Assembly: GCA_038496445.1 (NCBI GenBank)
Contig: JALMLS010000093.1
Span: 1 to 64,000, forward strand
Source: Trichosphaerium sp. ATCC 40318
Taxonomy: Eukaryota; Protista; Tubulinea
DNA length: 64,000 nucleotides
Direction of reading: 5' to 3'
Each line of letters begins with the position of its first letter. Positions within the stretch are counted from its first letter, which is position 1. Of the stretch, positions 1-64,000 are shown piece by piece. The notes under the pieces were generated by a model. That model was given only the letters and a program-made list of their open reading frames with translations, had not been told where the DNA came from and searched no databases. Made by a program: the position numbers and the translations under genes.

Positions 1-13335: not shown

Positions 13336-16300
13336 TTAACAAACATCGCAAGAACATGTGTTTCCATGTGCTGTACAACCAATATGTCTAACAGAAACTA
13401 ATTCATCACGGCATCCATTATCAAAACATGTTGCGCCCAAAATTGATAGTTGACCCTCACAAAGTCCTCTGTATTCTCTGTTGGAACAAGAGCAATCAAC
13501 TATTCTTTCGCCTAGATGAAAATTCAACTACTACACAATGCAAATTAGAACATACCAGAAAGCGGATCTTCATGCTCGAATCTCAAGCACTCAAGAGGCA
13601 ATCCTGATAGGTCACCTACTCTACTACAACTGTTGTCTACACAACTGTCGGTTTCAGGTTCGTAGTAGCAACATCCACGTGGCTTAAAAACAGAGTCAGA
13701 CAAAGGGTCAACTAACAAGCATTGGACTTACTGCTGTTGGAGCAACTGTAGGTTCTGGGGTTGGTGGTTTTGTTGGTGACAATGTTGGTGGCAGTGTTGG
13801 TGGCAGTGTTGGTGCTGGTGTAGGCTGTACAGTTGGCGGTATAGTTGTTGGAGGTGGCGTTGGTGGCACAGTTGGAGCCTCGGTGGTTGGAGGAGGCGCT
13901 AACTGGTATCAGAATGCTACAATTTGTAAAAAAAAAGAATACACGTACTACAATCACAGCAACAGCTGCACTTGACAGTTATTTCTGCAACCTCATTATT
14001 AGGGCAGCATTCTAGATTCAAAGAAAAGGTATCCACAATTGCGCATTGGCCAAGTGATGATACCGCAAAGCCTTGATCAGTACAAGTACTATAACACAGT
14101 TAGTATTTTGTACCCTTTGAGGAACAACTTACTTGTTGCAGTTTTGTCGTGCTATTTCTGTGGCAGACACTGTAGCATCTCGCGTTGTGCATTCGGCTGC
14201 AGTTCCAGTTCCAACTGCTGGAGTGAAGCAAGGAGGTTCTGTTGGAGTTGTAGGTTCTACAGGAGCCAGTGTAGGTGGTATTGGAACACATGAACAATTG
14301 GACCATACAATCCATAGACCGTGGATTCCGTTGACATTGTACATTAAAACACGTAATTCGTTCTGACCAACAACTAGTCCGTTTGCGGTATTGAGCTCGA
14401 ATTCAGGAATATCTGTATAATTTCTTTCGGCGAATGGTACGCAGGTCATGTCAAATGCGTCTCCGTTAATTCTCCCGCCAGTGAACGTATCATCTCTCCA
14501 GCAGCGTCCTCTTAGCACTGGATTTACGCAATCTGAAAGACCAATAAGGTGGACAAAACAAAAACAAAAAAAAGGCACGTGCCTTCAGGAACATTGAACT
14601 CTGTTGCGAATTCAATTGACCTTGCCTGTGGTTCTCCATGTGATCTGATCCAGTAACCCTGTTGAAAGAAGAGTATTAATAACAAGACACAAACATGAAT
14701 TAGGTGTACTGGTGGAGGTGTTTGAAACAATGTGTTTGGAAAAGCCCAATTTGGAGCACCTCCAGCGGTGAAGGCTCTACAACATGGGCTTGGTGAAGTA
14801 ACCACAGGATCATTCCAGCAATCGGAATAGTTGGTATCATTACTTCCACAAACTTGCCAGTGTGGATCCACTGATGTTGGAGGGAATGGAAACGAAGGAA
14901 CAAATGTTGGAGGAATGTTATCATAGTTGGCATCAACACCTACAAATACAGTAAGAACATCGCTAGTACATTTAAAACACTTTCATACCTGTTGGGAACA
15001 AATTGAACGCTTCTAGGCATTGCTGTATTGGGTCATATGAAGGCGTTGGAGGTAGAGTTGTAGGAGGGGCAGTAGGTGCTGGTGTGGTAGGTACAAAACT
15101 TCCAAAGAGCTGTCCACATGTTTGCGCATTACTAAATCTCCAACCAAGAGCTTGAAAGCGGTTATTTGAAAGTAGCTAGCAGAATGATGTGTACTGTATA
15201 GAATTGAAACTTCTTCTACAGTCCAGGATCTCCTTGTTTGTGTAGCTGAAATAAATGGTCTCATTACAGCATCTGTGTGGATGACTTGGTCTAGATGACC
15301 CATGCTTGAGCCAGGTAGGTACCCAGACGGCGTGTAAAGTACTGGTAGAGTCTCTCCGATTCCTGGACAATCAGTTGTATCAACGGAGTCAAATAAAAGT
15401 TGACCAAGGCCACCTCTATTGGGAAGGTTAAGAATGGTTGGGTTGTTTGGTACAAAAGTAACTTACGTTGGTGCACCTTGAGCCACAGCGTAAGCGCCTG
15501 TTGCATCAAGCACTGAAGCACCGGATGAAGCAACTGTGATGTGCCTATCGAAGAGGGTACGACAGTTCTAGTGTGATGATAAGAACTAGGAACGATTGCT
15601 AGGTTAAACTAGCGTACCGTCAATGACGTTCTACTGCTTCCGTCTGCTGCGATGGTACTCAAAAAACCCATACCGTGAGTCATTTCATGCAGTATCACAG
15701 AATAGAAATCTGTTTGTCCTGCTCCTGGAGTACCAGTTCCGTAATAATAGTCTACACACACGTGTTAGCAAGGTATTACTATTTTTTTGGTGACGTACTA
15801 GCTCCAAAGTTTACTTGAAGGTTGATATGTGGGTTTGTTCCGAAGGTGGGATCAACACCAGTTGTAAAAACAGTCACAGGGAAAGGCGTTTGGTATCCAG
15901 TCACAAGATTGAAAAACGCTCCTGCACTTGCCAGCATCCCTCCACCATTGTTGAGTGAAGGCCGGACGTTAATGTAGATATCAGCTGTAAACGAGGGTAA
16001 GAAAAATTTGGTAAAGAATGTTTAAAAAAGTTTACCTGAAGATACTCCGCTGGGCAATGCTAGTGCGCTGCCAATGTCAATTAGTACAGTTTCAAGAAAA
16101 GATCTTCTTGTAGCGCCGTCAATAGGGTCGTTGAATCCTGTACCAATGTCTTGGTAGTCAACGAGCCAGGTAACGCTAGATGTCAATACCTGACGAAGAA
16201 TAGTTAGAGATAGTCCTAAGGTTCATCTTGAGTTCTATGGACGTACTGTTTGGATCTGTTGTATGTTTCTCTTCGTTCCTATGTTTGATACCTCAAAACA

Positions 16301-16461
16301 ATCTAATCTAGTACACTCTACAATGCGAGGTCTTGTCTAAATACAAGTCAGAGATGAGGTTACAGCGAAGTAGGAAAAAGTACTGGGTCTCTTTCTATCG
16401 GTCCTGCAAATACAGACAAAATACAAAGTACAACGACTACAAATACTCCAGTTGTTGCCAT
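13336..16461 (-). CDS. Secreted zinc metallopeptidase-like protein with Pro/Thr-rich linkers and Cys-rich modules (multi-exon)
   Basis: Signal peptide MATTGVFVVVVLCILSVFAG; DFYSVILHEMTHGMGF (HExxH) followed by PGSSMGHLD...VMRP (third His and Met-turn-like); several PT/PP-rich stretches. Confidence 0.75.
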
Positions 16462-17399
16462 TTGCTTGTTGTTTCTATCGTTTTATATCGTTTTGAATGG
16501 GTAATGAATATGTGAGTTTGTGAGAAAACTCATTTTTTTTTGCGTTCACTTTCTCTGACTTAAAGCGTTCACGTGATTTTTCGGACTCTCGGTTTTGAGC
16601 CTCAAAGTTGTTTATACCATCATATAAAGAGATTACTTTTAGTAACTGTGAGAGATCAGTGAATAACCTTTCCTCTAAGATTCCCGGTCAATCTCGCTTC
16701 GAAGCATACCTTTAACAAAGTAAAACAGACGTTTTTAAGCTTCGGACATAAAAGCTCCAATATACCCAAACTTATTGTGTTCGCAAATATTTGCCAGAAC
16801 AGAACACCTTTTAAAGATTTTCTGTACATATAACAAGTAAGTAAACTAACATAAAATAACACTTGAGACCCACATCAACAACAGGTGAAGTCACTTTTAG
16901 TTCACACAACTGCAGTTTTCATCTTTCGAGGGTAAAAATAAAAGGACTATTTATGAAGATCTGTTATACCAAGCTGTTGTAGGTATAAAAAGTTACCACG
17001 TGGCATTAAACGACATACGCCAAAAAGGCTTAAAAAGAAATTAAGTGATTTTGCGTTTCATGAGGATAAGGTTCCTTTTAGGATTTGAGTTTTTTTTTCC
17101 ATTCCGAAGGAAACTCACCTGATTTTCAAAATGTTACGAACCAATGTACACTCATGGGTTTGGTATTCTGGTCTCCTTACATAGCTTACATCTTTGACTA
17201 CGTCATCAATCACCAACAAGAATGGGTATAAATATCGGGTCGGGTATTGGAGCAAACAAGTAACTAGTGCAGTCTTCAGATTTTGACGAAGCTGTGATAA
17301 GCATACAAAAGATGTGAACTGCTATCTGAATAATTTTGTTTCCAGACAACTCCTATCTTGAGTAGTGTTTCAAAATTGCAAACAATGTTTATTTATAAA

Positions 17400-19240
17400 G
17401 ATTTGGTTCAATTTACAATACGTCCATAGCGAGTATTGGGTCCTCCAACTCGTTGAAATCACTGTTTACAATGCTAATTCGAGGTAGTTTCAAGCTTACT
17501 GAGAACGAAAAGGTCTTTGTGAGGTGTCTGCTGTTTAGACACAAGCTTTTTTTCAATACTAACAAAGTCTATACATGTCACATTGTCGCTGCGTAAGCAA
17601 AACCTGTACTAAATCAAAGTTAATACAACTCAAACTACTTTAAGTGCTGCAAATTCTGCTTTAAATCACATGATATTTATGGCTACATGTAGCTTTGCGC
17701 ATTGTTTTTTTCATAATTACTAACAGACAAGGGCTTGGGTGCTTTTCAAGGAAGAGAACTTTAAAGTGCTTTTATTGTACAGTTTATGTAATAGCAGCAT
17801 GCCATTCTGCTTGCGCTTGTAGCATTGATTCAAATTCACTGTATTTAAATGTAAGACAGACTCGCAAACTATTTGAACAGTTAGGAATGTTGTCAACAAT
17901 AAAGTAATGACGCACAATAATTGGTGCCACTAGGTTTTAGTTTATAAAGGCTTGCATTTGACGAACTGGGTATCCAATATAACTGAAGTACAATACGAAA
18001 GTAATAAGGGATGCACATGAGCGAGCAATTGCCATTTGTCCTTTAGTATCTGGTTCTGTATATCTATTACCCACTATTGACGTAATTGTTAGTTTGATGA
18101 AAAGCAGCACGTAGATTGTTAGGAGCGTACATAGGTATCTATCTCTAAACAAGCTGATTGTTAAACTGATAAGCAATAAGAACCCAACAAGAGCGCATAT
18201 TTTGACAGCCACCATAAAGTTATATCATCACATGCAATATTACCATACCGTGTTGATAAAGGAAATTCTGGCTCATTGCCTTTAGGCTAATCAAACCATT
18301 AATATGTCTTTAATGCTTAAAGTCCATACTAAATACCCATTCAATCCATAATGCGCTCTCTTGGTAATAACACTTCAGCCAAGTTCTCTACCACAGAGCA
18401 AAGGTAGAATAGCGCCTATATAAAAAACAGTGAAAATGAGAAACTGCTTAAACAAAGAACAGGTAAGGTTATAGAATATGTACAATGAACTCTGCAGTAT
18501 TGGTCAACATGAGTTGATCAAGTTCTGCTGATGTAGTGGTTTCAAATATTGTGCTAGTGTTGATGTAAATGTGTTTTCAATGACAGCTATTAATAGCATT
18601 AAACGGTATCTGTATTGCGCAGCTATAAATGCTGGGTATGAATAAAAAACCAACCGTTAGAATACCTGTACCAATCTATAAACCAGCACCTTGTAATCAT
18701 GTACAGGAAACTGGCAAAGTAGAAGCTAGGAAACATTACTTTTATGAACACCAATTGTATCTTGACTGTATACTACTTATATAGTAACACATGCCGATGG
18801 AAATACTCCAATATTTTGCTAATAGTTACCTGTTTGATCATTAAGTATTTCAGTTTATTGGATTGAAAGATAGACTAAAACTGCTAGTAGAAATCACATG
18901 AGATATCAGTAAACAGTGAATCTACCAAAACCATCAGCTCATAGTCCCAAATCTGTTTTTTCATCATGTGAGAAAAGAAGGCAAATGTTTGGCATTCTAT
19001 GAAGTAACTCATGTAGTCCATCTGATTTGCGTGTCTGTAACAATTGCATTGACGGCTTGCGCTATAGCTGTAAACCATAAAGTGCATACAATCCGCGCCA
19101 ATGTGGCTAACATAACACAGTCAGTATTAAACTTCAAAGCCCTTACCTGCCATTAGTGTAATACCACAATACATTTCCTGGACAGCTAGCGTAACTTAAG
19201 TACACAAGTGTAGTGCTTGGTAGATGGCTATGTGCATGAC
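17400..19240 (-). CDS. Multi-pass membrane protein of unknown function (ends uncertain)
   Basis: Several hydrophobic exon segments (e.g. VAVKICALVGFLLLISLTISLF; CASLITFVLYFSYIG) separated by GT-AG introns. Confidence 0.4.
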
Positions 19241-19377
19241 ATCTTTTGCGTATTACATTTTCTCGACTTTTTAATTGCGCAAACAGAAAGTGTCGGTTCA
19301 TTCGCGTGCACAAGAAAAGTCATATCAAATCTCCAACCCTCCAAGTCTAAACAAGTAAAAACCCCAAATCAACAGAC

Positions 19378-20969
19378 ATGAGTGAGTCAAAGGTATCAGA
19401 ACCAGTAAAAGGGAAAGTAGCCATTATAGGCAGTGGGCTTATTGGCAGCAGTTGGGCAATCGTATGGGGGAACGCTTACACTGTATACGCTTAGAATAAG
19501 CTAGGTTTGGGCCCGTGCTGGGTACTCTGTTTGTTTGTTTGACACTTTTAAAGAAGCGCTACCAAAAGCGCTTGAAAAGATTAAGGAGAAGCTAGATACG
19601 CTATCAAAGAACTCTTTGCTTAAAGGTTGACGCGATTAAAAGGGTTTTTAGTTGTGAACTGATTTAATAACGTCTTTTCTTTTAGGTAACGCTCCTGAGG
19701 ATGTTTTGAAGCGTATAACGACATGTGAATCGATTGAAGAAGCCACAAAGAATACAATACTCGTGCAGGCAAGTAAATACGCTCAAACGCGTACAAATGA
19801 CTTACGAGTACGGTAGGAGTGTATTCCAGAGAAAATTGAGTTAAAAAAACAGTTATTCGGCCAACTTGACAAACTAGTGTCAAAAGATACTGTACGACCT
19901 TTGTTTATTACCGAGCAGCCATTTTACCTCTCTTTACTTTGAATTGACGTTTGTTGATGTTGTTCTACAGATTCTTGGCAGCTCGACGTCTGGCATCCCA
20001 GCTTCTCAATTTACAGAAGAATTGGAAGGCAGAAGTCGTTGTATTGTTGTTCACCCTGTTAACCCTCCAGAAGTCATCCCACTCGTTGGTACGTATAATA
20101 GGTATCCTATCAATGTGATTAATGGTTTAATAGAGCTTGTACCTTCTCCTTGGACTGATCCTAAGGTCTTAGAGAAAAGTAAGGCTTTGATGGAAGAAAT
20201 CGGTCAAGTCCCTGTCATTTTGAGAAAAGAAGTTAACGGATTTGTTCAGCCTAGGTACGCTTTTTTACTCCAGTTGTCGCTGCTATTATTTATTTATATT
20301 ATTGTGCGCTGTTTAACATGTATTTTAGATTACAGTACGCCATCATGGCTGAGATTTTCAGGCACGAATGATGTTTAACAAATGATTAAGGTGTCAAACT
20401 TGTCTTTTTTTTTTAACGGTTTGTTAGGCTTATTGAGGATAATGTACTTTCTCCTGAAGATATTGATAAGACTGTGATTTATGGTTTATGCCAAAGATGG
20501 TCGTTCTTGGGTGTTGTAGGAACATTGGATCTAAATGCACCAAAAGGTAAACAACTCGAATTTCTCTTACTTTTTTTTTTTTGATATTTTTTTTGATGAC
20601 GTTTTTGAAGGTGTTACTGATTATTGTGATCGCTACATGGGCAATATGTACCGTTGTGTTGATGAAATGGATAACTCGCGAAAATTTGATTCTACCACTT
20701 ACAAGAAAATGGATGAGTCTATGAGGAAGCAATGGAAAGTAGAAGACATACCAAAGGTAATAACATTAAAAAAACCTTCAACAAAAAGTTCTTTTTTTTG
20801 TTCAAGTTCTTGAACGACGTTTTTTGTGCTTCTCTTCCTCTTGTTTTTATACAATATATAGATGTGGGAATGGAGAAATAAGCGCCTTATGGCATATGCA
20901 AGACATTTGGAGGAAGATCGTAAGATTGACGAGGAGTACAAAAAGTACTTTGGAGAAGGGAAAATGTAG
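19378..20969 (+). CDS. CRYL1: Lambda-crystallin / L-gulonate 3-dehydrogenase (3-hydroxyacyl-CoA dehydrogenase family)
   Basis: KVAIIGSGLIGSSWA Rossmann motif, VQECIPE, ILGSSTS, VHPVNPP..IPLVELVP, KEVNGFV..RLQYAI. Confidence 0.9.
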
Positions 20970-21811
20970 TTGTATAACCTGCACTTTTTTGCCTGTGTAG
21001 GCATCAACAATGGGCTGTGTAGTTTTAAAAGCCCAATTATCTAATCACCATATATCATCTTTATTTAAATAAAGTTATTTTTATCACGTGACGTAGGATT
21101 GGCTTTCTATTGCCATATCCAGTTCATTCTAGCTATTGTGCATGCTGAATAAGGTACTTTCATCAGTTAAGTAAAATATCGGCTGCTCTACAACTTACGT
21201 ATACGTATGTATCAGAATAAAGCACTCAAAGATGTACATGGCACTTGATGGAACATTTTGAAAAGTGGCTTAACGTAGACAATACATTTAACAGACGGCA
21301 GTTCCTAACAGATGAGGAATCAAATCACATACTAATACCAACTCTTATCACATGGTTTTCAATAGTAAGCAAAGGGTTGAAACTCTGTATTTGCGGTAAT
21401 GCCAAGATGAAGGTTTGAAAACCTGGTAAATCTGTAGGAGCTTAGTTATCTATTCTCATACTAACAATAACTAAAGATTGCTTAAAACTCCTTGCCTAAA
21501 AAGGTTTTTTTTGGCAAATACAGCCTTACTGACGAGGATGTTGCTGAACATTCCACAACTCCATTTTTATTTCGTACATACTTTAGCGAGTGAAAGCGTT
21601 TACAGTGACTGTACCAGCCACTTGGTTTTTTCTTTCAACAACGGAACTCGCCTAGTACAATAAGCCAATAAAATTATTAATTAAATAACTTTTTTTATTT
21701 GTCGTTGTTGCACATTGCTCATTTTTTGCACCTAGGAGCAAAAAAAACGTTAAAACGCTTATTTAATCGCTCATCTAAATTACTAAGTGTACTAGCTGAA
21801 AAAATAATAAA

Positions 21812-22146
21812 TCTGTTTGATACACGTTTTGCGAAACAAAACGTCAGCGTAACGGTTTTCATACGTTAGATAGGTTGCACAAGGCTTTGTTGGCGTTTTT
21901 AGATGTGCATTATCCATATTTGAGTATTTTAAGTGGATATTTAAGTGAATTGTATCGACAATACAACCAGAAAACAGAAGTTATCGTTTGGTAGCATGTT
22001 TTGCGAACCAAAACATCGCCAATAAGGTTTCCATGCGTGTAAATAGCCATCACAAGCCTTTGTGAGCGTTTTGAAATGTGCATTATCCATTTTTGAAGTA
22101 TTAAAATAGAATTTTCAGTGAAGTGTATCCCACAATTTATTTCTGG
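21812..22146 (+). repeat. Two tandem ~173-bp units upstream of ncRNA-A (shared with 59203-59539)
   Basis: atgtgcattatccat recurs at 21903 and 22076 (period 173). A long block (tatccatatttgagtattt.aagtggatattt.agtgaa.tgtatcgacaatacaaccagaaaacagaagttatcg) is nearly identical to the 59.3 kb copy. Confidence 0.9.
22128..22135 (+). promoter_or_regulatory. DUSE/USE-like element TCCCACAA, 64 nt upstream of ncRNA-A
   Basis: Near-identical motif and the same spacing as the element before U6. Confidence 0.7.
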
Positions 22147-22191
22147 ACAGAATCTTGGTGTACAAAAGTAAAAAAAAATGTATTATCAAAT

Positions 22192-22440
22192 GAGACGGCG
22201 AGTGGTCTCCGCCAATTACCTACTACTTATTCACACTGGGGTAGGTCGGACTTTATTCCAGAGGTCTGGGGATGACTTCCCGGACAGGCATTCATTGGGC
22301 TGTTACCTTGAGTCAGGGTATTTAATCGGTATAGTAAAATTGTAAATCCAGATGCAGCACGTTCTAGGGTAGAACTAAAACCAACGATACGTCAAAGTAA
22401 GGGCTTCCGTGACACCGAAGTAATCCGCCTTGCTTTTTTT
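22192..22440 (+). ncRNA. Unassigned structured ~250-nt Pol III-type RNA, copy A
   Basis: USE at -64, GC-richer structured body, T7 terminator; helices covary with the copy at 59582-59839. Confidence 0.75.
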
Positions 22441-22460
22441 GTGATTTTGATGTTACTGTT

Positions 22461-23666
22461 ATGGTATTCCGTTTGTTGGATAAGTCGAGAGACTTCAGTT
22501 TTTTCAACTTGAGCTGTTTGTGCAGTTGCATAGAATTACTTTTTTTTTGTTACACTGTGTACTACTTTTTGTTCCGGAAGTCTTATCTATCACCACACTT
22601 TTATCAAAGCCGAATTGAAAAGATTCTTGCCCTACTTTCAACGACAGAGTGGCTTGCGTACTTACTCTACGCGCAATAAGAGCTCACAGTAAGTATTGGG
22701 GTAGTTTCAGGTAAATACCATTTGGACGAACCGCTTTCTTTACCACCAAAAAAAAATGATTTTGGTACGCTAGGAGTAGGCCTAGACGATGCAAACTACT
22801 ACAAATGTAAACAAAGTACTTATATAATTTAGAAATTATCACATAGGTGGAAAAGGACAAAGTGCGAAGACCTGCGTATATTTGGCACACAGGTACATGT
22901 TACTTTTTTTTGAACCCAACCTGTTGGTTTTAACTAAGGTTTTTAAAGGCAATAGGAGCATAACGTATATAGCACAGATGCCTGCCAAGTTTGTTAATTA
23001 CCTGGTAACAAAGATGCTGTTTAAAGCATCCCACCCTGATTTTTGTTGGTTCACGTGGAACAAGTCTCCAATAATACTCCATGCCGTCCCTGTTGAACAA
23101 TTTAAACACAAGTATTGTTATTGTATGTACTCTGTCTAATATCTTGTCCAGTGACTTGCACCGTTATCTCAAAAGAGTATAAAAAAATGTATCTATCGGA
23201 ATGCTGTCTAAAGCAAGCTCGCCGGCTTGCTAAGATGCCAAACCTTGTTTATAAACAAGGTCTACTGGTAGCGAGCTTTGAAGCAATGCTACATATTGGC
23301 ACTGTGGCACTGTATAGACGAGATGTCTCAATTGAAGACCTGTATAAGAACTTGGTTAGTTTAGAAGAATTTGTAGATAGACATTCGTCTATCGACCTGT
23401 ATATTGCGCCTTTGTTCTTCAGACAAGGTGATACGTTCACTCTTGGTGCTGTGATTGACTCTTCGTTCATGCTTCAAATCTTCAGAGCGAATGCGAAGCA
23501 GGTTATACAATGGAAGAAACGAGACTCCAAGAAAGCCAACTCCAAGAAAAGCAGCTCCAATAACAAAAAGGAAAACAATAACAAGCGGTTTTTGTACTAT
23601 CAGAAAGTATTGGCCAAGATGCACTATGTTTCGGCCACATTCAGTTGTATGATACTAGGTGAATAG
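22461..23666 (+). CDS. Uncharacterised protein with basic C-terminal tail, paralog of 60095-61236; 5' end unresolved and possibly degenerate
   Basis: RRPAYIW / IAQMPAKFVNYLVTKMLFK..DFCWFTW / QARRLAKMPNL / FEAMLHIGTVALY / LGAVIDSSFMLQI align with the 60-61 kb gene. There is a TAA at 22677-22679 in the putative first exon. Confidence 0.65.
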
Positions 23667-24932
23667 CACTTGGATTAATAGGTACAAGCGAAATATTTGC
23701 TCATGACGAGAAAGCCTGTGTAAGTTTAGGATTTGAAATAACACTATTTTTTTTTAGTGCTAAGCCTGATTTTTAGGGGTGGTTTGTGAGCATAGGTAGC
23801 CTTGTGCAACTCTGCAAGCTATAAGATTAGTATTATCGAGTACTTCGGATGAGCATAAAGTCACGTGCGTGCTACAAATCGAGTTGTCTTTTAAAAAGTA
23901 GGCCTAGCGCTAAATACAATAGCGTTATTTCAAGTCAAATCCTTAGTATTTTGTGTCTATCGGAGTTTACAATGGCGCAAATGTACTCTCGAACGAGCAT
24001 GTTTTAAGCTACTGCTGCACGCTACAGCGTTAACATACTTCTATGTAGAGAAAACGCACGCACAGCACCATTCACTAGCTTCTTGTGACATAAGAATCCC
24101 TTTCCGTTTGTACATTGCCTTCACTGTTTTATTCCGCTGTTATTTGTAAACGTTTATTGAGGTTAGCTTCGAGCAAGCCCGCGATCCAGTAGTTTTGTAG
24201 TACATTTTATCGCGTCAACCTCTGCTAATACCTCCGCTCCTAGAGACGATGTTTTACGGACTCCTAACTATTACAACTCAGAACAAACAAAACGGCGTTC
24301 TACAAATTTTTTTGCCCATCTACTCGCCAGTGATAGGAGAAAAACGTCACTTTGAACTGTTTTAATACTAATGTGCTAGAAACGGACTATTTTCAGCAAA
24401 CTTGAACATCACTACAACTCTGAGAAACACGAAACAGATCGCGGACGCGTACATTGATTGTATTAATGTTGACGTACGTATTTACGGCATTCGCGACTGG
24501 TTTGCATAAAAACTGCAAATTCTGCAGGCGAACAGTTTTGTGCATTGAATATACTCATAATATAGCATCGCCAAGTGCCTGCATAAGCTACGATTCTATT
24601 AACGGTATGTGGTCTTTAAAAAAAGAAAAACGAGTGATAACCGTGAAGGTATTCTCACAAAGTTACAGCGGAGACAGTAAAAATCTTCGAAAACTCGTAC
24701 CAACGCCAAACGCTTTGAATTTTCTCGCGGAATTTCTATGAAATCTAATAAAAACTTTCAACCGTTTTTCTCTATTTAGTAACGTATATTGGCGCGATCG
24801 CTTTACATTACGCCGAAAGCAATACTGTTGTTCACTATTGCACCACGTGGTAAACAATTTGTTGACTCTGTAGTGACTTATAGAGAAAAAGTACACAAAG
24901 TCAAAAAAATCATTATTACAAAAACATCACCA

Positions 24933-25262
24933 ATGGAAGCACAACAACAGCGATTCTCAGTATTCAACCTATTCACTAGATCACAACCTACCAGTACATA
25001 CGCTGACTCATCCGACTGTATACCTGAAGCGACCACAGATACACTGCCTGCCAACTCTTTTCAAAGTACGTTTAAATGAATGGCCACATAACCCTTACGC
25101 GGTTTATGGCCTACTTAGTAGTTTACAAATTTTTTTCACTAAATTGTAACTTACACAGGCACATTCCCTAAAAACAACCTGTTCAACCGATCCCTGACAT
25201 GGATGAAGACCAAAAGATACGATAAACACACCGCGGCATCGACTTATGCGCGTTTTCCTTAG
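24933..25262 (+). CDS. Small (~80 aa) two-exon hypothetical protein
   Basis: MEAQQQRFSVFNLF...SFQS joined by a gtacg...cacag intron to TFPKNNLFNRSLTWMKTKRY...ARFP*. Confidence 0.5.
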
Positions 25263-26529
25263 CCTTCTTTACAAAAAGGACTAAGGCACGCATAAAAGAA
25301 CAAAAACCGTAACTTGTACATAGCCACAATACCCCACCCTTCCCCCACCTGTATTATTTCGAGTATATCTCGTTGTACAATAGTTTAAACAAAAAATAAA
25401 ATAAAAATGGCTTGTTAAGAATTCTCGTTGTCGTTTTACTGTTTATGTTGAGTATTACGCTTTGAATGGTTATTTTATGAGCGCCGTTACCGAGTTTTGA
25501 GAGAACGATACCCGTGTTTCGGCTTTGTTTAGTATGTTATCTATTTATTGTTCTACACGCGTGCGCAGTTATTTTAAAGGGTATAAAAGAATATAAAAGA
25601 AACTTGAAACAAATCACAGCTCAACGCTTTTTCCCACTGAGTGTTAAAAGCGATCTAAATAAGGTAATTTAGTATGTTTCGCTGTGTTACGGTGATCGTT
25701 TAAGCTTTTTATAGAAAACAAAGTGATTTATTGACAGCTGCAGTATAGCGGTATTGGGATACCTACATTCTTTGTTTCCCGTGCGTCCAGCGCCATGAAA
25801 TGTTCATCGTTAGAAAATAAACAGAAATTAACGAACTCTTCACAACTTCGCTCGAAAGAGACGTAAGTAGTAAAAGCACACCTATATATGAAGTTTATTT
25901 AGGCATAAGCCGAAGCTGCACTTTCTTTCCACGGCGATTTTTCCGCGATTTCAGAAAGGCAACCTAAAAACCTACTCACCTGCTGAAGAGTTTTCCTTCC
26001 GCGGAATCTTGCCTCTCAATCGTACGATACGATCGCATCCGCCTGTAAAGGAACGTCAACACTGCAAGAATCACGTGATACAATTAAAAACCTGACAACG
26101 TTCGAACAAACAAAGTTGTTACGAAATAGACACGTGCTAATAAACTTTAAATTTCTGTTTGCTCTATTAATTTTTCGAACAAAACTAAGTTCGGGTTAGA
26201 TTTCTCTTTGTAATTGCAGTTGCAGCTCAACAAAATTCGTTGTAGTTGTTCGAAAATATTCTCATGGCGCCATCATATTCAAGCGAGCAAAGTGCGTAGT
26301 TCGTGTTTGGTTGGGCTTTCGCTTGCTCGGAACATTGGTTCGAAAATTTTTCACCCGTTCGAAAAAAAAAACCAACGGTTAGAGTTGTGTACAGTTTATA
26401 TGACAACAGATTTTCCTAATGAGAAGGCACTATGTTGTTATAAATATCAGAAACTAGGTTGTGGTTTTTGTTTTGTGAATAGTTTCCCCGACTTAATTGG
26501 TATACATCCATAATCTACAAATACAAAAA

Positions 26530-26818
26530 ATGTCGGAACGTAAGGCACAAAAGGAAGAGAAAGAAGATCCAGCTAGGTACATCGCTCTATGGGGAGTATA
26601 TATAAACAACTGATAGGACAGACGGAGAGAGAAACGATGAACTAAAACCTTCTGATGTTGAAAATACAGAAGTGGATACTGCAAACAACAGAGCAAAGGT
26701 AAGACATTGTCCAATAGATTTTCCTTTTAATCATTTATGCTTTCAGACACTCAGCTTTATAGCGATGAAAAAAGCACAGTCCGTAATTGAAAAAGAAAAA
26801 GAAACAGGCGAACAATAG
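26530..26818 (+). CDS. Small (~66 aa) three-exon charged hypothetical protein, not in the ORF track
   Basis: MSERKAQKEEKEDPAR|TDGERNDELKPSDVENTEVDTANNRAK|TLSFIAMKKAQSVIEKEKETGEQ* with two canonical GT-AG introns that keep the frame. Confidence 0.65.
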
Positions 26819-27018
26819 CGGGTACTTTTTTTCAGCATATTCACAGAACCAATGTCTAAACAATACTAAACATGTGCCAGTGTTTCTCGTGTTATTCTCC
26901 ATGCTCTACTCCAATATTTGATTGAACAGCGGCTCTTGTTTAGGGGCACATCAATACACATTCATCACATCTCGCATCAATAAACAACATCAAAAAAAAA
27001 GTAACCAGTTTTTTTATT

Positions 27019-27985
27019 TTATTTATTTTTATAAATATAGTACGCCATATACGCTATAATCATTACAGCAACTACAAGTATTTTATAAACTCTTAACCTC
27101 TCTTTTTGTAATGACATTGTATTAGCCTGATGTTGTTCCAAGAGAACCTTTTCAGTCTTACTTAAACGACTTTTGTTTTTTTGTTTAAAAGAAGCCATCT
27201 TTTCATAAGGATCATAAGCATGAGGTATCTTCGGCATGCCCTTAAAAGATGAAAAATAATCTGCCTTTTCATTGACATAAACAATAAGCTTTGGGTCTCT
27301 TTTTTTGATCGCATCTAAAAGAGCTTTTGGATCTTCATTGCAATAAGCGAATGCCCAACAGATTAAGTGACCTTTCATATTTAATTTGAAGCAGTCTTGA
27401 CAAAAGTCAAGAAAAACGTGAGGTCCAAATTCCTCAAATATGGCGAGTAGTGGTTTTACAGACGCTGCGTTGTGATTGGCGAGTTTTGTACCAATAGTCT
27501 AAACGAGAATTAAAAGTGTTTTGTTTCAGTGAAAATGTAGTTTGACAATGCTAAGCTGTTAACGAGCGGAAATCGGCTCTGTGATGCGTACATTAAACAA
27601 GCCATCCCAATTATCCTTAATGTAACGTTAATGGAGAATAATAACAACTATTAAGTACAAAATAAATAAAACGGGTCAAGAGGCGTTTTATACGCGCTGT
27701 AGTGATGATTTTGGTGTTGTGAAGAGTTTTTGGTTCGAAAAGTTTAGTTTACCTCTTCTTCTTTTGTTTTAGGTTCCTTCCAGTTCGATTTCGCGTATTT
27801 AACCTATTTACCCGTCGTTGGTACGTTTGTAAAGAAATAGCTATGTACCATCGATTTCAAGTCATCAGTCTCGCCCTCCGGTGTCCCAGAAGCGTCAGGA
27901 GTATCACAAGACCCACATGTACCGCAAGATTCTAATTGCGCTTAAATAATGGCATGTAGATGATAAACTTACCTTCACAGCTCAT
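27019..27985 (-). CDS. Tail-anchored hypothetical protein (multi-exon)
   Basis: MSCEESCGTCGSCD... spliced to ...KLNMKGHLICWAFAYCNEDPKALLDAIKKRDPKLIVYVN..., with C-terminal TM ILVVAVMIIAYMAYY and a KNK tail. Confidence 0.65.
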
Positions 27986-28074
27986 TTTAATACGTTTGTT
28001 TGAACTATAACGCGTAATTGTAATACTAAGTTTGACATTTGGAACAATTATTTAAACAGGGCTCAGGGACCACA

Positions 28075-29832
28075 ATGCACAACGCGCAGCTGGCTGATGA
28101 GCAATATAACGCCGCATTTTATTACGCACACTTTGTTTCTACCTCCCATGCGCCACAACACATACCTTTGCCATTTGCTGATATCAGACAATCTGTTGGA
28201 GAGCCCAGAACATCCGACAAAAAGTACGCAACATCAAATAGCCACCAGCTCACTAAAACACCTTTGATTCGCTATAATAATACACTATCGAGCCATTGTA
28301 ACCGTTTTTAGATTACAAGCGTTGCCAGAAGAATTATACGAAGCCAATAAAGATACACTCTTCAATATTGACTTCTGGGCGCCTATTGTGTATCCACATA
28401 CTATTTTACAATTCAATCAAAGACATTATGCCCTTGACAAGTCAGAAATTACCTTTTTAAAAAACATGAAATTTCAAAGACAAATGTGAAGCCTTCAAAG
28501 CTCTTCCAGGATGGTGAGAATATTGTCATGCTTGTAGGCAATTTAAGAGTCAAGGTAACAACTTTTACTTGCCGCTTAGTACACGTGAGGCTTAGGGGTT
28601 TTAGTTTTACGTGAGAGAAGTTAATTTTCAAGTGGAACGTACTTTTGGTGTTAAAATAGATGGTGCTGGGTTATCTGATAGATTCGATGATGGTGTATTT
28701 AGTACTTTACTTGTATCTGGTAGATTATATGAACACTCAAATACTTGGCATTGGCCGTACCTCATCACAACTTTCTTGAAAGGTTCATTGGATTTTTTCT
28801 TAATTTTTTCTTAAACTTATACTCTTTAATTACAGGGACACCAATGTATTTATTACCACGTGTAAAACGTATTGAAGTACTTCAAGATGTTGCAATGTTT
28901 CTAGGCAAAGCTCTTGCCAAATTGCATTCAATTCCAGTTACAGAGACAAAGGTAAAAACAATTCCCTATGTATTAAGAGAAGAATTAACTTTTTTTTCGC
29001 TAGCTCTTTGATCCATCCTTTAATCAATGGCACAGGTTTTTAAAGTCTCAAAGAAAGTTATGTCTTGTAAGTGCACCAGAATTAAGTCATATTTTTTTGA
29101 TTAGAGCCTCGTAAATTCGTTTTGGATTAACTACTTTTAGGAGCAATATCCGCTTATGGAAAACGGATTATCGCCTGCATTGTTGAAGGCTTATGAACGC
29201 TATATGCCAAATCAATCAGATTTAGGTACTCTTTATAAACCATATATTGATGCACCACGATACATGCACACTGATATCAATGTGGTACGTCTAAAAGAGT
29301 TAGCGCAATGAACAAAAAAATCACGTTAGTTTTTTTAACATGTTGGCTCATTGTTTTAATGACTTGTTTTTAGCGCCATGTTATCTTCAATAATACAAAA
29401 GACGATAAATGGACGCCCACAGGTATTATAGATTTTGACGATGCATATATAGGTGATCCAATGTATGAATTTCCTCCAATTTTTATTTCCACTCTTCGTT
29501 GTGATAAAAATGCTCTGGCAACCTTTCTCAAAGCATACGGTGGTGACATGTACGTATAACATGAAAACACTAGAACCTTATACATAATCAGTGAGGCACT
29601 CTGTATAGTGGTGTACCCACATAAAAACACGTGACTTTCTGACACTAATCTATTCATTTTTTAGAGATCCTTATTCAGATGTGTTTGTAAAACGATGCAT
29701 GTGTTATACGTTACTACACAAACCCTACATTATATACAAGATGCTAAAATATAAACCTGAAATCAAATCAATGACAGATTTTGATAAAGTAGCGCAAGCC
29801 CTTTGGGCATTACCTGTAAAAGACAACAATTA
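28075..29832 (+). CDS. Aminoglycoside phosphotransferase / choline-kinase-like protein (start approximate)
   Basis: LGKALAKLHSIP, YMHTDIN (Brenner-like motif), GIIDFDDAYIGDPMYEF. Confidence 0.8.
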
Positions 29833-30052
29833 ACAAAAATAACTAAAATACAAAAAAAAACTACACTCTTGTACAGCAGAATATTCGTGTGTTTTTAAAG
29901 CTCAATCCAGGTTTTGGATACTCCAATGTGTATGTATGTTTCTTGAAGAGAATAGAGCCAACCTGAAGTATTGTGCATACCCTTCAAGTCAAACATTAAA
30001 AAAATATTGCCAAGGTATTCAACTTTATTATTCTCTTCTTTTTGTGAACAAA

Positions 30053-30920
30053 TCACGTGTCTTTGTGCCATCCAAGTAAGTGGTGTTTGTTTTCTAATTC
30101 AATGGTGTGATTCATTTTTGTTGAATATTCTTTATATTCTTTACTATCTACAGGAGGTACCACACAACCCCACTTTTCAAAAAACTTGAGTTGATCAACA
30201 AAGTTTATATTTGGAAAAATCCTTGGTCTTTCTTTTTCGACCATAGCTCTCGCCACTTTATATGATTTTGATTTTGTCTTCATTATATATGCAATAACAA
30301 TAGTAGGTGATCGAGAAATGCCTTAAACAACAAAAAATAAGTCAAAAAGGGCAACACAAACAGCTAACCAAAAAAGGATTGAAGACAAAATCTGCATAAA
30401 AGCAACAGCCCTTCACAAAATACTCCTCTATTTTGACACCTTATGAACCTTCACCCTTGTGTTAAGTAGTACACTTGTTAATGTAGTACTGTGAACATGG
30501 ATGAGTCATATAGAACAAAGTGAAGCGAAGTGCTTTGCTTGAATCTAAAGATGAAAAAAAAAACAAAAAAAGATTGAATTTTACCTGCATTACAATGTAC
30601 AAAGACTTTGCCTCCTTCGTCAATAGCTGATTCTATGAACTCTATACAAGGCATAAAATGATCAATTAGAGGTGCAGTGTTTGTATCGTCTAGGTTTACT
30701 TCGTGTGGGCAGTATTCAAAGTCCTAGGCGTTATTCTTCTTTAAACATCTTATTTTAGTTGTTTAGAACTACATACGTACGGAAATTTGCGGTCTTGCTC
30801 GCCTATAGGCAGTATATGCGTAATTCCGTTTTTTTGAAGTCTATCGAGCAGTGTGCTCTGTGATCGTGATCCAAGGTACAGCCCTGGTATTATTTCGTCT
30901 AATGGGATAATATACGACAT
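30053..30920 (-). CDS. Dual-specificity protein phosphatase
   Basis: EIIPGLYLGS; VFVHCNAGISRSPT across an intron (HCxxGxxRS); RPRIFPNINFVDQL. Confidence 0.92.
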
Positions 30921-31330
30921 TAGATTCTGTGTTTCAAGTAGGTTGTAAGTTGTTTTATATTCATTGAAGTAAACTTCGAAAAAGTTGAAATTTCCAAGTA
31001 CGAGCTACCACCTTGATCCTCTGTAACCTTAATGTCATGCAAGTGAATCTTGAAATTTTGTGTATTCTATCAATGCGGAATGGATGGTTTGGTTGGTTGT
31101 AGCATCAACGCACTTGCCTTATACTCACATATTTGAAAGAATCATTTGTGAAAAAAATGTAATTTGTTTGGTATGCTACCGAAGCGCATCAACTGTTGTA
31201 AAGATAATAATAACTTCTAAACCATTAGAGGTGATTGCTTGGAGAATGCATTTATTCTTGCTGACAACATAATTAAGACAGATAAAAAGAAAAAACCAAA
31301 AAACCAAAAACCAGATCACGTGATCTTAAG

Positions 31331-32355
31331 TTACACTAATATCATCTTTTTGAGTTGCAGCTTCGGCGGACAATAATCTTGTATGGTATGGCAAACGTTG
31401 AGAGTGGCGAGAACAGCACTATCCGTGACAAACTTGGCATCAGCCAAACCAGCCTTAATAAAGACCTAGCGTAGAATAAAGGGTAAGATATTGATTAACA
31501 AGATACTACTGAGCCTACCTTGGCAAGCGTAGGATTGGTTGTTGGAGGATATTTTCTGATGGCCTTGGCAGTTTCTTGGGCTAGTCCTTGTACTAGCGTA
31601 ATCTTGGTTTTCAGATGGCTGATATCTAGCGACAACGTAGCAATTTCTCCTTTTAACATAAAGCACGTGGGTATAGCTTTGCAAAAGCCCATATCTTGTT
31701 GTAAATCATGTAGGTGTTCGATTGTATTTTCCCATTTCTCTTTACAAGAGGTGTTGTTGCAAGTTGCAAGTTGCTCTTCTGCAAGTGAGATTTCATCAAG
31801 TAGGTCTTTCGGCGAAACGACAAACCTGCAACGCCGTTCCAAATCATCGTAAAACTGCTGATAGAGGTGGCCAAGACCTACCATTACACCCCTTTGAGCA
31901 TTTGTGAAGGCTTCGTCCAAGACTACTGCAGAAGCATTGATTTTCGCTATAATTTGTTGGTATTGTTGTAACGTGGCTGTAGTGTTGTTTTTCTCGTATT
32001 CCACGAGCAACTGCAACAATTTGTTCGCTTTTGCAGTTGTAGAGTTTGCAAAGTACCAAGCGGCGATCGTGGCGTTCTGCAACACTGAGGTGCGCACTGT
32101 AGCTTTTGTTACGGGCATCTGGTTAATTAAAGAGCTAGCAATTTGAGTGAAATTGGTGCTCTCTAGTTTTACTAGCAACCCTGAAAATTGTTTCGACTGG
32201 TTGCTTGCTTGACGTATGCATTCTTTTGCAAGCGATGTAATATACTCAATATTGCTCATACGGCCTTTGGACATGCATTGGGGACACGTAGGCGGGTTAA
32301 AGTGACATGTCACTGTTAAATAGCATAGTGTTAGTAGTAGCGCGTGTCTGATCAT
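31331..32355 (-). CDS. Secreted alpha-helical/coiled-coil protein
   Basis: Signal peptide MIRHALLLTLCYLTVTC, one long helical exon with paired Cys and N-glycosylation sequons, and one intron near the 3' end. Confidence 0.7.
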
Positions 32356-32775
32356 GCTTGTGAGTGTTGTGTAAGTACAAGTTTTGGACAAGAATAGTCT
32401 TAAGAAATTATTCCAGAAATTTACTAGTATTCTCAATTTCCGCGCACATAACGATTCACTACGAAAATCGTAGCTTCAGATAACTGCTTGTGTATCGTGG
32501 AGAGAACTTAGAGTATCTGAAGCGAACGTATAGGCTCAGTAAAGGTGATACAGTCTCCAGTACAACGTCGCGTTGTGGGAATTTGAACAATGTAACATCC
32601 TGGTCAATTCCGCAAGACCGAAGCTGTCACGTACTATCGGCCCTATGACCAAACGGTAATATTTTCTATGTCTTTCAAGAACAATACAAGTGTGTTAGGT
32701 GACTTACTTTAATTGTTTTTTACTTTACACTTTTTTTGGTGACCACGTGTTTATCAATTTAATAAAATCGCGTCT

Positions 32776-34993
32776 TTATGAGATATTTAGTTTGAAATGA
32801 TTTTTGTGTTTACTTGATAACAAACACATAAACTGCCCTTCACCATCTTCTATTCCAAAGTGTGCAAAAAGATATTTTTTTTCCTATTTTTTTTTAATGA
32901 GAATGCTTTATAAGCGCCTTCATGGACATACCTGTGTATAATTATACGATTGAATTAACTCACTCAACTCTCTTTTAAGTGTATCATAAATAACTAGCAC
33001 ATCTGGAGGTCCCTGAGCGTATCTTTGAACAAAGGTCAACAAGAGTTTAGTTTTTAAAATAAAGGACATTAACCTTGCAAGAGTTGATGCTCTTGGATCT
33101 TTATAAAAGTGTTCTTGTTCTGTAGGTTCTGTACTTCCAATCACACGTGTACAATCCAAAAACGTCATATTGACATTTGGATTATGAACATTTGCGTGGA
33201 ACGGCGTACTGTGGCAAGGCATTAAGAAATCAACCCAAACTTGTTCATCTCTTTAATAAAAAAATAAGAACTAAATGACTAACAATCAGCGTGCTCGCTT
33301 ACATGTCCCCATAAGTGTTTCTAATCTCATCAATAACTTGTATAGGTGCACTTTTATGCATTGTACTAAAATAAAACGCGCCCTATAATGACTATTAATA
33401 AGGAGATAACAAAGTAGTAATGTTACTTACCAGAATATGAATTACAACAATAAGTGTAAGAATTACTTTGACGATGTTCTTCCATTTAACATCTTGAAGT
33501 CTGGAGAAGAATACACCGATACGCCAATGAGCTAAAGGTAGTATAGGAAGCAAGAAACGAAACTCTTTGTGTCCATTCAAGCTCAATATTGCAACAAACC
33601 AAACTATTCAAAAAAAAAAAGCATTAACAATCTATAAAGAGCTCATTTCCTCGCACCTATTAATACACTAGTTTGAGATATAAGATTCTTATCATAAAGA
33701 GAAGGTATTAGGAACGGAAACATGGCTCCCTTTTATAACGATTAGAGCGTGTAAGAAGAAACTAAGAAAAAAAAAAAAAAAAGAGTAAAAGCAGAGATAA
33801 ATAAGTTGGATGCAAGGTGTTGTTACCAATGTTGCAGTGAGGCCAGATGATAAGTACCAATGCCAAGGGTGTGTGCCGAACAAGTCAGCACCACCTTGAA
33901 TTACGTTCCACTGAACAAAACGAAGAGGTACAAATACAACTTCTCCATAAAACATGTAATCAATACCCACCGATAAACCAACAAAGAACAGCCTTAAAAA
34001 CACAGTCAGCAAATAGACACAAGACCTCATCAATAATACCGACAACAACAGTGTATACTTGTCTAATAATACGGTTCTAGTACTCGATATAAAGCCCATG
34101 TTGAAGGAAGGGTAGCAGAGCGACCAAAAAAAGAAAAAAAATGTTGACGCACCCAATAGGAAGAACTTCCATGAATAGTAGAGTTAACCGATCGCGACTG
34201 TTGTACAGAAGCATAGCACCAACTAGTATCCATAACACAAGGCTTGTTGGTCGTACAGCCACGCATAAGCCCATAGTAGCAATACCGATTGCTCTATCAA
34301 ATTTATGACGTTGGAAATCTGCTCCTTTTGAAAGATAGTACAAGGCCACAATGACCAGTACACTCTCTAGACAGTTGGAATACATGCGTACTATACTGTA
34401 AAAGTAAAACCAACTTGTAATCTGAAGCGTCAAGGCCCATTGAGCAGCAATAGCACCTTGGTTAAAAAGTTACAAATTGATTTTCAAAAAAAAAAACTAG
34501 CTGCGGCCGCACCCGACTTCAGTTCAACTAATTTGTATAAATAATGATCTCCTACGGCTGCTATGAATGCCTGGACAACTCTAGGAGCGACAGCGATGAC
34601 ATACTAAGCGTGTTAGCCAAATCGCGTTACTGTTTTGACAAGTGTCAAGTGAATAGCTTTTTTACGTTGTATCAACGCGTACTGGCGTGTCTAACCCAAG
34701 AATTTGTAGTAATTTGAACACAGACGCAAATATGAGAGGATGCATCCACCCTCTTATCTGCTCTTTCCATTCCCATGTCAAATGTCCATACCTTGACGCA
34801 TTTTAGATGGATTTAACATTATTGTAACGTCTAACCCAAAAACAATATTATGTGCTGGCTCTACAGACTGCCAATACTCGTCTGGATTGAAATAAGTCCT
34901 AACCTGTGTGTATGTAAGTAGAATAGCTCAGCATGCTAGAAAACGAACCACTAGCGCGTTAAGTATTCGAAACACGAGCAAGGCAACGAACAT
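32776..34993 (-). CDS. PIGB: GPI mannosyltransferase 3 (PIG-B/GPI10, GT22)
   Basis: TYFNPDEYWQSVEPAH, GHLTWEW, FGTHPWHWY, HKEFRFLLP, FLMPCHSTP, MTFLDC. Confidence 0.93.
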
Positions 34994-35055
34994 AAGCGTA
35001 CTGGAATGTACTTAAACCACTTGGCTTAAATTTGTTGATAATTTCATTGGCTAGT

Positions 35056-35877
35056 ATGTTGAGAACCTGCTTGGCGCCCAGAACAGCGCAAGTAAGGCAA
35101 ATTAACAACTTAACGCGAGTGAATGCTGGGCATAGGCCACAAGTCGCTATTCAAGCTCGATACACTAAGAGATATGCCCCTGGACTAATTATCCCTAAAG
35201 GTAATATTATTAACTAAAGCTTCTTTCCAACACAAGATAGGCAAAATTCATGCCGGTATACGCGCTCAAGATATACTATACACAGCACTGTACGACTTAC
35301 AGATAGGCTGGAAGTTTCCTGCCGTACAAGTGAGTTTTAATGTCTGAAACGCTTTAATTATATTTCTTAACGCTAAAAGGAATGGCGAAGAAACCTACTG
35401 GGCCGATTTGATTGCAGAAACATTGTAGACATTAAACTACTCATGGAGACAGAGCACTGGAACAGCGTATTCCCTGACGATAACATTAAAGATAAAATCG
35501 TGGAGCTGGTGAGCCCAATAAAAATGCCAAAAGATCGTACGTCACGCAACCGCGTCATCTCTATACTGCCTATTAGATGCCTGTCATAGTAATTTGACAT
35601 TTTTTGCCTAGCATCCAAGCCAATCCTACCATTCTTGCACAGCTGCTCACCAAAACTATACCGCGGCCAAGTAAAGCTCACTCACCCAGACGATATTTTC
35701 AGAAAGACGGGTTACACCGACTTTGGGCTCAAAAAGCCAAAGAAATCACTCATTCCAAAGAAGAGAGTCAGAAGGAAGACAAGAGCTGCCAACAATGGTG
35801 TACCAGATGCTATCCTATCTTACAAGGATCCTCGTGTCAAAAAAATACCTCACCATCAACGCAATGTGGAGTGGTAA
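35056..35877 (+). CDS. Basic hypothetical protein, possibly mitochondrion-targeted
   Basis: Arg-rich, acid-free N-terminus MLRTCLAPR; spliced ORF ending ...KKIPHHQRNVEW*. No family recognised. Confidence 0.5.
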
Positions 35878-36454
35878 CATCATTGAATGTACCTTGTTTG
35901 TCAAAAAAACAATTGATTTCGTGTAGTCAAACAAAAATTTTTTTTTTCAAACAATCAAATTTTTTTGTTTTTGGCTTCACAACAATTTACAATGTATTTA
36001 AAATAAAAAACTTGCTATCCGAGTGAATAAGCAATTAAACAATAGTCGTGGTTGCTTATAGCAACTGCAATAAAACTTTGTTGCAACATCGCCACTTGAT
36101 GAGGAACTTCGCTGGAGGTGTGACTCAGGAGTTATCCAGGAGAAAGCATGTCTCCACTAGAGTGAGCACGTGTACCACTATTGAATTGTTACACAATATT
36201 AAAAATAGCACGTGTACTCTTCAAGCGATAATTAATACAAAACTGTGATATACAACAAGTTATAAATACAGAGTTTTGTTTGGTGGTTTACAAATTTTTT
36301 TTTGAGCTTGTTTATCATTTAAAACTGCTTTAAACGCCTCTTTATGTACGTATTTTGGCGTGTTAATGCTAGAATTAACTAAAACTGGTGATGTAAACTT
36401 AATGTTTGTTAGTCAGCTCTATTTTAGAATCTTGATGGAGAAGTAGCACAAAAC

Positions 36455-39400
36455 ATGCTTAGACAAGCGCAAACTCCCCCGCAATATGCGCCTTCACCAG
36501 AGTTTCCAAGGAAACGCACAAACAGACCACGGGCGCGATCAGAACCTAACCCGAGGAAGTCTAAGACAGGCCCAGTTGTATTTCAGAGCAAGGAATTGCC
36601 TCTCGGGGCGTTTAGAATAGAAATTGAAGATTCAAACGTTACACAAGACGATGCAGAGCTAGACTATACAGAAGATAACTTCAAAAAGACTTTTATGAAT
36701 GCGCGTACGTTTTAGCATCCAACAAACTTTCTTTTTTTCATTACATGAAAAACTGTCCCTATTGAGTAAAACAGACTATCAGTAGACGTATTTTATAACA
36801 TAAAACTATCTTTTACGCTCTTTAAAGTTAATTTGACTAAAACACCCATATAAATACACAAACACTTATCAATATCGGAAAACCTGTATATACACATACG
36901 TATAAACTGTTTAAAGTGGTTTTTAGACTATTTTCTTTTCTAAATCGTACTTCGCTAAATTTAGTTGGGCTATTTTCTGTGCTACTGAATATCTTTTCTT
37001 TTACTATTTTCCATGTTAAAAACATGTTTATAAAATACAACATTACATTCAATGGTTCACTAGTCGATTTCGACTAAATCGGGTAAAGGACATTGGAACT
37101 TTGTTTCTGTACCATCTTCAGGCAAACTACAAGATGCAATTATTATATCAGTACTACAGAAGCCGTTAGTAGGTGTATATCGCGTGATGCAAACAACAAA
37201 AAGGGTACAGTTATACCTTTTTGTTTTCGAAAAACAAAATCTTTTTTTTTCTGGCTTTGTGCTAATTAAACGAGTTTTTAGACTTCGAATATGTATAGTA
37301 TAGACTCTAGCGCTGTGAGTCGTTGTGGTAAAAAGACTGTAGAAGCAAATCTAGTCGTGTTTTTGAACAACAAATACAACGTCAGCAACTTTTATCATGT
37401 TCAGAATAAGGCTTTCAGACATGAGTTAACAAAGGTAAAATATTAATTACGACAAAATTCGAGCAGTAGTTAGTTCGGTAGTACTCAGACAACAACTTTT
37501 TTGCAGTTTATTCATAATTTTGATTAATTACGTCTAAAACTGCGTTAGGTAGAACGTGATCACCCTCAACAGCTTCGTACTATGAAGATAGCTGTATTGT
37601 ACAGTAAAAGAGGACAAAGTCAGCCCTCTGAAATGTTCCATAACGGTAAGAGTTTTTTATGGATTTTTTTTTCTGCTAGTAGCTCTCTACGCGCGTAGTA
37701 GTCGTATAATTTATTGTAAAATAGACAAAGTAACCAAAAAACTGCGAGAGTTTCTAAATATAATTGGTGACAAGATTGATTTATCTACACACAAAGGTAC
37801 TGTTACTCCCCTTTAAAGTAGTACTTGAATTTATCTGTTGATACTTTTAAGGTTATGCAGGAGACATGGGGTCATCAGCAATGCCAACGTATTACTGTAA
37901 ATGGAAGCATAATATAGGTGAGTTTTTTTATGTTGTTTGCTATCATCTATCCATCCCTTTGCTCTGAAAAACTTGTATATTATTTGATTCGTTATTATAA
38001 TAAGTTCAACAATTGTATCTCGTTCTTCAAGAGATGCTATGCATTTGCAATCGCTACTTGTTTTCTTTTTTTCTTTTTTTCTTTGAAGAAAAGAAAGTGC
38101 CAAGCCCGTTTTGTTTACGTTGTTTTGTAGAGATCATATATCATGTTGCACCTATGTTAAACTCTGATCAACATAGAAGATTAATAGGTAATGACGTTGC
38201 CGTAATATTCTTCCAACAACAGGTACGGCGATGTGACTTTTTTTGGAAACGGAGAATTATGGTGTTTTTTTTTGTTATTTGCTGAACTTATTGATGGCTT
38301 TTTTAGGGTGAACAATTTCACCCTGAGAATATACAAAAACTTGGGACAGTACCACAAATATTTACAGTGGTCACGCCACATCAAAAATCCAATTATAGGT
38401 TAGTAAATTGTAGTCGCTAGTACACTAAAACTAATATTTTCATGAAAGGCTTGGTTTTTTTAACAAGACTCAAATTAAACCATTTGGTCCGCCTCTTCCC
38501 AAGTTTCAAAGCTTTAATAAAAATAATCTGAGAGACTACTTACTAACAAAAAGTACGCTATAACTAAATAAGCTTTTGTAGAGGCACTTGTCCTTCCAAT
38601 TTTTCATTTTTTTGCTAATCTTTTTTTTTTTAGTTCACAATGGATACTACCAAGCACGTGTTCACTGTCCTCCATTGAACAGGTTATTCTTTACACCGAG
38701 GTATTTAAAAAATATATTTTCGTGTATTTGAACAACCACGTGACATTTAAATTAAGGGGTGAAACAATCGCTCAAATTGTACAACAATTTCCAAAAGAAA
38801 ATAAGCGAGACGTGAAGCAAAGAGAGAAAGCCGAACACCAACAAAAGATGAAGCTTAGAGAAACACAAACTGATGCACGAGAACTAATTATAAAAGGTAC
38901 ATACAGACTCATCAACATGCTGTTCAAGGACTTTTGAAAGTCTTTTTTGTTTTTGTTGTTGTAGTATGAAAACACTACTTTCTTTGTTCTGTACTAAGGC
39001 AGTGCTGATTTGTTTTGTTTAGTTAAAGAAGCTCGTAACTTAGTTACAAAAACAATGTCACGTGATACATTTTGTGTATGCACGTTAAGCGCTCAAGAAG
39101 TCAAAACACAAGTATCTAAAAAGAGTATAAACCCTCAATGGAATGAAGAATTCAAGTTGTAAGTTCCAGCCTCTCATTTATTTCTTACTGATGTTTCATA
39201 AGCAACCTTGTCGGATTAGACATTATATATGAAGACTTCATTTTAACAGTTACAGATGGAGCTAACAAGAGTACTGTGTAAGAACCGTTAGTTTTTACTA
39301 TTTTTAAATTTTTTTGATGACATTGTTTGCTTTTATTGTTAATGATTGTTTCTCTCATTGTAAACGTAGTGGTCAAGTTACTTTCGCACTTAGCGACATA

Positions 39401-39706
39401 ACACGTGGAAAAATGAAGATTGACAAGTGGTATACGTACGTTTTGGGGGTTGTCGTATGGCAATTATTGTTTTTTTTGCGTCTCGGTGCAGGTCTCACTT
39501 TGTTCGTTTTCATATACTACAAACTATCTTCGTAATGTTCCTCGTGTCCACGCGTATTTTAATAACAACAATGGAGCATCGTGTTGATTGTTCTGATTAG
39601 GTTAACAAATGGAGTTGCAGTCGCAGGAGAGATACTACTTCAATGGGATTATAAAGAAAGTAAGCAAAAGCAATTACAGTGGGGTTCTGTGGATAAGTTT
39701 TCCTAA
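36455..39706 (+). CDS. Rap/Ran-GAP domain protein with C-terminal C2 domain
   Basis: MKIAVLYSKRGQ...EMFHN, EIIYHVAPML..DQHRRLIGNDVAVIFF (Asn-thumb motif), then C2-like VKEARNL...KKSINPQWNEEF. Confidence 0.88.
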
Positions 39707-40007
39707 AACTGAAATTAAACAAACAATTACAAACCACATGGATAATAACGGTTATCTACTTGGTAAAAAAAAAACCCAAACATACCCAATTTGGATTGTT
39801 GTACACTAGAATAAATGACCCACCTCACGATCCATCAAACACATCACCTTTGCTCCTACTATCAGTTGGCGTGCAGTACTTCAAAACGACTGATACTCTA
39901 TTGTCTTTTGTGATCTCGAAATAAACCAAGGTTTTGGGTGGCAAATACTTTTGTTTTTGCCGGTCTTTTCTTCGTGATAATTAGCATTTTTAGTTTTGCT
40001 TTTACCA

Positions 40008-42687
40008 ATGGCCTCTGATCCAAGTAAAGGCAATGTAGATGGTTTATTAACATTAAGGCTTCGTTTTGGGCACGTTGTTAAAAAAATTCTCACCATTGCG
40101 TAATGTATGCGTCAGAGGTGCTAGATACGAAGTAAATATAAGCAAAACCGCTTTTTACGCCGATTTACTAGCTGTTGTAAGCAAATCAACCGGTATTGAC
40201 GCTGAACGCGTTACACGTACGTCTGCACATTTCCGTACATTCAGTTAAACAGATTTCAACAGTTCTAAGCGGATATCCTCCAAGACAGCTTCAACCTGAC
40301 TCTACGCAACCTCTCAGTACTTTTATAAGACACAAGGACACTATTGTTGTGCGAGAGAGTCTTGAAAGGCGTATAAAATCTGATCAGAATGTACTGGAAC
40401 AACAGGCGTAAGTGACAACGTATAACCCTAACGCTGATAACTACAAGTATATGTTTACCTATTGAACAACCTCCTGAGCCTGAAAACAACGCTGGAACAG
40501 TGGTAGCGCCATATGGAGCGAATGTTAGGTTCGAAAGTCAAAATATCTTTTTTTTTTCTGACTTTTTTTGGAAGTAAATGTGGCTACTGCGGTACTAAGA
40601 AATCAAGTCACAGCTTCGGTACTATTACTGATTACTTTGATAACTTGATACTAACTTGTCTTATCATTAAAGGTGTTGGAGTATCAGTCATGACAGCACA
40701 TCAATATCAATGTTTTGTAGATAAAGGTTGGAGAAGGTCTGGTTCTTATATGTACAAACCTTTACTAGAAAAGGTACAGCACCTCAAAGATACCTCTTAT
40801 GGTTGCCCTTCTAACGCACCATTTAGACATGTTGTAGATTGTATACTATCAGACTTGATGTTACAGCTTTCAAGCCAAGTAAACGAGTAAGTTAGTTTGT
40901 GTTTATTTTTGTAGTTGTCACGTGCTAGTTGAATTAATTTTTGTTTTAAGCAACGACAACAACTTCGAAAGTTTGAGCTTTGGCTACAAACAGGGTCAGT
41001 AAAGCAACAACAAACTCAAAAGAAAAGTAAAAAGAAATCCAATGTTCAAACAGACGAACAAAAAAAATTGGCTGTTCTTGTGGCTGATGCTGTGAGTACT
41101 GTTCTGAAGAGCACCAATTATTCTATTTATGAAATCGATATAAGCAAGATAAACATTAGCATAAAGGATACACCAAAAGCATATGTTTCGAATGTACCGA
41201 TGATTGTTGCTGGGAATATTTTGAGAAAACAGAAACAAACACAGAAATCCAGTCCTTCTCCTCCACCACAAAAGAAACAAAAGATTCAAGGCAAGAAGCC
41301 AAATCCTGCTATTACAATAGCTGAAGAGATAGCCAAACTAGCTTGTGAATCTCTAGGGAAAGACGTAAGTGACAAGATATACTTCTTTTTTTAAAACAAG
41401 TGTTTTTAGGTGTCAGTAAAAAATGGACACTTACAATTTCCTAAAAAACAAGCAGACATCAAACCCTCTACTGTTAATAAAGGGGAGAAAAAAGAACCTA
41501 AACCAGAGGAACCAAAAAGTGAAGCAAAGCCTGTACATGAATTAAAGGTATAAAAAGAAATATCATTCATCAAAAATGTCAGATAACAACTCATTCCTGT
41601 TTAGATATCAATGCACAAAGCCCATTTCACAAAGGAATGTTTTGACTTGTATAAGAAATACCAAATGTCTCGTCACGGAGATCCTAGCTCTAAATTTAAA
41701 GAAACAACCCAATACGAACGTAATACTTTGAAACAATTTTGCTCATAAGCACATTAACTCAAATGACATAGGTTTTCTTGTAAATAATCCATTACATTCA
41801 ACAAAAAAGATTCATGGTGTACGATGTGGTGGATACCACCAACGTATGATAATAACTCTGCATTATCTGCTATTTATTGATCGTTATTAGATTGGCGTAT
41901 TGATGGTAAACTAGTTGCTGTAGGTGTTGTTGATGTCTTGCCAAGCTGTAAGCTTTTGTTACTTTCTATAACGTTTTTTCTTATTTTTTTCCAGGTTTAT
42001 CATCTGTTTACTTCTTTTATGACCCTGATATGGAGTTTCTTAATCTTGGTGTTATTAGTGCTCTTTATGAGGTAGCTGAAATTATAACGTCATCCATCTA
42101 TGACTAGCTCTTACGGATATTTGTAGATTGAATGGATAAAAGCACACTTAACAGATTCATTTAAGTACTACTATATGGGTTATTACTTGCACAATAACTC
42201 GAAAATGAAGTACAAGGTACATCTTTTATAAGTTTATTTATTTACTATTATATCACTTGAGTATACTTATCTGTTCTAGGGAGGATACAAGCCATCAGAG
42301 TTACTCTGTAATGCCTCCAAAAAATGGTACTTTTTTTCCTGTGAAAAACAAGGTTAATGTTTATTCTCTGGTGTAGGGTGCCTTTAGAGCGTCTCAATGA
42401 TAGGCTTTCATATAATCCTTATTTTACTTTCTATGAGGGAGATTTCACAACTGTAACTGATAATGATATTGCGACAGTAATTCAAAATTGCAAGTATATT
42501 TTCAAAGGAACTCAAATCCCTTACAAAGTGCGTGCTGTCAGAACTTTACTGTGGATTTTGTACTCAATTTTGTTTTTGCTAGGCGCTTGCATTCAATTAC
42601 CCTCCAGACCTTCGAGATGCCATGGAAACATTAATTCGGGAAGCTGGTGTTGATTTAATAATGAATACAGGCATCAAACTTGCGTAG
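40008..42687 (+). CDS. ATE1: Arginyl-tRNA--protein transferase with N-terminal UBX/ubiquitin-like domain
   Basis: CGYC, GWRRSGSYMYKP, TCCRLYTIRLD (ATE_N); LYKKYQ..H.D, GKLVAVGVVDVLP..LSSVYFFYDPD, YYYMGYYLH..KMKYK (ATE_C). Confidence 0.93.
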
Positions 42688-43138
42688 ATCGTTTAAAGAA
42701 CCCACGTGAACCTAACGATTATTGTTGCTCCCTAAAAAATAAATTAGTCATACTGAAATCTTTGATGGTACCTTGATTAAGCACTATGTTTATAGAAAGG
42801 GTCAATATAATGATGAGTACAAGAAATATTACTGTGTTACGTTGAAGAAGCAATGCTGCTATGTAAACGGTAAACGTGAAGGAGTATAAAGAGTGGCACA
42901 AGACTGGTACTGAGAATGCAGTGCTACTATACAAATGATAAACATGACGTACAAAAGAGTGCTCTAAGAATGATAAACTGATTAGGCACAAGAGCTATGT
43001 ACAGAGAGATGAGATAAAACCGTTTTTTGTAATTGCTGAATCAAAAGAAGCACAAACAAAATACATGTATTTTTGTATCATCTTTATGAGTTCATTGTAG
43101 GTATATTTGTTTATGGAGGGTAAACAATACAGTTTATT

Positions 43139-45213
43139 TCAGTGTATGTGAAGTACTGCTTCGTGGTCAAAAGAATTTGGAGGTGTAACCTTATGAGCAC
43201 CATTTCCTAGACTTCCAACCGAGACTCTATTGCCTGTGGTAGGATCATACCATTCGGCTGATAATGCTGATGGTATCTGTGATAATGTGATAGAAAAGGT
43301 ATCTTTAGTAGAGGCGAGTACAATATACTCTTTCCCAGAGCTAACAAGACCATAAATTGTATCGCCTGATGGCGAAGAAATCTACGAAAAAAATGAGAAA
43401 AAACCACTAAAAAAAATCACTTCAGCAATAAAAGTCTCACGTACAAAATCGTTGTTTGGTTCCATCTCCCAGTACTTTACATTTGAAAAAAACTCTTTGA
43501 GTAATTTACAATACTTGTAGCCAGTTGTCTCATCCTAAAAAGAGGTTTATTTATCTCAACGTTGAAGGTTTTTTTTACCATTATTATTACGTCCCAAGCA
43601 GAATCGTCATAGTACCTTGCACGTCTTTTAGTAAACTGATTTTATTCTATATATACGTACCAAGCGGCATACCCGCCGCTCATGTACAACGACCACATGA
43701 CAGGAAGCATAACAATAGCAGGGCTGAAGTTATGTTAAAAAATTTGAAATATTTATAAAAGTTAAGTCACCTGCGATTGCTGAATGTAGGGATAGGTCCT
43801 TGCTCGTACAAAAACTAACGGCTAACGTTAGCGATAGGATTATTTACACGTGTAACTTTTTAAGGTTACCTCGACAGTGGCTACAGGAATATCATGGGAA
43901 TTCCTTGATTCGATACTAATGTTATAGTAGTTACTATGTACTTGAGCTGAAACAAAGTCGCAGTAGCTCCAATCTGGGCAATGTGTATGGGAGGTTATCA
44001 AGCGTTTGTGTGCATTTAATTTAGCTAGTAGTGGGAGTCTTGTTGCCCAGTACGAGTCCTTTTCGTGAGCAGCTTCCTAAACAAAAAAGAAAGTCAAACA
44101 GCTAGAAGAGACTTTGAAGAAGCCACATACCTTTGATATGTCAAAGACAATATTTGAATACGCTCCATAACGTGCAGCGACATATCGCCAGAATAGATCA
44201 TCTTGTGGACTTTCATGTGATGGCCATTGTACCGCTTTATTCCATACAGTGATCATCATGTGACAAACAGCGCCGTACTTCTTTAGTGTATCCATGACAA
44301 CATCAAAGTGTTTGAAGTATGTCAGATCAATACTGTTGTAGTCAAGTTTGCCGTTTTCTCCCCAAGGTGTAAGCTTCGTTGGCGCAACACGTGGTGGGGC
44401 TTTAACCTTTTCTCCCCAACGACTGTAGTTCGCATAAACGTTCACCAAGAAATGGTTAAACCCGTATGAGGTTGTCATTTTTACGAAACCGTCAAGTTCT
44501 ACAGTTGTATTGACACCAGGTAATCCAAGTGCCCAAAGCCAATCTGCTTCGTACCCCATCAAAAAATAACGGGTACCGTCCTCGTAGATAAAGTGGTGTT
44601 TATGGTCAGTATCAACCATAATACCACCGTGGGAAGATGTTTGCTTTGGAGTGCACGTGATACTGCCTTTATGACCGTTCAAAGAGGATTCGCTTGAACT
44701 TGAAACCCAGTCCCAAGTACCTGAAAAAAAACCGTTAAATATCTGTGGCGCACGTGGACTTACCTTCGGTGTCAGGTGAGAATCTTGCTTTCCATACATT
44801 GTTACCATCGTAGAACGCTGTTACAGTTGCCTTTGGATACCGAGAGGCCGATAAAGAGATGCTACTTTTCAAAGTAAAAGTTACCTCTACATTTAACTAG
44901 AGAGGAAATGTTAGAGTAAACTTCACCACTAAATTGAATGTTCTCTCGCAAATTCGTCCAGAAAAGAATATAACACGTGTCGCACGCAGGCTTTATTTAA
45001 TTGTTTAATTTGGTTTTTTATGCTTTTTGGGTTGTTAAAGCCGTTACGATGGTTTCACAACTGAAAATAAAATAGTAAAATAAAACGTGCCATGAAGGGG
45101 TTGGTTGAAGTACTTCCTGAAAGTTCTAGCTCAAAGATTTCAAATCGCTGTACTGATTGACACGTAGTAAACGCTATTATAGCAGCAAATATAACCGCAA
45201 GTTTCTGTAACAT
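43139..45213 (-). CDS. Secreted DUF5060 + DUF4038 (apiosidase/GH140-like) glycoside hydrolase-like protein
   Basis: Signal peptide; NPF...AFYDGNNVWKARFSPD.EGTW; HFIYEDGTRYFLMG; YFKHFD; RYVAARYGAYSNIVFDISKE. Confidence 0.8.
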
Positions 45214-45772
45214 GACTACCGTTGCCGTTTCGCCTTTTACAATTGATTAAGAAACACAACGACTCTAAATATTAATCAGGCGATTTTGTGTAACGATAAA
45301 CATTTCCACCACCTTATGATATTCATTTACGCTTTAAATTACAATATGCCCATTTATACGCGTTTCAGGGTTGTAGCGCCAAAAATGCTTGAGTTTTCTT
45401 TAGGGATGAAATGGCCAATCGAAAAAAAAAGCGTAATTTTCACGTGGCCTACATATTTTTGACTGAAAATTGTTGCATTTTTCGAACGGTACCTTTCTGT
45501 TCGCTCTAATATTTTTTCGAACAAAAGGATTTACTAAAGTAGGATTAAATGTCGTACCAAATTTCAGAAAGGCTTCAAAAAAAAACAGCTTGCAATTTTG
45601 TTTTTGCTTGTTTTATTGCAGTTTTTTTCTGCAATTTAAAAGTTGTTTTTGCGATTTATGTTGTTGCTAATTAAGCTTTTCAACATTTTCTCCATACACG
45701 TTTCAGGCCTTTTGTCATGTAACTTTACAAAATATTGTAGTAGTCAAAATATGTTTATTTATACAACCACTC

Positions 45773-46311
45773 CTATGATGACAACCAAAATAAACCAAAG
45801 CAGTTCATGGTTGAAACTGATTTAATGGATTCTGAAGTTGTGATATTGGTGGCAATTGGAACTGAGAATGGTTCTTGGCTTGGTTCTTGGTATGAATTGT
45901 ACTTGAAGGCAACTATAATATTGTAAAATGGAATTGGCGGCCTACGAGAATTAGAACAGTCAATAATATCATGTGAAGTGTTGAATCTGGCCTTCCAGTG
46001 ACTGGGTGCTTCAGTGCTTTCAGTCATGCATCTTCATTGTAGGTGTTAATGGTACTTTAAAGACAACTTGCGGAAATTCTGTTTTAAGTTTGTACTTTAC
46101 ATTGCACGTGACATGCAAAGCAGTCCGTATTAAGTAATCAAAGTTTATGCTACTGCTGAAAGCTATACTAGGACTTCCAGTTTGTAGTGTGGATTTCAAG
46201 CTTTGCGAATTTTTATTCAATTTCGCACTTTCAATAAGTGTTTACATTGCATACAGTTATAAACATCAGAATCGGTTGTGAACCTTGTAATGTTCCTTTG
46301 ACAGTTCACCA
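45773..46311 (-). CDS. Possible small membrane protein (uncertain model)
   Basis: Short open segments ending in a hydrophobic stretch; no family recognised. Confidence 0.25.
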
Positions 46312-46355
46312 TTTGTCTGAATTCTGTTGCTATCAAATTGTTTATAATAAACCCG

Positions 46356-47690
46356 TTAGTACCTGATAGTTATACCTTTTAGGGTTGATAACTCTTTCCT
46401 TTTTATTTGCGTAGCACCATCAATCTCCAATCTTTTAATTTCAGGTGTTAAATATTGGATTCCTTCAAATGAGATGTTGGTACAGTAAGAAGCAACAAGA
46501 GTATGAACACCCTTTAAAGCTTTGATTCCTTCATCTGTTACATCTGTACGACTCAAATATATAGTATGAACGCCTGCTAGTTCCTTTATACCTTCATCTG
46601 TCACTGCACAATGCCAAAGGTTAATACGGTATACACCTTTCAATGCTTTTATGCCTTCATCTGTAACTGGTGTACTCGAAAGGTTTATAGTATGCACACC
46701 GGCAAGCTCTTTGATACCTTCATCGGTGACCTTTGTTTGAGATAGGTTGATTTCATGGACACCTCTTAATGCTTTTATACCTTTATCAGTAACAGCAGTA
46801 TAGCTCAGGTTAATTGTATGAACACCAGCGAGTTCAATTATCCCTTTATCCGTAACATTGTGACATTCTGACAAGTTGATAGTATGAACGCCTTTTAAAG
46901 CTTGTAAACCCTTATCTGTAACAGTGGTGTTGATGAGCTTTAACGTGTGAACTCCAGCAAGTGATGCAATGCCTTTATCTGATACATTTGTATCACTCAA
47001 GTTTATTGTATGCACTCCTTTCAGTGCTTTAATTCCATCATCAGTAACACCACATCCACTAAGGTCAATATCATAAACACCTCTAAGAGCCTTTATACCT
47101 TCATCTGTTATACCGAGACAACTATTTATATCTATAGTATGTACACCAGCAAGCTCTTTGATACCTTCATCTGTCACAGTTGTAACAGAAAGGTTTATTT
47201 TATGTACACCTTTTAGTGCTTTAATGTCTTCATCATTGATAACAGCCCATCCAAGATTAATAGTGTGAACACCAGCTAGTGCTTTGATATTATTGCCACA
47301 AATGCCATAACAATTAATGTAGGTGTTTTTAAGCAAAGGGCTCTTTTCAAGGAGCTTAACCAGAGCCCGAACATAAGTGCAGGTATCCACACGTATTACG
47401 CCATATCCAACGTGTTTTTGTACAAGTTCGTAGATGTAGTGGCAACTATGAGCGATATGAAGCGTGTAGCTGCAGAAACGAAGCATATAAACGATAACTT
47501 CTGGTGGCATTGTCACGAGACATAGTTCTTCGCTTCTAATGCGATTAATAAGGATTTGAGTATATTAACGCACGATCTGTCTTTAAGAGACTGACGCGAA
47601 TCCAAAATTGTGTCCATGAGAAGGTGCTGGAGCTATTTGTTTGAAAATGATGATGTCAAATTCAGTCTCAGTACTTTCTTTGAATAGCAT
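46356..47690 (-). CDS. F-box-like + leucine-rich repeat protein (about twelve 24-aa repeats)
   Basis: LVTMPPEVIVYMLRF, then repeats of GVHTINLSxTxVTDEGIKxL in one ~1.2-kb exon; probably a single 5' intron. Confidence 0.9.
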
Positions 47691-48054
47691 CTCAAAGAGA
47701 TTTCTTTTGGTTGTTTTTTGCTTTCTCTTTTGAGCCTATCTCTGTCTCTATAGCGACATCACGTTATTACGAGAGACATTGCATCTAGCACAGAGCAATG
47801 ATCCTTGTTGTTTCTCACGCAGAATGTCAACCTTGAGAAGTTAGCCGAGAAGTCATAAATCATTAATCCACAAACCTTCGCATTAGCTTCTTACCATTAA
47901 TCAACCATTGCGTTGTGATTGTAGACCCGTCCACCACGGCCTTGATTGCCGCTATTTGTTAGGATATTGAAACAGCTTTTGCAGTACAACAGATCACTTT
48001 TTGTCCATTCGTTAAGTCACTCACTCAAAGGGCTTTTGTATAGTAGCCTCCATT

Positions 48055-50906
48055 ATGCGCCATAGATCCAGGATATCAACCAGGCACACGGTTATATCCC
48101 CACGCAGGACATCACCGACAAGACGTGGCAAATTTGCACAACTTGTAACGCTGGCAACATTGATCATTGGTGTACGTAATAACCTTCCTTTTCCTACTGT
48201 AAACAGATAAACGCTGAAGAAAATAAAATTAACAGGCTATGCTGTTCGGAGTGTTAGTTGGGATGCATCATTCGCCTAAGGTGACATCACCTATGCTAGA
48301 GGACGATGTAGACGATTTTTTATCAATATCAAAACCAAGACACGTGCGTTAGCTGTTAAATCGTGGAATTTTATCGTTTTTTAATCGTATGAGCGTCTAG
48401 GCCGTTCAAACGAAAGAAATAGGTCGAAACATTGTAAATCTCAAAAGTGATCACCTAAGCAACGTAGAGAAAAAGGTTGAAGATAGTACCAAAGCAAAGG
48501 TCATTCCTCAGATAGACAGTAACGAAGATATAAACACAAACTCCGAAGAAAAAATAGAATCTGAACAAACGTCTAATGTAGAAGATACACGTGCACAACA
48601 GGTTGAAGAAACGGAGGACACTGCGACAGAAGCAGTGGATACGGAGGAGGAAAATGTAAAAGTGACACAGAGCGTTCAGAAAGCAGACAACAGTGACGTA
48701 AAAACTGATAACTCGAATGTTGATGAAGATGACGATTTTAATGACGAAGATTGGGATGGCGGTAGCGATGATAATGACGAAGAGGGAGAAGAGGAAATAG
48801 AAAATGCAAATAATAGTAAAGAAGAGGAACATAGCGCACTTGACATGTATAAAACAGAAAAACCAAAAATCAATTATTCAACAAAAAAAACGCCAATGAA
48901 AGCATTCCCTATCAAACCAATGCAAAATTCTGTTATTAAAAACCCTATTGAAAAAGTTAAAGCGGATGTAATTGAAGAACCAGAAGATGAAGAAGGAGAT
49001 GATGGACTTTCACTTGGTTCAGATTCAACAGACGAAGATGAAGACGAAGATGATGAAGCAGCGATACCAGATCATTCAGGACTATCGTTTTTGGTTGATA
49101 TCTACAAGAGAGGGACAAGAACCCCACAAGATATAATGGCTGAGATTAATGGCGCTGTAAGCGAGTTTGAAGAACCAGGTACGAAAAGGAGTTGTCTTTT
49201 ATACAGAACTCAAATAACATTGTGTTTTTTTTAGAACCAAAGAAAAAACAAAGAGAAAAAATGTCAAGAGTAAAGTCAGAGATGCACGATTTGAACTGTT
49301 TTAAGGAAGAAGATCTTATAGGTTGGATTATATCATTTTTAATGTGCTAATGGTTTTTAAAAATATATAGTGAACAACGAGATTGGAGAGACTGATCAAT
49401 ACAGAAAATGGTGCCAAGAACAACCAAGTAATGATAAAAAATGAAGAAACAATTTTTTTTTATTCTTTTTATAGAAGGCCAATCTTTAGTTCAGTACAAG
49501 GATCCCAAACGCCGATATAGGTATACATGCATCGCTTTAACTAGTACTAATTATGTATTTGTTTAGCGTTGTTTGCAATAGTTACAAACGTCAAGTACTG
49601 TTAAGAAGGTCAATCGATCATTTTACTAAATGTCCTAATATTCACACTTACTATGTTGTATGGTACGCACCTCATTTCGTGATATTTCTCATACCAAACA
49701 ATCAATCGCAACTTATACGTATTATTTTATAGGTCTGAAACAGATAAAGAACCACCAGAGTGGTTATACAAGAGATCTCAGGTTTGATCTTGTTTAAACC
49801 CAAATACCAAATAATGTACCTTAGAACCCTGAAGTGAAAGTGAAGATAATAAGACATAAGATAAATTCTCTTAATAACAGATTCTACCCAATACCTGGTA
49901 TTGAGACAGAAGCGATATTCAGGTAGACTACCTTTTTTTTTTTGGAACTTTCAAAAAAATCACGTGATTTTTTTATTTTTACTTATGAATTTATAAGTAT
50001 TGATGATGACGTTCAATTTGATTGTCAGGATGTAGAATATGCATTCTATGTTTGGAGCTTGGGAAAGCAACGCATGGTCGGTACGCAGCTATAAAAGAAA
50101 TAGGTCAAAGGAAAGAAAATTGAATAACTACATAGGCATGTTTCCAAGAGCTATTTCGTGTAAAGGAAACTCTTTTGACTACCACTCTGGAGGCACTCAA
50201 AAGTATGTTGTTAATGTCAAATATAATACAGTGCTTTTTGCTTATGAGAAATTGTAGTCACGCAAGAGAGATAGGGTATCGTATGGTTCTTACTAAATCA
50301 GCTTTTTATCATCGCGCTTTTCATGATTTATACATGGAAACACTTCCACCTAGTACTCATAACAACACCTTTCACAGATGCTAACTTTCTTCTCACTAGT
50401 GACATATGATTGGATTGAAAACAACTTTAACTGTGAAGTACGTCCCCTCAAAAGTTGAACACAAAAACATATTCATAAAACTAGGATATTGCATTTTCAT
50501 TCATGTATGGTAACTGGACTAAAAAACCTGGTCTATGGACACGATCAAGAACAGCAGTTGATCAAGGAGGTGATAACGCTATAAGTAGCCGAAAGTGAGT
50601 ACCTTTTGTTGACCAAAGATCTTTGTTCAGTCCTTGTTAAAGAACTAACAATTTTACCTTAAAGGGGTCATGGCAAAAAACGTGATACTTGCACGAATTC
50701 CATGGCAAAAGGTTTGCGTATTGAATCAAGAGAATAACACTTTTTAATGCCCTGATTTAGTGTATGGACATATGCCTCCACTGACTACATTGCAGTTACA
50801 ACGTTGCTCAAAGTCAAAGGCACAAAGAATAAGAGAGCTAAAGAGAAGGCTGGCAAAGAAAGAGAAAAAAGCTAAAATGAAGTTACCTGGTAAAACAAGG
50901 CCTTGA
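48055..50906 (+). CDS. Type II membrane glycosyltransferase family 64 (EXTL/EPC1-like) with long acidic stem
   Basis: N-terminal TM (LATLIIGAMLFGVLVG), D/E-rich stem, NSLNNRFYP..IETEAIFSIDDD, VGMFPR, YRMVLTKSAFYH, NCEDIAF. Confidence 0.88.
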
Positions 50907-51164
50907 GGAACATTCCTGGATAAGAACGAATGATGACCAAAAAAAAAAAAAGAGAATAAATGTAAAAAAAAAATTCAGAAATTGTTGGAGAGAAAAGTCT
51001 TTTTATTTCTGCTGTTCCCGACCACTATACTACAAAATGTTTTGGCTTGTGAAAGCTTGAAAGTATTTTACAAATATCCTACCATCTATCACAAGAAATA
51101 AAAAGGTTTCAAGTGAAGGTGAGTAGGTTCAATAAAAGGTAAAAAAAAATTTGTTGGAAATCAA

Positions 51165-51833
51165 TCAATTCTTCTTTTTTTTTCGCTTTTGTCTTATCCA
51201 ATCAACAGGATTCTTTGATTTTTGGATTGGCTCCTTTGTGCTAATGAATTGAGGAGCATAGGTAGTTCTATCTGGTGCTGGAGCGTTTTGTCTGATGGAA
51301 AACGTTAAAAATCTCATCCGACACTCTTGTTTATGTTGACGTACTTAGGGCCGCGCGTTGATGTGTTCGCGTGACCAAAAGCGTTGAACATCTCATGTTG
51401 AGCAGGACGCTGTGCAGGACGCGGTGCTGCACGAGGTGCACGCTGTTGATTGCCGTCCACGGGTTTGGGTGCTGGTTGGGCCTGTACACGTTGAGGTTGT
51501 TGTCTGTTGACAGGCGCGTTCGGTTGAGACGCTTTAAATAATTGCCCCTTTATGTTCCTGACGCCTAATAGTATCTTCTTTCGTAACTAGGCGTTCGTTT
51601 AGAAACATTGTGAAAATTAAACCCTTCCATACGCCCGGCTTGGTGATCTCCATGGCGTCTAAGTCGCTAAGTGTCATAAACGAAAAATACACCGTAAGTA
51701 TTGCTTACTTTGCGTCTAATTCACCCAATACTGCTATAGTATCAAATCCATTGTCCACAAGTATCTCTAGTAAGGTATTGTTGATAGAATTCGAAGTTGC
51801 CCATGACAAAACTTCTTGTGGTACGTCCTGCAT
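51165..51833 (-). CDS. SAM-domain-like protein with Pro/Arg/Gln-rich C-terminus
   Basis: LVDNGFDTIAVLGELDAN DLDAMEITKPG LRKKILLGV matches the SAM pattern; the start could alternatively be at 51908. Confidence 0.7.
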
Positions 51834-51919
51834 TAGCAAGCTTCTATTCACGAACAATTTGCGCTCGTTGTTAAGGCAATTCGAACCAATTTTGTTTAAG
51901 CGATTCATAATACAGCAAC

Positions 51920-52769
51920 ATGAGAAAGTTTGGTCGCTTCAGGAGTAAAATACGCAAAAAGGACTTGATTAAGTTCCAAATTGTCAGAGGAGACACTGTG
52001 AGTATTTAATATCCAAATTGCGCCAACCATTTGCTACAGGTACAAGTAACGGATGGCACAAGGGATTTGGGTAAACAAGGAACAGTAATGCGAGTATTTC
52101 GTAAAAAGAACACGCTACTAGTGTCTAGGTGCAATATGGTACGTAAACTATAGTTCTACGCTCAGTTTTATTTACCAAACTCAGCGCAAGCGTCATTTCA
52201 GTAAGGAAGCGCTCGCAAGTATGAGAAAAGAAGATCCAAACTCAGTACGCAACTAAAGGTTGTAATTAAAACTCAAAAATTGTAAAAAGGAACCACCAAC
52301 ATTCTACTACGCTGAATCACCAATGCCATACGTAAATGTGAAGATAATAGATCCTATTACAGAGTACAATCCAACCTCATCAAATACAGCAAAAAACAGC
52401 TTACAATCGTTCCAAGGAAGCCTTGTGACATAGATTACAAGTGGACTGATGAAGGTAAAAAAGTTCGAGTGGCTGCAGGCACAGACAACATCATCCCAAG
52501 CCCACCTATCGAGATGGACTTGAGATACAGATCAGTTGGTACGCTCAACATTCCATTCTTTAACGAAAATGTCATTTTTACACATTTGTAGAGGGACCAC
52601 TTGACACCTCGCCTGAGAACGTATTGAAGCGAACTTTTGACCCAGAGACACTCAATCCACTTCTGGCTGCACATTTAGAACATAAAGAAAGAGCCATTGG
52701 TACAATTTCTAGCTTCTTGTAGTCAATACTTACTTGTTACGCGTAGAGGAAAAAGTGTCTGTAGAGTAG
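51920..52769 (+). CDS. MRPL24: Mitochondrial/bacterial-type ribosomal protein L24 (uL24m)
   Basis: FQIVRGDTVQV..G..DLGKQGTV (KOW motif), ESPMPYVNVKIIDP, GKKVRV, GPLDT. Confidence 0.85.
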
Positions 52770-53034
52770 GGACTAGTGCAACTCATGTAACCGCTAAAAT
52801 CAATTGTTAAATGACCTACTATGTATATGCCAGCACTTTCTCGTGCTAATTGATATTTGAACCTGTGAAAATAAAACGGCTTCAAACCTCCCTGTGGAGA
52901 CCTACAATACGCTCAAGGCACTGTAGACGTGTAATTAAAAGAAAAATGACAAGAGAAGGCAGACGTTTACCAAACAAGAATTTGACGTTTGTTACGCCGT
53001 TAAAATTAACTTGGGCCTTGTACATTCATTAAGG

Positions 53035-54661
<1,627 letters not shown>

Positions 54662-54749
54662 TTGTTTAAAATAAAGTACATTTGTTTTTTTATTATTTAC
54701 AACCGTGCACTGGGATAGTTTGTAACGTAAGTTACAATTACTTATTCCT

Positions 54750-56745
54750 CTATCGAATTTCGTTATGCGTGTTAAAATAATTCGCCTTTGTTGCATCCGT
54801 TGCCATCCTTAATTACCAGTTAAGTAAGGCTTTAGAATGGTTTGTTTTTCTTTATTGTACGCACTTGTTAGGAGGAAAAACGTTCCAGAATCTAAGAGTT
54901 TCATCTCCTGCACCAGTACACACTGTTTTACCATCAGGTGATACTGTAAGGTAAACAGGACGACTTTTATGTCCTAAAAGCTGTGCTAGAGGTGTAGTCA
55001 TGCGTGGGTACGACCATATACATATTTGATTATCCGAGTAGCCGTGCGTAGACACCTATCAAAAAAGAACGTGTCAGCAAATCAAGAAGGAAAAGAAGGT
55101 ACTATTGCACTTACAATCTCATCAACATTTTTAGACCAAGCCAAATTACAAACCTGAGAACCAGTATCGACTGTGGACACGGATGAGGAATTGAGAGTAT
55201 TCCAGAACCGTATTGTTTTATCAGCTGTACCGCCACCACTTGCAAGTAAACCACGCTACTCTTGTTTAGTAAACGCGTAGACAATGTTTGTGTACTCACT
55301 TTGTGAGGTGACCAGGCAAGTGCCTTAATAGCTGCTGTATGTGCCGAATGAACTTGGCAAGGTGTTTCTAAGCTCCTACGATCCCATACGCATAGGTTAT
55401 TATCATTTCCACCCGATGCAAGCATTTCAGACCATTCTAATCCACAAACCTACGCAGGGAGTCAAAAAACTGATATACATGACAACCAAATTACCTCGTG
55501 CTCATGACACTTAAGCACAGTGCAAACAGCATCATTCTTTACGCGTATATCACGGTGCATAATGAGCTTATCTCTAGAACCAGATGACAACTCTACCTCT
55601 TTATCTCTCCAAGCGCAAACGCCAACACGTAGCTAATAAAAATTGTTGGCCCAAGTTTTATTTTTTGAAATCAAAATCCTGAGGCTTGAGCGTACCTTGT
55701 GACCTTTTAGCGTCCGGATTTTTCTTGCAGAGTCTGTGCTAGTATCCCAAAGCTCCAATTTACCTTTAGTGGTGCCCACAGCAAGGATATTGCCTTTTTT
55801 GCTCCATGAGACACAGCTGACAAGTTCTCCGTCTGTGTATCCTGCGAGCTTTACTACAGATGATGTCGACGCGTTCCAGAGGTATACGCATTTATCTAGA
55901 CCTAAAATGAAACAATTTAAAAAAAAGTCAGAAAATTAATGATTTTTTACCAACAGCGATTATATTGTTCGCTGACCAATCAACAAGAGATAAATAGAAG
56001 TCGTCCTTTAAAAAACGTTAGCTAGAGACGTTGAAAGAAGAAAAAAAAACTCCAAGTTTAGAATTCTGTTTTACCTGTATTTTTGGAGCTTCTAGTATTT
56101 TGTATGGGTAACTGGGTATCTAAACAAAGCGTAAGAAAGACAGAAACCCAAATTAGCTAGAGTACAAAGGTGGAATTTGGACAATAAAAAAATAATACAC
56201 GCCGTTTAGCGTGAATCGTGCCTTTCGTGGTTGTTTACGTGGTTTTGATAACATTCGGCGAGTAGACTCACTCAATGGTGATGATGAAAGAGTTCTTTGT
56301 TGTTTTTCAGGAGAGGAACCACTGTAATTCAGTAATGGCGCTCGCGTAGATGTACTTGAAGAAGGCAAAACTTCATTTCGTAATACGTCAGTGTACAGAC
56401 ATTCAGTGTAAGAAGGCGTTGGGTCGCCGAATAAGCGCCTGGCTACACCAAACCTTCCGTCTGCATTTTGTAAGCATGTTTTTTTAAACGTGAGTGTAAT
56501 ATTGTACCAGGTGATCCTGGCTGTGTCCTTTGTGGGATAAAACGATCAGGCGATGATATAATGCGCTTTGATTTACTTGGTGATGTTCTGATAGGAGACG
56601 ATCGCACGCGCTTTATAATCTTCTTTTTAGGCGATGTAGAAGCACTTTGCTGCATATTCGCCTGATAACCGTTAGATTGTGAACTATAGTAATTTGGCTA
56701 CACCAGCACTCTAAATACTTCCGTGGTGCTGAATAGCTTATTCAT
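54750..56745 (-). CDS. FZR1: APC/C activator CDH1/Fizzy-related (CDC20 family, WD40)
   Basis: C-box DRFIP, RKIPSYPYKILEAP..DDFYL, ASGGNDN, GAGDETLRFWNVF, and a spliced last exon ending ...HNEIR* (IR tail). Confidence 0.92.
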
Positions 56746-56905
56746 TTTGGCGTACGTTAGTTGTTGATTACAAACTTTCAAAATTATGACCCCTTGTGAA
56801 TGTAGAAGTGGATAGTGGCTGTTGTGAAAATCTACGGCTTAATGTTAAGTCGCAAAACAAAATTGATCCACTTATTTATCCTTCCAATCAATTCGCTACT
56901 TCAGC

Positions 56906-58925
56906 ATGAAAATCGTTGTAACTACGCCAGAGGGAGACATTTTTAGCGTTGACGTTGATCCTTCAAAAACTGTACGCTGGAATTCGGCTGTTATTTGGCT
57001 AGGATTACGCGCAGTGTATAAGCTAACGTGGTTTTGTAGGTATCTGAAACACAACGGCAAATAGCGACACAAGTACGTATGGTATTACGTTTATCAGTAG
57101 TAACACCATTAAGATTCGAATTGATGCCAATCGACAAAAGTTTACGTGGGAAGGAAGGCAATTGGAAGCTACTAAAACCCTTCAATCATACGGTATTACA
57201 GAAAACGCTGTCATAGCTGTTGATAGGGTGCGTTGTGTTTTTAAACGTTTTAAATTCCTAACATACGTCTCTAGATACCTCAATCCAGCTTCGGTACGCC
57301 TCAAAATAACATAAGCCTACCAGATGACATTCTTGGATCACTTCTTGGTAATCTATCTGGAACAGCTCCACAAGTGCGTCCATATAACTTGTACTGCGTA
57401 GAAAACCATTATTTAATGCATAACTCAGCCATCAACGCCTGTGATACCACCAAATCAAAGCATTTTACCTCCAAACACCAACATCTTGCCGTCAAACACA
57501 AATATCTTACCTACAAACAACAACATGTTACCAAATCAAACACCAACATCTGTTCCTCTCCGAGTTGTTCCTGAAATAATCCGTCCACCAGGTAATAATT
57601 TAAAACCTTCAAAAAGGAGAAAAACAAAAATGACATTGTTTTTTTTTTCTTTTCTTATTTGTTTGTTTTTTAGGTGAACCTAATTCAGTTGTTGATCTCA
57701 AAGTACTTCAAGAATATGTTCGTGCTAACCCTAACTTGCTACAAAGTTTATTACATGTACGTAACAACAAGCCTACACCATATCAAACTGCACTTTTTTT
57801 TTTTCGGTTCAACGAAGTTAAAATTCGATCTATGGCTTCGTATAGTTTGTTTCGCAATTTTTACAACCGCCAGCAAGATTACTTACGTGTACACAGCAAC
57901 ATCCAACAGTAGCAGAGGCAATTCTCTCAGATGATACTATTCTGCTTAGTGGACTCATACAACAAAACTATACCAGACTTGTAGCTGCTAGACAGAGAGA
58001 AAATGCAATATATGTACGCGTAAACTACTCGAATTTGCTTTTTCTTAAAACTTACTTGCTTATTCCTTAGAATCAAATTGCAGCGGATCCACTTAATCCA
58101 GCTAACCAACAGCTCCTCGCTTCAGCCATCCAAAGAGAAAATATAGCAGATAACATGACAAGCGCAATTGAACATAATCCCGAGTCCTTTGGCACTGTTA
58201 TTATGCTCTACATACCAATAGAAATCAATGGAGCGCCTTTACATGCATTTGTAGACTCTGGAGCACAACAAACAATTATATCAGATGCAATGGCCGAAAA
58301 GTGTAATTTAACACGCCTGATAGATACAAGATACGCTGGCGTTGCAAAAGGAGTGGGTACAGCGAAGATTCTCGGACGCGTACACATGGCTAGGATTAAA
58401 ATTGGCAATTCCCACTTTACTACTTCTCTTACAGTTTTACAAGATCAATCTATAGATTTCTTGCTTGGTCTTGATTTTCTCAAGAGGTTTCAGGTACGAA
58501 CTAAGTTGGCCGAAAATTTGTAAAGGCCCTTTACGCGCGGGTTATTTTAAGATGTTATGTTTCGCTTACGTGCTTCTCTTTTAGTGTTGTATAGACTTAA
58601 AGCAAAATGCTCTTTGCGTTGGAGAAGAGAAAGTGACGTTTCTGTGTACGCTGTCATTTTTACAAAACTTTTCTAAAGTTCTCGGTCTGACGACGTTCTA
58701 GCGGAAAAGGATTTACCTGTTAGGCTTAAACAGCATCTACCAAAGGATTTATCGCTATCTACTGACGCAATGGACGTCGATGAAAAGAAATACAAGGAGG
58801 AAGATATTAAAACTTTATTGAACCTTGGATGTAATAGACAACAAGCATTAAGGGCTCTACAACTAGCTGAAGGTAATGTTGAAGTAGCTGCTTCTATAGT
58901 GTACCAACAGATGGCTAAGAAATAG
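56906..58925 (+). CDS. DDI1: DNA-damage-inducible protein 1 (UBL - retroviral-like aspartic protease - UBA)
   Basis: N-terminal UBL; PESFGTVIMLYIPIEING..AFVDSGAQQTI; GVGTAKILGRVH; C-terminal UBA (ALQLAEGNVEVAAS). Confidence 0.96.
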
Positions 58926-59202
58926 TAATTAATTAAAGCCGTAAATGTACAGTGCAAAACCGAAATGTCCATAAAAACATTATAATCTAGTTTCTTTGCC
59001 GTCGCTTAGCATTCTTTTACCGACCATCATTGAGCTGGCCACTTATTAGGAAAGAAAGACGTCATATAGCGTTTTTCGGAATAAACGCCCAAAGCATCTT
59101 TGAGGATAATGTTAAAGACGTAAACGTGCGTGTAGTTGCGGCCGCGTTTGTGAGAGTAAAGTAGAATATCTTTAAAAAACCTCTGCGCGAAAAAAGGTAC
59201 TA

Positions 59203-59539
59203 GTCGTTTGGAAGCACGTTTCGCGAACCAAAACCACGCCAAAACGCTTCTCATACACGAGTATAACCAGAACAACGCTCTGTACGTGTTTTGAAATGTG
59301 CATTATCCATATTTGAGTATTTCAAGTGGATATTTCAGTGAAGTGTATCGACAATACAACCAGAAAACAGAAGTTATCGCTTGGTAACATGTTTTGCAAA
59401 CCAAAACATCACTGGATCGGCTTCCACGTATGTAAATAGCTATCACAAGCCTTTGCGAGCATTTTGAAATGTGCATTATCCATATTTGAGTATTTTAAGT
59501 GGATATTTCAGTGAAGTGTATCCCACAATTTATTTCTGG
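59203..59539 (+). repeat. Two tandem ~173-bp units upstream of ncRNA-B (shared with 21812-22146)
   Basis: atgtgcattatccat at 59296 and 59469 (period 173); near-identical to the 21.8-22.1 kb block. Confidence 0.9.
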
Positions 59540-59560
59540 GAAGAATTACGCTCTATAAAA
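59521..59560 (+). promoter_or_regulatory. DUSE/USE-like TCCCACAA plus TATAAAA box of ncRNA-B
   Basis: TCCCACAA at 59521-59528 and TATAAAA at 59554-59560, a type-3 Pol III promoter layout matching the U6 spacing. Confidence 0.75.
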
Positions 59561-59581
59561 CAAAACGAATTGCAACTTTTA

Positions 59582-59839
59582 GTAGCCTGCGATTCATCAC
59601 GTATAGAGCCTGTTACTATTAATTCAAGGACAGGCAGGACACTTCCAGCAGCTTCGGTTTGATGCCCGAGGCAGCCCTCATAGCAGCTGTTACCTTCGTT
59701 ACGGTACTTGATCTGGTCATCTAAAAGTAATTCCAGATACAGCACTTTCTAGTAGTAGAAAGAAAAGCATGAGACGCCTAGTTAGTATGGACTCTCGTAA
59801 CAAAGGGGTACACTTGCACCGTGCTAATGACTTTTTTTT
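59582..59839 (+). ncRNA. Unassigned structured ~255-nt Pol III-type RNA, copy B
   Basis: USE + TATA upstream, T8 terminator, helices shared with copy A with compensatory substitutions. Confidence 0.75.
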
Positions 59840-60094
59840 GAAACTTCTAGTAAATGTAATTCTTGTCAGTTAGCAATATTGTAGTAAACGGTGTTTACTG
59901 ATAGAACTAGACTCTTTGTGGTTAGCGGTCATAACGTCTCGAACCTTTTGAGGCTTGATTTGGCACTTTAGGCGTGTTCTTAACCGTGATTAGCGAAAAC
60001 CAGCGGTAGTGCTAAAAAGCACGTTACAAAAAAAAACTACTGGAATACAATTTAACAGTGTCAAACAGTTTTATTACCATGGCGTTCAAGCCTT

Positions 60095-61236
60095 TTACTT
60101 TTTATTACGAAGTCCTTTGCCTTTATGTTTGTTGTTTTTGTTTCTCTTTGGAGAGCTAAAGTTCTCGCTCTTTTTCCAATTCCCTTCCTTCTTTACAATT
60201 ACTTTCTTCTTCACGCGATAACGTTTCATCCATTGTTTGGATTGTTTTCGATCGGCTTCTAGGATCTCCAGCATGAACGAAGACTCAACAACAACACCAA
60301 GATTGAACGTAAAGTGACCTTCCTTCCTGAAGAAAAAAGGCATTATATTTGGATCACGTGCTGAGTGTTTGATAACGACTTTTTCAAGCTCTAGCAATGT
60401 CTTGAACATATGTTGAATTTCTACATCCTGCTGGAACAGTGCGATTCTACCGATACCAAGCATAGACTCGAAATCAGAAACCAAGAAATCGCCTTTTTTA
60501 GTAAGCGTTGGAGCTCTTGACAAGGCACGGGCCTGAGGCAAAAAACACCATTTGTTGTAAGAAGCTGTCAGCTCAGTTTCATCATCTGAACATTCAAATC
60601 TGTATATCCAAGTATCACCTAGTTTTACGCCTATAGAAAGGTTAGAGTGGTTAAGGCAATGAATGAAAAACAGAAAGGTTAAGCCACGTACGATTGAAGA
60701 GCACAGGAGGTACAAAGGCATTTAGTCTGAAGCCGTTGACGTCTAGGAATTGCGGTAACTGCCAATAGAACCAGCAGTCATCACCGTTAGGTATCTTTAA
60801 CATCAGCCTGGTGATAAAATATTCGATGAACTTGGGAGGGACTTGAGAAATCGAACGAATAAGTAAGTGTCCTAAAATAGAATTATCGCATATATTCGGT
60901 TGTTCTAGCAAAAAAAAAAGTTTGTACGTACTCACAGGCCAGCAATGAGCAGGTCTGGTTACGTCGCCGGTACCCCAGATTCGAACACGAATGCCTAAGT
61001 AGTAGTGATTAGCTAGCGTTCTCGTAGTAGAGGTTAAAGTACTTACGTTGCTCGTTTCCTTTTTCGATAGGTAATTCTTCGTTGATAGTTTCGTTTAGTA
61101 GCTTGCATACTTGACCAGCGAAAGCTCTTACGTTCAAAAACCGAAGAAGGTAAACTAGGACAGTTCTTGGCATGCCCAAGAGGCTGTATTGCTGATAGTG
61201 GCGTTCAATAATCGGTCTCTTCTGTTTAGAGAGCAT
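60095..61236 (-). CDS. F-box protein with uncharacterised C-terminal domain and Lys-rich tail; paralog of 22461-23666
   Basis: SLLGMPRTVLVYLLRFLNV...VCKLL fits the F-box consensus; the downstream exons align with the 22.9-23.6 kb gene. Confidence 0.8.
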
Positions 61237-61922
61237 TGATAGTATGTGAGTTTGTTTAACAAATGTTTGGAAGTGTTGTAAGCGTTGTGTGCTGTTGAGA
61301 ATAATGATAATTAAGTTGCATACCCGATAACCATTAGTGATACTTTGCAGTTTTTGAGAGCATAAATAGAAACAAAACTTTGCCTTTGAGAGAGACTTGG
61401 TGACGTCATGACAATACCTAAAACTCAAACCTAAGAATTCTTCAGTGTTTTTTGCAAATTTGAGAATTGTGCCGATTCTGTTTCTTCATAAGGACCTTGT
61501 GCGTTAGCAATGACTATCGTAGTTATGGGGAGCGTGTACCTACTGTGGCAACTGTCAAAACGTTCGAAAAACCAAAAATAGGTTAAACCGGTTACGATCA
61601 CGTTTTTTTGCCCGAAAATGCATCGAAACTCTTTGAAAGCAGCGCAAACAATCTCTCATAAGTAGTTTTGAAAAATGGCAGGTAGTATAAGCGTTAATAG
61701 TTTATAAAAGTGACAAAAGCTAAAATAACGCTTCGAACACGTTTTTTGACCGTAAACAAAGCAAAAACGGACCAAAGAAGCTTTTGACGATAGATTCACA
61801 GCGTGTCCGTATACTCTAACCGTTTTTGTGGGGTAAATAAACAAACAATCGCTATTTTTGATAAAGGCACATTTTTATTTTTTGTTAAGATTACAGTTTT
61901 GGTTTTTTTGTTGATTACTTTA

Positions 61923-63156
61923 TCACACATCATGAACATCTTCCTCGATTCCTGGACATTCATTTTCCAATTCTTCTTTGTTCTCATATTTACAAGAGCA
62001 AAACAGACAATATACATGCTTTTCTCTAAGACAGCAAACGTCAGTAAAAAACAAAAGCTATAAAGACAAGAAATTATGTTTGTAGTTGGTAGAAAGCCTT
62101 TACTACTTACCTCAGATATGTCAGCATTGCGGCATGCTTTTCGCTGCGCGATTCACTAGTAAGACTATCTAGATAAACTGGAACAGGCACAGGCTCCTCC
62201 TCTTCCTCTTCAACTTGCTCTAAAAGAAACCTGATTAGACGTCAAACGAAATTTCAAAAAATTACCTAATGCATGAAACTCAGCCAGTAATGCTGATGGA
62301 TACTCGATTTCAGCGTCCTCGTCAAGATGTCTTATCGTTTTTATCATTTGAAGGATCTGGTACTTCACCCTTAATCATCAAAATTAGTAAACAATACGGA
62401 AACAACTGTTAAAAAAGGAAGTGTTTTGAAGATACTTCTCGCGGTCGTCTTGTCAATGCTGACGCAATGTGGAGATCATTCACGTTTTATAGGGGTACTC
62501 ACCTTTTATCTTTAAACTGAGCCTTCATTCGTGACTGAAAACTAGATAAAGCAACACGTGTTTGTATTTGTTTTGTTTTCACATCAATCTTATCAAGTAA
62601 CTTCTTTTTTTCTTTTGAATAGACTTCTGAGACTGGTAACCCAAACCAGTACGTCCCATTTTAAGATCAACACCAATAGGATCTTGATGCTTAGGTCTAG
62701 TTTTACCAATCTTCATACCAGGCCTAAAGACATCGCGTCAAGTGCCATTCAACGAAAATTTGAGTTTCCCGAAAAAGCAAAAAATAGGAAAAAGTTCAAT
62801 GCGTTTTCACGTGATCAAAGACCCATTTTTTGATTTCTTACTTGTATCCCATCATTGCCAGTAACTTGAATCCTTTATTGTCGCTATCAAGTTTTTTTTC
62901 AAGTGCTGTTTCACGTTGTTTTACTTCTTGTTTTGCAATTTCTTTCTTTGTAAGCCGTTTTTTGCTGTTTATTATTCTTTTTTTTTTAATTTCTTCGTTT
63001 TGCGCCCAACGTGGTCTCTTACGTTTACGTGTCTTGTCTTTTACCTCTGCTGCTTGTAAAAAAGCATCTAAACGTGTAAATACGTAATATTGGGTATATA
63101 TGCTGTTTTAAATAAGTACCAGACATATAATCGTCTTCTGGGGCGTCAGAAGCCAT
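61923..63156 (-). CDS. GPATCH11: G-patch domain-containing protein 11-like (G-patch + DUF4187)
   Basis: MASDAPEDDYMSDAFL; NKGFKLLAMMGYKPG...DLKMGRTGLG (G-patch); LTYLR..HVYCLFCSCKYENKEELENECPG. Confidence 0.88.
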
Positions 63157-63476
63157 TTGGGAAAGAACGGAAGGATTTCCTGTTGTATCTCGCTCAAAAG
63201 CACCTAGCTACTTATGAGTGTGCCTAATTTTACAATGGTACATGCAACAGGACGCTTTCATACAATCTACCCGCGTAAATGGCTTAACAGTGCAGACTTA
63301 AAAAAACACTGAGCACTTTTTTTCGTTTCGGTTTTTCGAACTTGCCACCTCCTGTAGTAATTAATCAATTACAGCTTTCAATACGAGCTAGTTTTAGACT
63401 TCAGTTTATTTAACCAGTTCTAACTACAACATTGATGCATGGTCACGTGACGCGGGACAGAGGCTTGGTTTTTCAG

Positions 63477-64000
63477 TTATTTATCCCTAGAGAGTACCAT
63501 TTTATACAATTTATCAAAGTTTTCCAGCTCCTTTGTGAGTGCCTCTTCATCTTCAGAAAGCTCATCAATCTTTCCCTCGTTAGTACCATTGAAAAACAAT
63601 AAAACAGTACAAAATTTACTGTACATAAAAGTGATAAAGAGAGCGTACCTCGGCTTCAATATACTTTTTGAAATCATTAAACTTTTTTGTCCAACCGGTT
63701 TTATCTAATTATTTTGTTAGCCAGGGAGACGTTAGAAACAAACAAAGTACTATTACCTCCTGCGCTTAAGTAGCTCTTAATAAACCGAACATATCGTGTG
63801 AGAAGTATCGCTTTACGCACACATGCGTTTTCGAAATAATCAGTGTCCTTGAAGAGCAAATAAGTACAAAAACTAAGGAGTCTATTTATGCTAACCGTTG
63901 CTTTTGGAAATTCAATCTGTGTTGAGAATTGATGTTTCTCGTCTTCTCTAGTGACATACGAAGTACTAAAACATAAGTAAGGCGACACAAAATGCGAGCA
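63477..64000 (-). CDS. 3' portion of a hypothetical gene running off the window end
   Basis: Two open segments with coding-like composition ending ...YKMVLSRDK*. Confidence 0.4.

Follow-up and report, generated by a model that had tools for sequence, protein, structure and literature searches.

A structured, uncatalogued RNA family in U6-type genes and its adjacency to paralogous protein genes in Trichosphaerium sp. ATCC 40318

Within the 64,000-nt stretch of Trichosphaerium sp. ATCC 40318 DNA analysed here (the window) we identified two copies, A and B, of a real, structured and uncatalogued RNA family, each encoded by a U6-type gene and each adjacent to a member of one protein family. The RNA family itself is well supported. 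For its neighborhood we favor, as the probable reading, a relic of an old local duplication, in which an uncatalogued Pol III RNA gene and a protein gene, independent of each other but neighbors, would have been copied together; as the evidence stands, ordinary duplication history accounts for the adjacency. The initial annotation had described a module of tandem repeat, novel ncRNA and orphan-family gene, and all three parts are real. The block at 21790–22430 aligns to that at 59190–59800 with 74% identity over 628 nt (alignment within the 64-kb window). The two blocks lie 37 kb apart on one scaffold, and each comprises two 173-nt units, a U6-type promoter and an RNA of ~250 nt.

The upstream units of both loci are 173 nt long and located on the plus strand, A1 at 21795–21967 and A2 at 21968–22140, B1 at 59188–59360 and B2 at 59361–59533. 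Because each unit terminates in a DUSE-like box, which is intact in the proximal unit (in B2 at 59519–59531) and degenerate in the distal unit, the units are read as a duplicated promoter region, and this region would probably act as an enhancer. Corresponding units of the two loci are more similar (A1/B1 79%, A2/B2 87%) than units within a block (A1/A2 76%, B1/B2 74%), so that the doubling must be older than the split between A and B. For the units themselves no RNA folding signal was obtained (z from -1.4 to 0). Human U6 has a positioned nucleosome that joins distal and proximal promoter elements (PMC11346459), and the 173-nt spacing, close to one nucleosome repeat, may be seen as a parallel, by analogy only. 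Neither a third unit nor a third RNA was found within the window with a covariance model and nhmmer, and a DNA pattern search for the upstream unit found no copy in metagenome or viral contigs. Run X1 holds at least two further unit versions that are neither A nor B, and the upstream repeat is therefore probably not specific to the module of RNA and protein gene. The contigs of this run, apparently a cDNA library, span 21687–22153 in several unit versions, which reflects either carried-over genomic DNA or a transcribed upstream region. Upstream of A1 a stretch of ~780 nt (21010–21790) is devoid of long ORFs; two look-alikes of the RNA core at 21146–21177 and 21760–21786 were not significant.

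Divergence between A and B is very unequal. The unit junction (21912–22001, and the matching part of 59300–59400) is 94–96% identical, the RNA 56–74% by alignment window, and third codon positions of the protein genes 35–41%; with rates so different between the parts, the whole is therefore not one recently moved unit. The identity of the junction needs either strong constraint or recent gene conversion. One explanation would be that promoter cassette and RNA form a mobile or converting unit, spread or homogenised genome-wide, which inserted once next to the protein gene, at the cost of exon 1 of gene a, and was later duplicated together with it. Such a unit would account for a junction that is conserved while all else is far more diverged, for the further cassette versions in run X1 and for the position of the RNA gene in place of the missing exon. 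We nevertheless consider it unlikely. Neither target duplication nor terminal repeat was seen; selection acts on the structure of the RNA, and its promoter is external, of a kind that would not travel with a SINE. Simple constraint on the sites where factors bind may also account for the high identity of the junction.

RNA copy A is located at 22192–22440 on the plus strand (249 nt including a T7 terminator at 22434–22440) and copy B at 59585–59839 on the same strand (~255 nt including a T8 terminator at 59832–59839); the 3' ends are predicted from these T-runs, and 59585 is the probable start of B, as judged from promoter spacing. In both copies the box TATCCCACAATTT is found at -66 (22126–22138, plus strand, in A), a position and type that fit the DUSE element, which precedes the RNA genes of dictyostelids by ~60 nt (PMC7919456). 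A TATA box follows at -31, on the plus strand in both cases, as TATAAAA in B (59554–59560) and as the variant TACAAAA in A (22161–22167). The genes thus share with U6-type Pol III genes (type 3, external promoter) a CCC-containing box ~63 nt upstream, a TATA box at about -31, the T-run end and the lack of an internal A/B pair. Their offsets equal those of the window's own U6 gene, which carries a version of the box with two mismatches at -65, but unlike A and B this U6 gene has no doubled 173-nt units. The U6 snRNA gene lies at 13029–13136 (Rfam 104.8 bits), with a DUSE-like box and without 173-nt units. By the same arrangement, the external DUSE and TATA boxes would recruit Pol III as for U6, and transcription would end in the T run.

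Transcription is documented for copy A: two contigs of run X2 match 22192–22333 without a difference. The letters that precede 22192 in these contigs are those of what we take to be the template-switch adapter of the SMART cDNA kit; because the adapter directly precedes this position, the 5' end of RNA A is 22192 and the RNA is read from the plus strand. Runs X1 and X2 belong to one study, probably of the source strain, and their contigs were compared with locus A. The published genome of this strain was accompanied by Takara v4 low-input single-cell transcriptomes (PMC10521059).

The bodies of RNA A and B are 70% identical (167/239) with an alignment score of 189.5, compared to 65.7 ± 9.4 for shuffled sequences, hence ~13 standard deviations above shuffles. 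A shared structure built by hand comprises 61 pairs in 11 helices, of which 41 pairs are the same in A and B, 12 differ on both sides, seven differ on one side and one is broken, whereas random placement of equally many changes breaks 19 ± 2.7 pairs; as the helices were picked from the same two sequences, this comparison is biased in favor of the structure. If the alignment is left unedited, 48 pairs stay in register; all of these are paired and nine changed on both sides, a result matched by 4 of 500 shuffles, while slid controls pair at 31–45%. An independent check is provided by a third copy, A', found on contig X1-4 of run X1 (822 nt, depth 7), which has seven differences from RNA A in 250 nt (97% identity). 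Among the six differences listed, four fall into stems, where they keep or repair pairs, and two into a loop; one of the stem differences repairs the single broken pair of RNA A. Folding z-scores of the single sequences are flat (-0.16 and -0.53), so the structure rests on covariation and not on stability. The RNA fold is, judged by these substitution patterns, under selection. As covariation shows, the RNA folds into four hairpins at its 5' side, a domain of several helices in the center and one hairpin at its 3' side. The central loop (22312–22315) has two candidate partners, the 3' hairpin loop, with four Watson-Crick pairs of which one shows a compensatory change, and the loop of the fourth hairpin, with five pairs, one compensatory and two wobbles; the two sequences compared suggest that the fold may be closed by such a loop-loop contact. 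Together, the 12 compensatory changes, the mapped 5' end and the candidate contact make a testable model. Few structured RNA families are known from Amoebozoa, and the present one joins them with good support.

The initial annotation had called the RNA novel, and so it appears, as no Rfam family matched; the RNA is structured, and copy A is transcribed. At the gathering score U6 alone was matched in the window, not RNA A or B, and at E ≤ 10 the chance-level matches lie outside the two RNA bodies. RNase P, RNase MRP, SRP, telomerase and 7SK RNAs resemble A and B in size, in folding into several helices and in the type of gene (Pol III), but differ in that A and B have no Rfam match and share no signature motifs with them. 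For the CR-I and CR-V strands that form P4 in RNase P and MRP no motif common to A and B was found, a conserved GAUC of the 7SK type is not shared by the two copies, and neither holds a telomerase template of the TTAGGG type (such a repeat being assumed; that of the host may differ). Sm site, C box and D box are absent from both RNAs, and the fold is not one of two hairpins as in H/ACA RNAs. By-eye likenesses to a TPP riboswitch, SRP helix 8, the P4 of RNase P/MRP, an IGR IRES and the twister and HDV ribozymes were rejected, as the likeness was confined to one copy or a partner motif was missing. A close parallel is given by the dictyostelid Class I RNAs (PMC7919456), which are likewise lineage-specific, multi-copy and DUSE-driven amoebozoan RNAs with a T run downstream. 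These RNAs, however, are much shorter, have a single stem and carry an 11-nt motif that is absent from RNA A and B, which are ~250 nt long with 11 helices. A search of metagenome and viral contigs with the RNA pattern yielded nothing beyond one 30-nt match to the core pattern (contig L002, 2984–3013), which has no model match and is put down to chance. In the literature we found no paper on orphan U6-type RNA genes in Trichosphaerium. The RNA would most likely be a trans-acting, protein-binding scaffold.

The protein gene next to copy A, gene a, lies on the plus strand. Its first exon with family homology is located at 22847–22892, the middle exon at 22949–23122 and the last exon, which encodes the core domain, a basic stretch and a hydrophobic end, at 23152–23666. 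Gene b is located on the minus strand and consists of exon 1 with an F-box-like pattern (61047–61236), exons 2 (60932–60994) and 3 (60692–60871), and exon 4 (60095–60618) with the core domain and a Lys-rich tail. These four exons give an open frame of 318 codons with clean introns of 52–73 nt. Exons 2–4 of gene a form an open frame of 244 codons, provided that the last intron has 29 nt. This GT-AG intron (23123–23151), with a CTAAT branch-like site, is predicted and required by the frame; it is short for this compact genome, for which a mean intron length of 75 nt and a G+C content of 37.69% have been published (PMC10521059; about 0.37 in the window).

The two proteins had been described as paralogs of about 30% identity; the paralogy holds, but the value was too low. 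The last exons are 43% identical (66/155, E 2e-36), the whole shared part 42% across 213 aligned residues, and the last two introns lie at equivalent places in the same phase. On these comparisons proteins a and b are true paralogs. Since second codon positions are 64–76% and third positions 35–41% identical between them, gene a was long under purifying selection in the past. Lys-rich tails had been ascribed to both: the end of b indeed has 19 K+R among 44 residues, while that of a has 13 among 51, followed by a hydrophobic extension, and does not fit the description. A start of gene a at 22.5 kb is not borne out either. Family homology begins at 22847, and upstream of it there is no homologous start or F-box exon, nor a match above chance to exon 1 of gene b or to that of the related protein P0001 (see below); among 80 splice models for a first exon the best score was 30, compared to a null best of 30.6 ± 4.7. 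The gene of RNA A ends 408 nt before this first homologous exon and thereby occupies the gap where promoter and first exon of gene a would be expected.

Beyond RNA A', contig X1-4 runs on into fragments of the gene that show deletions of 12 nt and 8 nt and, in the last exon, a net loss of 25 nt; the gene is thereby frameshifted, while the RNA is intact. This evidence for A' consists of one contig, which may represent an allele or second haplotype or else a paralog and does not imply a single transcript as origin. At the join, the match to the window breaks off five T into the terminator and resumes, 24 nt further on, toward the decayed gene (22438–22463); Pol III read-through is a possible cause. 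An exact cDNA of gene a was not found in runs X1 and X2, whose contigs show presence only. Run X2 contains an exact RNA A but no gene a, which is weak evidence that gene a is silent.

As the initial annotation stated, the gene is co-directional with the RNA at locus A and convergent at locus B. Inversion chimeras are known in whole-genome-amplified libraries, and the change of orientation might thus be an assembly artefact from amplified nuclei. The Trichosphaerium genome was indeed made with REPLI-g amplification of nuclei (PMC10521059). Contig X1-4, however, independently supports the order of the A type, and gene b is complete at its locus, with four exons and clean introns, so that we judge an artefact very unlikely. 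The upstream neighbors are unrelated, as had been noted: an exon with 3HCDH_N (CRYL1-like) at A and a DDI1-type aspartyl protease at B. Beyond gene b a weak G-patch match was seen.

A search of 1.84 billion representatives found a single relative of the family, P0001 (358 aa, E 1.1e-20), the product of a transcript from Trichosphaerium sp. ATCC 40318, to which a and b are each 32–38% identical; it is either a third paralog of the same genome or an ortholog from a close relative. Searches were run exon by exon, joined frames being used for frame and pairwise checks, and gave no match for the family proteins in Pfam, PHROGs, PDB sequences, a word-index search or viral contigs; Atlas feature matches showed low recognition. 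The N-terminal F-box that had been assigned to the paralog at 61 kb is present as a pattern only. The N-terminus of b matches the start of a leucine-rich repeat gene of the window (tblastn E 0.001), but no Pfam match was obtained at E ≤ 0.5; Atlas F-box clusters at 0.80–0.81 are a lead only. We regard the F-box as plausible, though not significant. A single-exon gene on the minus strand of the window (46359–47510) has an F-box-like start and about eleven leucine-rich repeats of 21 residues.

Structure modelling, which had been suggested for the C-terminal domain, gave a core model with a pLDDT of 67 overall and 75–89 in the second half (a single-sequence AlphaFold model of P0001 with pLDDT 38 was not used). 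Six of the seven best fold matches belong to the HIT/GalT superfamily (DUF4931, CDP-diacylglycerol pyrophosphatase, Apa2, GalT, Cwf19/CwfJ and DcpS), led by 4qvu (Z 6.9, rmsd 5.1, 161 residues aligned) and 2pof (Z 6.5). All Z scores, however, are below 8 and within the range of common arrangements. The likeness to the superfamily is one of fold (weakly, Z ≤ 6.9), whereas the catalytic HxH motif (HxHxH or HxHxQ) is missing from a, b and P0001, and no HIT/GalT sequence or profile match to the family was found. The core may weakly be described as HIT/GalT-like without the catalytic histidines. Our best guess from the model is a non-catalytic adaptor that binds nucleotides or nucleic acids; restricted to Trichosphaerium, it would probably be of the F-box type and might carry a basic, NLS-like tail.

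That the RNA and the protein family came to be neighbors by chance twice has a probability of <1e-5 for family sizes up to 20, which is negligible, so the shared adjacency must be inherited. All three RNA copies seen adjoin the protein family. Both observations could also be explained by a co-inherited pair, an idea put forward in the initial annotation. In the form considered here, the HIT-like core and the basic tail of the protein would bind the neighboring RNA, the b form would link it to an SCF ligase, and selection would keep the linkage. Spliceosome proteins of the Cwf19 type and DcpS, a decapping enzyme, are among the weak fold matches (Z 3.4–4.6) and would suit this model. The inherited adjacency on which the proposal rested thus stands, but the pair is weakened in that shared descent suffices to explain the adjacency, gene a lacks the F-box exon, the third gene copy is frameshifted beside an intact RNA, no exact cDNA of gene a is seen where RNA A is, and both F-box and fold are below significance. 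To our knowledge, eukaryotic RNA-protein partners rarely need linkage. We therefore hold a selected pair to be improbable. Its boldest form, an undescribed eukaryotic RNP made of a linked ~250-nt Pol III RNA and a catalytically dead HIT-fold protein, with an F-box form that couples the RNA to SCF ubiquitination and a central loop that docks on either of two partner loops, is more doubtful still. An RNA-coupled SCF adaptor, if true, would be new. Linked RNA-protein pairs are familiar in bacteria and rare in eukaryotes. Y RNA-Rsr, OLE RNA-OapA, IscB/TnpB/Fanzor-omega RNA and retrons are such linked modules, and in these, as here, a structured RNA gene is found repeatedly beside one protein family. 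The present case differs in that it is known from one genome only, the orientation varies and linked genes decay while the RNA persists; moreover, in contrast to the proteins of the Y RNA-Rsr, IscB/TnpB/Fanzor and retron systems, a and b are no nuclease, RT or TROVE proteins. The adjacency would matter only if it held genome-wide and across species.

The probable reading of a duplication relic is favored by the two copies lying 37 kb apart without common flanks, terminal repeats or target duplication, by the missing homologous first exon of gene a and by the intact RNA A' beside a frameshifted gene. An old local duplication would have copied RNA gene and protein gene together; a later rearrangement would have changed the direction of the gene with respect to that of the RNA and cost copy a its first exon, and in a recent further duplicate, or second haplotype, the RNA would have been kept while the gene decayed. 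Against this reading speak the linkage of three out of three RNA copies, the survival of the adjacency through near-saturation of synonymous sites and an inversion, the 244-codon frame still open in exons 2–4 of gene a, and a HIT-like core and basic tail which, as modelled, would be compatible with RNA binding. The recurrence of the three parts in different surroundings had also raised the idea of a selfish cassette, self-mobile in all three parts, whose protein moves the RNA gene. Neither terminal repeats nor a target-site duplication were found around the module, flanking DNA of A and B showed no convincing homology on either strand, and the protein has no similarity to a transposase, recombinase, RT or nuclease. 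The gene has introns, its orientation differs between the loci, no element ends are recognizable, and copies were not found in viral or metagenome contigs; with both copies 37 kb apart on one scaffold, a selfish cassette is extremely unlikely.

Two further features of the window were recorded. A long exon on the minus strand (31495–32436), for which no homolog was found, encodes a probably secreted helical protein. Right behind gene a, at 23729–23942, lies a MITE-like element with imperfect terminal inverted repeats and TTA at both flanks. Several other copies of it are present in run X1, one ending exactly at 23942, and the element resembles PIF/Harbinger-type MITEs.

Follow-up and report, generated by a model that had tools for sequence, protein, structure and literature searches.

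In Dictyostelium, many non-coding RNA genes, including those of spliceosomal RNAs, are preceded at a distance of about 63 bp by the Dictyostelium upstream sequence element (DUSE), with the consensus [AT]CCCA[AT]AA (PMC3188802; PMC7919456). [quoted passage not shown] The Class I RNAs are 42–65 nt long and combine a short stem formed by their 5' and 3' termini with an unpaired 11-nt motif of the CCUUACAGCAA type (PMC7919456; PMC3188802); none has been found outside Dictyostelia (PMC7919456). In the 64-kb stretch of DNA analysed here (the window), which comes from another amoeba, a DUSE-like element precedes two segments of similar size and shared fold, both on the + strand: copy A at 22192..22440 (~249 nt including the U tail) and copy B at 59582..59839 (~258 nt). 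We consider it likely that they are two paralogous genes for a structured non-coding RNA of ~250 nt, with an external DUSE-type promoter, Pol III as the likely enzyme, and a putative role as a ribonucleoprotein scaffold.

The initial annotation had both segments starting 61–64 nt after TCCCACAA and ending in T7 or T8, and all of these coordinates and motifs were found as described. The element lies at 22128..22135 (+) for copy A, 64 nt before the inferred RNA start, and at 59521..59528 (+) for copy B, 61 nt before the inferred start. The T7 run at 22434–22440 (+) is the inferred Pol III terminator of copy A, and the T8 run at 59832–59839 (+) forms the 3' end of copy B. A covariance model built from copies A and B themselves (R1) scored them at 276 and 286 bits, respectively, and its filtered search of the 64-kb window recovered only these two. 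The RNA bodies are 62% identical (MAFFT; 151 of 243 aligned columns) and differ by 92 substitutions, and BLASTN self-comparison returned no alignment between them. The ~43–45% identity of the neighbouring protein paralogs agrees with the earlier view that the pair is too different for a recent duplication. The fully conserved blocks are GGAC..UUCCAG, GCUGUUACCUU, GGUA, and GUAA-N-UCCAGAU-R-CAGCAC-N-UUCUAG.

The promoter region of both copies resembles that of a recognised non-coding RNA gene in the same window. The U6 snRNA gene at 13029–13136 (+; Rfam 104.8 bits, E 3e-26; 12966..13136 with its promoter) carries TACCACAA at 12966–12973, that is at −63, and TTTTAAATAT at about −29. Measured from the inferred starts, TCCCACAA agrees with the DUSE-type motif and distance except at position 6, where it has a C outside the consensus [AT]. 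What had been called a USE promoter is therefore retained as an element at the distance described, as at U6, under the better name of Dictyostelium upstream sequence element. The motif and its distance, common to both copies and the in-window U6, are the strongest argument that A and B are independent non-coding RNA genes. Downstream of the element, copy A has an A-rich TATA-like box, GTAAAAAAAAATG, at 22168..22180 (+; ~24 to 12 nt before the start at 22192), and copy B has TATAAAAC at 59555..59562 (+; about −28). The A-run of copy A makes a poor box, poorer than that of copy B, and we infer from the sequence that these A/T-rich boxes act as TATA boxes. The box at −28 in copy B, the A-run at about −24 in copy A, the T7/T8 ends and the lack of an internal T4 together correspond to a Pol III type-3-like layout; no U run of at least four occurs inside the body of either copy. 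Because a U6-like external promoter is combined with an oligo-T end, Pol III is the likely enzyme, and the TATA-like box and oligo-T end would likewise suit Pol III transcription. The oligo-T terminator alone is weak evidence, since runs of at least seven T occur on the + strand of the window at 1.3 per kb.

Five other WCCCAYAA sites occur in the window (2120, 7933, 12035, 32573 and 56530), a number that chance predicts, and they were rejected as RNA promoters, as neither a TATA box nor an RNA-like unit follows any of them. A TTGGTGT heptamer lies exactly 27 nt after the start of the DUSE-like element in U6 (12993–12999) and in copy A (22155–22161) and is absent from copy B; it could mark a further promoter element or have arisen by chance.

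Every helix listed in the initial annotation was found in both copies. Among the 45 base pairs of the curated helices, 31 are identical between A and B, six have one-sided changes that still pair, eight are compensatory, and none is broken; the RNAalifold consensus contains 44 shared pairs, eight of them with two-sided changes. From 5' to 3', the RNA is built of a leader of ~26 nt that is poorly conserved between the copies, helix H1, the GGAC..UUCCAG linker, helix H2, a three-way junction, helix H5, an A-rich linker, helix H6, and the U tail. In copy A, H1 (22218..22246, +) is formed by seven pairs, ACCUACU/GGUAGGU, around a 15-nt loop, and three of the seven are compensatory with respect to GCCUGUU/GACAGGC in copy B (59608–59635, +). 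H2 of copy A pairs GUCUGGGGA with UUCCCGGAC (22264..22285, +; 59651–59672, +, in copy B) and shows two compensatory and two one-sided changes among seven aligned pairs. H5, with the six pairs GUUCUA/UAGAAC in copy A (22361..22375, +; copy B, 59745–59762, +), has one compensatory change, G-C against U-A. The 3' extended hairpin H6 (22397..22433, +; copy B, 59785–59824, +) has GUAAGG/CCUUGC enclosing GCUUC/GAAGU and the loop CGUGACACC in copy A; its 11 pairs include two compensatory and three one-sided changes, and its consensus is GUAWGG/CCKUGC around a 5-bp stem with the loop CGURACA.

Conservation within the RNA is highest in the three-way junction, which is kept as sequence rather than by covariation. 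In copy A (22299..22358, +; copy B, 59686–59743, +) it consists of a GCUGU/GCAGC stem, a 4-bp UACC/GGUA hairpin, and an AUC-GG/CCAGAU hairpin; the consensus of both copies is GCUGU/RCAGC, UACC/GGUA and AUC(U)GG/CCAGAU. Thus, the shape of H1, H2, H5 and H6 is maintained through compensatory changes, and the junction and linkers are maintained as sequence. A scan for extra pairings showed that the H6 loop could also pair with the 4-bp hairpin of the junction, whose loop is complementary to it (GUCA/UGAC in copy A, GUUAC/GUAAC in copy B), with one C-G to U-A covariation. The H6 loop may dock on the junction hairpin loop, a hypothesis built on this single covariation.

The shared fold exceeds what the alignment would give by chance. 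Its consensus energy was −44.55 kcal/mol, compared with −16.1 ± 3.8 kcal/mol after shuffling of the A/B alignment columns within conservation classes, and 0 of 500 shuffled alignments were as good. The structure conservation index SCI, the ratio of the consensus energy to the mean energy of the single sequences, was 0.67, compared with 0.25 ± 0.06 in the column-shuffled alignments. A stricter null held one copy and the conserved columns fixed and permuted the 92 substitutions of the other copy among the same columns; it gave −24.6 ± 4.6 and −22.8 ± 4.2 kcal/mol, one value per fixed copy, with 0 of 300 permutations as good in each. Because this null failed to reproduce the fold in either direction, the placement of the substitutions is compensatory and is not explained by sequence similarity alone. 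The reverse strand folds worse (−27.85 kcal/mol, SCI 0.44), and the preference for the + strand agrees with the G-U pairs and with the orientation of promoter and terminator. The folding energies of the single sequences are ordinary (z −0.18 and −0.61 for the two copies), and the signal is a conserved fold, not unusual stability. The claim of structural selection is accordingly supported by both the column-shuffling and the substitution-permutation tests. The covariation evidence comes from two genomic copies, and R-scape needs more sequences.

Both RNA copies have an intron-containing orphan protein gene as a neighbour, 250–450 nt from the respective copy. The gene by copy A has exons at 22882–23666 (+), and the one by copy B has exons at 60095–60935 (−) in a gene reaching to 61428. 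Their products are paralogs of ~43–45% identity in which no Pfam domain and no database homologue were found, and the exact product is on record in none of the databases searched. The N-terminal exon of the gene by copy B has no counterpart near copy A. As the neighbouring paralogs have diverged so far, the duplication of the RNA module must be old, and an RNA fold that stays intact over an old duplication implies purifying selection. Among the conserved neighbours, a gene for an aspartyl protease of the DDI1 type, with a UBA tail (58071–58922, +), lies just upstream of the module of copy B, and a 3-hydroxyacyl-CoA dehydrogenase/lambda-crystallin-like gene (19878–21230, +), assigned by eye, lies upstream of that of copy A.

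Expression was checked at copy A only, where four public runs contain parts of the surrounding 5-kb stretch. Three of them, X1, X2 and X3, were treated as RNA because their contigs are spliced at the GT..AG introns of neighbouring genes. Run X2 includes a 205-nt contig of depth 2.7 at 22209–22413, wholly within copy A, from which transcript ends, strand and abundance are not readable. This piece is the sole non-mRNA contig of X2 in the 5-kb stretch, and no X2 contig covers the repeated units upstream of copy A or the 1.3 kb downstream of it. Six of its 205 positions do not match copy A (97% identity). Of the five differences listed, A22284>G replaces a U-A pair in H2 by U-G, three are located within the H5 loop or beside it (one of them at the loop-closing pair), and one falls in a linker. 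None of these five touches the invariant junction. The neighbouring exons differ by 0–0.5% in the runs, and the contig may represent a close third paralog or an ortholog of another strain that evolves faster. On this one low-depth contig from an RNA-like run, the RNA gene pair is probably expressed.

Two further features appeared in the same runs. A 3466-nt contig of X2 has a same-sense match of 21 of 22 nt to 22336–22357 (AAAAUUGUAAAUCCAGAUGCAG), the most conserved stretch of the RNA, without further extension, and a loose end of X3 at 22336 suggests the same 3466-nt contig there; the match could be due to chance or to a fragment of another family member. A small spliced gene at 24926–25411 (+), with a GT..AG intron at 25066–25158, is very highly expressed, with a contig depth of up to ~1400 in X1; its product is a short protein of about 78 aa, likewise an orphan.

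The proximity of an orphan-family gene to each copy, at 250–450 nt, raises the question of whether A and B are cis-acting leaders or regulatory RNAs of that gene and not independent genes. Locus A would suit such an arrangement, with the RNA upstream of the orphan gene on the same strand. At locus B, however, the protein gene lies on the opposite strand and is convergent with the RNA. The RNA also ends in a T7 or T8 run, and within the stretch around copy A the RNA-like runs have a contig on the RNA and none on the protein gene. We therefore regard a cis-acting element as very improbable and continue to treat A and B as independent RNA genes.

The DNA immediately upstream of both RNA genes is itself repeated. 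Two tandem units of ~173 bp were found by self-BLAST at 21790..22129 (+) before copy A and at 59204..59522 (+) before copy B. Within locus A, 21790–21956 matches 21962–22129 at 75% identity, and between the loci, 21823–22153 matches 59215–59546 at 83% identity over 333 bp; an alignment of the four units has a mean column identity of 81%. The upstream units are therefore more similar between loci than the RNA bodies are (83% vs 62%). Only the proximal units carry TCCCACAA, and the distal ones have a degenerate TCGACAA; the blocks AAATGTGCATTATCCAT and CAGTGAAGTGTATC are invariant in all four. The U6 gene has no such tandem units. As candidate RNA genes the 173-bp units were rejected, with a consensus fold of only −12.5 kcal/mol and no net covariation support.

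Each unit also contains a palindrome, AYGTTTTG-5 nt-CAAAACRT (21823–21845, 21995–22017, 59219–59240 and 59388–59410), in which ATG/CAT is swapped for ACG/CGT between units and which could be the site of a dimeric factor or a hairpin. The AAATGTG of the units is identical to the 'TGTG box' of Dictyostelium, but it is located here ~55 nt upstream of the DUSE-like element and not downstream of it. In the RNA-like runs X1 and X3, contigs match only 22066–22116 of the proximal unit and continue into unrelated flanking DNA that the window does not contain. From these foreign flanks it follows that diverged copies of the unit exist outside the window; such copies elsewhere in the genome may be transcribed.

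Conservation of the upstream units can be read as a large constrained promoter or enhancer, as gene conversion, or as a dispersed repeat. It is the main support for the idea that A and B belong to a dispersed repeat or mobile module that is transcribed incidentally and has no cellular function. A module of ~650 bp begins at GTACTAG in both loci, the 83% identity of the units stands between unrelated flanks, the X1 and X3 contigs carry diverged units from loci outside the window, and the module adjoins a paralogous orphan gene at both loci in opposite relative orientation. Nevertheless, all 45 of 45 pairs are preserved, 14 of them despite changes, in bodies that have diverged at 38% of their positions, which would not happen in a repeat undergoing decay; the covariance model finds just two copies in 64 kb; and the promoter geometry equals that of U6. 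Overall, a functionless repeat appears unlikely to us, and selected RNA genes account better for the preserved pairing.

Homologues were sought outside the genome itself through metagenome, viral, neighbour-protein and synteny searches, and none was found. A metagenome scan with a two-block core pattern gave four loci in bacterial coding or unrelated eukaryotic DNA, and a viral contig scan with a 19-nt core gave 65 loci from one phage gene family that contains the 19-mer by chance; neither set had a match to R1, and both were dismissed as chance matches. In a set of 5.8 billion proteins, the best relatives of the DDI1-type protease are only 60% identical. With relatives of at most 60% identity, the lineage is isolated in the collections, and synteny is unusable.

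The two bodies were compared with the 4227 families of Rfam release 15 by cmscan, first at gathering thresholds and then, for both strands and with lax filters, at E values up to 10. At gathering scores, no family was found in body A or body B, and U6 was the sole match of the window. At E up to 10 on both strands, neither RNA body had a match; the lax matches were chance snoRNA-like ones only, located in the promoter region, and were set aside. The check proposed in the initial annotation thus yielded no known family for either body down to E 10. Its remark that diagnostic motifs of known RNAs are missing also proved correct in checks for telomerase RNA, C/D and H/ACA RNAs, Sm sites, 7SK and RNase MRP/P. 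No permutation of CCCTAA that could serve as a telomerase template occurs in copy A or B, and the 5' regions able to hold a template are not conserved between the copies. Neither copy has the UGAUGA, CUGA or terminal ACA of box C/D and H/ACA snoRNAs (including U3), and neither has an Sm site (RAU3-6GR). The paired GAUC motif of 7SK is absent, with no GAUC in copy A and one in copy B. With the CR-I and CR-V motif definitions applied to RNase MRP/P, neither copy has a GAAAGUC-type CR-I, a CR-V partner or a long-range P4 helix. A loose GNAANUC match (GUAAAUC in one copy, GUAAUUC in the other) occurs at homologous positions and pairs locally in a hairpin. Complementarity to U6 was also considered and was not better than in shuffles.

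A and B might nonetheless be very diverged members of a known Pol III-type class, namely RNase MRP, 7SK, U3, SRP RNA or telomerase RNA. Genes of plant MRP, U3 and telomerase RNA and of vertebrate 7SK and MRP have the layout of external promoter, TATA box and oligo-T end, and the two copies match it at ~250 nt. The three-way junction with its conserved 4-bp hairpin recalls the CR4/5 of telomerase RNA, the GUAAAUC and GUAAUUC stretches fit a loose GNAANUC at homologous positions, and extreme divergence is plausible because the closest DDI1 is only 60% identical. The tests above speak against this class by class. All 4227 Rfam families are blank at E up to 10 on both strands. Telomerase RNA is disfavoured by the lack of any CCCTAA permutation and by possible template regions that differ between the copies, and UGAUGA, CUGA, an Sm site and repeated GAUC are all missing. 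The GNAANUC-like stretch sits in a local hairpin and not in a long-range P4, and the junction hairpins lack the long helix and the GNRA/GNAR loop of SRP helices 6 and 8. Moreover, an essential RNA of the single-copy kind would rarely have two such dissimilar paralogs. A diverged known RNA is in our judgement doubtful, and the two genes appear to belong to no described family and to be restricted to their lineage.

The proposal of an undescribed multi-copy non-coding RNA family is therefore supported: no Rfam family was matched and the fold is selected, with 'multi-copy' amounting to two genomic copies plus one transcript variant of 97% identity. Several lines of evidence indicate that A and B probably form a real, selected, lineage-specific structured RNA family, probably made by Pol III. 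For now, the gene pair is better described as a well-founded candidate than as a discovery.

A mechanism can be proposed for how such an RNA would be made and used. Each copy would be transcribed from its own external promoter, in which the DUSE-like TCCCACAA precedes the start by ~63 nt and an A/T box follows near −29. Transcription would end at the oligo-T run, with Pol III as the likely enzyme. The transcript would be a chain of hairpins with an invariant junction, working as a stable ribonucleoprotein scaffold. Its U tail and 3' hairpin would bind La or a La-related protein, the invariant junction would provide a specific protein- or RNA-binding platform, and a contact may form between the loops of the 3' hairpin and of the 4-bp hairpin in the junction. 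Our best guess is that the RNA is a protein-binding scaffold. We lean slightly towards a broader view in which it represents an undescribed class of ~250-nt Pol III ribonucleoprotein RNAs of an isolated amoeba lineage, with a junction core and a loop-loop contact, among several orphan DUSE-driven families that would form a regulatory layer.

In eukaryotes it is uncommon for a structured RNA of such length to show clear compensatory evolution and yet have no family assignment, and those already known, 7SK, MRP, vault, Y and telomerase RNA, each proved to be the organiser of an important ribonucleoprotein. The DUSE-type promoter had so far been described in dictyostelids; here it marks non-coding RNA genes including U6 in another amoeba, and it offers a practical handle for finding the whole non-coding RNA set of this organism.

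Comparison with known systems places the pair closest to other externally promoted small RNA genes. The in-window U6 shares with A and B the element at −63, the A/T box near −29 and the oligo-T end, but has no similarity to them in RNA sequence or structure and no significant complementarity. 7SK, to our knowledge known only from animals, is transcribed by Pol III from an external promoter; its few hundred nucleotides fold into successive hairpins, and the hairpin at the 3' end forms a La/LARP7-type binding site together with the U tail. It is like A and B in external promoter, size, hairpin chain and 3' hairpin with U tail; it differs in that neither 7SK nor Arthropod_7SK of Rfam gave a match and that the paired GAUC is missing. 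Plant RNase MRP genes are Pol III genes of the USE+TATA type that occur in a few diverged copies. RNase MRP resembles A and B in size, in promoter type and, in some lineages, in its diverged paralogs, whereas A and B have no Rfam match, no CR-I, CR-V or P4, and no conserved GARAR loop. Telomerase RNA is of the Pol III type in plants and ciliates. It is comparable in promoter and terminator type, and the junction with a sequence-conserved 4-bp hairpin recalls CR4/5, but A and B contain no CCCTAA template, and their candidate single-stranded regions differ between the copies.

The closest parallel in gene organisation is with the Class I and Class II RNAs of Dictyostelium. These and the present pair have in common a DUSE ~60–63 nt upstream and an oligo-T run after the gene; diverged paralogs that are restricted to a lineage and have no defined molecular function; and helices whose structure is kept while their sequence is not, next to an invariant sequence block (PMC7919456, PMC3188802). 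The UACAGCA of copy B is part of the Class I CCUUACAGC motif, but it is base-paired in copy B, and copy A has GCAGC where copy B has ACAGC. A and B were consequently rejected as Class I RNAs: the heptamer occurs only in copy B, where it is paired, and the 249 and 258 nt of the two copies, with seven helices and a three-way junction, stand against 42–65 nt and one stem. If the proposal is true, this amoeba would have an RNA regulatory layer comparable to that of the social-amoeba Class I RNAs, but built of much larger, multi-helix RNAs.
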